DNA from: an uncultured Candidatus Binatia bacterium
Lineage (GTDB): Bacteria > Desulfobacterota > Binatia > UBA9968 > JAJDTQ01
Length of the DNA stretch: 64,000 nt
Assembly (NCBI GenBank): GCA_965215605.1
Contig: OZ244070.1
Span: 2,912,001 to 2,976,000 of the forward strand
Reading direction: 5' to 3'
Shown here piece by piece: positions 1 through 64,000 of this stretch. The notes under the pieces are model-generated. The model saw nothing but the letters and a program-made list of their open reading frames with translations. It made no database searches and was not told the origin of the DNA. The translations under genes and the position numbers were made by a program. Position 1 is the stretch's first letter, and every line of letters starts with the position of its first letter.

Positions 1-880
1 CCACGGCTTCCCCGCGCAGCCACGACCACAGGCTTCCGGTCTCGTTGTCGCGCAGCAGCACGTTGCCGTCGGCGTCCTTGCGTTCCGACCGCGTGAACGT
101 CAACACCCGTCCGTCGAGCTCCCGGCGCCAGGCAGTGCCCGTGGCGTCGCCTGGCGAGTAGTACACCACCACCTTCGCCCCGTTGAACTCGTCGTTGACC
201 AGGTTCTTTCGTGCCAGCATCCCGTAGGGGTAAAGCTTGGCCTTGAGTTTCACCACCACCGCAAGTCCGAGGATGTCGCTCTGGAAGGGGCCGACGTAGG
301 TCCCCATGAACCCGCCCCGGCGGTAGCCGGGCAGCACACGGGTGTCGGGATAGCTCTTCTTCCAGTTGGCCCAGGACGTCACCGTGGACGGCATGAAGTC
401 CAGCCGCTTGCCCTTGAGGGGTCCGTGCGCCGCCTCGCCCGTGACGTGGACCCACAGCGATTCCGTCTGCCGGTCGTACATGATGAACGATTGTTCGTAG
501 AGAATGCCCGCGTGCCCGAAGCTCAGCACCTTGTCGTCGAGTTTGCGTCTATACACGATAGACGTCTGGCACAGGGGTCACCAGGAGACCGCGATGGGCA
601 CCCCTCCGATGGTGTCGTTGCCGAGTTCGTGGACGCCCATGATGGTGATGGGGTACGCCTTGGCCTCGCCGTTGTGGGCCACGCCGATGATCACGTCCCG
701 GTCGAAGATGACCTGCTGCTTTTCCGCTTCCGCGGCGCTCAGCATCTGGGGGTCGTCGAAGACCGGAAATGCGTCCCGGGGCACGGCCTGGTAGCCGATG
801 GGCGGTCCCGCGGCCGTCGCCGCCGCCACAGTGGTCAGCATGATGACGGCCAACCAGGCCGCCGCTGATTTTCGGAGCAT
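1..880 (-). CDS. DUF3179-family secreted (seleno)protein, 3' end runs off the window; in-frame UGA at 578-580 likely Sec
   Basis: Signal peptide, then AKAYP..HE..ND motifs. The frame stays open after TGA (SW-U-PLCQTSIVY...FGHAGILYEQSFIMYDRQTESLW...) to position 1, matching the DUF3179 CPLC/LYxxNxxMYDRxTxSxW pattern. Confidence 0.85.
546..564 (-). promoter_or_regulatory. Putative bacterial SECIS hairpin
   Basis: Perfect 7-bp stem CGTCTAT/ATAGACG with loop CGTGT (GU at loop positions 2-3); the loop starts 20 nt after the UGA. Confidence 0.7.
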
Positions 881-972
881 GGGTTCACCTCGTTTCTGTC
901 ATGTCAGGGCTCAACGACCACCGATCATCCTGCATCCATTATCTACCATTACCGCACCGGAGGCCACCGGGC

Positions 973-1704
973 TCACTTGCGGTGGAACCCCAGGGTCTCT
1001 CCGGTGATGTAGTCGCTGTCGCCGGAGGCGAAGAAGACGAACGCGGGGGCCACGGCCTCGGGCGGGACCGGACTCGGCCGGGCTCCGGGAATCCCTTCGC
1101 GCTCCCGGAACTCGGCGATGGCGTCGGTCATGCGCGTGTCCGCCACCGGCGAGATGCAATTGACCTGGATGTTGTGGGGCTTCATCTCGTTGGCGACGTT
1201 GAAGGTCAACGTGATGATGCCGCCCTTGGCGCTGGCGTAGTCGGATACGCCGTTGGACGGCCGCAACGCGGCCGGCCCGATCAGGTTGATGATCTTGCCC
1301 GACCGTTGCCGCTTCATGATGGGCAGCACCGCCTGCATGCCGTTGAAGGTGCCCTTGAGATGGACCCGCATGGTCTCGTCCCACTGCTCCTCGGTGATGT
1401 CCTCGAACCGCTTGAGCGTGAGGATCCCCGCGTTGTTGACGAGCACGTCGATGCGGCCCCAACGTTCCTCCACTTCCCGCACCAACCGGTCCACGGCCGG
1501 CCGCCGGCCGACGTCCACCAGCCGCGCGATGCTTTCGGCGCCCAGGGCCGAGAGCTCGTCCTGGACCGAGTCGAGGGCGGCCCGATCCCGGACGCCGGCC
1601 ACGGCCAGGATGGCGCCCTCCCGGGCGAAGGCCAGCGCCACCGCCCGGCCGATGCCGCGGCTGGCGCCGGTGATGATGGCGACCTTTCCCTCAAGCCTGC
1701 CCAC
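973..1704 (-). CDS. SDR-family oxidoreductase (FabG-like)
   Basis: TGASRGIG, NNAG and YASAK motifs. Confidence 0.9.
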   Translation of the reverse strand: MGRLEGKVAIITGASRGIGRAVALAFAREGAILAVAGVRDRAALDSVQDELSALGAESIARLVDVGRRPAVDRLVREVEERWGRIDVLVNNAGILTLKRFEDITEEQWDETMRVHLKGTFNGMQAVLPIMKRQRSGKIINLIGPAALRPSNGVSDYASAKGGIITLTFNVANEMKPHNIQVNCISPVADTRMTDAIAEFREREGIPGARPSPVPPEAVAPAFVFFASGDSDYITGETLGFHRK

Positions 1705-3070
1705 GTGCCTCGCTCCCGGCCCGCGCCAGCTCGTTCACGGTCTCCGCCAGCCGCCGGCACAACTCCGGCAGGTCGTCGCTCTCCACGCTGCAGAAGGCGA
1801 TACGGAGCCCGTTCATGGCATCGCTCTCGAACGGCACGGTTCCGATGCCGTGTTCGTCGAGCAGGCGGTCGGCGACGTCCGATGCCCGGAGCCCCGACTC
1901 CGGCCGCAGGTTCACGAAGCAGAAGAAGCCGCCCTGAAACGGATCCACGGTAACGAGATCGGTATCGATCCTGCCGAGCTCGTCCTTCAGGGTCTGGTAC
2001 CGCCCTTTCAGGAGCTCGAAGGCCCGGCGCCGTTCGATCATCAGCCGTTCCATCTGCGCCATGGTCTTGGTGGCCACGGCCTGGGTCACCGTCGAGTTGC
2101 TGGAGAAGAGGCCCCGGTTGATGCCGCTGAACTTGTTGTCGAGCTCGGACGCCACGGCTTCGGCGTCGTCCGGGGAGAGCCACTCGTCGGGACGGGCGAG
2201 CGTGATGGTGCCCGCCCGTGCGCCGTACCAGAGCAGCTCCTTGGTCACGCCGTCCAGCTTCACCGGCAGAAGGTTCGGCCGCGGCCGGCACCGGTAGAAC
2301 AGCGACGACTGCACGGCGGCGGGATCGTAGACGTAGCTCTCGTAGGCGTCGTCGAACATCACCACCAGGCGCTTGGCGGTCCCTTCCACGAGATGCTCCA
2401 ACGATGCCACCAGCCGCCGCCCGGCGGCGGCGGACGGACAGAAGCCGGTGGGGTTGTTGGGGAAGTTGAGCAGCACCGCCGCGTTGTCCTGCTCGGACCA
2501 AACCCGTTGGATAGCCGAGACGAGCCCCGCCACGTTCAGGTCGCCGTCGTCGAGCAGCGGGAAATCGGTGATCCGGAGGCCGAGGTTGGCCGCGAGCACG
2601 TGGTCGTAGTTCTCCCAACGCCGGTCGGCCGTGATGATGGGCCGGCCGGGATCCACGAACATCCGCGCCGCAATGCTGATGGCCGCGGTGATCCCTGGCG
2701 TGAGGAACGGCTGATGCAGTTGTCGTTCGAGCCGCTCGGCCTCATCCCCCGCCCGCGCCAGGATCCACTTCCGCCATGCCGAACGGAAAGCGGGAGTGCC
2801 CGTTTCCGGCGTGTACGGAAAGATCTCCTCGGTGTCCAGATCCGGAAAGAAAGAGTGCACCAGGGGCGCGCAGAGCGTGATCTCGCGCTCTCCGCCGTCG
2901 GGGTAGACCGTTTTCTCCGGCCCTCGGGCGGACCCGATGGTGGCATTGATCCGGGCCTTGGCCTTGGCCTTGCGGGTCCAGTGCAGGATGCCCTGAGGGT
3001 TGTAGATCGTCTTTCCGAACGCGGAGAAGAACTCCAGGGCTCCGGTCCGGGACAGCGCGGGAAAATCCAT
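1691..3070 (-). CDS. PLP-dependent aminotransferase class I/II
   Basis: INATIG, NFPNNPTG, DDAY, KLDGVTK and GLRIAF motifs. Confidence 0.88.
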   Translation of the reverse strand: MDFPALSRTGALEFFSAFGKTIYNPQGILHWTRKAKAKARINATIGSARGPEKTVYPDGGEREITLCAPLVHSFFPDLDTEEIFPYTPETGTPAFRSAWRKWILARAGDEAERLERQLHQPFLTPGITAAISIAARMFVDPGRPIITADRRWENYDHVLAANLGLRITDFPLLDDGDLNVAGLVSAIQRVWSEQDNAAVLLNFPNNPTGFCPSAAAGRRLVASLEHLVEGTAKRLVVMFDDAYESYVYDPAAVQSSLFYRCRPRPNLLPVKLDGVTKELLWYGARAGTITLARPDEWLSPDDAEAVASELDNKFSGINRGLFSSNSTVTQAVATKTMAQMERLMIERRRAFELLKGRYQTLKDELGRIDTDLVTVDPFQGGFFCFVNLRPESGLRASDVADRLLDEHGIGTVPFESDAMNGLRIAFCSVESDDLPELCRRLAETVNELARAGSEARGQA

Positions 3071-3136
3071 CGGTTGCCTCGATTCTCAACAGCGCGGGAA
3101 AGACGCCGGGCCATCTCGCGTTGCCGTGTGACGCGG

Positions 3137-3940
3137 TTAGGCGAAGGCCCGGTCCAGGCGGGCCATGTCTTCAGCGGACAGACGCCAATCGGACGCGCCG
3201 CAGTTCTCGGCGGTCCGGGAGACGCTGTCGGACTTCGGGATGGCGATGACGTTGTCGTGGGAGATGCACCAGTTCAGCGCCACCTCGGCGGCTGTTTTCC
3301 GGGTCTGTCCGGCGATCTCCTGGAGCGCCTTCGTGCCCCGCGACGAGAACAGGCCGCCGCCGGTCACCAGCTTGCCGCTGTCCAGCGGCGTGTAGGCGAT
3401 GATGGTGACCGCGTTTGCCTGGCAGTAGGGGAGCAGGGTCCGCTCGATCTCGCGCCGCCGTAGGTTGTACAGCACCTGATTCGACACGATGGGGTGGTGG
3501 TCCAGGGCGGCCTGGGCTTCCGCCATCTCCTTGGTGGAGAAGTTGCTCACGCCGATGTAGCGGACCCGGCCCGAATCCACCAGGGTTTCCATGGCCCGCA
3601 TGGTTTCCTGGATGGGAGTGCTGGGGCTCGGCCAGTGAACCTGGTAGAGGTCGATGGTGTCCACATCCAGCCGCCGAAGGCTGGCGTCCGCGGCCCGGAG
3701 CACCTGGTCGTATCCCAGATGGTCGCCGGATACCTTGCTGGCGATGAACACCCGCTCGCGCATGCCCCGCACCGCTTCCCCCACCACGTCCTCGGTCCGG
3801 TACATCTCGGCCGTGTCGATGAGGTTGGCGCCCAATCCGATGCCGTGCCGGAGGGGCTCGACTCCGCCCCGGTACTGCCAGACTCCCAAGCCGATCTCGG
3901 GGACCTGGACGTCCGTGCCACCGAGTTGTTTCGTCTTCAT
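3137..3940 (-). CDS. Aldo/keto reductase
   Basis: IDTAEMY, IDLYQVHWP, IGVSNF and IPKS motifs. Confidence 0.93.
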   Translation of the reverse strand: MKTKQLGGTDVQVPEIGLGVWQYRGGVEPLRHGIGLGANLIDTAEMYRTEDVVGEAVRGMRERVFIASKVSGDHLGYDQVLRAADASLRRLDVDTIDLYQVHWPSPSTPIQETMRAMETLVDSGRVRYIGVSNFSTKEMAEAQAALDHHPIVSNQVLYNLRRREIERTLLPYCQANAVTIIAYTPLDSGKLVTGGGLFSSRGTKALQEIAGQTRKTAAEVALNWCISHDNVIAIPKSDSVSRTAENCGASDWRLSAEDMARLDRAFA

Positions 3941-4054
3941 GAGGTGCCCGTCATGGAGTCCCGGAGGAATCGGTGTATTGGGTGGAACGGTACGCGTCGA
4001 TGCTGCACGGGAGGCGACGGACAGGTCGCGGAAGGGTGAGTGCGGGACCGGCCA

Positions 4055-4357
4055 CTAGGCGTTGGTGGTGGCGCTGTCGCCGGACGATGACTTCTCGGAG
4101 GTCTTGCTCTCCTTGGACTTGCCGGTGTCGGAGGTCTCCTTGCCTTCGTTGCCTTCTTTCTTGTCTCCGTTGGAACCCTTTCCCCGTCCGTAGTCGGTGA
4201 TGTACCAACCGGTGCCCTTGAGTTGGAAGGACGTGCTGGAGATGAGCTTCTGCACCTTGGCCCGGCAGGCCGGACACTTCTCCAGCGGATCCTCCGTGAT
4301 CCTCTGGGTCACCTCGAACACGCCGCATTTCGAACAGTTGTACTCGTAGATGGGCAT
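4055..4357 (-). CDS. FmdB-family zinc-ribbon protein
   Basis: [12 protein letters not shown]...CPAC...[13 protein letters not shown], with a low-complexity S/K/E tail; start reassigned to ATG 4357. Confidence 0.88.
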
Positions 4358-4547
4358 ACGCTGGCCTCGCGCGGATAGGGGTGGGTTATCGGAAACATAA
4401 ACACTGCCCGGCCCGTTGTCAAACACGGTTGCCGGGGGCGGATGCAGCCGCCAGGCCGTGTCCGGGGCCGGCTTGACCTTCGACCGGGCGCGGGCTTATG
4501 TTACGAGCCATCTCTCAGCCCGACCGACGCCAGACAAGGAGGAAGGA

Positions 4548-5717
4548 ATGGACTTCGAGCTTCCCGAAGAGATCAAGATCATCAAGAAGACCATGCGCGA
4601 TTTCGTGGAGCGGGAGCTGATCCCGCTGGAGCGGGAGTTTCGCCCGGAGGGCGAGGAGATGCCCGAGGAGCTCTACAAGCCGCTCCAGGAAAAGGCCCGG
4701 GCCCTGGGTTTCTGGATGCTGGACGTGCCCGAGGAGTACGGCGGCGCCGGGCTCGACCTGCTGACGCGCTGCGTGATCCAGGAGGAAGTGTCCCGGACCA
4801 TCTCCATCCCCTTCCGCAACAATCCGATCTTCGGCCCGGAGGCGCGCGGCATCCTGTTCGAGCTCAACGACGAGCAGAAGGAGCGCTACCTCTACCCGGT
4901 GCTCCGGGGCGAGAAGACCGCCTGCTTCGCCCAGACCGAGCCCGACGCCGGCGGCGACCCTGCGGGCATGAAGACCCGGGCGGTGCTGGACGGCGACCAT
5001 TGGGTGTTGAACGGCACCAAGCGGTTCATCAGCAACGCGGGCTTCTCCGACTTCGCCCAAGTCATGGCGGTGACCGACCCGGAGAAACGCGCCCGGGGCG
5101 GCATCTCCACCTTTCTCGTGGACATGGATACCCCCGGCGTCACCATCGAGCGGCGCTGGCCCACGATGATGGGCGACGCCCCGTTCCAGATTCTCTTCGA
5201 GAACGCCCGGATACCGGCGTCCAACCTCGTGGGCGAGGCGGGGCAGGGCTTCCGGCTGGCCCAGGGCTGGCTCCAGGAGGGGCGCGTCAAGGGCCACGGC
5301 GCCCGCTGCATCGGCATCGCCGAGCGCGCCCTGGACATGATGATGGACTACTGCCAGATCCGCACCACCTTCGGCCAGCCGCTGTCGGAACGGCAGGCGG
5401 TCCAGTTCATGGTCGCCGACTCGGTCATGGAACTGCACATGGCCCGCAACCTGGTCTACGAATGCGCCTGGCGCCACGACCGCGGTGAGGACGTCCGCAA
5501 CCTGGCCTACATGGTCAAGTGTACGTGCACGGAGATGGCCAGCCGGGTGGTGGACCGCTCCATCCAGGTCCACGGCGGCATCGGCCTCACCAAGGAACTG
5601 CCGCTGGAGTGGTGGTACCGCCAGTTGCGCAGCATCCGCATCACCGAAGGCGCCACCGAGGTGTTGCGCTGGCGCATGGCCCAGAACCTGCTGCGCGCCC
5701 GCGCCAAGGGCCAATGA
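4548..5717 (+). CDS. Acyl-CoA dehydrogenase
   Basis: MDFELPEE start after GGAGG; FAQTEPDAGGD, NGTKRFIS, QVHGGIG and ITEGATE motifs. Confidence 0.93.
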   Translation: MDFELPEEIKIIKKTMRDFVERELIPLEREFRPEGEEMPEELYKPLQEKARALGFWMLDVPEEYGGAGLDLLTRCVIQEEVSRTISIPFRNNPIFGPEARGILFELNDEQKERYLYPVLRGEKTACFAQTEPDAGGDPAGMKTRAVLDGDHWVLNGTKRFISNAGFSDFAQVMAVTDPEKRARGGISTFLVDMDTPGVTIERRWPTMMGDAPFQILFENARIPASNLVGEAGQGFRLAQGWLQEGRVKGHGARCIGIAERALDMMMDYCQIRTTFGQPLSERQAVQFMVADSVMELHMARNLVYECAWRHDRGEDVRNLAYMVKCTCTEMASRVVDRSIQVHGGIGLTKELPLEWWYRQLRSIRITEGATEVLRWRMAQNLLRARAKGQ

Positions 5718-6910
5718 GCGGAGAGTCGCTGCTTTCCGGATTCCGGGTGCTGGACCTCGGCACCGCCATGGGCGCCTTCTGCGGCAAGGTGCTGGCGGAT
5801 CTCGGCATGGACGTGGTGAAGGTCGAGCCGCCGTCGGGGGATGACCTCCGCACCGAGCCGCCCTTTGCCAAGGGACACAGCAACCGGGAGGGCAGCCTCC
5901 GGTTCGCCTACTTCAACTCCGGCAAGCGCGGCATCACCCTGGACCTGTCCCGGGAAACCGGGCGCCGCATCCTGCTGGACCTCGTGGAACAGGCAGACGT
6001 GGTCATCGACAGCCACGAGCCCGGCTACCTGGACGACCTGGGGATCGGCTACGGCGAGATGGTGGCGCGCCGCCCCAGGCTGGTGCTGGTCTCCATCTCC
6101 GCCTTCGGGCAGGACGGCCCCTACCGCGACTACCGGGCGCCGGACCTGGTGGCCAACGCCATGGGCGGGCTGCTCTTCATCAGCGGCGACCCCAGCATGA
6201 CGCCGTGCGTGCCTCCCGGCGGCCAGTCCTACGTCTACACCAGTCTCTATTCCGCCCTGGGAACCCTGCTGGCCCTCTGGCAGCGGGAGACCAAGGGCTT
6301 GGGCGCGCATATCGATGCCTCGGTGCAGGCCAGCATGGCGCTCCACGAGCACGTGGCCTTCACCTGGTCGTCGGAGGGGCGTCTCATGAAGCGCGCCGGC
6401 AGCCAGCACCAGCACGTGGCCCCCGCCAACCTGTTCCCGTGCAAGGACGGCTGGATCTCGTTCTTCGCCACCCAGCGGCACTGGCCCATCTTTCTCGACA
6501 TGTGGGAAGGGCATCCGACGGAGCTGGACGACCCGGAGCTACTGGTCAACCTGAACCGGCGCGCGGCCGCGGACTGGCTGAACCCCATGGTGGCGTCGTT
6601 CACCTCCCGGTACGGCAAGGAGGAGCTGTCCGTGCTGCTCCAGAAGCACGGCCTTCCGGCGCTCCCGGTGAACTCGCCGCGGGACTTCATGGAGGACCCG
6701 CACATCGTGGAGCGGGGTTTCTTCGGCACGGTGTCGCACCCGGTGCTGGGCTCCTTCTCCCAGCCTGGGGTGCCGTTCCTGCTGGACGGCGAGCGCCGCG
6801 GGCCACGGCCCGCGCCCATGCTGGGCCAGCACAACGCGGAGGTTCTTGGCGGCGACCTCGGGTTGAGCGAGGAGGACATGGGGGTGCTGGCCGCGGAGGG
6901 GGTCATCTGA
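5714..6910 (+). CDS. Class III (CaiB/BaiF) CoA-transferase, subunit apparently lacking the catalytic Asp
   Basis: RVLDL, VVKVEPPSGD, NSGKRGITLDL, FGQDGPY and APMLGQH motifs; ATGA overlap with the upstream gene. Confidence 0.9.
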   Translation: MSGESLLSGFRVLDLGTAMGAFCGKVLADLGMDVVKVEPPSGDDLRTEPPFAKGHSNREGSLRFAYFNSGKRGITLDLSRETGRRILLDLVEQADVVIDSHEPGYLDDLGIGYGEMVARRPRLVLVSISAFGQDGPYRDYRAPDLVANAMGGLLFISGDPSMTPCVPPGGQSYVYTSLYSALGTLLALWQRETKGLGAHIDASVQASMALHEHVAFTWSSEGRLMKRAGSQHQHVAPANLFPCKDGWISFFATQRHWPIFLDMWEGHPTELDDPELLVNLNRRAAADWLNPMVASFTSRYGKEELSVLLQKHGLPALPVNSPRDFMEDPHIVERGFFGTVSHPVLGSFSQPGVPFLLDGERRGPRPAPMLGQHNAEVLGGDLGLSEEDMGVLAAEGVI

Positions 6911-8124
6911 TGCCCAGTCCCAACAGGATACTCGAAGGCGTCCGGATCATCGCGTTCACCACCGGATACGCCGGACCCTATGCCGGCCGGCTGCTGGCCC
7001 AGTACGGCGCCGAGGTCATCAAGGTGGAGTCGTACCCCGGCGGCCTCGACACCTTCCGGCACTACGGCGCGGCGGGCGACATCAACGCCGCGCCGCGCTT
7101 CATCGAGTGCAACCTGGCCATCCGCTCCATGACCGTCAACATCAAGCACGACGACGGAAAGCGGATCATCAAGGAGCTGGCGGCCAAGTCCAACGCGGTG
7201 CTGGTGAACTTCCGGCCCCAGGTGCTGGGCCGGCTCGGGCTCGGCGACGACGAACTCAGGAAGGTCAACCCATCCATCATCATCCTCAAGCTGCCGGGCC
7301 TCGGCGAGACCGGACCCAAGAACTGGTACGGCACCTGGGGGTTCAATCTCAATTCCTTCAGCGGCATGACCTACCTGTGGAACCATCCCGGACAGGACCG
7401 TCCCATCGGCAGCCAGGGCGTCTATCCCGACCATCTCGGCTTCATCTCCGCGCCCACCATCATGATGGCCGCGCTGCTTCGCCAGAAGCTCACCGGCAAG
7501 GGCTGCTCCATCGACGTGTCCCAGGGCGAGGTGACCGCCTATACCCTGGGCGCCAGCTACCTGGAGTCCAGCATCAACGGCGTCGATGCCGAGCCCCAGG
7601 GCAACCGGAGCCTCACCGCCGCCCCGCACGGCTGCTACCGTTGTGAGGGTGACGAGCGCTGGTGCGTGGTGTCGGTCAACAGCGACGACGAGTGGCGGCG
7701 GCTGTGCGGCGTCATGGGCAACGAGGCGCTGGCCGGCGACAGCCGCTTCGCCACCTGCGTCGAGCGGCGCCGCCATGGCGACGAGTTGGACGCCATCATG
7801 TCCGACTGGCTCGCCGCCCAGACCGTCGAGGACGTCGCCCACCGCCTGCAAGCCGCCGGGGTCCCGGCCGGAGTGGTGCAGAACGGCACCGACCTCTGCA
7901 ACGACCCCCAGCTCCGCCACCGGGACTACTTCCAGAAATACGACGACTCCCCCATCGGCCCCTTCGAGCTGCCCCGGGGCGGGATCATCTTCAAGGACCA
8001 GCCGGAGGAAGAAATCCCGCTCACCCCGAACCTCGGCGAGCACACTGAGCAGGTCATGCGGGATGTGCTCGGCTACGACGAAGCCGCCATCGGCAAGTGG
8101 AAGGAGGAGGGGGTGCTGGTGTAG
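6910..8124 (+). CDS. Class III CoA-transferase, catalytic-Asp subunit
   Basis: GAEVIKVES, NFRP, YPDH (Asp), APHGCYRC and PNLGEH motifs; TGATG coupling. Confidence 0.9.
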   Translation: MPSPNRILEGVRIIAFTTGYAGPYAGRLLAQYGAEVIKVESYPGGLDTFRHYGAAGDINAAPRFIECNLAIRSMTVNIKHDDGKRIIKELAAKSNAVLVNFRPQVLGRLGLGDDELRKVNPSIIILKLPGLGETGPKNWYGTWGFNLNSFSGMTYLWNHPGQDRPIGSQGVYPDHLGFISAPTIMMAALLRQKLTGKGCSIDVSQGEVTAYTLGASYLESSINGVDAEPQGNRSLTAAPHGCYRCEGDERWCVVSVNSDDEWRRLCGVMGNEALAGDSRFATCVERRRHGDELDAIMSDWLAAQTVEDVAHRLQAAGVPAGVVQNGTDLCNDPQLRHRDYFQKYDDSPIGPFELPRGGIIFKDQPEEEIPLTPNLGEHTEQVMRDVLGYDEAAIGKWKEEGVLV

Positions 8125-8202
8125 GTTTCGGCCGGCGCCATGGCCAAGCATTGACAGCGCTTGGGGCGTCTCCGGTGCGAGAGTCAACAACGATGCCCGA
8201 AC

Positions 8203-8289
8203 CCGTCATTCCGGCCAAAGCCGACACCCAGGGGGGAGGGGGGGAGACCGCAGCCCCCCTCTGGATTCCGGCTTTGGCCGGAATGACGG
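8203..8289. repeat. REP-like palindromic element with 21-bp perfect inverted arms
   Basis: CCGTCATTCCGGCCAAAGCCG (8203-8223) is the reverse complement of 8269-8289; lies between convergent genes. Confidence 0.85.
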
Positions 8290-8305
8290 TCGCGGGACTA
8301 TCGCG

Positions 8306-9541
8306 TCAATCCAGCTTTCGCGGTGAATCAGACAGTTCTTTCAAGTCCTGCTGCCAAGCGGAACTCTTACGCACGGCGTACCGGATGACGGGCAGGCTGC
8401 ACTTCAAGGCGATCATCAGGAAAACGATTGGGAACAGGATGTTCTTGATGATGATCGCAATCGAGAGTTCGACCATGCTCGTCACCATACCACTCGACTT
8501 GTCGACGATTGCCGTCACTTGGGAGTAGCCAATCTTGCTGGCGGCAGACAACTTCTCCCACAACGAATCACAGGTCTTGCCAGCCATACGTCTGTCGATA
8601 CATTGAAGATCGTTGTTGCGGCGATTAAGCTGCCTCTCGATGTTTTTGATGGCACGGCCGACTCCCTCCCGCCTTTCCATCGCGCGCGAGAGCTCTTCTC
8701 CGTGAGGGATACCGCCAAACACTTCGGGTATTCGGCCGCGCCAACCCTTCTCTTCATCGAGTTTCCGGATTTTATTGTCCATGCGCTGTGCCTCCTGCCG
8801 GCGCGATGCCAACCCGGTCTTCAGGGCGTCCAACGTCGCCAACGTCTCTTCCCTCCGAGTCAACAGATCCTGATCGCCTACGATCGGCAAACTCGGGTCT
8901 GCTCCGACATCAGCGCTCAAGGCTGACAAGCGGCCCTGGTGTTCCTGGATCGTTGTTCCGAGGAACATCTCAGCCGCCAGAACGCTGACGACGACGAACA
9001 CCGGGACGATAAAGCGAATGATGGCGCCGACGACGAAAATTCGGATGAGCAGGCCGCGACAGCAGGCCAAGCCCATCTCGGGAACCTGCAACCCGACAAG
9101 AACCAGAGCTCGACCCGGTACCCATGCCGAAGCGAGCAACACCGCGAACGTCGCTACACCGATGCAGAAGAAACTCCACTGAAAAACCGCCGTTGAAGTC
9201 ACTTCAAGTACCAAACGCTGGAGCAACAGCGAACCAATGGCCCAGACCATCATGGACGAGAGCCTTTCCACCGCATCGTTGAGCGGGTCGAGCAGTTCGC
9301 CAAACTGTACGGATGCTATGCCTATCGAGCCTTGGAAACTCTGTGCCATGGAAATGCCTGCATTGATGGTCCTGGACAACGCATAAATAACGGTGGATTC
9401 GGTTGTGGTTGCGTCAAGTTGATCGGCGGCGAAGCGATCCAATGCGCCGTGAAGGGAAAGCACCGCAAGGACGAGAAGGAAGGCGGCAAGCATCGCGTCT
9501 GCGGACGAGGTGAACTTCCAGTGCTGCCTGCTGTTGCTCAT
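8306..9541 (-). CDS. Hypothetical multi-pass membrane protein with a long coiled-coil insert
   Basis: Several hydrophobic helices, GELLDPLNDAVERLS segment and a heptad-rich region; AGGAGG upstream of ATG 9541; lower GC. Confidence 0.7.
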   Translation of the reverse strand: MSNSRQHWKFTSSADAMLAAFLLVLAVLSLHGALDRFAADQLDATTTESTVIYALSRTINAGISMAQSFQGSIGIASVQFGELLDPLNDAVERLSSMMVWAIGSLLLQRLVLEVTSTAVFQWSFFCIGVATFAVLLASAWVPGRALVLVGLQVPEMGLACCRGLLIRIFVVGAIIRFIVPVFVVVSVLAAEMFLGTTIQEHQGRLSALSADVGADPSLPIVGDQDLLTRREETLATLDALKTGLASRRQEAQRMDNKIRKLDEEKGWRGRIPEVFGGIPHGEELSRAMERREGVGRAIKNIERQLNRRNNDLQCIDRRMAGKTCDSLWEKLSAASKIGYSQVTAIVDKSSGMVTSMVELSIAIIIKNILFPIVFLMIALKCSLPVIRYAVRKSSAWQQDLKELSDSPRKLD

Positions 9542-9739
9542 TCGACTACCGAGACCTCCTTTCAGCCTTGAGAATGGCATCGTGGACCGGTAAGTCCCAA
9601 TCATCAAGTGAAGGAAGAAGAACAAGGTGGCCCTGCCGGTCGTTGGCGGGATGGCCGTACACGCGGAGGGATTGACTTGTTCCTGGACAAATTGCGAAGA
9701 TCCAGTGCTGCCACTGTCCAGACTCTTCGCAACCATGCG

Positions 9740-10498
9740 TCACCGGGCGCGTGCTACGAAGAACGCGTAGCCGTAGTAGTCTGAATACGCCTTCCAGATA
9801 TCGATCTCGCGCTGAGTTTGATCGGCCAACACCCGCGCCTCGGGATGCGTGCGGTGACGTGCCCGGAACGCCGTCACGTTCCGTTGGAGTGGACGGTAGT
9901 AGTCGTCCCACCACGCGGACCGCGGCAGCATGAAGTGTCCCACCGTATCGTAACCGCACGCGCCGATGGCGGTCAGGAGCGCCGCCCTGTCGCGGATAGC
10001 CGGGTATTCCTGGTTCCAGAACGAGACGCATTCCTCCGGCGGGCCGGGGTTCGTCCAGCAGACCTCGGAAAAGACCGCATGCCCGCCGTGCACGAGGAGG
10101 CGGCGCCAGTCACGCAAAGCGGCCTCGACACCCGCGATGTAGATGGCGCCCTCGCACCAGATCAGGTCGAACGAGGCGTCCGGGAAATCGAGATGGTGCA
10201 TGTCTGCGACGTGCGCCTGCAAGCGGTCGGAGAGGTTGAGGCGGTGCGCCTCATCATTCAGGACGTCGACGAACGGCGGATGGTTGTCGATGGCGACAAT
10301 GTGCACCGAAGAGTTCCGTGCCAGTACCCGCGTCTGCAATCCGGTGCCGCAGCCCACGTCGAGAATGCGGGTTCCGGGTCCAACATCCGGAACGAGGGAG
10401 AGGGCCCGGAGCGTGCTGGCGGCATCGCCGGGTCCCTGGCGCGGCAGCCCGCTAAAGAGCTCGAAGAACAAGGCGGCGGTGGTCGTGTCTTCCGGCAT
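9740..10498 (-). CDS. Class I SAM-dependent methyltransferase
   Basis: LPRQGPG, ILDVGCGTG and FDLIWCEGAIY motifs. Confidence 0.9.
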   Translation of the reverse strand: MPEDTTTAALFFELFSGLPRQGPGDAASTLRALSLVPDVGPGTRILDVGCGTGLQTRVLARNSSVHIVAIDNHPPFVDVLNDEAHRLNLSDRLQAHVADMHHLDFPDASFDLIWCEGAIYIAGVEAALRDWRRLLVHGGHAVFSEVCWTNPGPPEECVSFWNQEYPAIRDRAALLTAIGACGYDTVGHFMLPRSAWWDDYYRPLQRNVTAFRARHRTHPEARVLADQTQREIDIWKAYSDYYGYAFFVARAR

Positions 10499-10575
10499 AC
10501 GGGTCAACCCCTGGTGTCCAGGTCCGCGTCGACACGCCTTGTCTTTCCCCGGACGTTTGGATAGGCAAGGACATC

Positions 10576-11646
10576 ATGGCGCTGTTCCTCACCAACGAGG
10601 AAGTGGAGCGGCTCGTCACCGTCGAGGACGCCATCGAGGTGCTGGAGCCCACCTTCGCCGATCTTGGCGCCGGCCGGCTGTCGAGCCGTCCGCGCACGCT
10701 CAACTATACCGGCCTCGGTGACGGGGAGTTCTATCTCTACTCCTGCATGGATGCCTCGGTGCCGCGCTACGGCGTGCACCTGATACGGATGACCTCGGAA
10801 CATCTGTCACGCAAGGTGGTAAAGGGTTTTCCCCGACGTTACCAGATTCCCAACCCCGCGGGCAAGTTCTCCGGCCTGATCATCATGTTCAGCATCGAGG
10901 ACCACGCGCCGCTGGCGATGTTTCAGGACGCGGTGCTCAACCGTACCATGATCGGCGCCACCAGCGGCATTGCCGCCAAGTATCTCAGCCGGGCCGACAG
11001 CGAGGTGATGGCGTTGCTGGGCGCCGGATGGCTGGCGCCGACCCAGGTGATCGGCCATTGCGCGGTCCGGCCGATCCGCGAGATCCGGGTCTACGGCCCG
11101 ACGGAGGAGCACAAGCTCGGCCTGTGCGAGGCCATGGAAGGACGCGTCTCCGCCAAACTGATGCCGGTGGCCAGCACGGAGGAGGCGGTAGAGGGCGCCG
11201 ACATCATCGCCTGCGCCACCAACTCCTACGAGCCGGTGTTCGACGGCGCCATGCTGAAACCCGGCCACTACGTCGGCTCGCTCCAGGTCGGAGAACTCGA
11301 CGAACTCACCCACGAGACCGCCGATACCATCACCGCCCGCGCCCGAGAGCCGGCCACCATCTGGCACATGAAGACCGGCGAGACACCCGCCGATCAGCTC
11401 TGGCTGGAGCGCTGGAAGCCCCACTGGAACGACAAGCTCAAGTTCCTGGGCGAGATCGTCGAGGGCCTCGACCAGGGCCGTACGCGCGACGACGACATCA
11501 CGCTATTCGGCGGCGTCGGCACCGGCCCCTCCAGCGGGCTGGGGCTGCAATACATTCCCGCCTGGGTCGCCTATCGGCGCGCACGCGAACAGGGCATCGG
11601 CTTCGAAATCCCCGATGAGTTGTTCCTCCAGGACGTCCATCCATAG
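10576..11646 (+). CDS. Ornithine cyclodeaminase/mu-crystallin family protein
   Basis: GATSGIAAKYL, LLGAGWLA, ADIIACATNS and GRTRDDDITLF motifs. Confidence 0.85.
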   Translation: MALFLTNEEVERLVTVEDAIEVLEPTFADLGAGRLSSRPRTLNYTGLGDGEFYLYSCMDASVPRYGVHLIRMTSEHLSRKVVKGFPRRYQIPNPAGKFSGLIIMFSIEDHAPLAMFQDAVLNRTMIGATSGIAAKYLSRADSEVMALLGAGWLAPTQVIGHCAVRPIREIRVYGPTEEHKLGLCEAMEGRVSAKLMPVASTEEAVEGADIIACATNSYEPVFDGAMLKPGHYVGSLQVGELDELTHETADTITARAREPATIWHMKTGETPADQLWLERWKPHWNDKLKFLGEIVEGLDQGRTRDDDITLFGGVGTGPSSGLGLQYIPAWVAYRRAREQGIGFEIPDELFLQDVHP

Positions 11647-11648
11647 GA

Positions 11649-11700
11649 ACCCTGACTTGGAACTATAGCCATTATCCCGAGAACGTCCGACATCTACCAT
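11649..11700 (-). pseudogene. N-terminal stub of a MazF/PemK-type toxin
   Basis: Immediately after the MazE-like tail; encodes (Y/I)VPSQG, resembling the MazF YVPxxGD start, then runs into the convergent gene. Confidence 0.45.
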
Positions 11701-12227
11701 TCTTCCTTGCCGACCGGTGGTCCCCAGTCGAGTTCATCCGCCGTGTACTCCTTCGGCACTTCGGACACCAATGCCTTCAGGTCATGCCTCGTCCGCCTTC
11801 TTGATACGGGTGGGGAAGACGCGAGTGCAAATTCGGCAAGCTTAGCAAGCAGCGTTGACGATGGGTGTGCGCTATTGTATTGGCCCTTCTTCAGCCACGA
11901 CTCGGTCGTCAGCCAGGAGGTTGTCCTCCCTACGACTTCGACGAGTTCATCGTGTGGTATCAAGTACCAAGTTCCGCTGACCGGAAAAGCCATGTGCACC
12001 GCCTTTCCCTGGTACTTCTTGGCGATGGTCAGGCGAGCCTTCAACTGCACTTTGAGGGTTTGCTCACCATCCTTGTGGTAGGCCAGGAAGTCGGCACCCT
12101 GCCAGTCGTCGTGGAGCTTGATGCAGTTGAAACCGTAGTCCGCCAGTAGACCCGCGACTTTCTGAAAATTGTAGATCTCCTTCTGTTTCGCACTGAGGTT
12201 CTGATAGGTGACTCGCTTGAGCTTCAT
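11694..12227 (-). CDS. PD-(D/E)xK-like hypothetical protein with a MazE-like C-terminal tail
   Basis: GADFLA...LKVQLK (D...QxK) core; C-terminus RHDLKALVSEVP...ELDWGPPVGKEEW resembles the E. coli MazE end (IDWGEPKDKEVW). Confidence 0.7.
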   Translation of the reverse strand: MKLKRVTYQNLSAKQKEIYNFQKVAGLLADYGFNCIKLHDDWQGADFLAYHKDGEQTLKVQLKARLTIAKKYQGKAVHMAFPVSGTWYLIPHDELVEVVGRTTSWLTTESWLKKGQYNSAHPSSTLLAKLAEFALASSPPVSRRRTRHDLKALVSEVPKEYTADELDWGPPVGKEEW

Positions 12228-12272
12228 CGTCGTGTTTCTCCTGCCTAATTGATGTTGATTTCAGCTCGCGCT

Positions 12273-13499
12273 TTACCGTTGCGACCACAGCGCCGAAATA
12301 GGCGCCGCGAACAGGCGCTCGCCGAACGGCACGACGTGTTCGTGGTCGTGGAGCACCAGTCCCAGAACGAAGCGGTCGCCGCAGGCTTCCGACAGGCGGC
12401 GAAGGCCCGCGAAGTCTCGTGAGGTCACTGTGGCGGAAGCCTTGACCTCGATTCCGACCACTCGCCCGCGCCGGTCCTCGATGACGATATCGACCTCTTT
12501 CCGCTCCTTGTCGCGGAAATGGGAGAACTCATAGCGTTCTTCAGACCAACTGGCCAGTTTCAGTAGCTCGGCGAGAACGAAAGTTTCGAGGACTGGTCCG
12601 AACAGCCTCTTGTTTTCCCTCACGCGTTTGGGGGTGATGTCTCTCAGGGCGGCGAGCAAGCCTGCATCGAGGAAGTGCAGCTTGGGTGTTTTGGTGAGCC
12701 GCTTGAGCACATTGCTGAACCAGGGTTGAAGGGTGTGCAGGAGGAACAGGCTCTCGAAGACGCCGGTGTATCTCCGCGTGGTGGGGTGGTTCATGCCCAG
12801 CGGCGCGCCGAAACCGGAATAGTTGACGAGTTGTCCGGAGTGTTCGGCGAGGACCCGCAAGAGCCTGGGCATCAGCGGTATCTTCTCGAACTGGGCGGTG
12901 TCGCGGATGTCCCGTTGAACGATGGCCTCGATGTAGTCGAGGTACCAGTCCTGTCGAGTGTTCCACCGCGAGCGGGTCAGAGCTTCCGGATAACCGCCGG
13001 CCAGAACCCTTTCGATCAAGTCGGCTCCGACCACGATGTCGCCGAGATTCGGCACTTGGCCTTCGAAGGCTGCGTCGAGGAAGGCGGATGGTCTCCCTTT
13101 CAACTCCGCCTGGGCCAGAGGCAGGAGGCGCACGACCTTCATCCGACCGGCAAGCGAATCGGCCACCCGGGGCACCGTCATGAGATTCGCGGAGCCGGTG
13201 AGCAAGAAACGTCCGGGTCTCGGGTCGGCATCTACAGCCGTCTTGATGGCAAGTAACAGATCGGGCGCGCGCTGAATCTCGTCGATCACCGCCCGGTCGA
13301 GGCCCCGTATGAAACCCACCGGGTCCGCTAGGGCCGCATCCAGCGTGGTCTGGTCGTCAAGGTTCAGAAACGGGATTTCTCGGCTCGCAATCTGCCTTGC
13401 GAGCGTCGTCTTTCCCGACTGCCGGGGTCCGGATACGAGCACCACCCTCGTATGGGTCAGCGCGTCATGGATACGGTCTTCGATGAAGCGCGAATACAT
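12273..13499 (-). CDS. AAA_14 ATPase with wHTH and DUF4143 (C-terminal PD-(D/E)xK-like) domains
   Basis: GPRQSGKTT, IDEIQR, LTGS, SLAGR, GGYP, KLHFLDAGL and EVDIVIE...IEVK motifs. Confidence 0.92.
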   Translation of the reverse strand: MYSRFIEDRIHDALTHTRVVLVSGPRQSGKTTLARQIASREIPFLNLDDQTTLDAALADPVGFIRGLDRAVIDEIQRAPDLLLAIKTAVDADPRPGRFLLTGSANLMTVPRVADSLAGRMKVVRLLPLAQAELKGRPSAFLDAAFEGQVPNLGDIVVGADLIERVLAGGYPEALTRSRWNTRQDWYLDYIEAIVQRDIRDTAQFEKIPLMPRLLRVLAEHSGQLVNYSGFGAPLGMNHPTTRRYTGVFESLFLLHTLQPWFSNVLKRLTKTPKLHFLDAGLLAALRDITPKRVRENKRLFGPVLETFVLAELLKLASWSEERYEFSHFRDKERKEVDIVIEDRRGRVVGIEVKASATVTSRDFAGLRRLSEACGDRFVLGLVLHDHEHVVPFGERLFAAPISALWSQR

Positions 13500-13529
13500 A
13501 ACCACATCTCTTCAAGTAGTTGACGTGTA

Positions 13530-13559
13530 AGGATATGTATCCGACCAATTGAAAGTCAA
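13530..13559 (-). promoter_or_regulatory. Putative sigma70 promoter of the AAA_14 gene, overlapped by a repeat unit
   Basis: Minus strand TTGACT-N18-TATCCT. Confidence 0.5.
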
Positions 13560-13622
13560 GGTCCGACCAATTGAAAGTTGGAGAGCGACCAATTGAAGGT
13601 GAAGCACTGACCGATTGAAGGC
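13543..13622. repeat. Four direct repeats with exact 22-bp period (iteron-like)
   Basis: GACC(A/G)ATTGAA(A/G)G starts at 13543, 13565, 13587 and 13609; variable linkers of about 8 nt. Confidence 0.9.
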
Positions 13623-13654
13623 CTGTGCAGGAAGGCAGGCTTGGGATCCCGCCT

Positions 13655-15058
13655 CTACTCGCTGACGACGCACGCCTTCAGCCCTTCCCGCGAGCCCCGG
13701 TCCCATTCCTCTTCGTAGTTGGGCCAGTCGTTCAGGAAGAGCATGTCGTCGTAGGTGGCGTGGCCGGAGCCCCAGCGGCGCTCGGGGTGCACGGAGTCGT
13801 GGTGGGGGAAGGGGAGGCGGTATTTCTTCCAGCTCTCGTAGTAGCGGCGCATGATCTGGATGTAGAACTCCAGGGGGATGGCGGGTTGCTCGTGCTGGGA
13901 GACGAGGTCGGAGCCGGGTTCCCGGCGCCACTGGTTGAAGCGCGGGAAGATGCCGTGGCGCATCATGAAGTCTACGCCGTCGCCGGTGGACCTGACCGCG
14001 TCCGGGATGTTGTCGAAGCCGTAAGGCCGGGCCAGCTCCACGCCGCAGACGAAGTTGGGCCGGGCGTTGCCCTCGCCCAGGACCTCCACCGACTCGATCA
14101 TCCACTTGACCCAGTTGTCCCAGCCGATGCGGCGGTTCTTGCCCGGGTTGATCCACTCGAACAGCCGCTTGTCCCAGACCTCCATGTTGGCGTGGTGGCA
14201 GTCGACGCCCTCGGCGCGGTAGCGCTTCATGGTCTCCTTGTCCTTGGCGTTGGTCTGGATGTTGACGTAGCGGCGGTGGCCGCCCCACTTGAGGGCCGAG
14301 GCGTATTCCAGGTAGAAGTCGTCCTCCGACTTGCGGTGGAGGGTCTTCAGGATGGTGCCGCCGGAGATCAGGAAGTCGATGGGCGGAGCGTAGCCCACTT
14401 CGTCGATGGCGTCCTGCTCAATGGAGCGGGCGACCTCGGCCACGTAGGACACGGGCTTCACCGGCGTATTGAAGGTGAAGTCCCGGGACTCCTTCATCTG
14501 GCGCACGTTGACGTTGATGTCGCAGAAGCGGCACTCCTCGTCCGGCCCCCAGTACTGGCAGTTGCGGAACACCGTGGCGAAATAGCCGAAGGCGATGATC
14601 TCGTGGTACTTGGTGCCGTCCTCGAAGGACCGCGTGTAGTACTTGAGCGGCTTGGGGAAGCTCACGTCACAGAGTTCACGCCCGTCCAGCAACAGCCGCA
14701 CCTCCCCGTCGATCACGTCGATCACATAGGGCGAATCGGGGTTCAGGGTGGTCTGGACGATGACGGGCCGCAGGCCCAGGTGGCCGCCGCGGATGGCGAA
14801 CCACTCGGGCGTCCTGCGGTGTTCCTTCCGCTTCATGTCTTTCATGGACATCAGGTCGTAGGAGAACAGCCGGTAGGACTTGACCAGGGCGTCGGAGGCC
14901 AGCTCCAGGGCGGCGTCCGTGAACCAGTGGCCCACCCGCAGGAGATCCATCTTGAGGATGACTTCGCGGGGCATGTCCTCGTAGTTGCGCAGGTGCCACT
15001 CGAGGTATTCCGTCTCGCTCGACGAGGTGACGCTGTCCAGTTCGGCCGTGGTGGTCAT
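13655..15058 (-). CDS. Radical SAM protein with a non-canonical CX8CX2C motif
   Basis: CQYWGPDEECRFC, ISGG, NMEVWD...INPGK and NFVCG motifs. Confidence 0.8.
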   Translation of the reverse strand: MTTTAELDSVTSSSETEYLEWHLRNYEDMPREVILKMDLLRVGHWFTDAALELASDALVKSYRLFSYDLMSMKDMKRKEHRRTPEWFAIRGGHLGLRPVIVQTTLNPDSPYVIDVIDGEVRLLLDGRELCDVSFPKPLKYYTRSFEDGTKYHEIIAFGYFATVFRNCQYWGPDEECRFCDINVNVRQMKESRDFTFNTPVKPVSYVAEVARSIEQDAIDEVGYAPPIDFLISGGTILKTLHRKSEDDFYLEYASALKWGGHRRYVNIQTNAKDKETMKRYRAEGVDCHHANMEVWDKRLFEWINPGKNRRIGWDNWVKWMIESVEVLGEGNARPNFVCGVELARPYGFDNIPDAVRSTGDGVDFMMRHGIFPRFNQWRREPGSDLVSQHEQPAIPLEFYIQIMRRYYESWKKYRLPFPHHDSVHPERRWGSGHATYDDMLFLNDWPNYEEEWDRGSREGLKACVVSE

Positions 15059-15081
15059 GGTCCCGGCTCCGGCTGCCTACG

Positions 15082-16446
15082 CTACCCCGCGTAGCGCGGC
15101 ACGATGTTGGTCGGCGTGTACTCGGCCGGCGCCTCGGTCACGAACAGCTCGGGTTCGATGCCGTAGAGCCGCCGGGCGTTGCCGCCCAGCATCTTTTCCT
15201 GCACCTCCCGGGGCACGCCGTGCTTGTCCATGTTGTCGACGGCTTCCCAGGTGTCCGAGGCGTCGTGGTGCGGCATGTCGGACGACCACAGGGCGATGTC
15301 CTCGAAGATGTCCCACAGCCTGAGGGTGATGTCCTCGTCGCTCTCGAAGGCGATGAAGCACTGCCGGGCGAAGGTCTCCCGCGGGTCGCCGACCTTCTGC
15401 GGCGGCACGGCCTGTTCCCGGACGAAGCGGTAAAGGTCGAGGTAGGTCTCAGCCTTCTCCAGGATCAGCGGCAGCCAGCTCGAGTTGGATTCCAGGATGG
15501 CCACCCTGAGCTTGGGGAACTTTTCCAGCCAGCCCGTGAGCATCACGACCATGGTCCAGGTCTGGGCCTCGCTGATGAAGCTCAGGGACTCGGAGCCGGG
15601 CTGCACCGACCCCATGCTGCGCATGATGTTCTCCACGAACTGCCCAGGGGAGTACACGTAGACGTCGTGGGCGGCAAAAGGGGAGCGCTTGGCGCTGCTC
15701 TTGCCCTGGGTGCCGGCCGACATGCGCTCCGCCATGGCTTCGGTGACGGCCTCGCCGCCGGACGGGAACGTGTGCATTCCCAAGGCCAGTCCCAGCTCCT
15801 CGAACTCCTTCCACAAGGGGTCGAACTCGGGGAAGGTGGGGTAGCGGTCGTTGACCAGCACCGGCCGCACCACCGCGGACTTGAAGCCCAGCCTGGCCAC
15901 CCGGCGCAATTCCTGGACCGCGTAGTCCACGTCCTGGACGGGAAGCACGGCGCAGGGATAGAGGCGCTTGCGGTCGGCGGCGCAGTAGTCGTTGACCCAG
16001 TCGTTGTAGGCGGCGGCGCAGATCCGGGCGGCGTCGGCGTTCTTCACCAGCGGCATGCGCACGAAGGTGGACGGGAACACCATCACCTGGTCGATGCCCG
16101 ACGCGTCCATGTCCTTGAGGCGGACGTGGGGGTCCCGCTGGCTGGCGTTGCGGCCGATTTCCTCGTCCCACCGGGGATCGTCGGGCGCGATGGAGCCCAG
16201 GATCTTCTTGTTCATGCCCGGGTGCCAGCCTTGTCCCGGATAGGCGTAGGTGTTGGGGTTGCCGTAGCTCACCTGGCCGTTCACGACCATCACGAGCCGG
16301 TCCATGTCCCGGTAGAAATGCTGCTTGGCGAACGCCCGCTGCTTCTCCGGTATGTACTCGTCCCAGACTTCCCGGGGTTCGTGGATGTGACTGTCGCAGT
16401 CGAAGACGGAAAAATCCTTGGTACGCCCTTGTGCCGTGTAGGCCAT
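15082..16446 (-). CDS. Amidohydro_2-family metalloenzyme
   Basis: DCDSHIHE, AYNDW, LGMH, ILES and WSSDMPHHD motifs. Confidence 0.88.
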   Translation of the reverse strand: MAYTAQGRTKDFSVFDCDSHIHEPREVWDEYIPEKQRAFAKQHFYRDMDRLVMVVNGQVSYGNPNTYAYPGQGWHPGMNKKILGSIAPDDPRWDEEIGRNASQRDPHVRLKDMDASGIDQVMVFPSTFVRMPLVKNADAARICAAAYNDWVNDYCAADRKRLYPCAVLPVQDVDYAVQELRRVARLGFKSAVVRPVLVNDRYPTFPEFDPLWKEFEELGLALGMHTFPSGGEAVTEAMAERMSAGTQGKSSAKRSPFAAHDVYVYSPGQFVENIMRSMGSVQPGSESLSFISEAQTWTMVVMLTGWLEKFPKLRVAILESNSSWLPLILEKAETYLDLYRFVREQAVPPQKVGDPRETFARQCFIAFESDEDITLRLWDIFEDIALWSSDMPHHDASDTWEAVDNMDKHGVPREVQEKMLGGNARRLYGIEPELFVTEAPAEYTPTNIVPRYAG

Positions 16447-16532
16447 CACGAACTCCTCGCTGGACGCAGCGCCCGGCGCGTGTCCGGCGAGAGCCATCGG
16501 CCGGGCGGGCGGACCCAGGGTTGCGGCCGGGC

Positions 16533-16976
16533 TTACGCGCTCGGCTTGAACTTCGGCAGCGTGTACTCCTCGTGGTCCTCGTACACCACCTCCACCGCCA
16601 TCCCCACTTTCACCTCGTCGGGCGGGATGTCGATGACGTTGCTCACGAGCCGCGGCCCCTCATCGAGGTCCACGAGCGAGACGTTGTAGGGAATCTGGTC
16701 CTGGTAGGCCGGATGCCACGCCCGGTGGTAGGTGACGAAGGAGTAGATGGTGCCCTTGCCGCTCACCGGCACCCACTCGTTGTCCGATGACAGGCATTTG
16801 GCGCACAGCGCCTGGGGCGGAAAGTTGAAGTACGTCCCGCAGCCGTTGCACCGCTGCACGGTGAGCTTGTGCTCCTTGAGATTGTCCCAGAAGGGCTTGG
16901 CCTCCATCTCCGCGAGAAAAGGTTCGGCGCGGGGCGCCGCGCGCCCCCGCTTGTCGTGTGCCTCTGTCTTGCTCAT
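16533..16976 (-). CDS. DUF35 Zn-ribbon/OB-fold protein
   Basis: QRCNGCG..FPP..CAKC, SGKGTIYSF and VDLDEGPRL motifs. Confidence 0.9.
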   Translation of the reverse strand: MSKTEAHDKRGRAAPRAEPFLAEMEAKPFWDNLKEHKLTVQRCNGCGTYFNFPPQALCAKCLSSDNEWVPVSGKGTIYSFVTYHRAWHPAYQDQIPYNVSLVDLDEGPRLVSNVIDIPPDEVKVGMAVEVVYEDHEEYTLPKFKPSA

Positions 16977-18127
16977 TGTACCCCCAGTACGAGTGATGCG
17001 TGCATGCACAGGCTGCCGCCGTGCCCGCTGATGACTCCCGCCTTCGCGCCCTGCACCTGCCGCTCGGGCTCCACCTCGTTGCCGCGCAACTGCTTGACGC
17101 CCTCGGTGACGTGCATGATGCCCTCAAGATGGGCCTGGGAAAGCAGCCCGCCGTGGGTGTTCACCGGGATCTCGCCGCCCACCTCGATGCGCCCGTCCTT
17201 GATGAAGTCCTTGCCCTCGCCCTTGCCGCAGAAACCGTAGTCCTCGATGGTGATCAGCGTGGTGATGGTGAAGCAGTCGTAGAACTGCGCGAAGGCCATG
17301 TCCCTGGGGCCGAGCCCGGCCATGCGGTAGGCCGCCTCCGACGATTTCCGGCTCCCCAGAGTCGTCAGCGTGGGCGCGTCCATGACGCTGGAGTGCGGGT
17401 GGTGCTGCCCCATGCCCAACACCTGCACGGGCCTCTTGGCCAGATCCCGGGCCCGCTCCATGCTGGTCACCAGCAGGGCGGCGCCGCCGTCCGACTCCAG
17501 CGAGCAGTCGAACAGGTGCAGCGGCTCCACGATCAGCCGGGAGTTCTGATGGTCCTCGATGGACATGGGCTTCTGCATGGTGGCGTTCCTGTTCATGCAC
17601 GCGTGCTTGCGGGTGGACACCGCGATCTGGCCCAAGTCCTCGCTGGTGGTGCCGAACTCGTGCATGTGGCGCGTGGCCGCGAACGCGTGGTTGGCCACCG
17701 CGGAGAAATGACCCCAGGGCTGCTCCCAGTGCTCATCGCCGCTGCGGATGGGGTAGCCCGGCGTGGGGTCCGGCGTCGCCCGCTTGCGCGCGTGCACGCA
17801 CACCACGTAGTTGGCCATGCCCGCCTCAATGGCCATCACCGCATTCTGGATCATGGCGATGGGCGTGGCGCCCCCCAGCGCCAGGTCGGTGGCGTAGCTG
17901 GGGTCGATGCCCGCCATGTGGGCCAGCCGCACCGCGTAGCTCCGGTGGGCGTCGGTGAGAGGCTGGTTGGTCAACAGACCGTCCACCTGGGACGCGTCGA
18001 CGCCGGCGTCCTCCAGGCACAGGCGGATGGCTTCGACGTGCAGCGAGTTGGTGGTGGCTTCGGGCCGCTTGCCCACCTGGGTCTCGCCCACGCCGACGAC
18101 GGCGTACTTGCCCGAAAGGTTTGACAT
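16973..18127 (-). CDS. SCP2-type thiolase-like protein (Ltp2-like, no nucleophilic Cys)
   Basis: AVVGVGET, LGGA in place of the catalytic Cys, DCSLESDGG, FYDCFT and NTHGGLLSQAH motifs. Confidence 0.88.
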   Translation of the reverse strand: MSNLSGKYAVVGVGETQVGKRPEATTNSLHVEAIRLCLEDAGVDASQVDGLLTNQPLTDAHRSYAVRLAHMAGIDPSYATDLALGGATPIAMIQNAVMAIEAGMANYVVCVHARKRATPDPTPGYPIRSGDEHWEQPWGHFSAVANHAFAATRHMHEFGTTSEDLGQIAVSTRKHACMNRNATMQKPMSIEDHQNSRLIVEPLHLFDCSLESDGGAALLVTSMERARDLAKRPVQVLGMGQHHPHSSVMDAPTLTTLGSRKSSEAAYRMAGLGPRDMAFAQFYDCFTITTLITIEDYGFCGKGEGKDFIKDGRIEVGGEIPVNTHGGLLSQAHLEGIMHVTEGVKQLRGNEVEPERQVQGAKAGVISGHGGSLCMHASLVLGVQ

Positions 18128-18156
18128 GACGGTGCTCCTTGTCTCTTCGGAAGGGC

Positions 18157-19200
18157 CTACTTGTCCAGGCCGACGATCCTGCGCGCGCGGCTCACCACTT
18201 CCGGCGTCATTTGCTTCTTCATGTCGGCGATGAGCGACGTGAGGTGTTCGCCGCTCTTGGGGTTGATGTCCAGCCGTGCCCGCTTCGCGTCCTTCAGGAA
18301 ATCGGGATCCTTCATGGTTTCCTCGAACGCCTTGCGCAGAATCGCCACCCGGTCCTTGGGCGTCCCCGGGGGCAGCGCCCAGGGCCGCAGCATGGCGGCC
18401 GGCAGGAGCAGCACCTTCATGAAGGCCACGTCCGCCGGCTTGGTGATCCTCTCGTTCAGGAGCGGCACTTTTCGCGCCTCAAGCTCGGGGTGACGTTCCT
18501 CGCCGATGTAGGCGATGATCTTGATGGAGCCCTCTTCGAGCATGGACATGCCGGTGGATTTCACTGAATCCCAACTCCACCCGGTGAGGCCGTCCACTTC
18601 CTTCTGCAGCAGGCCGGCGCGCACCGGCGCGGTGCCCTTGTAGCCGGGGACGATCTTGGAAGTGTTGCCGAAGATGTCGTTCATGGCCAGCGGGATGCTG
18701 CAGGTGAGGCTGTTGCGCGCGGTGCAGCCGAAGATCAGCGGCTCGGTCTTGGGGTCGAGCCACTGGTCCATGGTCTGGATGGGCGCACCCGTGCGCGCCA
18801 CCACCGTGATCGGGCCGGTGTTGGCCAGCCCAAGCCAGATGAACTTGTTGACGTCATACCGGATGCCCGGAAAATTGAGGTACTGAGCCTGCGCGATGGT
18901 CCAGGTGGGGTGGACCAGGGCCAGGCCGTCCCGCTTCGTGATGTTGTAGACGTAGTTGCTGCCGATGAGGCCGCTGCCGCCGGGAATGTTGATGACGATG
19001 ACGTTGGGTTTGCCCGGGATGTGCTTTCCCAAGTGGCGCGCGAACAGCCGCGAGTAGGTGTCGTAGCCGCCCCCCGGGGAGCTCACCGAAACGATCTTGA
19101 CCGTCTTGCCCTCGTAGAATGACGCCGCTCCGGCAATGCTGCCGCCGGCGGCTGCCATCGCCGCCATGATGAAACTGATGAGTGCTACTCGCAGAAACAT
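18157..19200 (-). CDS. TctC/Bug tripartite tricarboxylate transporter binding protein
   Basis: Signal peptide; SPGGGYD, GYKG and PPGTPKDRV motifs. Confidence 0.88.
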   Translation of the reverse strand: MFLRVALISFIMAAMAAAGGSIAGAASFYEGKTVKIVSVSSPGGGYDTYSRLFARHLGKHIPGKPNVIVINIPGGSGLIGSNYVYNITKRDGLALVHPTWTIAQAQYLNFPGIRYDVNKFIWLGLANTGPITVVARTGAPIQTMDQWLDPKTEPLIFGCTARNSLTCSIPLAMNDIFGNTSKIVPGYKGTAPVRAGLLQKEVDGLTGWSWDSVKSTGMSMLEEGSIKIIAYIGEERHPELEARKVPLLNERITKPADVAFMKVLLLPAAMLRPWALPPGTPKDRVAILRKAFEETMKDPDFLKDAKRARLDINPKSGEHLTSLIADMKKQMTPEVVSRARRIVGLDK

Positions 19201-19247
19201 GTTGAGTCTCCCTCCTGTTGCTCAGATCCGATTGTTTATGGGACCGG

Positions 19248-20288
19248 TCACTTCTCCAGGCCGATGATCTTCCGGGCGCGGCTCAGCACCTCCGGGGTCA
19301 TCTGCGTCTTCATGTTGGCGATGAGGTCGGTCAGCCACTTGCCGCTCTTGGGGCTGATGTCCAGGCGGGTGCGCTTGGCGTCCTTCAGGAACGCGGGGTC
19401 CTTCAGCGTGGCTTGGAATGCCGTCTTCAGCATCCCCACCCGGTCGGCCGGGGTCCCCGGGGGCACGGCCCAGGGCCGCAGCATGGCGGCCGGCAGGAGC
19501 AGCACCTTCATGAAGGCCACGTCCGCGGGCTTGGTGATTCTCTCGTTCAGGAACGGTACCTTCCGGTCGTCCAGCTCCGGGTGACGGTCGAAGCCGATAT
19601 AGGCGATGATCTTGGCGTCACCGTCGTCGAGCATCGACATGCCGGTGGACTTCACCGAGTCCCAGCTCCACCCGGTAAGCCCGTCCACCTCGTTCTGCAG
19701 CAGCGCGGCGCGAATGCGCGCCGTCCCCACGTAGCCGGTCACGACCTCGGAGGTCTTGCCGAAGATGCCGTTCAGGGCCAAGGGGATACTGCAGGTGAGG
19801 CTGTTGAGCGACGTGCAGCCGAAGATCAGCGGCTTGGTCTTGGGATCGAGCCACTGGTCCATGGTCTGGATCGGCGAGTCCTTGCGCACCACCGCGGTGA
19901 TGGGGCCGCTGTTGGCCAGTCCCAGCCAGATCATCTTGGTGACGTCGTACTTGATGCCGGGAAAATTCAGGTACTGTGCCTGGGCCACGCCCCAACTCGG
20001 CTGGATCAGCGTGAGACCGTCCGGCTTGGTCACGTTGTAGACGTAGTTGGTGCCGATGAGGCCGCTGGCGCCGGGAATGTTGACGACGATGACCTTGGGC
20101 TTGCCCGGGATGTGCTTGCCCATGTGGCGCGCGAAGAGGCGGGAGTAGGTGTCGTAGCCGCCGCCCGGCGCGTGCACGGAAACGATCTTGACCGTCTTCT
20201 TCTCGTAGAACGACGCCGCGCCGGCCACGCTACCGAATGCCAGCAGCACCGCCGGAATGAGCCCGATCCATGCCATTCGTTGGAACAT
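19248..20288 (-). CDS. TctC/Bug binding protein, tandem paralog
   Basis: Same motifs; long identical stretches shared with 18157-19200. Confidence 0.88.
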   Translation of the reverse strand: MFQRMAWIGLIPAVLLAFGSVAGAASFYEKKTVKIVSVHAPGGGYDTYSRLFARHMGKHIPGKPKVIVVNIPGASGLIGTNYVYNVTKPDGLTLIQPSWGVAQAQYLNFPGIKYDVTKMIWLGLANSGPITAVVRKDSPIQTMDQWLDPKTKPLIFGCTSLNSLTCSIPLALNGIFGKTSEVVTGYVGTARIRAALLQNEVDGLTGWSWDSVKSTGMSMLDDGDAKIIAYIGFDRHPELDDRKVPFLNERITKPADVAFMKVLLLPAAMLRPWAVPPGTPADRVGMLKTAFQATLKDPAFLKDAKRTRLDISPKSGKWLTDLIANMKTQMTPEVLSRARKIIGLEK

Positions 20289-20460
20289 GTTTGTTCTCCT
20301 TGTTGGATAGACAGATCTCACCCGATTTACGGTGGCTACGATAGACCAGTCAGCGGGCCTTTTCAACAATGACAACCGTTGGGGAAACCGGCGCCGTCGC
20401 CCGCTTGTCGAACGCGGCCGCCCGTGATTCTATCAAGCCCTATCCAACCTGGGAGGCCAT

Positions 20461-21600
20461 GTGTCGAAACCGATCCTGCACGGCGTCAAGGTCCTGGACC
20501 TGAGCCACATGTACCCGGGCACTCTGTGCACGTGGCTGCTGGCGGCCTTGGGGGCGGAGATCCTCAAGGTGGAGGAGCCCGGGGCGGTGCGCTCGGGGGC
20601 GCCGTTTCTCAATCAGGGCAAGAAGAGCATCGCGCTGAACCTCAAGGCCGACGCGGGACGCGAGGTCCTGTACGCCTTGGCCAAGGCGTCGGACATCGTG
20701 GTGGAGGGTTTCCGGCCCGGAGTGGCGCGGCGGCTCAAGGTGGACTACGAGACGCTCCGCCGGTTGAATCCCCGGCTGGTCTACTGCTCGATATCCAGTT
20801 TCGGACAGACCGGCCCGTCGGTGGCGTACTCCGCCCACGACATCAACTTCCTGGCGCTGAGCGGCATGCTCGGCATCGGCCGGGAGGCCGGCCGGAGGCC
20901 GCTGCCGCCCGCGGCCCAGGTGGCGGACGTGGCCGGCGGCGGGTACCCGGCGCTGAGCGCGATCCTGGCCGCCTACATCGCGGTGCTGCGGGACGGGGAG
21001 GGCCGCTACCTGGACATCTCCATGTTCGACTGGACCCTGCTCATGGTGGCGCGCTACCTGATGCTCGAACCGGCGCCACGGAGGTCGCGGCCGGAGGTCA
21101 AGCGCGAGCACGCCACCCTGGCCGGAAGTGCCGCCTGCTACGACACCTACGAGGCTTCGGACGGCGGTTTCGTGTCACTGGCGGCCCTGGGTCCGCAACA
21201 GTGGCGGCTCCTGTGCAAGGCCCTGGGCCTGGAGCGCTTCGCCGATGCTGCTTTCGATCCGGTCGAGAGTCCGCGAATCAAGGCGGCCATGCGGCGTACC
21301 TTCAGGCGCCGGCCCCGGGACCACTGGGTGGAGCTTCTCCGGAACCGGTACGGCCTCTCCGCGGCGCCGGTGTACGAGCCCGAAGAGGTCTTGCAGGACC
21401 CCCACGTCCGCTTCCGCAAGACGCTGGCCCGCCGGAAGGACACCGGCGCCGTCGAGTTCACGCCGCCGTTCTGGTTCGCCGGGGCGCGGAAGCCCGGAGG
21501 ACGCATCAGCCGGGTGGGCCAGCACACCGGGGCGGTGCTCAAGGGACTCGGTTACACGGCCGCCGAGATCCGGGAGCTACGCAAGGCCAAGGCCGTCTAA
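20461..21600 (+). CDS. Class III CoA-transferase (AMACR-like)
   Basis: KVLDLS, NQGKKSIALNLK, EGFRPG, HDINF and VADVAGG motifs. Confidence 0.88.
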   Translation: MSKPILHGVKVLDLSHMYPGTLCTWLLAALGAEILKVEEPGAVRSGAPFLNQGKKSIALNLKADAGREVLYALAKASDIVVEGFRPGVARRLKVDYETLRRLNPRLVYCSISSFGQTGPSVAYSAHDINFLALSGMLGIGREAGRRPLPPAAQVADVAGGGYPALSAILAAYIAVLRDGEGRYLDISMFDWTLLMVARYLMLEPAPRRSRPEVKREHATLAGSAACYDTYEASDGGFVSLAALGPQQWRLLCKALGLERFADAAFDPVESPRIKAAMRRTFRRRPRDHWVELLRNRYGLSAAPVYEPEEVLQDPHVRFRKTLARRKDTGAVEFTPPFWFAGARKPGGRISRVGQHTGAVLKGLGYTAAEIRELRKAKAV

Positions 21601-21699
21601 TCGCGGTTGAACGCGGTTCCTGATAGGAGTAATTTTCCATAGCCCCTGTCGAGGAGGCCGTCGGGGCGCCGGTGCATGGGGCGCGGATGGAGGACACTG

Positions 21700-22821
21700 A
21701 TGTCAGACGTAAAACCGGGTCTGGAAGGGGTAGTGGCCGGCGAGACGGCCATCTGTTCGGTGCGTCCGGAGGGCGAACTGATCTACCGGGGCTACGACGT
21801 GCACGACCTGGCGGAGCAGGCGAGCTTCGAAGAGGTGGCCTACCTGGTGCTGTTCGGCAGGCTCCCCAACCGGGCCGAGCTGGAAGGGTTCGACGCGGAG
21901 CTTCGCTCCCACCGGGCGCTGCCGCCGGGGATGGTGGAAAGTCTGGAACTGCTCCCCTCGGATGCGGTGCCGATGGATGCGCTGCGTACGGCGGTGTCGG
22001 CGCTGGCGCTCTACGACCCGGACGCGGGCGACGATTCGCGTGACGCCAACCTGAGGAAGGCCACACGGCTGCTGGCGCGGCTGGCCACGGCGGTGGCGGC
22101 GCTGCACCGGCTCTCCCGGGGGCTGGAGGTGGTGGCGCCGGACCCGGAACTCAACCACGCGGCGAACTTTCTGTACATGCTGCGCGGGGAGCCGCCGGAG
22201 GAGTTCGAGGCCCGGGTGCTGGAGGTGACGCTGATCCTGTACATGGAGCACGAGTTCAACGCGTCCACCTTCACCGCCCGGGTCATCGCCTCCACGCTGT
22301 CGGACCTGTACGGCGCGGTGGTGGGCGCCATCGCGGCCCTCAAGGGCCCGCTCCACGGCGGCGCCAACGAGAAGGCCATGGACGTGATCCTGGAGATCGG
22401 AGAGCCCGGCCGGGCGGAGGCGTGGGTGGAGGAGAGCCTGCGGCAGAAGAAGCGCGTGATGGGCTTCGGCCACCGCATCTACAAGACCGCGGACTCCCGG
22501 GTGGAGGTGGCGAAGAAGTGGGGGGCGCTATTGGGCAAGCAGCTCGACGACACCCGGTTGAGCGACATCTGCATCACGGTGGAGGAGGTGATGCGCCGGG
22601 AGAAGAACCTCTGCCCCAACGTGGACTTCTATGCGGCCCCCATCTACCACATGATGAAGATTCCCATCAGTCTCAACACCCCCATCTTCGCCATGAGCCG
22701 GGTGGTAGGCTGGTCGGCGCACATCGTCGAGCAGATCGACAACAACCGCCTGTTCCGGCCCAATTCCCGGTACGTGGGCGCCGCCGGTCTCGAGTTCCAG
22801 CCGCTGGACCGCCGCGGCTGA
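21700..22821 (+). CDS. Citrate/2-methylcitrate synthase
   Basis: GLEGV, LIYRGY, EHEFNAST, GPLHGGAN, GFGHRIY and PNVDFY motifs. Confidence 0.92.
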   Translation: MSDVKPGLEGVVAGETAICSVRPEGELIYRGYDVHDLAEQASFEEVAYLVLFGRLPNRAELEGFDAELRSHRALPPGMVESLELLPSDAVPMDALRTAVSALALYDPDAGDDSRDANLRKATRLLARLATAVAALHRLSRGLEVVAPDPELNHAANFLYMLRGEPPEEFEARVLEVTLILYMEHEFNASTFTARVIASTLSDLYGAVVGAIAALKGPLHGGANEKAMDVILEIGEPGRAEAWVEESLRQKKRVMGFGHRIYKTADSRVEVAKKWGALLGKQLDDTRLSDICITVEEVMRREKNLCPNVDFYAAPIYHMMKIPISLNTPIFAMSRVVGWSAHIVEQIDNNRLFRPNSRYVGAAGLEFQPLDRRG

Positions 22822-22842
22822 GGGGTTGAACCAGTCGAGCCC

Positions 22843-25305
22843 ATGGCGGAGCCGCGAACCACGCCACAGGCGCTGGACGGCGTGAGGGTCCTGGAGCTGG
22901 CGGGGGCCGGCGGCGAGTACTGCGGCAAGCTCCTGGCGGATTTCGGCGCCGAGGTCATCAAGGTGGAGCCCCCCGGAGGCAGCCCTTCCCGGAGCGAGCC
23001 GCCGTTCAAGGACGACCGGCCGGGCGCGGACCGGAGCCTTTCCTTCCTCTACTTCAACGCCAACAAGAAAAGCGTCACCGCCGACCTCGGCACCGAGGCG
23101 GGCCGGGACCGTGTCCGGCGGCTGGCGCGGACCGCGGACGTGGTGGTGGAGAGCGCCGTGCCCGGTACGCTGGCGGCCATGGGGTTGGGTTACGCGGATC
23201 TGCGGGCGGCCAACCCGCGGCTGGTCCATGCGTCGGTCACGGCGTTCGGCCAGACCGGACCCTACAGCCGGTACCGCTGGTCCGGCTTGGTGGCGTTCGC
23301 CATGGGCGGGCTCATGTACGTGAGCGGCAAGCCGTCGGCGCCGCCGGTGAACGCGCCGGGGGCACAGGCGTTCCTGGTGGGTTCGGCCCACGCCGCGCTG
23401 GCGGTCCTCATGGCGCTGTGGCGCGTTCGCCATGGCGGCTCGGGACAGCACATCGACGTATCGATGATGGATTGCCTGGCGGCCATGGAGAACATGGTTT
23501 CGCGTTCCGCCTCTACCGGCGTACATCCCCGCCGGGACGGCACCCAGCACCGCTTCGCCACCCCCGGCACCATCTACCGCTGCCGGGACGGCTTCGTGCA
23601 CATCTTCGTCACCAACTCCCAACCCGGGGCCTGGAACCGGTTCGTGGACTGGCTGGGCCAGCCGGAGGCCCTGGCGGCCGACGCGTTCAACGACCCGGTC
23701 TACCGCCGCGCCCACGTGGCGGAAGTGGACCGGGTGGTTTCGACGGTGCTGGCCGGGCTGCCCAAGGAGAAGGTCTACGAGGAACTGCAGGCCCGCCACA
23801 TCCCCTGCGCTCCGGTGAACACGCCGCTGGAGTTCGTTCGTGACCGCCACATCGAATCCCGCGGTTTCGTCGTCGACACGGTGCACCCGCGCCTGGGTCC
23901 CATGGAGTTTCCCGGCCGGGCCTACAAGACCGGAAGCTGGCGGTTCCGGCACCACGCTCCGGAGTTGGGAGAGCACGATCGGGAGTTGCTCGGCGGCGGG
24001 GAGCCGGCGCCGGCTCATTCGCGTCGCGCCGAGCCGGCAGTCTCGGGCGCCGCCCCGGACGGGACGGAGCGGGCCGCGCATCCAGCCGGAAACGCCGCGG
24101 CACCGGGCGCGTTGCCCTTGGAAGGCATTCGCGTCGCCGACTTCACGCACATGGTCGCCGGGCCCTACGGCACCATGCAGCTTGCCTACTTCGGCGCCGA
24201 GGTGATCAAGATCGAATCCCGGGCGCGGCCCGACACCTGGCGCATCCGCGAGGGCAACAAGGACGTGGAGGCGTCGTTGCCGTTTGCCGACCACAACCGC
24301 AACAAGCTTTCGATCACCGCCAACCTCAAGACGGAAGAGGGCAGGGACGTGGCGCGCCGCATCATCGCCGAGAGCGACGTGGTGGTGGAGAACTTCAGCG
24401 TCGGGGTCATGGATCGTCTTGGCCTGGGCTACGAGGAGCTCAAGGCGCTGAAGCCCGACATCATCATGATCAGGCTACAGGGGCTCGGCACCACCGGCCC
24501 CCGGAAGAACTACGTGACCTGGGGCCCCAGCCTGATGCCGTTTTCTGGCATGACCTGGCTCTGGAACCACCCCGACGGCGGTGCGCCCGTGGGGTCGCAG
24601 ACCTCCTACCCCGACTACATCGTTTCCATTCACATGGCCTTCGTGCTGATGGCGGCGCTACATCACAAGGCCAACACGGGCGAGGGGCAGTTCATCGACA
24701 TCGCCCAAGGCGAGGTCACGGCATCGCTCATCGGGCCGGCGCTGCTGGACGGCTTGGTCAACGGACGCGCGGCGAAGCCCGTGGGGAACCGCGGCCACGC
24801 CGGCGCTCCCCACGGCTGTTACCCTTGCCGGGGCGACGACGCGTGGTGTGCCGTCTCGGTGGGCGACGACGAAGAATGGCGGCGTTTCCGCGCGGCCACG
24901 GGCAACCCGGCGTCGCTCGGGGACGAGCGGTTCGCCACGGCGGCGTCGCGTCTAGCCAACGCCGAGGCCCTGGACGCGGCGGTGTCCGAGTGGACGCGCG
25001 GGCACAGCCCGCGGGAGGTCATGGAGGCGCTCCAGGCGAACGGCGTAACCGCCGGGATGGTGTCCGACGGCACCACGCTCGTCACCGATCCGCACCTGCG
25101 CTCCCGCGGCTCCGTCGTCGAGCACGAGCATCCGCGCCAGGGCCGGCTCACGTTGCCGGGCATCGTCATGAAGCTCTCGGACACGCCCGGGGAGATCCGC
25201 CGCCACGCGCCGCTGCTGGGTCAGGACACCCACGCGGTCCTGAACGGACTGTTGGGACTGACCGAAAAGGAGATCCGCGGCCTGGAGGCCGCTGGGGCGT
25301 TCTGA
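22843..25305 (+). CDS. Fused tandem class III CoA-transferase (two domains)
   Basis: Two CaiB repeats joined by a Pro/Ala linker; Asp (YPDY) only in the C-terminal domain. Confidence 0.9.
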   Translation: MAEPRTTPQALDGVRVLELAGAGGEYCGKLLADFGAEVIKVEPPGGSPSRSEPPFKDDRPGADRSLSFLYFNANKKSVTADLGTEAGRDRVRRLARTADVVVESAVPGTLAAMGLGYADLRAANPRLVHASVTAFGQTGPYSRYRWSGLVAFAMGGLMYVSGKPSAPPVNAPGAQAFLVGSAHAALAVLMALWRVRHGGSGQHIDVSMMDCLAAMENMVSRSASTGVHPRRDGTQHRFATPGTIYRCRDGFVHIFVTNSQPGAWNRFVDWLGQPEALAADAFNDPVYRRAHVAEVDRVVSTVLAGLPKEKVYEELQARHIPCAPVNTPLEFVRDRHIESRGFVVDTVHPRLGPMEFPGRAYKTGSWRFRHHAPELGEHDRELLGGGEPAPAHSRRAEPAVSGAAPDGTERAAHPAGNAAAPGALPLEGIRVADFTHMVAGPYGTMQLAYFGAEVIKIESRARPDTWRIREGNKDVEASLPFADHNRNKLSITANLKTEEGRDVARRIIAESDVVVENFSVGVMDRLGLGYEELKALKPDIIMIRLQGLGTTGPRKNYVTWGPSLMPFSGMTWLWNHPDGGAPVGSQTSYPDYIVSIHMAFVLMAALHHKANTGEGQFIDIAQGEVTASLIGPALLDGLVNGRAAKPVGNRGHAGAPHGCYPCRGDDAWCAVSVGDDEEWRRFRAATGNPASLGDERFATAASRLANAEALDAAVSEWTRGHSPREVMEALQANGVTAGMVSDGTTLVTDPHLRSRGSVVEHEHPRQGRLTLPGIVMKLSDTPGEIRRHAPLLGQDTHAVLNGLLGLTEKEIRGLEAAGAF

Positions 25306-25366
25306 CGGGGTGTGGACGATTCCCGCCGGGCTGTTCTACCGGCAACGAAAGGAGTAAGGAAGAGAC

Positions 25367-26152
25367 ATGGACTACAAGGCCATCATGTTCGAGCGCAGGG
25401 ACGGCATCGCATACGTGACGTTGAACCGGCCGGAAGTGCTGAACGCCCGCAACCGCCGGATGCGCGAGGAGCTCATCGACGCGGTGACGGCGATCCGGTC
25501 GGACCCGGAGGTGCGGGTGGTGATCCTCACCGGCGCCGGGGAGCGGTCGTTCTCCGCGGGCCGGGACCTAAAGGAGGCGGCCCAGGAGAAAGTGGGCGTG
25601 GTGGCGGCCCGGCAGGCGAAGATGGAGATCGGCGACACCGAGATGATCGCCCGGCTCAACAAGCCGGTGATCGCGGCCATCAACGGCTTCGCCCTGGGCG
25701 GCGGCTGCGAGCTGGCGCTGGCCTGCGACATCCGGGTGGCGGTGGAAGGCGCCAAGGTAGGCCTGCCGGAGGTCTCCCGCGGCATGATCCCGGGCAGCGG
25801 CGGCACCCAGCGCCTGTCGCGGGTGGTGGGGCTCGGCAAGGCGCTGGAGCTGATCCTCACGGGCAGTGTGATCGACGCGGAGGAAGCCTGCCGCATCGGT
25901 CTGGTGAACAAGGTGGTTCCCCGCGACGGGCTCATGGCCGCGGCCGAGGAGTACGCCACGGCCATTGCCACCAAGGCGCCGGTGGCCGTCGTCTTCGCCA
26001 AGGAGGCGGTGCGCGAGGGCTACGAGATGTGGCTGGACGACGGGCTGCGCCTGGAGACCGACCTCTCGGCGCTGCTCCGTACCACCGAGGACGTCAAGGA
26101 AGGGGCCCGGGCCTTCGTGGAGAAGCGCGCGCCGCAGTGGCGCGGACAGTGA
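25367..26152 (+). CDS. Enoyl-CoA hydratase/isomerase
   Basis: LNRPE, FSAGRDL, GGGCEL, GLPE and GGTQRL motifs. Confidence 0.93.
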   Translation: MDYKAIMFERRDGIAYVTLNRPEVLNARNRRMREELIDAVTAIRSDPEVRVVILTGAGERSFSAGRDLKEAAQEKVGVVAARQAKMEIGDTEMIARLNKPVIAAINGFALGGGCELALACDIRVAVEGAKVGLPEVSRGMIPGSGGTQRLSRVVGLGKALELILTGSVIDAEEACRIGLVNKVVPRDGLMAAAEEYATAIATKAPVAVVFAKEAVREGYEMWLDDGLRLETDLSALLRTTEDVKEGARAFVEKRAPQWRGQ

Positions 26153-26182
26153 CCGCCTTTGGCCCTCAACGCGGGAGACGAC

Positions 26183-27928
26183 ATGGCTGAATACGGCTCC
26201 GACCTCATCGTGGACATGCTCAAGAGCCTGGGCATCAAGTACGCGGCCCTGAACCCCGGGGCGAGCTTTCGCGGCATCCACGACTCGCTGGTGAACTACA
26301 ACGGCAACAAGAACCCGGAGATGATCGTCTGCTGCCACGAGGAGATCGCCGTGGCCGTGGCCCACGGCTACGCCAAGGCCACCGGCGAGCCCATGGCCGC
26401 CATCGTTCACGACGTGGTGGGCCTCCAGCACGCCTCCATGGCCATCTACAACGCCTGGTGCGACAAGACGCCGGTGCTGGTGCTGGGCGGCACCGGGCCC
26501 ATGGACACCACCAAGCGGCGGCCCTGGATCGACTGGATCCACACCGCGCTGGTGCAGGGCAACTTCGTGCGCGACATCGTCAAGCTCGACGACCAGCCTA
26601 TGAGCCTGGGCGCCTTGCCCAACTCCATCCTGCGGGGCTACCGGGTGGCCATGACGGAGCCCAAGGGGCCCGTCTACCTGTGCTTCGACCTCGACCTGCA
26701 GGAGTCGCGGCTGCCGGAAGCCATGGCCCAGTCCATGCCGGCCCCGGACCGCTTCCGGCCGCCGGTGCCGCTCCAGGCCGAGCAGGGCGCCATCGAGGAG
26801 GCCGCGGAATGGCTGTGCCAGGCCCGGAACCCGCTCATCATCGCCGACTACCTGGGGCGGAATCCCCAATCCATGCTTTCGCTGGTGGAACTGGCTGAAG
26901 AGTTGGGGGCCCCGGTGGTGGACCGGGGCGCGCGCCACAACTTCCCCAACACCCATCCTCTGGACCTGAGCGGGAAAGAGAAGGAACTGGTGGCCGAGGC
27001 CGATGTCATCCTGGGCCTCGATGTCATGGACCTTTACGGCGCGCTGCACCGGCACGACGCCAGAACCCAGACCTCCGCGCCCGCGTTCCAGCCCGGCTGC
27101 AGGATCGTCAACGTGACGCTGGCGGACTTCGCCATCAAAAGCTGGTCCACCGAGTACATGGAGCTGTCGCCCGTGGACCTGCCGATCCTGGCCGACACCA
27201 GCGTTTTCGTGCCCGCCTTGACCGAAGCGGTGCGGCGACGGGGAGGACCCGAGCCATCCGTGAAGGACGACCGCTGCCGGACGCTGGAGCAACGCCACCG
27301 GGAAATCCGCGAGGAGAGCCAGGCCATGCTGCGGAAGCGCTGGGATGAGAGCCCCATCTCGCCGCCGCGCATGTCGCAGGAGATCTGGGAGGTCATCAAG
27401 GATGAGGACTGGACCTTGGTGGCGGGCTCCTTCCGCGGCTGGCCCCGGCGGCTCTGGAACTGGGAGAAACCCAACGCGTTCCTCGGCGGCTACGGCGGCG
27501 GCGGCCTCGGCTACGCGCCCGGCGCGTCCGTGGGCGCGGCCCTGGGACTCAAGGATACCGGTACCGTGTGCATCGACCTGCAGCGCGACGGCGACCTGCT
27601 GTTCACCAACAGCGCGCTGTGGACGGCTGCCAGCTACGACGTGCCGCTGCTCATGATCATGACCAACAACCGCACCTACTACAACGACGAGGAACACCAG
27701 GAGCGGGTGGCGGTGGCCCGCAGCCGCCCGGTGGAAAACAAGGGCATCGGCATGCGCATGGAAAAGCCGCCGGTGGACTTCGCCACCCTGGCCAAGTCCT
27801 TCGGGGTCTGGAGCGAAGGGCCCATAGAGGACCCGGCCGATATCCAGCCCGCGGTCAGACGGGCGCTGGCGGTGGTCAAGGAAGAGCGCAAGCCGGCGCT
27901 GCTGGACGTGATCATACAGGCGATCTAA
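26183..27928 (+). CDS. ThDP-binding enzyme (acetolactate synthase/decarboxylase superfamily)
   Basis: NPG, HEEIAV..AHGYAK and RDGD...NN (variant GDG motif). Confidence 0.88.
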   Translation: MAEYGSDLIVDMLKSLGIKYAALNPGASFRGIHDSLVNYNGNKNPEMIVCCHEEIAVAVAHGYAKATGEPMAAIVHDVVGLQHASMAIYNAWCDKTPVLVLGGTGPMDTTKRRPWIDWIHTALVQGNFVRDIVKLDDQPMSLGALPNSILRGYRVAMTEPKGPVYLCFDLDLQESRLPEAMAQSMPAPDRFRPPVPLQAEQGAIEEAAEWLCQARNPLIIADYLGRNPQSMLSLVELAEELGAPVVDRGARHNFPNTHPLDLSGKEKELVAEADVILGLDVMDLYGALHRHDARTQTSAPAFQPGCRIVNVTLADFAIKSWSTEYMELSPVDLPILADTSVFVPALTEAVRRRGGPEPSVKDDRCRTLEQRHREIREESQAMLRKRWDESPISPPRMSQEIWEVIKDEDWTLVAGSFRGWPRRLWNWEKPNAFLGGYGGGGLGYAPGASVGAALGLKDTGTVCIDLQRDGDLLFTNSALWTAASYDVPLLMIMTNNRTYYNDEEHQERVAVARSRPVENKGIGMRMEKPPVDFATLAKSFGVWSEGPIEDPADIQPAVRRALAVVKEERKPALLDVIIQAI

Positions 27929-27940
27929 GGAGGATTCGTC

Positions 27941-29620
27941 ATGGCATACGATCTGGTGATTCGCGGCGCGACCATCTGTGACGGCTCGGGACAACCCGGC
28001 TATGCCGGCGACGTGGCCGTCGGGGGCGGCACGATCCGGCAAGTCGGCGGCAAGGCCGGCCCGGCCACACGCGAGGTGGACGGCGACGGCCTGGTCGTGG
28101 CGCCCGGCTTCATCGACGGCCACACCCACATGGACGCGCAACTCCTGTGGGACCCCCAGGTGACCAGCTCCTGCTATCACGGCGTCACCAGCATCGTCAC
28201 CGGCAACTGCGGCTTGAGCCTCGCCCCGTGCAAGCCCGAGGACCGGGACATCCTGCTCCAGACCTTCTCTCACGTCGAAGGCATGGACATCGAGCTCTTG
28301 CGGCGCGCGGTGGAATGGAGCTGGACCGACATGGCGGGTTACATGGACGCGGTGGAGGCCATGCGGCCGGCGCTCAACGTCGGCATGCTGGTGGGCCACT
28401 GCCCGCTGCGCCAGTACGTCATGGGGGAGGAGTCCATCAAGCGCGCCGCCACCGCGGAGGAGATCGCGGCCATGCAGGCGCTGCTGCGGGAGGCGCTGAA
28501 CGCCGGGCTGCTGGGCTTCTCCACCAACCGCAACGAGCGCCACTTCCGCGAAGACGGCGAGCCGCTGCCGAGCCGGTTGGCGGAGTGGGAAGAGCTGGAA
28601 GCGCTGGGGCAGGTGCTGACGGACCTGAAGCGAGGGGTGATCCAGATGAGTTCCGCGGGCCAGAACGCCGAGCGTGTGGCGTCGCTGGCGGACTTCTCGC
28701 TCCGCACCGGCCGTCCGGTGGTGTGGAACTCCATCCTGCACCGGTGGTCCAAGCCCGACGAGTGGCGCGAATTGCTGGACGCCACGGTGGCGGGCTTCGA
28801 GCGCGGCGCGCAGGCCTGGGCCAACACCAACGTCCGGCCCTTCAACAACCGCTTCAACCTCATCGACGGCCAGGAGTTCGACGAGTTCCCCACTTGGCGC
28901 GGCCTCATGTTCAGCCCCATCGAGGAGCGCCGGGCGGCGTTCCAGGACCCGGAAGTGCGGAAGAAGCTCCGCTGGGAGGTGGTGGAGAACCCCACGCCCT
29001 CGGCCTTCCACAAACGCTGGGAGCTGGTCTACATCGTCAAGCCCACCACCGGGAAGAACGCCCATCTCAAGGGCGCCAACGTGGCCGACTACGCCCGCTC
29101 CCAGGGCAAGGACGTCTTCGATGCGTTCATGGACCTGTGCCTGGAGGAAAACCTGGAAACCGGTTTCCAGACCGCCCACACCAACGGCGACGCCGACGCC
29201 GTCGGCGCCATCGTGTCCAACCCGTACACGGTGCTGGGCCAGTCCGACGCCGGCGCCCACGTGGCCATCGACGCCGGCTTCGGCTACTGCACCCTGCTGC
29301 TGGCCAAGTACGTCAGGGAGCGCGGCGACCTCACCCTGGAGGAAGGGGTCCGCAAGCTCACCTCCATGCAGGCCGACATCTGCGGCATCGCCGACCGGGG
29401 CCGGCTCGAGCCCGGCATGGCCGCCGACGTGGTCGTCTTCGACCCCGCCACCGTGGCGCCCCGGGAGCCGGAGCTGTTGCACGACTTCCCCGGCGGCGCT
29501 GCCCGGTTGGCCCAGTATGCGGACGGCATTCATACCGTCCTGGTCAACGGACAGGTGTCACTGGAGGGCGGCGAGCCCACCGGGGGGCGGGCGGGGAAGG
29601 TGCTGCGGAACGGAGTGTAA
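27941..29620 (+). CDS. N-acyl-D-amino-acid deacylase family amidohydrolase
   Basis: APGFIDGHTHMD, GNCG, SDAGAH and GMAADVVVFD motifs. Confidence 0.88.
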   Translation: MAYDLVIRGATICDGSGQPGYAGDVAVGGGTIRQVGGKAGPATREVDGDGLVVAPGFIDGHTHMDAQLLWDPQVTSSCYHGVTSIVTGNCGLSLAPCKPEDRDILLQTFSHVEGMDIELLRRAVEWSWTDMAGYMDAVEAMRPALNVGMLVGHCPLRQYVMGEESIKRAATAEEIAAMQALLREALNAGLLGFSTNRNERHFREDGEPLPSRLAEWEELEALGQVLTDLKRGVIQMSSAGQNAERVASLADFSLRTGRPVVWNSILHRWSKPDEWRELLDATVAGFERGAQAWANTNVRPFNNRFNLIDGQEFDEFPTWRGLMFSPIEERRAAFQDPEVRKKLRWEVVENPTPSAFHKRWELVYIVKPTTGKNAHLKGANVADYARSQGKDVFDAFMDLCLEENLETGFQTAHTNGDADAVGAIVSNPYTVLGQSDAGAHVAIDAGFGYCTLLLAKYVRERGDLTLEEGVRKLTSMQADICGIADRGRLEPGMAADVVVFDPATVAPREPELLHDFPGGAARLAQYADGIHTVLVNGQVSLEGGEPTGGRAGKVLRNGV

Positions 29621-29676
29621 CGGGGACGTTCGCTCGACTGGATCAAAAACGCAGTTGCCGCACGGATAGGTATGGG

Positions 29677-29707
29677 ATATGAATATAATCAACGGATTTT
29701 TTCATAT
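29677..29707 (+). promoter_or_regulatory. Putative parDE operator/promoter
   Basis: Inverted repeat ATATGAA-N17-TTCATAT enclosing TATAAT (29684-29689). Confidence 0.5.
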
Positions 29708-29721
29708 ACTTGGAGACGGAA

Positions 29722-29946
29722 ATGGCGACCATCCCGAAGACTGTTAGCCTTACCCACAAAAATGAAGCGTGGGTCAACGAACGCGTCAGATCCGGGGACT
29801 TCGGCAACGCCAGCGAGTACATCCGGGATCTGATCCGGCGCGATGAAGAGCGCCAGACCCGCGTCGAGGCCATTCGCGCCGCGTTGATCGAAGGAGAGGA
29901 GAGTGGCATCAGCGATCGGATGCCGGAGGACATCATGCAGCCCTGA
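29722..29946 (+). CDS. ParD-type RHH antitoxin, probably frameshifted at the C-terminus
   Basis: SGDFGNASEYIRDLIR and IEGEESG motifs; adding one base restores ...MQALIEKKRRNGAL* ending at 29978. Confidence 0.8.
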   Translation: MATIPKTVSLTHKNEAWVNERVRSGDFGNASEYIRDLIRRDEERQTRVEAIRAALIEGEESGISDRMPEDIMQP

Positions 29947-29964
29947 TCGAGAAAAAACGTCGGA

Positions 29965-30192
29965 ATGGGGCGCTATAGGCTCACCAAAGCCGCCGATGGG
30001 GACTTCGAGAGCATCTTCGACTTCGGAATCGATCGATTCGGCATGGACCGGGCGCAGGCCTACCAGCGGGACATGATCGAACACTTCGCACAGCTCGCGG
30101 AAAGGCCGTTGCTCTATCCCTCCGTCGGGCACCTCCGCCCTGGCCTCCACCGCAGCGTCTATAAGTCTCACTCGATCTACTACCGGGTGGAC
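29965..30192 (+). pseudogene. ParE-type toxin truncated after about 76 aa
   Basis: YRLTKAA..D...I......FG...A..Y and HSIYYRVD; the final V/IxIxRILH strand is absent and the frame runs into GC-rich spacer. Confidence 0.7.
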
Positions 30193-30292
30193 TGCCGCCA
30201 AGGAAGGCCCCGCGGCGGGCGGCTGCGGCCCGGGGGGTCGATCCCTTGCCGCCTGTCGCCCGCCGTTCGATCGCCCGCGGGGCTTCGGCCTG

Positions 30293-31264
30293 CTATTTCG
30301 GCAGGACCTTCTTCATATCGTCGATGTACTTCCGGTAGAGCCCCGCGCGGACGGCGATGTCCTTCCTGGCGCGCTTGGCGTCTCCCGGGTCGAGGATCAG
30401 GCCGGACTTCAGGAGGAAGTCGGTGAATTCCTTGTCGTTCATGGCCTTGAGGAGCGCCGTCTCCAGGATCTTGGCGCGGTCGGCCGGGGTTCCCGGAGGG
30501 GCCGCCATGTGCCGCGAGGAGGCCAGCGTGAAGTCGTAGCCCGCTTCCCTGGCGGTGGGGACGTCCGGAGCGTAGGTGGAGCGCTTGCCCGCGAGGTCCA
30601 GCACCGGGCGGATTTCCTTGGTCTTCAGGTACGGCACCACCGAGGGATGATCGATGGGCTGGAGGAAGACGTCGTAGTCGCCCCGGAGCAGCCCCGGAAG
30701 GGCTTCACCGGTGCCGCGGTACCCGGACACGACGTCGAACTTGATGCCCAGTTCCTTGGCCGCGATGAAGGCGTCGAACCAGCGTCCGGCGCCGATGGAT
30801 TCGATTCCCCAGACCACCCGGTTCGCCTGCTGCAGGTCCTTCAGCGTCTTGTACTTGGAGTCGTTGCGCAGGAGCAGGGCGTAGGGCTCGCCGCCCACCC
30901 GTACCAGCCAGGTGAACTTCTCGAAGTCGTAGCCAGCCTTCGCGGCCCCCTTGAGAAAGGGCACGGGCATCATGCCACCGTACATCTGGCCGATGGTGTA
31001 GCCGTCGGGCTTGGAGCGGTACAGGTAGACGGTGCCGGTGACGCCGCCGGCGCCGGTGACGTTCTTGACGATGGCCTTGACGCCCTTGGGGAGATACTTC
31101 TCGATGCTGCGGGAGATGGCCCGGGAAATGGTGTCGAAACCGCCGCCGGGCGAGAACGTCACGATGCTGTTGATGTTCCTCTCGGGGAACTCCGCGTGGC
31201 TCGGCGCGGCCAACAGCAAAAGTACCGCAACGCTGATCATCACGACGCGTAACAGACGATTCAT
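30293..31264 (-). CDS. TctC/Bug binding protein
   Basis: FSPGGGFD, KPDGYT, GYRG and APPGTP motifs. Confidence 0.88.
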   Translation of the reverse strand: MNRLLRVVMISVAVLLLLAAPSHAEFPERNINSIVTFSPGGGFDTISRAISRSIEKYLPKGVKAIVKNVTGAGGVTGTVYLYRSKPDGYTIGQMYGGMMPVPFLKGAAKAGYDFEKFTWLVRVGGEPYALLLRNDSKYKTLKDLQQANRVVWGIESIGAGRWFDAFIAAKELGIKFDVVSGYRGTGEALPGLLRGDYDVFLQPIDHPSVVPYLKTKEIRPVLDLAGKRSTYAPDVPTAREAGYDFTLASSRHMAAPPGTPADRAKILETALLKAMNDKEFTDFLLKSGLILDPGDAKRARKDIAVRAGLYRKYIDDMKKVLPK

Positions 31265-31554
31265 GGATCTACCTCCGTCAAGGCGGTAACCGCCGGGTTG
31301 GCCGGCGCGGATGACGATTCCCGCACCGTGTGAAAATCGCCATGTTTATTCAGGTGGAGGGTTGGTGTCAAGCAGCGTGACGATGACCAGATCTGGCCCA
31401 CCATCTTGACAACGCACGGACGATGGCCATAGAGTCGGGGTGTTCGTTCACCCGGGGCCGGCTGTACTCCAGCGAGTGACCGAACACGGCATCCAGTCAA
31501 TTCCACCGCGCCGCCGGCACTCTTTCAACGACCAAACCCATCGAGGAGGAAACC

Positions 31555-32580
31555 ATGGCCAGGGACGTCGAAGTCATCGATGCGGACGGGCATATCACCG
31601 AGACGGACGAGCAGCTCAAGAAGTACATGGAAGCGCCGTGGGTGGACCGGACCGCGACCCTCTACCCCATCGACAACTGGGACCGTTCCATCGGCGGGAC
31701 CCTGGGGACCACGGCGTGCGACGCCAAGACGTGGTTGAACGCCATGGACGACGGCGGCCTCACCACCGCCTACCTCTATCCCACGGGCGGCCTGGGCATC
31801 GGCTGGATCCGCGAGCCGGACTTGGCGGTGGCCCTGTGCAAGGCCTGGAACGACTTCGTCTCCGAGGAGTTCCAGAAGGTCAGTCCCCGGCTCAAGGGGG
31901 TGGCGCTGGTGTCGTTTCAGGACGTGCCCGAGGCGGTCAAAGAGTTGCGCCGGGCCGTCCAGGAGCTGGAGCTGACGGGGTTGATGCTGCCGGCCGTGGG
32001 GCTGCGGCTGCCGCTGGGACACCAGGACTACTGGCCCATCTACGAGGAGGCGGAGAAGCTCGACTGCATGGTGGGCGTGCACGCCACCGTGCGCGGGCCG
32101 CAGTACTTCGGCGCTGATGGGTTCGACCAGTTCATCGAGGTCCACACCCTTTCCCACGCCTTCGCCCAGATGATGCAGATGACCAGCATGATCTTTCGGG
32201 GCGTGATGGACCGGTTCCCGAACCTCCGGGTGGCGTTCATGGAGGCGGGTTGCTCATGGGCGCCCTACTGGGCCGGACGCATGGACGAGGAATGGGAGAA
32301 GCGCGGCGCGGCGGAGGCGCCGCTCTGCAAGAAGAAACCCAGCGAGTACGTGCGCAGCGGCAACATCTACTTCCACGCCGAGGACTACGAACCCTTCATC
32401 GGCGAGACCGGCAAGTGGCTGAGCCCCGACGTGCTCTACTACGCGTCTGACTATCCCCACTGGGACATGGAGTTCCCGGAGAACATCGACCACCTCGGCC
32501 GGCGCGAGGACCTGTCCCCCGAGGACAAGAAATGGCTGCTGGCGGATTCCGCCAAGCGGCTTTACGGGGTGGCCAGCTAA
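31555..32580 (+). CDS. Amidohydro_2-family metalloenzyme
   Basis: IDADGH, AWND, FMEAG and YASDYPHWD motifs. Confidence 0.9.
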   Translation: MARDVEVIDADGHITETDEQLKKYMEAPWVDRTATLYPIDNWDRSIGGTLGTTACDAKTWLNAMDDGGLTTAYLYPTGGLGIGWIREPDLAVALCKAWNDFVSEEFQKVSPRLKGVALVSFQDVPEAVKELRRAVQELELTGLMLPAVGLRLPLGHQDYWPIYEEAEKLDCMVGVHATVRGPQYFGADGFDQFIEVHTLSHAFAQMMQMTSMIFRGVMDRFPNLRVAFMEAGCSWAPYWAGRMDEEWEKRGAAEAPLCKKKPSEYVRSGNIYFHAEDYEPFIGETGKWLSPDVLYYASDYPHWDMEFPENIDHLGRREDLSPEDKKWLLADSAKRLYGVAS

Positions 32581-32629
32581 GGACCTGGGCACGGGCGGCG
32601 GAGAGGTCCTGCCTCCCCGCCCCACCCCC

Positions 32630-32666
32630 GGACCCCGGATCGGGTCCGGGGCAGGCTCCGGGGTCC
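32630..32666. repeat. GC-rich nested palindrome (REP-like or terminator) between convergent genes
   Basis: GGACCCCGGA (32630-32639) pairs with TCCGGGGTCC (32657-32666); alternative inner stem CCCCGGA/TCCGGGG. Confidence 0.6.
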
Positions 32667-32702
32667 AGGGGGCACGAGCAGGATGCCTGCCCCGGCGGGA
32701 TC

Positions 32703-33641
32703 TCAGAACTCCTTGATCTCCCGCAGCCGCATCCCTTTCTTCAGCGCCTGCCGCAGCACATGCGTACCCACGGCGAGATCTTCGTCCGGAATCCCGTTGG
32801 ATTGGAACAGCACCTTCCGTGGCTTGCCCTGGACGCCGTCGGCGACGATGGATTCCAGCGCCACCACGTCCCGCCAGCGTAGCTGCCTCTTGGCGCAGGC
32901 GTCGATCAGGTCGCCGCTGTCGTTCCGCGCGGTGGCGAGGTCGTCGGTGACCACCAGGTCCATGGACCGGATGAGCCGTCCGGACACCTCGTGCTTGACG
33001 GGCTGGTTGGCGCCGATGGTGGCCACGAGCACGTCGTCCTTGAGGTTCCGGCCGTCGACGATGGGGGTGGTGGAGTCGGTGGATATCAGCAGGACGTCCG
33101 ACTCGCCCTCGATCTCGTCCACCGAGCCGGCCACCCGGAAGGGCGTCCGCACCACCTTGCTCATGGCATCGATGAAACCTTGCCGCCGCTCGGCGTTGCG
33201 GCCGTACACCAGCACCTGCTTCGGCCGGCAGGCCTTGACCACGGCTTCCACCTGGAACGTGCCCTGCCAGCCCGGACCGATGAGACCCAGAACCGACGGC
33301 TTGGGCGGCGCCAGGTATTTCGCCGCCACCCCGGTGGCCGCGCCGGTCCGCAGGCTGCTGAGATAGGCCGCGCTCATGATAGCCTTGAGGCCGCCGGCGC
33401 CGCCGTCGTACAGGCTGATGGTGTTCGCCTTGCCGACATAGCTCCGCAGCGCGATGAGGTCCGAGGTCTGGTGCCACGCGGCCATCACGTTGAGCTGCTT
33501 GCTGCTGCCCTTGAGCCGCCGGCGCGGGACGGCCCGCGCCTTGCCCGCGGCCCGGTCCCGGAACATCCTGTCCAGGAGCCGGATGCAGGTCGTCATGTCG
33601 ATGAGCTCACGGGTCTGCTTTGCGCTGATGATCAGGGCCAT
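32703..33641 (-). CDS. Ornithine cyclodeaminase-family protein
   Basis: LRTGAATGVAAKYLA, IGPGWQG, IGAN and FQSNG..ED motifs. Confidence 0.87.
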   Translation of the reverse strand: MALIISAKQTRELIDMTTCIRLLDRMFRDRAAGKARAVPRRRLKGSSKQLNVMAAWHQTSDLIALRSYVGKANTISLYDGGAGGLKAIMSAAYLSSLRTGAATGVAAKYLAPPKPSVLGLIGPGWQGTFQVEAVVKACRPKQVLVYGRNAERRQGFIDAMSKVVRTPFRVAGSVDEIEGESDVLLISTDSTTPIVDGRNLKDDVLVATIGANQPVKHEVSGRLIRSMDLVVTDDLATARNDSGDLIDACAKRQLRWRDVVALESIVADGVQGKPRKVLFQSNGIPDEDLAVGTHVLRQALKKGMRLREIKEF

Positions 33642-33682
33642 GGGATGTCGTTCCTTTCGTTTTGCGCGGGATCTCCCTTTTC

Positions 33683-33704
33683 GTCATTCCCGCTTTCGCG
33701 GGAA
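33683..33704. repeat. Single REP-like hairpin GTCATTCCCGCTTTCGCGGGAA
   Basis: Related to the arms of the 8203-8289 element; ATTCCC-N8-GGGAA core. Confidence 0.55.
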
Positions 33705-33707
33705 CCT

Positions 33708-34784
33708 TCATTGTCCTTCCGGGAACACGTGCCATCCCTTGTCGGGTAGCGACACGGCCACGGTTTCACCTTTTGCATAGTCCGCGTCGCCCACGGCCTT
33801 GACGGTCAACTCCACCTCGCCGACCTGCACCTGACAGTGCAGCGCGTCCCCAAGGTAGGTCTGTCGCAGTACCTGCCCGCGTGTCCCGGCCGTGGGGTCG
33901 TCACGCCCGATAGCGATGTGCTCGGGCCGGACGCCCAGGACTACCGCCGCGCCGGGGCCGCAGGCCGGCGGCACGGCGCACGCGATGGTGCCCAGGCCGG
34001 ACTCGGCGTGACCCGCGTCCACCACCTTGCCGGGGATGAAGTTCATCTCGCCCACGAAACGGGCGACGAACAGGTTGGGAGGCTCGGAGTAGACCTGCTT
34101 CGGCGTGCCGAGCTGCAGGATCTCGCCCTCGTTCATGACGCACATGCGGTCGCCCAGGCTCAGGGCCTCGGCCTGGTCGTGGGTGACGTAGAGGGAGGTG
34201 ACGTTGACGGATTCGGCGATGCGCCGCAGCTCGTCCCGCATCTGGTCCCGCAGGCGCGCGTCGAGGTTGCTCAAGGGCTCGTCCATGAGCAGCACCTTGG
34301 GCCGGGTCACCACCGCCCGGGCCAGCGCCACGCGCTGCTGCTGGCCGCCGCTCAGGTCCGTGACCGGGCGTTCCTCCAGTCCGTCCAGCCGTACCAGCCG
34401 GAGCGCGTCCAGCGCGCGGTCGCGGACTTCCGCGCGCGGGATGCGCCGTTGTCCCTCCGTGAGCGGCAGGACCACGTTTTGGTACACGTTCAGGTGCGGC
34501 CACACGGCGTAGCTCTGGAACACCATGCCGATGTCCCGCCGCTCGGGCGGCACGTAAGCGCCCCCTTCGGCGCTGTCCACCAGCTCGCCGTCGATCTCGA
34601 TGGAACCGCCGTCCGGCCGTTCCAGCCCGGCCACGCAGCGCAGGGTGGTGGTCTTGCCGCAGCCGCTGGGTCCCAACAGCACCATGAACTCGCCCTGGGC
34701 CACCTCCAGGTCGATGCCGTCGACGGCGCGCACCGGCCCCCGGGCCGAGTCGAAGATCTTTTCCAGCTTCCGAATGCTGATCAA
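33708..34784 (-). CDS. ABC transporter ATP-binding protein (Fe3+/polyamine class)
   Basis: GPSGCGKTT, LSGGQQQR and MDEPLSNLD motifs; TOBE-like tail. Confidence 0.93.
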   Translation of the reverse strand: MISIRKLEKIFDSARGPVRAVDGIDLEVAQGEFMVLLGPSGCGKTTTLRCVAGLERPDGGSIEIDGELVDSAEGGAYVPPERRDIGMVFQSYAVWPHLNVYQNVVLPLTEGQRRIPRAEVRDRALDALRLVRLDGLEERPVTDLSGGQQQRVALARAVVTRPKVLLMDEPLSNLDARLRDQMRDELRRIAESVNVTSLYVTHDQAEALSLGDRMCVMNEGEILQLGTPKQVYSEPPNLFVARFVGEMNFIPGKVVDAGHAESGLGTIACAVPPACGPGAAVVLGVRPEHIAIGRDDPTAGTRGQVLRQTYLGDALHCQVQVGEVELTVKAVGDADYAKGETVAVSLPDKGWHVFPEGQ

Positions 34785-34791
34785 CGTTACC

Positions 34792-36549
34792 TCATTGCTC
34801 CGCTAGGGCGCTGCGCCGTCCGAAGATCCAGAACAGCAGCAGCAGCGGCGAGAAGAAAAGGATCATCAGGGTCGTCACTACCGAGGCCTCGGTCATGCCG
34901 GCGGCAGCCCAGTAGCTCCATACCACCGCGGTGAGGGTGATGTTGCTCTCGGTGGCGAGGAACACGGCGACGGTGACCTCGCGATAGACCAGCAGGGCGG
35001 TCCATATCCACACGGACATGAGCGTGGGGCGCAGCAACGGCAACAGTACGCGCCGGCTGGCCCGCAGCATGGTGAGCCCGGACACGTAGGCGGCTTCTTC
35101 CAGTTCCTTGTGCACCTGCAGCAACGCGCCGTTCAAGGCACGGGTGGCGAAGGGCAGCCGGGTCACGAGGTAGACCAGCGCGATGAGCCACACGGAGCCG
35201 TAAAGCGGCACGTAATCCTTCAGCACGAACAGCGCCACCAGCAGCGCGCCGATGGCGAAGAGCAGCTCGGGCACGGTGTGGGGCAGGAAGGCGCCGAACT
35301 CCAGGGCGTAGCGCCCGCGGCTGCGGGTCCGCACCACCAGCCAGGAGATGGCGAACGCGCACACCAGCACCAGCACCGGCACCACGAACATCAGGATCAA
35401 TGTATGCTTCATGCCGCGCCAGACCAGTTCCCAGTTGACGTTGTAGAAGTTGTCGAGGGAGAGCTGTTCCCACATCTCCAGGGACGGCGGCGCGACGTAG
35501 GGTGCGAAGGCGATGAAGCCGACGAGCCCGATGGGCACGAGCTTGGAGAGGACGGCGTAGACTCCGATCATTCCCCAGGCGGCCCAGTTCCACCCGCCCA
35601 GGTCCAGCATCTTGGGGCGGTAGCCCTTGCCCGTGATGACCTGGTAGCGGTTGCCCTTCTGCAGCACGCGGCCGTACCACGCGGTGAGCGCCAGCGCCAC
35701 CACGATCATGAGCACTCCCACCGCGCCGGTGATGCCGTAGCGCGGCTCCATATCCTCGGGGAACGTCAGTGTGAACAGATATGTGCTGAAGAGGTAGACG
35801 CGGTTGCCCAGCCCGATGACCGCGGGCACGTCGAAGGTGGCGATGCCGACGATGAAAATGTAGATGACCGCGGCCATGATGGCGGGCATGGCCAGGGGAA
35901 TCGTCACCCGGCGCAGCGTGGCCGCGGCGCTCATGCCGGCGGTGCGCGCCGCCTCCTCCAGCATGGGGTTCATGGCGCGGAACATCTGCGTGGTGAGGAT
36001 GAACGCCAGCGGCGCCAGGTTCAGCCCCTGCACGAAACCCATGCCCAGGGGCGTTGCGATGTTGACCGGGCCGGAATCCAGACCCAAGAGGTCCACCAGC
36101 CATCGGTTGATGAAGCCGATGCGCGGGTGGGCGATGAACGTCCAGCCCATGGCCACGAAGATGCCGGGGATCAGGAGCCCCAGCGTCATGATGACGTAGA
36201 TGGCGGGTTTCCCCGGAATCGTGGTGCGCTCGGTGAGCCAGGCGATGGGAAGCCCGATGATCAGCGCGAAGAAGACCGTGGAAAACGCAAACCAAAGCGT
36301 GTTCCACAGCACGCCGTAGATCGCGGAATCTCCAAGGACATCGTGGTAGTTCTCCAGGGTATAGCTGGAATCGGCGGTGCCGAGGGTGCCGCTCTGGAAG
36401 CTCACCCACACGATCACCAGAATGAACATGGCCACGAGTGCCATGGGCGCCAGCGCGACGGGCAACAGCGGGGAGACCTGACCGTTAAGACGCGGCAGGC
36501 GCACGGCGACGGGCCTTTCTCGATTCGGGTGCGGGCAACTTGTTCCCAA
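34792..36549 (-). CDS. ABC transporter permease (FbpB-type, two TM repeats); start uncertain
   Basis: Two LEEAA motifs and many TM helices. Confidence 0.88.
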   Translation of the reverse strand: MGTSCPHPNRERPVAVRLPRLNGQVSPLLPVALAPMALVAMFILVIVWVSFQSGTLGTADSSYTLENYHDVLGDSAIYGVLWNTLWFAFSTVFFALIIGLPIAWLTERTTIPGKPAIYVIMTLGLLIPGIFVAMGWTFIAHPRIGFINRWLVDLLGLDSGPVNIATPLGMGFVQGLNLAPLAFILTTQMFRAMNPMLEEAARTAGMSAAATLRRVTIPLAMPAIMAAVIYIFIVGIATFDVPAVIGLGNRVYLFSTYLFTLTFPEDMEPRYGITGAVGVLMIVVALALTAWYGRVLQKGNRYQVITGKGYRPKMLDLGGWNWAAWGMIGVYAVLSKLVPIGLVGFIAFAPYVAPPSLEMWEQLSLDNFYNVNWELVWRGMKHTLILMFVVPVLVLVCAFAISWLVVRTRSRGRYALEFGAFLPHTVPELLFAIGALLVALFVLKDYVPLYGSVWLIALVYLVTRLPFATRALNGALLQVHKELEEAAYVSGLTMLRASRRVLLPLLRPTLMSVWIWTALLVYREVTVAVFLATESNITLTAVVWSYWAAAGMTEASVVTTLMILFFSPLLLLFWIFGRRSALAEQ

Positions 36550-36552
36550 CTG

Positions 36553-36595
36553 ATCGGGGGCATGCCTTGGACTCGATGAAAGGCATGCCCCCGAT
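36553..36595. terminator. 16-bp perfect intercistronic hairpin
   Basis: ATCGGGGGCATGCCTT/AAGGCATGCCCCCGAT with an 11-nt loop, between the binding-protein and permease genes. Confidence 0.7.
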
Positions 36596-36642
36596 GCTGG
36601 TCGGACCGCGGGAGACGCGTGGCCTCCCGGGTCGCGCGGCGA

Positions 36643-37737
36643 CTACTTGCCGCCGTCCTTGAGGATCTTGCGGAACTCCGCCTGGATCTTCCTGAGCGCC
36701 TTGGGGTCGTGCGTGTTGTTGCGCTCCACCGTGTCGATGAAGAGCAGGCCGCCGCCCGCGACGATCTTCTGCACCGGCTTGCGCGTGTTGGCCTCCGGGT
36801 AGATGTGCAGGTCGTGACCGCCCAGGTCCCACTGGAGCTTCTGGCCCTCCGCCGTGTTCATGAATGCCGCGAACAGGGTGGCCGCGTTGGGGCGCTGCGC
36901 ATGCTTGGGCACGCCCAGGTACATGACGTTGACCCGTGAGATCTCCTTGATGGTGGCCTGCTTCACGGGCGCGCCCTTGCGGCTCATGCGCAGCGCGTCG
37001 TCGTGGCCGCAATCGAACACCAGCATCAGGAACTCGCCGCTGGCGAGGCGATCCTGGGCGTTGCAGATGATCAGTCCGCCGATGTGCGCGGCGAGGCGCT
37101 TGGTGTAGTCGGTCATGCGCTCGCGCCCGAGCATGTCGTCGGCGGCGAACTGGTAGAGCCCGGTGGCGTAGGGCGTGGATGCGATCTTGCCCTTGAACTT
37201 GGGCTTGAAGACGTCCTCCATGCTCGTGGGGACGTCATCGCCCTTGACCAGCCGCGAGTTGTAGGAGATGCCCACCACCCGTGAAGCGATGGCCAGCGCC
37301 GCGCCCTTGGGGGCGGTACGGTTGATGTTGGCGTCCTTGGGGTTGGGCCGCTCCAGCAACCCCTCCCAGTCCATCAGCGTGAGCATGCCCTTGGTCGTGC
37401 CCTGGGAGATGTGGTTCGAGGTGCCCAGGTGGAGGTCGCTGCTGGCCGGTTGGCCGGCGGCATGTTCCTGCAGCAGCTTGGCGGTCATGCGCGGGAAGCT
37501 GGGTCCGGGGGTGTAGCGGACCTTGAGATCGGTCCCGTAGCGCTTGTTCAAGGCCGCGACCATCTTGCGCAGGCCCACGTCCCCGCCGAGCCGGCCGGGC
37601 GTCCACTGGATCTTGAGCTCGCCTTCCTTCTTGGCCGCTTCGATGACCTTCTGAAGCGCGGGGGAGATCTTCTCCTCGGCGAAAGCCGGGAGGCCAAGGC
37701 CGAGCACGGCCAAGGCTACGAGCACTCTTGAAAGCAT
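36643..37737 (-). CDS. ABC transporter substrate-binding protein
   Basis: Signal peptide; AAKKEG, YNSRLV, KGKI and PNAATLF motifs. Confidence 0.87.
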   Translation of the reverse strand: MLSRVLVALAVLGLGLPAFAEEKISPALQKVIEAAKKEGELKIQWTPGRLGGDVGLRKMVAALNKRYGTDLKVRYTPGPSFPRMTAKLLQEHAAGQPASSDLHLGTSNHISQGTTKGMLTLMDWEGLLERPNPKDANINRTAPKGAALAIASRVVGISYNSRLVKGDDVPTSMEDVFKPKFKGKIASTPYATGLYQFAADDMLGRERMTDYTKRLAAHIGGLIICNAQDRLASGEFLMLVFDCGHDDALRMSRKGAPVKQATIKEISRVNVMYLGVPKHAQRPNAATLFAAFMNTAEGQKLQWDLGGHDLHIYPEANTRKPVQKIVAGGGLLFIDTVERNNTHDPKALRKIQAEFRKILKDGGK

Positions 37738-37770
37738 GGGTGTTCCTCCTTGTGGTTGCCTTGCGTGAGG

Positions 37771-39609
<1,839 letters not shown>

Positions 39610-39782
39610 GCCGCGGACACTCTAGACCATCTCGACAGGTAATTCTATCAGCGCCGCGTGCCGGTTCCGGCGGTCCCGTGTCCTGTCGGCCGGGTTCCTG
39701 TGCTAAGATTCAGCCAGAATGAAAACGCGCCCGTGAAGCCGGTTTCACGGCAGACAAGAGCACCTTGTCCAAGGAGGTTGGT

Positions 39783-40802
39783 ATGCAGTTGGGCATCATC
39801 GGTTTGGGAAGGATGGGCGGCAACATGGCCAGGCGGCTGATCAAGGCCGGTCACGAGGTGGTGGCCTTCGACAGGCACGCCGACGCCGTCCAGGGGTTGG
39901 TGGAAGAAGGCGCCGTGGGGAGCGCCTCCTTGCAGGAACTGGTGGCGAAGCTCGAGAGGCCCCGGGCGGTGTGGATGATGGTGCCCGCGGCGGTGGTGGA
40001 CCAAACCGTCGAGTCCTTTGTGGAATACCTGGAGGAGGACGACATCCTCATCGACGGCGGCAACTCCTACTACATCGACGACATCCGGCGAGCCGGGGAG
40101 CTGGCGGCCAGGGGGCTCCACTACGTGGACGTGGGCACCAGCGGCGGCGTCTGGGGGCTGGACCGGGGCTACTGCCAGATGATCGGGGGCGAGCCGGATC
40201 AGGTGAAGCATCTGGATCCGATCTTCGCGGCGCTGGCGCCCAGCATCGACGAGGCGCCGCGCACCCCGGGCCGGGAGCCGGGCAAAGGCACGGCGGAGCA
40301 CGGCTACCTCCACTGTGGCCCCAACGGCGCCGGGCACTTCGTCAAGATGATCCACAACGGCATTGAGTACGGCATCATGGCGGCCTATGCCGAGGGCTTC
40401 AACATCCTGAAGCACGCCAACATCGGCAAGCAGGGGCGCGAGGCCAGCGCCGAGCAGACGCCGTTGAGGGACCCGGAGCATTACCAGTACGACTTCGATC
40501 TGGGCGAGGTGGCGGAGCTCTGGCGGCGCGGCAGCGTGGTGGCCTCCTGGCTGCTGGACCTCACCGCCAACGCGTTCCTGGAGGACCCCAAGCTCGAGCG
40601 GTTCGCCGGCCGGGTGTCGGATTCCGGGGAGGGGCGCTGGACCATCCACGCCGCGGTGGACGAGGCGGTGCCGGCCCACGTCCTCACCGCGGCCCTGTTC
40701 GAGCGCTTCAGCTCCCGCGGCGAGGCGGACTTCGCCGACAAGCTGCTGTCGGCCATGCGCTTCCAGTTCGGCGGCCACGAGGAGCTGCCCGGCAAGAAAT
40801 AG
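39783..40802 (+). CDS. gnd: 6-phosphogluconate dehydrogenase (short, decarboxylating)
   Basis: GLGRMG, IDGGNS, HFVKMIHNGIEY, DSGEGRW and FGGH motifs. Confidence 0.93.
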   Translation: MQLGIIGLGRMGGNMARRLIKAGHEVVAFDRHADAVQGLVEEGAVGSASLQELVAKLERPRAVWMMVPAAVVDQTVESFVEYLEEDDILIDGGNSYYIDDIRRAGELAARGLHYVDVGTSGGVWGLDRGYCQMIGGEPDQVKHLDPIFAALAPSIDEAPRTPGREPGKGTAEHGYLHCGPNGAGHFVKMIHNGIEYGIMAAYAEGFNILKHANIGKQGREASAEQTPLRDPEHYQYDFDLGEVAELWRRGSVVASWLLDLTANAFLEDPKLERFAGRVSDSGEGRWTIHAAVDEAVPAHVLTAALFERFSSRGEADFADKLLSAMRFQFGGHEELPGKK

Positions 40803-40819
40803 CCGGCGGCTTCGGACCC

Positions 40820-41566
40820 ATGGACATCGAGGTGCTTCCCGATGCGGAGTCGGTGGCGCGCCGCGCCGCGGTCTTCATCGCCGATGCCGCGCGGGCGGCA
40901 GTCAAGGCCCGCGGCCGGTTTGTCTTCGCCGTGAGCGGCGGCCGGACCCCCTGGGTCATGCTGCGGTTCCTGGCGCAGGAGAATGTTCCCTGGCACGCGG
41001 TGGAGATCGTGCAGGTGGACGAGCGGGCGGCCCCGGAGGGGCACCCGGACCGGAACCTGACTCATTTGCGGGAAAGCGTGCTGGAGCGGGCGCCGATAGC
41101 GCCCGGACAGATACATGCCATGCCCGTGGAAGCGGGCGACCTTGACGCCGCGGCCCGGGAGTACGCCGGCACGCTCGATCGTCTGACCGGGCCGTCCGGC
41201 CGGCTGGACCTCGTACACCTGGGCCTTGGTCCCGACGGTCACACCGCGTCGCTGATTCCGGGCGCCCCGGAGTTGGAGATACGCGACGCCCCGGTGGCGG
41301 TGACCGGCGTCTACCAGGGACGGCGGCGCATGACCCTGACCTTCCCGGTCCTCGACAACGCTCGCCATGTGCTCTGGGTGGTGACCGGCGACGACAAGCG
41401 GGAGATGCTGCAGCGGCTGCGCCACGGCGACGCCGCCATCCCCGCGGGCCGGGTGGTTTCCCACGCCGCGACGGTCATGGCCGACCGCGCCGCCGCGACA
41501 CTGCTCGGGACCGGTCAGGAATCTCGAGCCGGGCGATGGGGTGACGGTATCGGCGGTCGGAGGTGA
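40820..41566 (+). CDS. pgl: 6-phosphogluconolactonase
   Basis: SGGRTP, VDER, LGLGPDGHTASL and RMTLT motifs. Confidence 0.92.
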   Translation: MDIEVLPDAESVARRAAVFIADAARAAVKARGRFVFAVSGGRTPWVMLRFLAQENVPWHAVEIVQVDERAAPEGHPDRNLTHLRESVLERAPIAPGQIHAMPVEAGDLDAAAREYAGTLDRLTGPSGRLDLVHLGLGPDGHTASLIPGAPELEIRDAPVAVTGVYQGRRRMTLTFPVLDNARHVLWVVTGDDKREMLQRLRHGDAAIPAGRVVSHAATVMADRAAATLLGTGQESRAGRWGDGIGGRR

Positions 41567-41622
41567 CGTTGTGAATGCCCGGAGTCGCGGTTGGGGCGGA
41601 ATGACGGTCCGGGTTTGTGTTT

Positions 41623-43026
41623 CTAGCCGGCCGTCCTGAGCGCCGCGATCATGTCCTCGGTGCGGGTGAGCTTGACCCGCGGCCGTCCGCTTGCCTTGCC
41701 GCGCGCGGTCTCGATGTCGTCGAGACGGAGCCAGTCCTGGTAGGACACGTACTGGGGCTGGCGTTCCCGTATCAGCCGTTCGGCGCCGGCCACCGCGGGG
41801 TGGGCCGGATCCAACACCGCCCCGGCCCGCAGATCCTCCAGCATGCGTTCGACGGTTTCCACGGCATCGGGTTTGTTGGTGCCGATGACGCCGCTGGGGC
41901 CGCGCTTGATCCACCCGGACGCGTAGAGGCCGCCGAGGGGTTCCTTGCCCTTCCCGGCCAGCACGCGGCCCCGGTCGTTGGGGATCACGCCCTGCCGCTC
42001 GTCGAACGGGACCCCGGGCAGGGGCACGCCCAAGTAGCCGACGGAACGGAAGACGATGTCCGCCGGGATGGTTTCGGCAACCGCGGTGGCGCGCGGCCGC
42101 AAGGCGCCGTTGTCGGCATAGAGCTCGTTCCGGACCAGGCGGACGGCGCGTACCCGGCCGTCGGCGTCGCCGATGAGTTCCGTCGGCGAAAGCAGGAAGC
42201 GGATGCTGAGCCGGCGCGATTTGCCGGTGGGCGCCAGACCGGCGAAACTCTGAAGGATTTCGAGCTTCCGGACCAAAGCCTTGTCCGCGTGGGCGTCGAC
42301 GTGGGCCTGGCTGAGAGCATCGAGGCGGGCGTCTTCCGGCAGCACATCCACGTCGGCGTCGGCCAGTTCCCCCATCTCCTTGATCTCGGGGTTGGTGAAG
42401 GCGGCTTGGGCCGGGCCTCGGCGCCCGATGAGGTAGACGTTCCGGATACGGCTCTGCCGGAGCTCTTCCAGCGCGTAGTCCGCGATATCGGTGACGGCCA
42501 GCTCTTCGTGGCACCGGCACAGGATGCGGGCCACGTCGATGGCGACGTTGCCCACGCCGATGACCGCGGCGGATTCCCCGGAAAGGTCGAAGCAGCGGTC
42601 CCGGTAGTCGGGGTGCCCGTTGTACCACGCCACGAACTCGGTGGCGGCGTGGCTGCCCTCGAGATCTTCCCCGGGGATGCCGAGATTGCGGTCGGTCTGG
42701 GCGCCGGTGGTGAAACAGACCTGGTGGTAGTGGGCCGCGAGGTCGGTCAGGTGGATGTCCCGGCCGTAGCGCACGTTGCCGTAGAAGCGGAAGTTGGGCT
42801 TCCGGGCGGCCCGGTCGTACACCCGCACCACCGACTTGATCTTCTGATGATCGGGAGCGACGCCTCCCCGCACGAGCCCGAACGGGGTCGCCAACTCGTC
42901 GAACATGTCGACCTCGACGCTCAGACCCTGCTCGTGAAACAATCGTTCGACGACGTAGAAACCTGCCGGCCCCGACCCTATGATGGCCACTCGGAGAGGG
43001 TTGTCATCCGTTCCCGCGTTCGGCAT
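41623..43026 (-). CDS. Ferredoxin/adrenodoxin-type NADP+ reductase (FprA-like)
   Basis: GSGPAG, GVAPDH, WYNGHP, GVGNVAID and GWIKRGPSGVIGTN motifs. Confidence 0.92.
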   Translation of the reverse strand: MPNAGTDDNPLRVAIIGSGPAGFYVVERLFHEQGLSVEVDMFDELATPFGLVRGGVAPDHQKIKSVVRVYDRAARKPNFRFYGNVRYGRDIHLTDLAAHYHQVCFTTGAQTDRNLGIPGEDLEGSHAATEFVAWYNGHPDYRDRCFDLSGESAAVIGVGNVAIDVARILCRCHEELAVTDIADYALEELRQSRIRNVYLIGRRGPAQAAFTNPEIKEMGELADADVDVLPEDARLDALSQAHVDAHADKALVRKLEILQSFAGLAPTGKSRRLSIRFLLSPTELIGDADGRVRAVRLVRNELYADNGALRPRATAVAETIPADIVFRSVGYLGVPLPGVPFDERQGVIPNDRGRVLAGKGKEPLGGLYASGWIKRGPSGVIGTNKPDAVETVERMLEDLRAGAVLDPAHPAVAGAERLIRERQPQYVSYQDWLRLDDIETARGKASGRPRVKLTRTEDMIAALRTAG

Positions 43027-43279
43027 GGTTTCATTCTACGGCATTCGCCGCGGGGTTGCCAGTTTTCCCTTCCGGCCCTTCCCGAGAGGTCTGGATCGGT
43101 GTCCGCCTTGATGGCTCCCTGGTATCCATGTTACTGTTTTCGTGACCTTTTCGGGGGTTTCCACCCGTCAAGGCGGGTTTTGCCCGCTAACGACAAACTC
43201 GGGAGATTCCGTCCATGTGCGGCCTTCGTGGGCCGTGTCGGTGAACCGTCCGGTGCGAGCGGCGATTGGGAGCGCGTTC

Positions 43280-43945
43280 ATGCGTATCATCTTGTTGGGT
43301 CCGCCCGGGGCGGGCAAGGGAACGCAAGCGGAGGCCATGGTTGCGGCGTTCGGCATTCCACAGATCTCCACCGGCGACATGCTGCGGGCGGCGGTCAAGG
43401 AAGGCACGGCGCTCGGAGCGCGGGTCAAGTCCGTGATGGAGTCGGGCCGTCTCGTATCCGACGAGATCATCGTGGAACTCATCAAGGAGCGCATCCAGGA
43501 CCCGGATTGCCGTGACGGGTTTCTTTTCGACGGCTTCCCGCGGACACTGGCCCAGGCGGAGGCGCTGCGGAAAAACGACATCGCGGTCAGCCACGTGGTG
43601 GAGATCGATGTGTCCGCCGAGGATGTGATCGCGCGGCTCAGCGGCCGGCGGGTGCATCCGGCATCGGGGCGCATCTATCACGTGGCGTTCAATCCGCCCA
43701 GGATCGAGGGCAAGGATGACGTCACCGGGGAGGATCTGGTGCAGCGGGACGACGACAGGGAGGACACAGTGCGCCGGCGGCTGGAGGTCTATGGTAAACA
43801 GACCGCACCGTTGGTGGACTACTACACCGCCTGGCGGGATCGGGGCGATCGGGCGGCGCCGCGATACATCAAGGTGTCGGGGCTGGGCCGCGTCGAGGAT
43901 GTCGGCGATGCCATCCTGGCCAAGCTGAAGGAGGCGGCGCCGTGA
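43280..43945 (+). CDS. adk: Adenylate kinase
   Basis: [17 protein letters not shown] and DGFPRT motifs; non-zinc [12 protein letters not shown]. Confidence 0.96.
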
Positions 43946-44694
43946 ACCCGCACCCCCGAGTGACCATCGACGACTTCGATGCCGTCCTGTTCGATCTGGA
44001 CGGAGTCCTGACCTCCACCGCGCGGGTCCACTCCGTGTGCTGGAAGAAGATGTTCGACGAGTTCCTGCGGCAGCGCGCCGTGGAAACCGGCGGGGCCTTC
44101 GTGGCTTTCGACCTGGACGGCGACTACAAGCGGTACGTGGACGGCAAGCCCCGTTACGACGGGGTCCGGAGCTTCCTGGAGTCGCGGGGAATCGAGCTGC
44201 CCGACGGCGACCCGGACGACCCGCCGTCGGCATCGAGCGCCTGCGGCCTCGGCAACCGCAAGGACCGGCTGTTCAACGAGGTGCTGAAGGTGGAAGGGGC
44301 GGAGACGTACGACGGCACCATCCGTTGGGCCCGGGCTCTCCGCGGCCGGGGTATCAAGACGGCGGTGGTGTCCTCCAGCAAGAACTGCAAGTCCATCATG
44401 GAGGCCGCGGCCATCGAGGATCTGTTCGACACGCGGATGGACGGTGAGATCGCCCAGCGGCTCGGTATCCCCGGAAAGCCCGCGCCCGACACCTATCTCA
44501 GGGCCGCCGGGGAACTCGGCGTGCGCCCGGAGAGAGCGGTGGTGGTGGAGGATGCCCTTTCCGGCGTTCAGGCCGGCCGCGCGGGTGGCTTCGGCCTTGT
44601 CATCGGGGTGGACCGGCACGGTGATGCCGAAGCCCTTCGCGAGAACGGCGCGGACATCGTGGTGACCGATCTGGCCGAGATGCTGGACGAGTAG
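43942..44694 (+). CDS. HAD beta-phosphoglucomutase-family hydrolase
   Basis: FDLDGV, VDGKPR, GKPAPD and VED motifs. Confidence 0.88.
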
Positions 44695-44751
44695 TGTGTC
44701 GGTGGGTTTAGCGGCCGTTCGGCCTGAGCGCAGCGTAGCGAGGTCGAAGGG

Positions 44752-47730
44752 TCATCCCGCCTCCAGAAAGAACCTCTCGTAGCAGGCGCGGATGCGCTCC
44801 CGGCGTTTCTGGTAGTCCCGCAGCAAGGCGGCGCCCGGGGAACCGCGCCCCTTTTTCCCGTAGCCGAGGGCCAGGGCCACGGCCCGAAGCCGGCCCGGCT
44901 CACGTTCCAGAACGTGGATTTCCTGATCCCGCTCGAGGCGCAGGCGATGGCCCAGGCGGCGCAGGAAAGCATATCCTTCCACCAGGATCCGGTGGTCCCG
45001 GGCGCCGAGGATGTGCAACTCCCGGAGCGCGGCTGCCGCCCCCAGGGTGTCCCGTTGGCGCAACGCGGCGTGCTCGTGCCCGAAACGCAGTTGCAGCATC
45101 TGCACCAGGAACTCCACGTCGATCAACCCGCCGCGCCCGGTCTTGACGTCGAAACGGGAACCGTCCTCGCGCGCCAGCTCCCGCTCCATGCGCCTGCGCA
45201 GCCGGTCGATTTCGCTCAGGTGCTCCCGGCTGAAGCCGTCCTGATAGGCGAAGCGTTCGGCGATGGCCTCGGCCTCGGCGCCGAGCCCGGGATCGCCGGC
45301 CACGAAACGGGCCCGGATCAGCGCCTGCCGTTCCCATAGCTGCGAGTTGGTTTCGTGGTAGCGGCGGAACGCTTGGAGGGAGGACACCAGCGGTCCCGAC
45401 CGTCCGGAAGGCCGCAGGCGCATGTCGAGCCGATACGCGATCCCTTCTCTTGTCGGCGCGGAGAGACAGGCAATGAGCCGCTGTCCGAGGTGCACGTAGT
45501 ACTCGTGGGCGCCGGCGGCCTCGACGCCGTCGGGGCTGTCGTAGAGGAAGATGAGATCCAGGTCGGAGTTGTACTCGAGCTGCCGTTCGCCGAGCTTGCC
45601 CATGGCCAGCACCGCGAAGCGCCCGTCTTGCGGGGCCTCGTGCCGGCGTTCCATCTCGCTCCGGGCCAGCGTCAGGGCCGCTTCGAGACAGGCTTCCGCC
45701 AGGTCCGTCAGTTGCGCCACAGTCTCGTCGAAGGCCAGCTCCTCGCCGAGATCATGGAGGCCCAGCCGTATGAACTCCTCGAGGCGGTAGCGCCTCAGGC
45801 GGTCGAGCCGGTCCTCGATGTCGCCGGCTTCGTCGATGGAGGCGTCCAGCTCCGCCTGCAGTTCCGCGCGGGTCTTGGCCACGCGCGTGAGATCCACCCG
45901 GATCAGGCTGTCCAGCATCTCGGGCCGGTTCACGAACAGGACCGACAGGAATTGGCTGTTGGCGAACAGATCGACGAGCAGGCGCGTGGTCTTGGGATTT
46001 TCCGCCAACAGGGTGAGAAAGCCGGTCCGGGCGCCGATGCGGCGGCCGAACTCGGCCATGTGGTGCAGCGCCTGCTGCGGTTCCGCCGAGTCCAGTATGG
46101 TCTTCATCAAGGCCGGCATGAGGTCCCGCATGACCTTGCGGCGGTTGGGACCCGGAGGGGTGGCGCCACTGCCGTCCCGCACCGCCAGCAGGTCTTCATA
46201 GGCCTTGGCGGCGTCGTCGAACCCCCGTTCCTCGAGCTCGCCCATGACCCGTTCCCGTTGCTCCAGGTCCCGCCACACATCTGCCTCCGGACGGCCTCCC
46301 GCGGCGGAGATCTCCCTCCGCGCGCCGTAGAAGAGCCGATCGAAGGCGCTGTGCACGACTTCGGTATGCTTCCGGTAATCGGTCCGGAAGGCGTCGGTTT
46401 CGCCTCCCGCCGGAGCGACGTAGCCCAGCCGCCGCGCCAGCGCCCGCTGCCGGTCCGCCGCCGCCGGGATCTCATGCGACTGCTCGTGAGCGAATATCTG
46501 GATCTTGTGCTCCGCGTTGCGAAGGAACCGGTAGGCGGCGCCCAGCGCCTCGCTCTCCACGGCCGGGAGGTAACCGCACCGGGCCAGCGCCTCCAGGGCA
46601 TCGAGCGTGCCGCGCTGCTGGATACGGGGGTCGTACCCTCCGTTGACCAGTTGCAGGGCCTGGGTGAAGAACTCCACCTCCCGGATGCCGCCGTGACCGA
46701 GCTTGAGATTCCGTTGGCGGCGGTCGCCGTCGGCGAGCTGTTGCCGTTCGATGCGCGCCTTCATGTCGCGCAGTTCCTCCACCGTGGAATAGTCCAGATA
46801 ACGGCGGTAGACGAACGGCCGGACGTCGTCGAGAAAGGTCTCGCCCAACGCCACGTCCCCGGCCACGGGTCTGGCCTTGATCAGGGCCGAACGCTCCCAA
46901 CACTGGCCCCAGGACTCGTAGTAGAGCAGCGCCGCCGCTACGGGTTGCGCGGCGGGTCCCTGGCCGCCCATGGGACGAAGCCGCAGGTCGGTGCGGAACA
47001 CCAGACCGTCCTCGGTGAGCTCACCCATGGCGCAGGTCAGGCGTTCCGCCAGTTGGCCGAAGAACTCGGGCGGCGAGGCCGCGCGGCGGTTCGCGCGCTC
47101 GTCGGTCTCGTACAGGTAGATGAGGTCGACATCGGAGCTGAAGTTGAGCTCTCCGCCGCCCAGCTTGCCCATGCCCAGGATCACGAAGCGGTTGTCCCTG
47201 GATGTGCGGGGAAGTCTCACGCGGCCGTGTTGCCGTTCAAGGTCGGCGCGGCAGAACCGGTAGGCGGCGTCCAGTGTGACGTCGGCGAGGGTCGTCAGCT
47301 CCGTCATGGTTTCTTCCACCCGCGCCAGCGAGCCGAGATCGCGGCCGCCGATGCGAAGGAACTCCCGCCTCTTGTGGCGCCGCAACCGGCGGTAGAACCG
47401 CGCCGGAGTCTCCTCCCTGGGGATCCGGCCGAGCTCTGCCGCATGCCGCGCCGCCGGCTTGGGTCCGGTGCGGACGGCCCGAGTGAACGTCTCGGCCCAT
47501 GCATCGCCCTCGTTGATGAGGATGTCCGCGAGGTAGGCGCTGCCGCCGAGGATCCGGAGCAGGATCCGCAGATCCGCCGGTGCCAGCCTTGCCAAGGGTG
47601 CGCCGCCGCCGGATTCTACCAGCCGCCCGAGTTGCACCAGGGCGGCGTCGGGGGACGGCGCCGATCGGGCCAAGCGTTGCAGCCGGCGGCGCTCGGAGGG
47701 TGAGAATCCTGGCAGGTTGAGCTCGCTCAT
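44752..47730 (-). CDS. glnE: Glutamine synthetase adenylyltransferase
   Basis: Two nucleotidyltransferase repeats: MGKLGGGELNFSSDVDL and MGKLGERQLEYNSDLDL, with DLRLRP/DMRLRP. Confidence 0.94.
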   Translation of the reverse strand: MSELNLPGFSPSERRRLQRLARSAPSPDAALVQLGRLVESGGGAPLARLAPADLRILLRILGGSAYLADILINEGDAWAETFTRAVRTGPKPAARHAAELGRIPREETPARFYRRLRRHKRREFLRIGGRDLGSLARVEETMTELTTLADVTLDAAYRFCRADLERQHGRVRLPRTSRDNRFVILGMGKLGGGELNFSSDVDLIYLYETDERANRRAASPPEFFGQLAERLTCAMGELTEDGLVFRTDLRLRPMGGQGPAAQPVAAALLYYESWGQCWERSALIKARPVAGDVALGETFLDDVRPFVYRRYLDYSTVEELRDMKARIERQQLADGDRRQRNLKLGHGGIREVEFFTQALQLVNGGYDPRIQQRGTLDALEALARCGYLPAVESEALGAAYRFLRNAEHKIQIFAHEQSHEIPAAADRQRALARRLGYVAPAGGETDAFRTDYRKHTEVVHSAFDRLFYGARREISAAGGRPEADVWRDLEQRERVMGELEERGFDDAAKAYEDLLAVRDGSGATPPGPNRRKVMRDLMPALMKTILDSAEPQQALHHMAEFGRRIGARTGFLTLLAENPKTTRLLVDLFANSQFLSVLFVNRPEMLDSLIRVDLTRVAKTRAELQAELDASIDEAGDIEDRLDRLRRYRLEEFIRLGLHDLGEELAFDETVAQLTDLAEACLEAALTLARSEMERRHEAPQDGRFAVLAMGKLGERQLEYNSDLDLIFLYDSPDGVEAAGAHEYYVHLGQRLIACLSAPTREGIAYRLDMRLRPSGRSGPLVSSLQAFRRYHETNSQLWERQALIRARFVAGDPGLGAEAEAIAERFAYQDGFSREHLSEIDRLRRRMERELAREDGSRFDVKTGRGGLIDVEFLVQMLQLRFGHEHAALRQRDTLGAAAALRELHILGARDHRILVEGYAFLRRLGHRLRLERDQEIHVLEREPGRLRAVALALGYGKKGRGSPGAALLRDYQKRRERIRACYERFFLEAG

Positions 47731-47840
47731 GGAAGTCGTGGCCGCGGGGACGGTTTTCGTAGCCGGGGCAATTGACGCAGTATCGCCGAAGAATATACAA
47801 AGAAAAAGAACAGGAAGAATAGATCACAAGGGAGGGGCCG

Positions 47841-48254
47841 ATGAAACTCGAACTGCAAGTGACCTTTCGCGACGTGGAACCCTCTCGCGCTGTCGAGCAG
47901 GCCATCCGCGACAAGGCGGCCAAGCTCGATCAGTTCCATGATCGCATTACGAGTTGCCGGGTCGTGGTGGCCGCGCCGCACCGTCACCATCACAAGGGCA
48001 GGCTTTACAATGTCCGTATCGATCTGACGGTGCCCGGGGGCGAGCTGGTGGTGAACCGTGACAACAGCCACGCCGCGGCGCACCACGACGTCCACGTGGC
48101 CATTCGGGACGCGTTCGACGCGGCGAGGCGGCAGGTACAGGATTATGCCCGTCGACGGCGGGGTGAGGTGAAGACCCACTCGGCGACCCCCCGCGGGGAG
48201 GTCGCCGAGCAGCCTCTCAGTCCTGAAGGTTCAGTTCCGCTACCGCGGTCCTGA
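47841..48254 (+). CDS. HPF/RaiA-family ribosome-associated protein
   Basis: [21 protein letters not shown] and [13 protein letters not shown] motifs. Confidence 0.85.
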
Positions 48255-49749
48255 GCTTTCTCAGGGCTCGTTGCTCGATCTGGCGGATGCGTTCCCGCGT
48301 GAGCGAGAAACGCTCGCCGAGTTCTTCGAGGGTATAGTCCCGCACCTCCCCGATGCCGAAGCGGAAGCGCAGCACGGCTTCCTCGCGGGGCGGCAGGGTG
48401 GCGAGAACCCTCTTGACCTTGTCGCGCAGGTTGGCGTGAATGGTCTGGTCCAGGGGTTTGGCGATGTGCTTGTCCTCGACGAAGTCGCCGAGCCGGCTCT
48501 CCTCGTCGTCGCCCATGGGCGTTTCCAACGAAACCGGTTCCTTGACGATGCGCATCAGCCTGCGGATCTCGTCGGTGGTCAGCCCCATCTCGACCGCCAC
48601 CTCATCGGGCTGCGGCTCTCTCCCGAGCTTGCGGTGGAGCGACCGGTGCGCGCGGATGAGCTTGTTCCGGGTCTCGATCATGTGAACCGGGATGCGGATG
48701 GTCGGCGCCGAGTCGATGATGCCGCGGGTGATGCTTTGCCGAATCCACCAGCCGGCGTAGGTCGAGAACCGGTAGCCCAGCCGATAGTCGAACTTCTCCG
48801 CCGCGCGCATGAGGCCGACATTGCCCTCCTGAATCAGATCCAGGAACTGGAGCCCCCGGTTGCCGTATTTCTTCGCCAGGCTGACGACGAGCCTCAGATT
48901 GGCCTCGATGAGTACCTTCTTCGCGGATGAGGCCTTGTACTCGGCGGCGTTGATCGCTTTCACCTGACTCGTGATATCGGCCGCGGAAGATTCGAGGGCG
49001 TCCTCGACGGCTTGTAACTCGGCGGCGATGCGCTTGGCCGCATTGCCGCGCGTGTGGGTGCGGGCCTGTTCCTGCAACTCGACGATGGCCCGGTGAGACT
49101 CCTTGAGGGTTTCGCCGACCTCGTCGATCCACTCCTTGGAAAGGCGCAGCCCCTTCACCGTGTCGATGATCCGGTTCGCCTTCTTGCCGAGGTCGGCTTC
49201 CAGCACCCCCCGGCGCTTCTGGGAGGTCCGCTTCCGGGCGAGCTCTTTCCGCATGCGCGTCTGGTCCTCCACAAGACCGCGCAGCACGGTGATTCCCTTG
49301 AGGAAGCGACGGCGTTCCGTGGTCTCGTCGAACGCGGTGCCGTCATCGTCCAGCATCAACACACGATCCAGCCCTGTTTCGTTCTTTTTGATCCGCTCGG
49401 CGAGGTCGAGAACGCGACGGACCGTAAAGGGCGAGGCAAGGACACTGGCGATGTACTCGTCCTGGCCCTGCTCCATCTGCATCCCGAGCTGTACCTCGCG
49501 TTCCCGCGTCAACAGGGGGGTGGAGCCGATGTCCCGCAGATACAACGACACCGGATCGGTCTTTTCGTCCACCCGGTCGCTGTCCACCGGAACGGGGCTC
49601 TGCGGGGACTCCTCGGAAAACGACGCGCTCCGCTCCTCTTCCTCCACTTCTCCCATGGAGATATCGTCAAGCTCGTCGATTGAGTCGTCCATCGCCTCCT
49701 CGGTGTCTTCGATGTTCAAGGCTCTCTCCATCATCGTTGCTTCCGCCAT
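48217..49749 (-). CDS. RpoD-like sigma70 paralog (group 2-like)
   Basis: [38 protein letters not shown] and TRERIRQIE motifs; no obvious region 1.1. Confidence 0.9.
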
Positions 49750-49989
49750 GATTGAGCATGCCGTCGCTGGAAGGGCCCGGCTCCTTCCGGCAGGCCGGCA
49801 AATCGACCGTTCTCAGGTTGAAAGTGTCCGCAACCATCGCGAAACCTCAATGCTCCGATTCGACTGGCCTGCCGGGGCGTCGTCAAGGGATCGGCGGTAC
49901 AGACACGAATGTAAATTTATGCGTTGGGACAGTCCCTGCGGACCCAACAAGACTAAGTAGCGGTCCTTGAGGAGTATCAGCAACAACCC

Positions 49990-50018
49990 ACAGTATCACT
50001 GAAAATAATCGTTGTCAA
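49990..50018 (-). promoter_or_regulatory. Sigma70 promoter of the sigma-factor gene
   Basis: TTGACA-N17-TACTGT with extended TGn. Confidence 0.65.
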
Positions 50019-50044
50019 GCACATGGTTAGCGGCCTCCGGGACG

Positions 50045-51469
50045 TCACTTGTCGTCCCGGAGGCCGTACTTCCGGAGCTTGTATCGGAGCGCCCGCTCGC
50101 TGATGCCGAGATTGTCCGCCGCCTTGGTCTGGATGCCGCCGGCAGCGTCCAGGGCCTCGACGATCATGCGCCGTTCCATCCCTTCCACCACTGCCGACAG
50201 ATTGGTCTGGTCGTCCGCGCCGGCGCGGGTTTCCTTGATGGTCAGCGGCAGTTCGCCCAGGCTCACCACGTCGTCGCGCGTCAGCACGATGGCGCGTTCC
50301 ACCAGGTTCTCCAGCTCTCGAACGTTGCCGGGATAGTCGTACCGCAGCAGGGCGTCACGGGCGTCGCGGGAGAAACCCTGGATGGGTTTGCTGTTCTTCT
50401 CGGCGAATTTCCGGAGGAAATGCTCGATGAGCGCGGGGAGGTCCTGGCGGCGCTCACGCAGGGGGGGCAGGATGATGGTCACGACGTTGAGGCGGTAGTA
50501 GAGATCCTCGCGGAAGCTGCCCTCCCGCATGAGTTGCTCGAGATCCCTGTGCGTCGCCGTGATGATGCGCACGTCGGTGGTGATGGCGCGGTTCGAGCCC
50601 ACCCGCTCGAATTCCTTTTCCTGCAGTACGCGCAGCAGCTTTGCCTGCAGATGGGCGGGCAGGTCGCCGATCTCGTCCAGAAACAGGGTGCCTCCGTCAG
50701 CGATCTCGAAGCGGCCCTTGCGCATGGCGAACGCGCCGGTGAACGCCCCCTTCTCGTGCCCGAACAGCTCCGATTCCAGCAGGGTCTCGGGCAGCGCGGC
50801 GCAGTTCACCTTCACCAGCGCTCCGGTCCTGCGTTCGCTGGCGTAATGGATGGCCTTGGCGATGAGCTCCTTGCCGGTGCCACTCTCACCGCGAAGCAGG
50901 ACGGTGGCATCGCTGGGAGCCACCCGCCGCACCAGGTCGAGGACTTCCTGCATCTGGCCGCTCTCCCCGATGATGCCCTCGATGCGATGGCGTTCCTGGA
51001 GCGCTTCCCGGAGTTGGGTGTTCTCCCGCACCAGTTGGTGGCTGCGCTTGACCCGCTCGATGCGGAGCAGGAGCTCTTCCAGGTTGAGCGGCTTGGTGAG
51101 GTAGTCGGTGGCTCCGTCCTTCATGGCGGAGACCGCGGTCTCGATGCTCCCGTACGCGGTCATGATGATGACGGCCACCTCGGGGTCCACTCCCCGGCAC
51201 TGCGTCAGCAGGTCCAGGCCCGACATCTCCGACATCCGCTGATCCGTCAGCACCAGATCGAAGGGTTCCTTGCGGAACCGCTCCAGCGCCCGGCCGGCGC
51301 TCTCCATCAGCACCACTTCGAACCCGGCCTTGCGGAGAAAGCCTCCGACGAACTCGAGCTGCGTGCGCTCGTCGTCCACCACCATCACGTGGAAGCGGTC
51401 CCCGTGGCTTGCAGCCCGCGGTTCGGAGTCTTCTCGATAGGCCTGTTCGGTCATTTCAGTGCTCGTCAT
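50045..51469 (-). CDS. Sigma54-dependent response regulator (NtrC/ZraR-like)
   Basis: REC domain, GESGTGKE, GAFTGA, YPGNVREL and a Fis HTH. Confidence 0.94.
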   Translation of the reverse strand: MTSTEMTEQAYREDSEPRAASHGDRFHVMVVDDERTQLEFVGGFLRKAGFEVVLMESAGRALERFRKEPFDLVLTDQRMSEMSGLDLLTQCRGVDPEVAVIIMTAYGSIETAVSAMKDGATDYLTKPLNLEELLLRIERVKRSHQLVRENTQLREALQERHRIEGIIGESGQMQEVLDLVRRVAPSDATVLLRGESGTGKELIAKAIHYASERRTGALVKVNCAALPETLLESELFGHEKGAFTGAFAMRKGRFEIADGGTLFLDEIGDLPAHLQAKLLRVLQEKEFERVGSNRAITTDVRIITATHRDLEQLMREGSFREDLYYRLNVVTIILPPLRERRQDLPALIEHFLRKFAEKNSKPIQGFSRDARDALLRYDYPGNVRELENLVERAIVLTRDDVVSLGELPLTIKETRAGADDQTNLSAVVEGMERRMIVEALDAAGGIQTKAADNLGISERALRYKLRKYGLRDDK

Positions 51470-51503
51470 CCGCGGCTCCGGCCCCGCCGCCCCCGACCCG
51501 CGC

Positions 51504-53213
51504 TCACCCGAGCGTGTGGTCCAGCGGAAGAACGATCTCGAATCGGCTGCCGCTTCCCGCCTTGCTGGTCACGTCAAGGGTCCCGCCATGGCCTTCGATG
51601 ATCCGGCGTGCGATGGCGAGCCCCAGTCCGGAGCCATCGGTCTTGGTGGTGAAGTAGGGCTCGAAAATCCGCGCCAGATTCTCCGGTTCGATGCCGACCC
51701 CGGTGTCGCTCACCGAAAGCCGCATCCTCGAATCCCGCACGGCCGTCTCGATGGTGAGCTTGCCGCCTTCCGGCATGGCCTGAAGGCCGTTCAGGATGAG
51801 ATTCAGCAACACCTGTTTGAGGTAGTCGGGATCCGCCTTGACCACCGGCCGCGGGCCGTGGTTCACCACCGCCATCTCCACCCCGGCCGTGGCGGCGTCG
51901 CTTTGGGTCAACGTGGTCAGCTCGTTCAGCAACTGGTCCACCTTGACCAGATCGGTCTTCATGCTCAATGGCCGCGCCAGTGACAGGAATTCCTCGACGA
52001 TGGCGTTCAGCCGGTGGACCTCGCCGCGCATCAACTCGATGAAGTGGGTGTACTCGCCCTCGTCCTGGTTGGGCTGGAACTCGGCCTTGAGGCGCTGCAG
52101 TCCCATGGAGATGGCGTTGAGGGGGTTGCGGACCTCGTGGGCCACGGTGGCGGCGAGATTGCCCATCATGGAGAGGTGCTCGCGGCGTTCCACCTCGGCC
52201 TCCAGGGCCTTGATCTCCTGCATGTGGAAGCGCTGATTGTACAGGATCGCGGCAAACCCCAGCATGCCCAGGGCCAGTATGCCGCAGCCGAGGCCCACCA
52301 TGGACCACAGACTCTGCCACCACGCCGCGTCGACGTAGTCCATGGAGAGGCCGATCCTCAGGAACCCCATGGGATCGTCGTCCAGCGTGATGGGTTTCAC
52401 CATCTCGTAACGCCGGTCTCCGGCTTCCGCCTGCGCGATCCGGTGGGCCGACCGTTCGCTGGCCCGGGCCCTGGCAGTCAGGTCGTCGCCCATCCGCGTT
52501 CCGACCAGCGTCGGGTCGGTGTGAGCGAGCACCGTGAAGTCGTTGTCGAGAAGCGCGAGCTCGTGGATCTCGTCCTGCCGCCCCAGGTCCTGGATCTGGC
52601 GCTGCACGCCGATTTCGTGCTGCAGCTTCAGCATGTAGGACGCGTCGGCGTGAATGGCGATGAAGCCGGGGAAGCTGCGCGCCTCCAGGGCCACGCCGAA
52701 GACGCTGTCCTCCCAGAATTTGTGTTGGGGCAGGGCGGGCGATTGCCCCGGGAACTGTGACCAGAGCCTGCCCCAGATGTGCACCTCCGCTTGGCGGCCG
52801 GCCCATCGCTCCCGAAACCCCGCCAGCAGGTCGCCAATCTCGGGCGTCTCGAATCCGGTGTGCGATACCCAGGGGCGGCCCTGGAGGTCCAGGAGCTCGA
52901 CCTTGTAGAGATCGTTGATGGCGCTGATGCGCTGTACCAGGACCGCGGGCGGATTGGCGGTCAGGAGCCGGTCGATGACGCGCGCGTTGTCCAGCAGGCG
53001 CTGCCTCACCAACTGCTCGATCACTGCATTGCCCTTGATGGATTTCTTCGCGCTGGTCTCCATGGTCTTGGTCAGAGCCATGGCCTTGACCTCCACCTGA
53101 CGCACCAGCTCTTCCTCCAGCCAGCGGCTCTCGTAGAAGACGTAGAGCGAGAACAGGACGAGAAGCAGCAGTACGGAGGCAAGAAAGTAGGGGACCAGGG
53201 ATGCGCGTTTCAT
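51504..53213 (-). CDS. Membrane sensor histidine kinase
   Basis: Two TM helices; AHEVRNPL, NLILN, DTGVG and GSGLGL motifs. Confidence 0.92.
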   Translation of the reverse strand: MKRASLVPYFLASVLLLLVLFSLYVFYESRWLEEELVRQVEVKAMALTKTMETSAKKSIKGNAVIEQLVRQRLLDNARVIDRLLTANPPAVLVQRISAINDLYKVELLDLQGRPWVSHTGFETPEIGDLLAGFRERWAGRQAEVHIWGRLWSQFPGQSPALPQHKFWEDSVFGVALEARSFPGFIAIHADASYMLKLQHEIGVQRQIQDLGRQDEIHELALLDNDFTVLAHTDPTLVGTRMGDDLTARARASERSAHRIAQAEAGDRRYEMVKPITLDDDPMGFLRIGLSMDYVDAAWWQSLWSMVGLGCGILALGMLGFAAILYNQRFHMQEIKALEAEVERREHLSMMGNLAATVAHEVRNPLNAISMGLQRLKAEFQPNQDEGEYTHFIELMRGEVHRLNAIVEEFLSLARPLSMKTDLVKVDQLLNELTTLTQSDAATAGVEMAVVNHGPRPVVKADPDYLKQVLLNLILNGLQAMPEGGKLTIETAVRDSRMRLSVSDTGVGIEPENLARIFEPYFTTKTDGSGLGLAIARRIIEGHGGTLDVTSKAGSGSRFEIVLPLDHTLG

Positions 53214-53433
53214 GGCATTTGTGGGCGATTTCAAATGACGGGGAAGGGCGGATCGGCCCCCGCCCCTCCATTATACAAGCGGATCCCGGCTTGGCAACAA
53301 CCACGAACAGGCGCCGGGGCACGGCGAGCGTGAAAGGGGGAGGGCCGCGGGACGACGCTTCGCCCCATGGTCCTCCCCCCGGATGTGTCCGGCCGTTTTC
53401 CCGGCCGAGACTCCCGAACGCCGGCGCCTGGGA

Positions 53434-54912
53434 TCAGGTCTTGGCGGCGAAGAACCGCGTGACTTCGCCCCGCTTCACCAGGAACAGGGTGCCCCGGTCC
53501 TTGTCCGCCTGCTTCAACGCCTTGCCGTAGTCCGCCAGCGTCCCCACGGGGGTTCGATTGACCTCGAGGATCACGTCCCCCTGGCGCAACCCGGCCTCAT
53601 CCGCGGGACTCCCGGGCGCCACCTTGGTGACGACGACGCCTTCGGCACGCTTCATGGACAGTTTCTTGGCGATCTCGGGGGTCACCTCCTGCACCGTGAG
53701 GCCCAGATCGGAAGCCTGCGGTTCCACCGCCGCGGTGGTCTCCTCTCCCTGGAGCTTGCCGATACGCACGGTCAGCGTCTGTTCGCCGCCGTCGCGCAGG
53801 ACCTTCACCCCGACTTCCTTCCCCACCGGGGTCCTCGCGACGATCATGGGAAGGTCGCGAGCCAGCTTGACCGGGGCGCTGTCGAACTCGACGATGACGT
53901 CCCCGGCCTTGAATCCCGCCTCCTTCGCCGGAGTGTCGGGCAACACCTTGGACACGAGCGCCCCGCCCGACTCCTTCACGCCCAGGGACTCCGCCAGCAG
54001 CGGCGTCATCCGCTGGAAGCCGATGCCCAGCCAGCCGCGGGTCACCTGTCCGTCACTCTGGAGTTGCGGGAGCAGCTCCTTGACGAGGTTGATGGGGATG
54101 GCGAAACCGATGCCGACGTTGCCGCCGCCGCGGCTGTAGATGGCGGTGTTCACGCCCACCACCTCGCCCCGGTGATTGACCAGCGGACCGCCGGAATTGC
54201 CCGGGTTGATGGAGGCGTCGGTCTGGATGAAGTTGTCGTAGGGTCCGGCTCCGATACGGCGCCCCTTGGCGCTGACGATGCCGGACGTCACGGTCCCGTC
54301 CAGCCCGAACGGGTTTCCGACGGCGAGCACGCCTTCGCCGATGTCGAGCTTGTCGGAGTCCCCCAGCGGCACGGTGGGCAGCTCGTAGGCGGCGTTGATC
54401 CGGATCAGGGCGACATCGGTCTTTTCGTCCGTGCCGATGATCCTCCCTTCGAACTCGTTCCCGTCAGGCAGCGTGACGGTGATGGTGGCGTTCTTGCGGT
54501 CCGCCACCACATGGTGGTTCGTCAGTATCAGCCCCTTGGAGTCGATGATCACGCCGGAGCCGAACGACTCGGCCCGTCGAGGTGTGGACGGCGGTTGCGG
54601 CATGCCGAAGGGGTTGGGGTTGCTGAAGCGATCCTCGAAGAACTTGCGCCACGCATCGGGCCAGGGCTGGTTGAACGGTTGAGACCACTGCGCCGGGCGC
54701 GTGTCGCCCTTGGTGTTGATGTTGACCACCGCAGGGGTGACGGCCTTGACGAGATCCACGATGCTTTTGACCGGCCGTTGATCGGCGGCGGATTCGGTGG
54801 ACGCGCCGAGGGGCTGTTGGTCGAAGCCCGAGAAAAGGGCAATGACCGCGAGCAACAGGGCGCACACGCCCAACGTCTTCACGCATGTTGAACGATATCG
54901 TTTAGAGAGCAT
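53434..54912 (-). CDS. DegP/DegQ periplasmic serine protease with two PDZ domains
   Basis: GSG, TNHHVV, DVAL and NPGNSGGPL motifs; two PDZ repeats. Confidence 0.94.
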   Translation of the reverse strand: MLSKRYRSTCVKTLGVCALLLAVIALFSGFDQQPLGASTESAADQRPVKSIVDLVKAVTPAVVNINTKGDTRPAQWSQPFNQPWPDAWRKFFEDRFSNPNPFGMPQPPSTPRRAESFGSGVIIDSKGLILTNHHVVADRKNATITVTLPDGNEFEGRIIGTDEKTDVALIRINAAYELPTVPLGDSDKLDIGEGVLAVGNPFGLDGTVTSGIVSAKGRRIGAGPYDNFIQTDASINPGNSGGPLVNHRGEVVGVNTAIYSRGGGNVGIGFAIPINLVKELLPQLQSDGQVTRGWLGIGFQRMTPLLAESLGVKESGGALVSKVLPDTPAKEAGFKAGDVIVEFDSAPVKLARDLPMIVARTPVGKEVGVKVLRDGGEQTLTVRIGKLQGEETTAAVEPQASDLGLTVQEVTPEIAKKLSMKRAEGVVVTKVAPGSPADEAGLRQGDVILEVNRTPVGTLADYGKALKQADKDRGTLFLVKRGEVTRFFAAKT

Positions 54913-54950
54913 TGAGCTACCTCCTTGAAGAATCGGTGTCTGTTGTTAGC

Positions 54951-54967
54951 AGCATCTTTCGTGCCAA
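54951..54967 (-). promoter_or_regulatory. Sigma54 -24/-12 promoter of the degP gene
   Basis: Minus strand TTGGCACGAAAGATGCT (TGGCAC-N5-ATGC). Confidence 0.8.
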
Positions 54968-55142
54968 GGCCTGAGCGCTGCGAAAATGCTGGTTTTTCAA
55001 AGAGTTGTCCGTATGCCGGGGCGAAGCGCCGCGCCCAAAGGGTCGAAAGTGCTCGACGATTTCGTCGAGGCCGGCCGGGTGGATTCAGCGGGGAAGAGGG
55101 CCGCCGGCGGCGAATGCAGGGCCCTCGGGACCCCGTCGCCGG

Positions 55143-55607
55143 TCAGTCGACCTCGAAGATGGACTCGATCTCCACCGGGATCCCGTTGGGCAGCGTCGCC
55201 ATGCCCACCGCGGAGCGGGCGTGCTTGCCGATGCTCTCGCCGAACACCTCCACCATCAGGTCGGAGAAGCCGTTGATGACCTGCGGGGTCTTGTGGAATT
55301 CCGGGTCGGCGTTCACCATGCCCAGCACCTTGACGATACGGCGGACGCGGTCAAGGCTCCCGAGTTCGCCCCGCAAGGTGACCAGGGCGTTCAACGCGGT
55401 CTGGCGCGCCGCCTGGTAGCCTTCTTCCACGGTGAGGTCGCGGCCCAGCTTGCCGCGGGAGATGGGCTTGCCGTCGTTGCCCAGGGGGCCGTGCCCGGCA
55501 AGGTAGAGCAACGCGCCGGTCCTGACGGCGCTGACGTAGTTGGCCGCGGGCCGGGGCTGGGGCGGCAGGCTCAGATTCAATTCCTTCAGGCGTTCTTCCG
55601 CGCTCAT
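55143..55607 (-). CDS. RidA/YjgF-family protein
   Basis: ANYV, VINGFS, GKHARSAVG and PVEIE motifs. Confidence 0.92.
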   Translation of the reverse strand: MSAEERLKELNLSLPPQPRPAANYVSAVRTGALLYLAGHGPLGNDGKPISRGKLGRDLTVEEGYQAARQTALNALVTLRGELGSLDRVRRIVKVLGMVNADPEFHKTPQVINGFSDLMVEVFGESIGKHARSAVGMATLPNGIPVEIESIFEVD

Positions 55608-55631
55608 GTGGGCCTCCTGGTGTTGCGGATC

Positions 55632-56675
55632 CTACATTCCCCGGAACCACACGTTGTCCGGGTCCAGGCTGAGCAGCGCCGGCGTGATGTCCGGGATGGC
55701 GGGAGTGCCGGTCATGATCATCACGCGCTTCAACTCGTCGGTGAGGATGGACAGCACCCGGGCCACCCCTTCCGGCCCGGCGGCGCCGAGGCCCCAGCAG
55801 ACGGGCCGTCCCAGCAGCACCGCCCGGGCGCCCAGGGCCAGGGCCTTGGCGATGTCGCCGCCCCGGCGGGCGCCGCTGTCGAGCAGCACCGGGACCCGGT
55901 CGCGGGCCGCATCCACGATTTCCGGCAGGACTTCGATGGCGGCGCGATTGAAGTCCAGGATGCGCCCGCCGTGGTTGGACACCACCAGGCAGTCGGCGCC
56001 GGCGTCGATGGCGATGCGGGCGTCGTCGGGATTCATGATGCCCTTCACCACCACGGGCACGGACACCTCGTTCTTGAGCCAGGCGACGTCGTCCGGCGAT
56101 GACAGGTGCACCGTGCGGGGCTTTCCGTCCGAGGACAGCGGCACCCGGTCTCGCAGCTTGGTGGGTTGCAGGGTGTCCATGGTCAGCCCCACGGCGGCAT
56201 AGCCGATCTCGTCCGCCCTTCGCACCGCGCTCAGCACCTTGTCCCGCCCTTTGCTGAGGTAGGCCATGTACACCAGAGGCGACGAGATTCCCTCCGCCCA
56301 CTGGTCCACGGTGGACTGGGTGGCGCCGCTGATGAACACCATGGTCCCGAACAGGCTGCCGCCTTCCGCCACCTCGTGCTCGCCGTTCTTGCGCAGCAGC
56401 CGGAAGCTGCCCACCGGCCCGATCAACGCCGGCGACGGCAGCCTGCGGCCGAACAGTTCGATGGACGTGTCCGGGTCGGTGACGTCGTGGAAGATCCGTT
56501 GCCGGAAGAGCAGCCGGTCCAACGCGGTCCGGTTCCGCTTCCGGGTGGATTCGCTTTCCGCCGCGCCCATCACGTGTTCGATGGCCTCGGGCTTCACCCG
56601 GAGGCGGAACAGCGCGTGGATCTCGTCGAGGCTCAGGTTCTCGAGTGGTTTCTGTTCAAGTAGTCGCAGACTCAT
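55632..56675 (-). CDS. FMN-dependent alpha-hydroxy-acid oxidase/dehydrogenase
   Basis: [23 protein letters not shown] and KALALGA motifs. Confidence 0.9.
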
Positions 56676-56771
56676 GGTTCCCCCCGTGAAAGGATGCAGG
56701 AACAGACCCTGGTGTGGTGTCTGGTTCATTCGGACAATAACATGCGGAAGATCCTTGTTGCGGGCAAATCA

Positions 56772-57779
56772 TCAATCCATCATCCGGAACTGCAGCAACA
56801 AGGTCCTCTGGAACGGCACGAAGTTGTTGTCCGACAACAGGTAGAGGAGCGTCCGTCCGGCGCGGTCCCGCCTGAGGGCGAGCCCCTCGAAGTTGTCCAT
56901 CGGCAGCGGATGCGTCATGTCCGCCACGGCCGCTCCGCGGATGCGGCTCCCGTCACGCCGGCGGGCTTCCCGCAGACGGCCCTTGGGCAGCCGGACGATC
57001 CGCGCTCGCCTCCCCGACAGGGTGAAGCGCCGTTCGAGCAGCAGCACATCCCCGTCGGGCATGACGGCAAGGTCCGTGGGTTGGAGGCCTCCGGCCGGCA
57101 CGTAGGCGATCTCGTGGGCCGCGCCGTCCCCGATGAGCCAGCCCTTGAGGCTGCCGTCGTCGTTGGCGTGCCGTTCGGTGATGCCCAGCACCGTGCCGTC
57201 TGGCAGCGCGGCGATGCCTTCGAGCCCCCCGTTGACGGGCGCGTCGTCGAGGGCGCGGGGCGTGGCCAGCGGTTTGGGAGGCGCATTGAACGCCGCCGGA
57301 TATCGCCAGATCCGGTGACGCCCCTCGAACGAGACCAGAAAATCGCCGCCGGCGGTCCGCGCCAGCCCCTCGGCGTCCCGCTGGCGGCGCTGGGCCGGCT
57401 TGCCGGCGGGGGTCAGCATGGGGGCGTCGCGCCACGAGCCGGCGCCGACGAGACGCCCGGCGTCGTCGTGGACGAGGTCTGCGGTGATCCAGCGGCCGCG
57501 GTCCGAGACCGCCCGAAGCCGCCGCCCGTCCGGACTGACGTGCAGGCCGGAAAGCCCGCCGAACCGCGGGTGCTCCGACACCAGCTCGAAACCGTTCATG
57601 AATACGAGCTTGCCGACCGTACCCAGTTCCGGCCTTTCCGGGTCCAGCGCCACCGGCACCGTCTTCACCGCCATCGCTCCGGCAGAGACGCCGCCCGTCA
57701 GGGCGAGCAGCATCGCCAGCGCGTGCGCCGCCGCGGTTGCGGCCCGAAGCCGCCTCGTGTCCGATGGTCGACGAATCAC
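56772..57779 (-). CDS. Esterase-like activity of phytase family protein (beta-propeller)
   Basis: FGGLSG, DAEG, NGGLE, DNFEG and SDNNF..QRTLL motifs; GTGA overlap with folK. Confidence 0.85.
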   Translation of the reverse strand: MIRRPSDTRRLRAATAAAHALAMLLALTGGVSAGAMAVKTVPVALDPERPELGTVGKLVFMNGFELVSEHPRFGGLSGLHVSPDGRRLRAVSDRGRWITADLVHDDAGRLVGAGSWRDAPMLTPAGKPAQRRQRDAEGLARTAGGDFLVSFEGRHRIWRYPAAFNAPPKPLATPRALDDAPVNGGLEGIAALPDGTVLGITERHANDDGSLKGWLIGDGAAHEIAYVPAGGLQPTDLAVMPDGDVLLLERRFTLSGRRARIVRLPKGRLREARRRDGSRIRGAAVADMTHPLPMDNFEGLALRRDRAGRTLLYLLSDNNFVPFQRTLLLQFRMMD

Positions 57780-58159
57780 AGCTTCAAGTCCGGAAGCACC
57801 GCCAGCACGGCGTGGCGCAGGTAGTCCCGCGTGTAGAGGTCCGGATCGATGACCGCGCCGTTCCACACGACGATGTCGAGGTCGATGGTCCGAGGGCCGT
57901 GCCGGTTCAATCCGGGTCGGCGTCCGAGCAGGGTCTCGATGGCCTTGAGGTCGGCTTTCAACCGCTCGCGGTCCGCGCGGGTCTCCAGCAACAGGGCGCC
58001 GTTGGTGAAGTCCGGCTGATCGGCATAGCCGACGGGGCTGGTCTCCACCAGCGGCGATTCGGCGACGATGAAGTGACGTTCGGCGATCCGTTCCCGCGCC
58101 CTGGGCACGTTGATCCGGGGCTCGATATTGGACCCGACGCCGATGACGGCGAGATTCAT
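57776..58159 (-). CDS. folK: 6-hydroxymethyl-7,8-dihydropterin pyrophosphokinase
   Basis: IGVGSNI, QPDFTN, IETLLGR and GPRTIDLDI motifs. Confidence 0.9.
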   Translation of the reverse strand: MNLAVIGVGSNIEPRINVPRARERIAERHFIVAESPLVETSPVGYADQPDFTNGALLLETRADRERLKADLKAIETLLGRRPGLNRHGPRTIDLDIVVWNGAVIDPDLYTRDYLRHAVLAVLPDLKL

Positions 58160-58545
58160 GCCGGTCCGGCCTCCGTCGCCTCCCTTTCCGCCGAGCATTC
58201 CACGGAAACGGAATCGGTAAAGCGCAGGGCCGCCGGCTTGGCCACCCGGACCCGCGCGCGCCGGACCCGGCCGTCTTCCATCGCCAGCGCCAGCAGGCGG
58301 TCGCAGAGCGTTTCGAGGAGAAAGAACGACGACCGTTCCACCTCGGCGATGAGCCGTTTGTTCAGCCGTTTGTAGTCCACGGTCTCGTCGATGGCGTCGC
58401 GGATGAAGACTGTGCCCGCCGCCAGCTCCAGCTCCACGTTGACGACCACGTCCTGCTTCGTCTCCCGTTCCCAGTCGTTGATGCCGATGATGGCGCGGAG
58501 GCGCAGGTTCTCGATGGTGATCTTGACCGGATTTCGCTGGATCAT
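58156..58545 (-). CDS. FolB/FolX-family dihydroneopterin aldolase/epimerase
   Basis: IIGINDWER..KQ, VDY, LLE and KPAALRF.DSV motifs. Confidence 0.88.
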   Translation of the reverse strand: MIQRNPVKITIENLRLRAIIGINDWERETKQDVVVNVELELAAGTVFIRDAIDETVDYKRLNKRLIAEVERSSFFLLETLCDRLLALAMEDGRVRRARVRVAKPAALRFTDSVSVECSAEREATEAGPA

Positions 58546-58562
58546 GGGACTCCGGGAAGGCG

Positions 58563-59282
58563 TTACAGGTGCTCCCCGCCGTCGACGTAGATGCTCTCGC
58601 CAGTGACGAAGGGGTTGTTCAACAGGAACCGCACGGCGGCCACCAAGTTATCCGTGTCGCCGATGCGTTTCAAGGGCAGGGCCGCGCTCCTCCGCTCGAG
58701 TTCGTCCGCCACCCCCCCGGGCGGCGGCAGGATCATGCCCGGTGAGATCCCGTTGACCCGGATGGCGGGGCCCAACTCCCGGGCGGCCATCTTCGTCAGC
58801 TCGTGGAGCATTTTCTTCGACAGCGTGTAGGCCGCGTGGTGGGGGTCGGAGCGGCTGACGCGGGTGTCGAGGACATTGATGACCTGGCCCCCGGCGCAGC
58901 TTTCGGCGAACGCCTGGATGAGAAAGAAGGGCGCCTTGAGGTTGATGTTGAAATGGCGGTCGAACAGGTCGCGCCCGGTTTCCCGGAGGGCGCCGCGTTC
59001 GAAGATGGAGGCGTTGTTGACCAGCACGTCGAGGTTGGGGAAGCGCTCCCGCACCGCGGGGACCAACGCGCTCGTCTCCCCGTGATCGTTGAGGTCGCAG
59101 CGGAACAGGCGGCACCGGCGCCCCAGCGCTTCGATCTCTCCGGCGACGCGTTCGGCCTGTTCCGCGGAGGTGAAGTAGTGAAGCGCGACGTCGTATCCGT
59201 CCTGGGCCAACGCCCGCGCGACGGCGGCGCCGATGCGGCGGGCTCCGCCGGTGACGAGGGCGGCCCCCTTCGGCTTGGACAT
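58563..59282 (-). CDS. Pteridine reductase (FolM/PTR1-like SDR)
   Basis: TGGARRIG, NNAS and YTLSK motifs; adjacent to folX/folK. Confidence 0.85.
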   Translation of the reverse strand: MSKPKGAALVTGGARRIGAAVARALAQDGYDVALHYFTSAEQAERVAGEIEALGRRCRLFRCDLNDHGETSALVPAVRERFPNLDVLVNNASIFERGALRETGRDLFDRHFNINLKAPFFLIQAFAESCAGGQVINVLDTRVSRSDPHHAAYTLSKKMLHELTKMAARELGPAIRVNGISPGMILPPPGGVADELERRSAALPLKRIGDTDNLVAAVRFLLNNPFVTGESIYVDGGEHL

Positions 59283-59552
59283 GCCGGTCATCATACCCCG
59301 TTCGCGACGGACCCACCACCGGCCTGACGCGAGCGGCTGCAACATGCGGCCGGGCACGGCAGCCACGGCGAGAGGTCTCGCGACCCCCGGCGGGCGTCGC
59401 GGCCGGTTCCCGGCGAGAAGGGCGCCGTTCTTCCCGGCGCTTCGGCGTATTTCGCCTGTACATGAATCATCCCGAATGATGTATGTTCCTTGCTCGCCGT
59501 TTGGGCGCTCTACGAGGTTCGTGTGTCAGGGTAACAAGGGAGCGGAGGGCTT

Positions 59553-60398
59553 ATGGAGATCAAGACGGTCACGTTGTTGCATCCCGGCAACATGGGCGCC
59601 ACCATCGGCGCCGCCGTGCAGGGCGCCCGGGTGCTGTGGGTTTCCGCCGGACGGAGCGAGGGAAGCCGGCAAAGGGCCTCGAAGGCCGGCCTGGCGGATG
59701 TGGCGACCCTGGCCGAGGCCGTGGGCGAGAGCGACGCGGTGTTGTCCGTGTGCCCGCCCCATGCGGCCGAGGATGTGGCGGAGAGCGTGGCCGGAGTGGG
59801 CTTTGGCGGGTTGTACGTGGACGCGAACGCCGTTTCGCGCGCCACCGCTCAAAAGGTGGGTGCGGCCGTCGGCAAGGCCGGGGCGACCTTCGTGGACGGC
59901 GCCATCATCGGACCTCCGGTGACCAAGCCGGGAAGGACGCGCCTTTATCTTTCGGGCGCCGGGGCGGAGGGCGTAGCCAAGCTGTTCTCGGGGAGCATGC
60001 TCGATGCCCGTGTCATCGAGGGCGGCCCGGGGGCGGCCTCCGCGCTCAAGATGACCTACGCCGCGTGGACCAAGGGCAGCGACGCGCTGATCCTGGCCAT
60101 CCGCGCGCTGGCGGCCCGGGAAGGGGTGGAGGAGGCGCTGCTCCAGGAATGGGCGGGGTCCCAGCCCAACCTTCCCGGCAAGAGCGAGCGCGCCGCCGCG
60201 GTGGCCGCGCCCAAGGGCTGGCGTTACGTGGGCGAAATGGAGGAGATCGCCGCCAGCTTCGAGGCCGCCGGCCTCCCCGCAGGCTTCCACAAGGCCGCCG
60301 CCGACCTCTACCGCCGGCTGGCCCCGTTCAAGGACCGCGCCGACCCTGGCCCCGAGGTCAAGGAGGTCCTTGACGCCATCCAGGAGCCATGCTCCTAG
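59553..60398 (+). CDS. NAD(P)-dependent oxidoreductase with DUF1932 (6PGD-like)
   Basis: HPGNMG, DANAVS, ASALKM.YA...KG and RYVGEMEEI motifs. Confidence 0.87.
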   Translation: MEIKTVTLLHPGNMGATIGAAVQGARVLWVSAGRSEGSRQRASKAGLADVATLAEAVGESDAVLSVCPPHAAEDVAESVAGVGFGGLYVDANAVSRATAQKVGAAVGKAGATFVDGAIIGPPVTKPGRTRLYLSGAGAEGVAKLFSGSMLDARVIEGGPGAASALKMTYAAWTKGSDALILAIRALAAREGVEEALLQEWAGSQPNLPGKSERAAAVAAPKGWRYVGEMEEIAASFEAAGLPAGFHKAAADLYRRLAPFKDRADPGPEVKEVLDAIQEPCS

Positions 60399-62023
60399 TG
60401 GTCCTCTTCTTCCACATCGCTGGCCTTGACGCGCCGTGACTTGAGCTTCTCGCCGGTCTCGAAGTAGCGTCCCTCCACCGCGAGCCTGGCTTCCTCGTCC
60501 AACTCGTCGTCCCACTGGCCCAGGGAGTAGCCGTACCATGGCATCTTGGGCTTGAGGGGCGGCAGCATGAACTCCTCCCACAGCTCCCGGGCGTGCTCCA
60601 TGTATTCCCGCTTGGGCAGCGACACGGGCGGGAAGGGCTCCTTCTGGATGGCGTTGCACAGCATGCCCGATTCGTCTGCCGGCAGGTGGTACGACACCAC
60701 GTCGGTGCCCTTGTGATCGTCATTGTACAGGAACGGCGGGGCGTGGCCCTTTTCCATGCCGCCGATGATCTGCACGTCCTGGTGGGGCTTCATGCGGTAG
60801 CACATGGCCCAGAACACCGCCGCCTCGTCCGACGGATCGATGTCCTCGTCCACCGCGATGACGATCTTGCCGACGCCGGGATGGAAGGACGACGCGGCGT
60901 GGAGCGCGCGCCACACCTCGGCTTCCTTGGGCTTGCGCATCTGCACGATGACGAGCTTGTAGGTGTTGGTGAGGGGTTCGTGCATCTCCACCCGGATGAC
61001 GCTGGTGATGCGGCAGTGGTCCCTCAGGTGCACCAGCATGAGCCGGTCGTAGCCGATCTTGCGGATCACCGACGATTCGCTCGGGGTGAGCTGGCTGAGC
61101 CATGACACGTAGATGGCGTTCTTGCGGTGGGTGATGGCGGTGACGTCCATGAACGGGTTCAACTGCCGCGGATGCATGTAGCCGTGGGATTCTCCGAACG
61201 GCCCCTCGGGTTCCACGAACTCGGTGTTGAGGTGTCCCTCGATGACGATCTCCGATTCCGCCGGCACCTGCAGGTCCACGGTCTTGCACTGGGCCATGCG
61301 GATGGGCTCGCCCACGAAACCGCCGGCGATGGCCATTTCGTCCACGCCGTAGTCCACCTTCTGCACCGACACGTAGGAGACCACCGGCGGCGCGCCGATG
61401 ACCAGCGCCGCCTCCAGCGGCTCGCCGCGCTTCTGGGCGTTCTTCCAGTGCAGGTAGATGTCCTGGCCCAGTCCGGACGGGAACACGCCTACCCGGGAGT
61501 TCGACTTGATCTGGCCCCGGTAGTTGCCGATGTTCCCGATACCGGTCTCGGGGTCCTTGGTGATCCAGTGGGAGCATGTGGTGTAGGGGCCGTTGTCGAA
61601 CCCGGGGGTGGAGATGGGGACCGGGAACTTGTCCAGCCCTTCGTTCTCCACGGCATCGCCGGTCATCACCACTTCGTGGCACGCCGGGTCGTCCACCACC
61701 TTGGGCGTGATGGGATTGGAGAGGGCGTGCTTCCACTTCTTGTCCATCTCCTCGGCGCTGTTGCAGCCCATGCCCAGGAAGTAGATGGCCTTGCTGCCGG
61801 CCAGCGCGCCCACCACCACGGGGAAGTCGAACTTGCGCCCGCGGGAGTCTGTGACGTTGGAGAAGTACCACGCCTTGCGCTCCTCGTCGGGAATGCCGCC
61901 CCGGTACTGCCAGCGCACCAGCGGATGCAGTTCGGTGTCCTTGTTGATGGTCTGGTTGATGCGGCGCAGGTGCCCCGCCTCTTCGAGCATCCTCAGATGC
62001 TCATGTAGATCTGCATAACCCAT
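60395..62023 (-). CDS. UbiD-family (prFMN) decarboxylase
   Basis: NIGNYR, VPAESEIVIEG, EGPFGE and VDEDID motifs; start MGYADL after GGAGG. Confidence 0.9.
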   Translation of the reverse strand: MGYADLHEHLRMLEEAGHLRRINQTINKDTELHPLVRWQYRGGIPDEERKAWYFSNVTDSRGRKFDFPVVVGALAGSKAIYFLGMGCNSAEEMDKKWKHALSNPITPKVVDDPACHEVVMTGDAVENEGLDKFPVPISTPGFDNGPYTTCSHWITKDPETGIGNIGNYRGQIKSNSRVGVFPSGLGQDIYLHWKNAQKRGEPLEAALVIGAPPVVSYVSVQKVDYGVDEMAIAGGFVGEPIRMAQCKTVDLQVPAESEIVIEGHLNTEFVEPEGPFGESHGYMHPRQLNPFMDVTAITHRKNAIYVSWLSQLTPSESSVIRKIGYDRLMLVHLRDHCRITSVIRVEMHEPLTNTYKLVIVQMRKPKEAEVWRALHAASSFHPGVGKIVIAVDEDIDPSDEAAVFWAMCYRMKPHQDVQIIGGMEKGHAPPFLYNDDHKGTDVVSYHLPADESGMLCNAIQKEPFPPVSLPKREYMEHARELWEEFMLPPLKPKMPWYGYSLGQWDDELDEEARLAVEGRYFETGEKLKSRRVKASDVEEEDH

Positions 62024-62301
62024 GGATTGCCTCCTGTTCAGCTCGATTTCTCGGAATGTCGCGGTGAGTTCCCGTAACCCCGTGCGGCGCAGGCCCGGAT
62101 AGCGGGGCTCCAGGCGATCGGCGGAAAGAAACGGATGGCTCTCGTGCGAAGAAAGAAAATAGCCGATGGTGTCCTGCCGTGTCAAATTCACCGCGGGGTC
62201 GCCTCTCCCGGTTCCCCCAGGCCCGCCGGGACGGGCGATGCTTGACGCGGTTCGCGTGACTCCTGTAGCCTTGGCCGCAATCCACGGAAGGAGTTGCATG
62301 C

Positions 62302-63594
62302 ATGCAAACCGATGAAGCCATCCTGGAGAAGGTCTTCTCGCACATCGACCGGGAGGAGCTGGCCAGGCTGGCCATGGACGTGGTCAGCATCCCGACGCCC
62401 ACCGGCAGCGAGGAGGAGGTGGCGCGGTTCATCCACGATTGGCTCCAGAAGCAGGGCATCGAGACTTTTCTTCAGCACACCGAACCCGGCCGCGCCAACG
62501 TGGTGGGGGTGATTCCGGGCACGGGGGAGGGGCCGACGCTGCTGTTCAACGGACACATGGATACGGCGCTGGCGGGGACCCAGGAGGACCTGTGGATCAC
62601 CGGCAGCACCCGGCCCGAGTGGCAGGCGCTGGCGCGGCGGGAGGACGACGTCATCTACGGCAGCGGCATCGTCAACGACAAGGGTCCGCTCACCTGCACC
62701 CTGGCCATGGCCAAGGCGCTCAAGGAGAGCGGCGTCAAGCTCAAGGGCGACGTCATCGTGACCGGTGTGGCGGGGGAGATCGGCCGCTCGCCGGTGGACC
62801 ACTACCAGGGCCCCGCCTACCGCGGCAAGGGCCACGGCGCGCGCTACCTGGTGACCCACGGCGTGGTGGGGGATTACTGCATCGTGGTGGAGCCGTCTCA
62901 GTTCCGCATCACCTGGGCCCAGTGCGGCGCGGTGTTCATCAAGATCACCACCTACGGCGAGCCCATGTACGGGCCGTTCGTGGATCATCCGGTGGACGCC
63001 AGGGAGAGCAAGAACGCTGTGGTGCGCATGGCCTCCATCATCCCGGCGCTGGAGGAATGGGCGCGCCGCTACGAGCAGGAGCACCGCTACGAGTTCGCCG
63101 CCGCCACCATGATCCCCAAGGTCAACATCGGCTCCATCTTCGGCGGCGCTCCCTTCAAGCCCAACTTCTCGCCCGCCATCTGCAACCTCTACGTCGAGGC
63201 GTTCATGACCCCGGACCAGCGCGCCATCGACGTGCTGCGGGAGGTCCGGGAGGTCCTGGCGGCCACGGACATCGACGCCAAGTCCTCGCTCTTCCTGTCC
63301 GTCAACGGCTACGAGTCCAAGGGCGCCGAGCCGCTGGTGTCCACCATGCAGGAAGCCCACGAGTACGTGCGCGGGCGCAAGGCGGAGCCCATCCGCAACG
63401 CCTTCACCAGCACCTACGCGGACCTGACGGTGTTCGCGGAAGTGGGCATCCCGGCCATCAAGTGCGGCCCCTCGCCGGAGGCCGCCGACGCCAAGCCCGC
63501 CACCGGGGAAATGCAGAAGGTGGAGGATCTCGAGGCCGCCGCCCGGATGTACGCGTTCGCCGCGTTGGAGATCGCCGACCGGGACCGGGCGTGA
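62302..63594 (+). CDS. M20/M25/M40 metallo-hydrolase
   Basis: FNGHMDT, YGSG..NDKG and VVEP motifs. Confidence 0.87.
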   Translation: MQTDEAILEKVFSHIDREELARLAMDVVSIPTPTGSEEEVARFIHDWLQKQGIETFLQHTEPGRANVVGVIPGTGEGPTLLFNGHMDTALAGTQEDLWITGSTRPEWQALARREDDVIYGSGIVNDKGPLTCTLAMAKALKESGVKLKGDVIVTGVAGEIGRSPVDHYQGPAYRGKGHGARYLVTHGVVGDYCIVVEPSQFRITWAQCGAVFIKITTYGEPMYGPFVDHPVDARESKNAVVRMASIIPALEEWARRYEQEHRYEFAAATMIPKVNIGSIFGGAPFKPNFSPAICNLYVEAFMTPDQRAIDVLREVREVLAATDIDAKSSLFLSVNGYESKGAEPLVSTMQEAHEYVRGRKAEPIRNAFTSTYADLTVFAEVGIPAIKCGPSPEAADAKPATGEMQKVEDLEAAARMYAFAALEIADRDRA

Positions 63595-63664
63595 AGCGGT
63601 GGCGGCGGCGAATGGCGGTTTGGCACAAGATTTCGTATTCAAGACGCCACGAAAGGAGCCTTCC

Positions 63665-64000
63665 ATGAGCATTGATACGGGCCTGTACCGCCGGACCTTC
63701 AGGGGCACAGGGGGGGTCGCCACCGACGAGATTCTGTTCTCATCCGATTCCCATGTGATGGAGCCCGCGGACACGTTGGTGAACCGCGTCCCGCAAGCCA
63801 TGCGCGATGCCGCGCCGCGCTTTCCCGAACTGAAAACAGGGGAGGGGTTCCAGACCCATCCCGGAGGGTCGGACCCCAAGGCCCGGCTCAAGGAGATGGC
63901 GGTGGACGGGGTCAGCGCCGAGGTGCTGTATCCCACCTACTCCCTGAGCCTGTTCTCGCAGGAGGATGTCGCGCTCCACGAGGCGTCGTGCCGGGCCTAC
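63665..64000 (+). CDS. Amidohydro_2-family protein, 5' part (runs off the window; missed by the ORF track)
   Basis: ATG after AGGAG; SSDSHVMEP...RLKEMAVDGVSAEVLYPT...CRAY. Confidence 0.85.
   Translation, partial: MSIDTGLYRRTFRGTGGVATDEILFSSDSHVMEPADTLVNRVPQAMRDAAPRFPELKTGEGFQTHPGGSDPKARLKEMAVDGVSAEVLYPTYSLSLFSQEDVALHEASCRAY

Follow-up and report, generated by a model that had tools for sequence, protein, structure and literature searches.

What is the purpose of four short, evenly spaced repeats immediately upstream of a gene for a putative ATPase-nuclease, and which protein binds them? The repeats lie within a stretch of DNA of 64 kb (the window) and form a small array of 79 bp (13542..13620, minus strand), directly 5' of a minus-strand gene with AAA_14 and DUF4143 domains. 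The array has four direct repeats of a 22-bp unit whose 13-nt cores (13608-13620, 13586-13598, 13564-13576 and 13542-13554) read YTTCAATYGGTCR, with the consensus (C/T)TTCAAT(C/T)GGTC. On the minus strand the cores start at 13620, 13598, 13576 and 13554, and the exact 22-bp phasing of the four copies, from which the initial annotation had set out, was recovered equally by a repeat search (three overlapping 34-nt copies spaced 22 and 22), by TRF (13541-13619, period 22, 3.6 copies, 73% matches, score 74) and by a scan of the whole window in which the array was the sole phased chain of four, the two GC-rich chains of three elsewhere being noise-like. The sequence TTCAATTGGTC occurs with no mismatch at 13543-13553, 13565-13575 and 13587-13597 and with one mismatch at 13609-13619. 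It has eight matches in the 64 kb against 7.77 expected by chance; all copies with at most one mismatch fall within the array, and the other four, with two mismatches, are dispersed. Two finer claims were less durable. The CAATTG palindrome is indeed present in three copies, but relatives have CAATCG, CAATCA or CAAATG, and its standing as a meaningful feature is not supported. Nor is that of the reported decay of conservation with distance from the gene, which is weak: TCGG, the variant in the distal copy, is the clade consensus. An Rfam scan of 11500-14200 at E <= 1 gave zero matches, and folding of the minus-strand RNA of 13497-13625 (z = -0.10) gave no structure signal.

The adjoining gene (12273..13499, minus strand) encodes 408 amino acids from the ATG at 13499; the list of open reading frames places its start at a GTG at 13505, and its homologs are mostly of 406 amino acids with the N-terminus MY(P/S)RF. 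AAA_14 (E 3.6e-25, 88.9 bits, cut-off 27), as initially annotated, and then DUF4143 (E 1e-44, 152.6 bits, cut-off 28.1) are the only Pfam families above cut-off in the protein, and the PADLOC PDC-S01 model PDLC04790 matches residues 3-409 on profile positions 11-420 of 422 (E 1.8e-174). The AAA+ core comprises residues 1-175 (12975..13499, minus strand), with Walker A at G24-T32 (GPRQSGKTT) and Walker B at D73-E74. In the structure model it is followed by a predicted winged helix-turn-helix at residues 204-280 (12660..12890, minus strand), with helices at 207-219, 227-234 and 238-250 and wing strands at 254-257 and 273-276; the segment noticed earlier as HTH-like corresponds to helix 2, the turn and helix 3, the predicted recognition helix (residues 238-250; 12750..12788, minus strand). 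The C-terminal D...ExK motif, first read as nuclease-like, likewise finds its place in a PD-(D/E)xK domain (residues 297-405; 12285..12611, minus strand) with E305, D337 and E351-x-K353 and, in the model, alpha-beta-beta-beta-alpha-beta topology. DUF4143 is classed as PD-(D/E)XK in PMC3424549. These four residues, together with G24, K30, T32, D73 and E74, are invariant or at least 90% conserved among 76 sequences. A search of PDB sequences with the family profile returned P-loop matches alone (RecA and a designed P-loop protein), and the 64-kb window contains no paralog of the gene that we could find. A homodimer prediction for two copies with ATP scored 0.00 and counts as evidence neither way.

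If the array has a function tied to this gene it should recur with the gene, and the expectation that phased repeats would be found upstream of AAA_14-DUF4143 homologs proved correct. Counting as an array at least three repeats in phase, 21-24 bp apart and immediately 5' of the gene, we found one in 65 of 80 homolog loci, drawn from many phyla at 40-71% identity with homologs more than 85% identical not included, compared with 3/63, 1/80 and 0/80 in controls (pooled, 4/223 stretches; pooled Fisher p 3e-46). The other 15 loci fall under the three-unit threshold, and in some of them two or three weaker units can be seen by eye. A few of the counted chains look spurious by eye, for example that in the GC-rich locus L065. 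Mean autocorrelation over 78 upstream regions was 0.382 at lag 22 and 0.347 at lag 23, with values near 0.25 at other lags and in controls, and the best lag was 22, 23 or 44-46 in 65 of these regions. Array size among homologs is 3-9 units, and L053 has an array of 467 bp with about 20. Marinobacter nauticus VT8, a cultured and non-pathogenic carrier, has four units at 22 bp on pMAQU02. Information content in five clades is 1-2 bits per position in the cores and about 0-0.3 bits in the spacers. The motif is also confined to this position: 197 copies lie in the 230 nt upstream of the genes, and the two strands of 462 kb of flanking sequence together have 45, so that the scatter upstream of unrelated genes which had been named as a ground for rejection is not what is found. 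Farther out in the family, arrays are present in 5 of 12 distant plasmid homologs (26-38% identity), including those of Chlorobiota and Actinomycetota; a clear array was not found at the Thermus pTT27 locus L082 or the Arcobacter locus L090. Homologs were present in 8 of 50,697 phage records, all unannotated and from human faecal samples.

The sequence of the array changes with the protein. Each protein clade has its own core motif and its own period of 22 or 23 bp, and the two paralogs of one metagenome-assembled genome, L034 and L064, have different motifs. The period switches 6 times on the tree, and shuffling the labels 300 times gave 12-21 switches. Among protein columns, clade separation is sharpest at residues 237-242, where the recognition helix begins, and the winged helix-turn-helix holds 14 of the top 40 clade-discriminating columns where 7.6 are expected (p 0.009), although, as clade labels are common to kin, the tree and column tests register concordance and not independent co-evolution. 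With about six or seven motif classes the independent events are few, and inspection by eye found no simple residue-to-base code within clades. With this reservation, the covariation between repeat and HTH that the initial annotation had suggested checking is present, both motif and period varying in step with the protein clade and with the residues of its recognition helix.

That most relatives have an array, and that its sequence is clade-specific, suggests that the protein binds its own array and shuts off its own gene. We therefore consider the array to be, more likely than not, the operator of the adjoining gene, to which the PDC-S01 product binds head-to-tail, repressing its own promoter. 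Each 13-15-bp core would be bound by one protomer, its winged helix making the contact. As direct repeats at a distance of two helical turns (22 bp in the window, 23 bp in other clades), the cores would place the protomers head-to-tail on one face of the DNA, so that binding could be cooperative. The -35 and -10 hexamers appear to be embedded in the last units; an occupied array would thus block RNA polymerase, and a potentially toxic nuclease would be kept low and self-limited. Release from the array may be linked to the biological role of the protein, presumably defence. The earlier proposal that the ATPase recognises its own array gains from the arrays of homologs, the confinement of the motif and its tracking of clades; the binding itself we infer, as we do its cooperativity or nucleotide dependence, the repression and the tie between release and role. 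That the binder is encoded by the gene itself is suggested, at the level of sequence, by the lack of a conserved neighbour, by the motif and period proper to each clade and by the columns at the helix start. The modelled fold lends further support, its order of AAA+ and winged helix being that of Orc1/Cdc6 on origin DNA and of STAND proteins such as MalT. Against this, the winged helix of STAND proteins often serves for intramolecular packing and not for DNA binding.

The overlap with the promoter bears on what such binding might achieve. In the window a -35-like hexamer, TTGACT (13554..13559, minus strand), which shares its last base with the start of the proximal core, and a -10-like hexamer, TATCCT (13530..13535, minus strand), are separated by 18 nt. 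As the initial annotation had it, this spacer is occupied by the proximal core, and TTGACT-18-TATCCT (13559..13530) is the sole promoter-like site in 11500-14000. A promoter-like site (8/12 or better) is present in 31 of 47 homolog loci, with 1-4 units at or past the -35. Measured from a core, the -35 begins at -5/-6 in 17 of the 31, a phase shared by the window, and at 0/+1 in seven. The 22-23 bp period is, however, also the distance from the first base of the -35 to the first base of the -10, and a consensus scan would therefore tend to yield 'in-phase' hexamers anyway. Because promoter hexamers lie in phase within the array, autoregulation is the best fit, as we judge it, among the four purposes first listed (autoregulation, loading, self-marking in defence and mobility). 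Some observations count against a self-bound operator: the remaining 16 of the 47 loci have no promoter-like site, the motifs of two adjacent paralogs at L059 are similar, and in a subfamily at 27-30% identity a palindrome takes the place of the array.

Repression need not be the main function of self-binding. The array may instead be chiefly a platform for assembly or parking, on which the nuclease rests or senses as a head-to-tail AAA+ oligomer, with control of transcription as a by-product. We hold this to be unlikely, though it draws on the same homolog arrays, clade motifs and helix columns as the operator, and on the same likeness of fold to Orc1/Cdc6 and STAND proteins. The arrays moreover reach far upstream of the promoter, beyond what simple occlusion needs, and a Thermus member of the family is induced 6.6-fold when a plasmid is present, according to PMC4406477. 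A pure platform would have no need for the last units to overlap the promoter or start region, as they always do, and the oligomerisation on which it depends is itself hypothetical.

A different class of explanation takes the repeats away from this protein altogether, making them elements of the promoter, UP-like elements or the binding sites of a host factor such as a sigma factor or nucleoid protein. The coincidence of the period with the -35/-10 spacing fits this, and in the 23-bp clade the cores are themselves hexamer-like (TTTCAA or TTGCAA as -35, TACAAT as -10). However, the motif differs by clade inside the same bacterial classes while tracking the recognition helix of the gene, and a host factor would not be expected to diversify with this one gene across phyla. 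TTGAC, moreover, is found in only one spacer per array, spacers being otherwise unconserved, and the motif is absent from the remainder of the 64-kb window. We regard a host factor as a very improbable owner of these sites.

Iterons, like some transposon ends, typically have direct repeats phased at 22 bp (cf. the review PMC4980987), and it might be asked whether a mobile element has its end or origin in the array, which would then comprise transposase sites as in Tn7-type ends or plasmid iterons. The gene does lie in a stretch of slightly lower GC, although the island described at first is only a modest dip (0.58-0.61 versus 0.64-0.69), and the gene contexts of homologs are variable, with recombinases or a tRNA at times adjoining. 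The flanks of the window are nevertheless metabolic genes, no meaningful direct or inverted repeats flank the gene in 11300-14000, and neither a Rep nor a transposase is among the conserved neighbours of the 80 loci. There is one array, always 5' of the gene and in a single orientation; opposite-strand matches to the motif (20 in 462 kb) are at noise level, and no second or inverted array was found within about 4 kb at 65 loci or in the 64-kb window. With neither a second or inverted array nor a conserved neighbour, the mobility envisaged for the cassette is not supported, nor is identity with a Tn7-like transposon end. As an iteron replicon the locus has the phasing of about 22 bp but neither a Rep-type initiator nor a plasmid or origin context. 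A mobile-element end or origin is accordingly a far-fetched reading. A functionless product of chance or slippage, for which only the small size of the array speaks, has practically nothing left to commend it in view of the exact phasing, the retention in homologs 40-71% identical across many phyla and the conserved cores with free spacers, and this reading is refuted by the upstream autocorrelation and the survey of homolog loci.

The same survey settles the status of the gene downstream. P0002 (11694..12227, minus strand; 177 amino acids) has the nuclease fold first ascribed to it, a Hjc-like PD-(D/E)xK fold, and matches no family in Pfam, NCBIfam or PADLOC. The two-gene system once envisaged is not supported: none of the 80 loci encodes a homolog of P0002 (best E 0.024), which adjoins the ATPase gene in this genome alone and was rejected as a conserved partner. 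No neighbouring gene is conserved among the 80 loci, the largest flanking cluster occurring in six of them and consisting of copies or fragments of the same ATPase. AAA_14-DUF4143 is a single-gene unit.

The logic of the arrangement has counterparts among known systems. DnaA is an AAA+ protein with an HTH that oligomerises on asymmetric boxes, including those of its own dnaA promoter, which it represses. It differs in its domain IV HTH, in 9-mer boxes that lack strict 22-bp phasing, in having no nuclease and in its main role, which is at the origin. Orc1/Cdc6 proteins (2qby, 2v1u, 1w5t) share the order of AAA+ and C-terminal winged helix, with Foldseek probability 1.0 over 379-401 columns, but the whole-chain TM is just 0.25-0.31, they have no nuclease, and a Pfam search of the window protein at E <= 0.1 gave neither a Cdc6 nor an ORC family. 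The gene for Orc1/Cdc6 also adjoins its own repeated binding sites; these ORBs are inverted around an unwinding element, whereas the repeats in the window are direct, 22 bp apart, overlap a promoter and have no AT-rich gap. MalT, a STAND protein (8bob; Foldseek rank 18), undergoes nucleotide-driven oligomerisation on asymmetric direct-repeat arrays in promoters. It is an activator with a LuxR-type HTH and a sensor domain; no sensor domain is present in the 408-residue model, which carries a nuclease instead. Structural matches of the window protein extend to Apaf-1, CED-4 and NLRs, and its nSTAND3 score in Pfam (20.2 bits) is below the cut-off of 27.2. The best whole-chain matches, the archaeal ATPases PABY2304 and SSO1545 (2qen, 2fna; TM 0.43-0.51), are only 14-15% identical, have about 350 residues and lack a PD-(D/E)xK domain. 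Iterons and their Rep proteins (RepA, pi, TrfA) have direct repeats phased at about 22 bp, winged helices and autoregulation of the adjacent gene (cf. PMC4980987); Rep proteins have neither AAA+ nor nuclease domains, and the window gene has no Rep match in Pfam and no replicon context.

The system was initially annotated as a candidate for being undescribed, and this applies to the array and not to the protein. The family (COG1373) is already catalogued as PDC-S01, the window protein sharing with it PDLC04790 and both Pfam domains. PMC12988326 describes PDC-S01 as an untested ATPase fused to a PD-(D/E)XK domain and the fourth commonest defence (candidate) system, of which one survey counted about 29,500 copies in bacteria and 10,000 in archaea, and 10.1101/2024.01.29.577857 places it among 145 untested candidates. 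A cis element, DNA ligand or mode of regulation does not figure in the former description, as far as its available text extends, and the phased array would be a new part. The 'direct repeats' of the MANTIS preprint have another meaning and are not this kind of array. Our literature searches found no description of the phased array, which appears to be undescribed so far.

The array offers an initial point of entry for experiments on one of the commonest anti-phage candidates. It supplies a predicted natural DNA ligand with a predicted register of one protomer per 22-23 bp, and candidate specificity residues at 237-242, so that DUF4143, an uncharacterised domain, becomes part of a protein-DNA system that can be tested directly. 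A means of restraining a toxic nuclease is hinted at as well, and the rigid periods of 22 and 23 bp are a natural measure, of a rare kind, of the pitch with which a protein assembles on DNA. A bolder proposal, quite doubtful in our estimation, sees in PDC-S01 proteins AAA+ nucleases programmed by sequence, which would polymerise head-to-tail along phased sites; the array at the own promoter would be both a dosage sensor and a 'self' parking site where the nuclease is inactive. Foreign DNA, or a shift in nucleotide state brought about by phage, would free or re-template the filament and so permit cleavage. If this were so, each lineage would have a 13-15-bp specificity set at the start of the recognition helix, and the diversifying pairs of motif and helix would trace how specificity has evolved, in a manner comparable to restriction enzymes.

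Four direct repeats on the minus strand lie in the 150 nt that separate the stop codon of a radical-SAM gene (13655-15058, minus strand; NCBIfam variant_rSAM, E 1.7e-47, no Pfam family at E <= 0.001) from the AAA_14 + DUF4143 ATPase gene (12273-13499, minus strand; 408 aa counted from the ATG). Their cores start at 13620, 13598, 13576 and 13554, three reading TTCAATTGGTC and the distal one TTCAATCGGTC, and the exact 22-bp spacing claimed in the initial annotation was confirmed by Tandem Repeats Finder (13541-13619, period 22, 3.6 copies), with which a second repeat search concurred, and by a phased-chain scan in which this array was the sole chain of four in the whole window. No further TTCAATTGGTC-like copy with 0-1 mismatch occurs elsewhere in the 64 kb. 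The sole sigma-70-like site within 11500-14000 is TTGACT-18-TATCCT (13559..13530), and its spacer is indeed occupied by the proximal core, as had been proposed; a CAATTG palindrome and a distal decay of the repeats, also read as meaningful at that stage, found no support. The array region matched no Rfam family and gave no RNA-folding signal (z = -0.10). Beyond the radical-SAM gene lie amidohydrolase, ChsH2-type OB-fold and thiolase-like genes.

The gene product matches the PADLOC model PDLC04790 of candidate system PDC-S01 (E 1.8e-174); its homologues are usually 406 aa long and begin MY(P/S)RF. A confident AlphaFold2 model (pLDDT 93.8, 76-sequence input) predicts, besides an AAA+ core and a helical lid, a winged helix and, at the C-terminus, an alpha-beta-beta-beta-alpha-beta domain. 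The segment previously noted as HTH-like is helix 2, turn and helix 3 of the modelled winged helix (helices 207-219, 227-234 and 238-250, plus a beta wing). Both predicted enzymatic centres, ATPase and nuclease, look active, because conservation is complete or at least 90% at the Walker A/B residues and at E305, D337 and E351-x-K353. A sequence search found no solved structure. In fold the protein comes closest to PABY2304 and SSO1545, two archaeal ATPases (TM 0.43-0.51), with Orc1/Cdc6 on origin DNA, STAND proteins (Apaf-1, CED-4, plant NLRs, MalT) and subunits of clamp loaders next.

A profile built from 21 homologues retrieved 576 related stretches (one genome per species), of which the best 80, at 40-71% identity and from Alpha-, Beta-, Gamma- and Deltaproteobacteria, Acidobacteriota, Planctomycetota, Bacteroidota, Chloroflexota and others, were used. 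Most of the 80 show phased repeats in the 160 nt inspected upstream. Averaged over 78 upstream regions (two loci having too short upstream DNA), the autocorrelation reached 0.382 (lag 22) and 0.347 (lag 23), where the remaining lags and two sets of controls gave about 0.25; the best lag was 22, 23 or 44-46 in 65 of the 78. Chains of at least three units (14-mers agreeing at 9 or more of 14 positions and spaced by 21-24) were found at 65 of the 80 loci, at least one of these being a GC-rich artefact (L065), as against 3/63 stretches 700 nt further upstream, 1/80 in-gene controls and 0/80 shuffles (p 3e-46); the upstream repeats that the initial annotation proposed to look for among homologues are thus present in most of them. 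Some of the 15 misses have two to three weaker units by eye, in a seven-member AAWTCNNCCA-like clade. Locus-consensus copies numbered 197 within 230 nt upstream of the homologue genes, while the flanks, 462 kb in all, contained 25 on the same strand and 20 on the opposite one. The array therefore occurs once, on the 5' side of the gene and in a single orientation, and the motif is confined to that place. One Bryobacterales homologue has a 467-bp array of about 20 units (L053:3436-3902), ending about 90 nt before the gene, in which a 69-bp (3 x 23) super-unit recurs 6.8 times with 98% identity.

The core motif is not constant across homologues, and its classes follow the protein tree. The clade of the window, with predicted recognition-helix sequence NHxTTxKY, has core TTTCAATYGGTCG at period 22; SHKTGQRY goes with CTTCCAATTAGCGG, D(S/G/A)KTAxxY with ATTCCGWAATTTACG and DGKTVDRW with ATTCCGGATYGGACG, each likewise at period 22, while SRPTIRDY goes with CTTTCAWTYRGCCG and (R/H)RETVE with CAATTGGACG, both at period 23. 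Within clades (8, 10, 6, 16 and 10 loci) the cores hold 1-2 bits per position and the spacers almost zero. On a tree from which five of the 80 loci (truncated, frameshifted or mis-started) were left out, array period switches 6 times as against 12-21 in 300 label shuffles. The top 40 clade-separating columns of the alignment include 14 in the winged helix where 7.6 are expected (p 0.009). Both tests measure concordance among kin with few independent events. The columns that best separate the six clades are residues 242, 241, 238 and 239, and 237, 239 and 241 passed a stricter filter; the top residues would lie where the predicted recognition helix makes its first turn. Two paralogues of one MAG (L034 and L064) have different motifs. 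Tandem full-length paralogues at L059 (2106-3380 and 3980-5227), each with its own 3-unit 23-bp array, have motifs that are alike (..CAATTGGACG).

Across the 80 loci no conserved flanking gene was found, the largest flanking cluster (6/80 loci) being made up of additional copies of the same ATPase or of pieces of it. The downstream gene (11694-12227, minus strand, 177 aa) has no homologue among the 80 loci, which argues against the two-gene system once proposed. Given the clade concordance and the lack of any other conserved gene, the most economical binder is the protein's own winged helix, by which the array is presumably read; the central proposal of the initial annotation, that the ATPase recognises its own array, has at the level of sequence survived the refutation test set for it. 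The downstream gene itself belongs to a large unnamed family (1537 matches; no Pfam, NCBIfam or PADLOC family matched) with E17, D46 and Q61-x-K63 invariant, its model resembling a Hjc / I-Ssp6803I-like PD-(D/E)xK fold (pLDDT 81, Foldseek E 4e-4, TMt ~0.5), and in forms of about 300 aa the domain is present twice. A second lower-GC stretch (8000-10000, 0.57-0.59) contains a 476-aa ORF (8306-9736, minus strand) that matches no Pfam or NCBIfam family and adjoins a class I methyltransferase.

Homologues were found by tblastn in 417 plasmid records, and the 12 lowest-identity full-length ones from a spread list of 40 were taken as a distant set. Five of the 12, from Pseudosulfitobacter (38% identity), Asticcacaulis (34.5%), Prosthecochloris (28.5%), Actinomyces (27%) and Collinsella (26%), have three or more units spaced by exactly 23 bp, which makes the trait an old one, widespread in the family. 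By eye, arrays are also carried by cultured bacteria at 44-62% identity (Marinobacter nauticus VT8 pMAQU02 and an Agrobacterium pAt plasmid). In four of the 12, at 27-30% identity, the direct array is replaced by a palindrome with 16-21-nt arms abutting the start codon (L084:348-392, L085:363-399, L087:369-413, L091:364-400), with a weaker one in a fifth. The arms are CCTTGCA...TGCAAGG in L085, L087 and L091 (alphaproteobacterial proteins of ~388 aa) and differ in the Moraxella homologue L084 (~420 aa); as judged from these upstream regions, a distant branch of the family has a second, palindromic architecture. A recombinase or integrase gene lies immediately upstream in three of these four loci. 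Two of the 12, from Thermus and Arcobacter, show nothing clear upstream; the latter, a 22%-identical member on an Arcobacter cloacae plasmid (L090:289-1548) in which no upstream array was found, has the cas3 and cas4 genes of a CRISPR-Cas operon annotated on either side. At L023 a tRNA-Leu(CAA) gene (3832-3918), possibly an integration hot spot, ends ~65 nt before the homologue start. Mobility of the cassette, suggested earlier, was not supported.

In the passages of PMC3424549 that deal with it, DUF4143/COG1373 is a PD-(D/E)XK family of unknown function. PDC-S01 appears, in the relevant parts of PMC12988326 and PMC13356809, as a fusion of an ATPase with a PD-(D/E)XK domain, validation pending, and ranks fourth among the commonest defence (candidate) systems, and the text accompanying the release of the PDC candidates terms them untested (10.1101/2024.01.29.577857). 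A Thermus member is listed as 6.6-fold up with a plasmid present (data in PMC4406477). No description of a repeat array upstream of PDC-S01/DUF4143 genes was found in the open-access literature searched, and as far as this goes the array is new while the protein belongs to a catalogued, uncharacterised family.

A promoter-like site (at least 8/12) is present at 31 of the 47 loci whose core could be aligned. In 17 of the 31 its -35 begins 5-6 nt ahead of a core, which is also the arrangement in the window; in 7, all of 23-bp clades, it begins on the first base of the core. Such in-phase matches are, however, favoured by a period of 22-23 bp, which is also the distance from the start of the -35 to that of the -10. 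In the 23-bp clades TTGCAA or TTTCAA supplies the -35 hexamer, and the last core, in a TACAAT variant, the -10. In L035, L040 and L079, of a 23-bp clade, 6-8 nt separate the ATG from the end of the last unit, a TACAAT/TATAAT variant; this points to leaderless mRNAs with the -10 box inside the operator. One to four units per locus lie at or downstream of the -35. If occupied, the cores in the spacer and those covering the hexamers would keep RNA polymerase off, for which reason the array may be read as an autorepression operator, and its upstream units could provide cooperativity. Its action would parallel that of DnaA at its own promoter, Rep proteins on iterons or MalT on its box arrays. We have greater confidence in self-binding alone than in the full mechanism, and hold it somewhat probable that this AAA+/winged-helix protein autorepresses through phased repeats at its own promoter. 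We file the regulatory logic as known in kind, that of an AAA+/winged-helix protein which would act on phased direct repeats at the promoter of its own gene.
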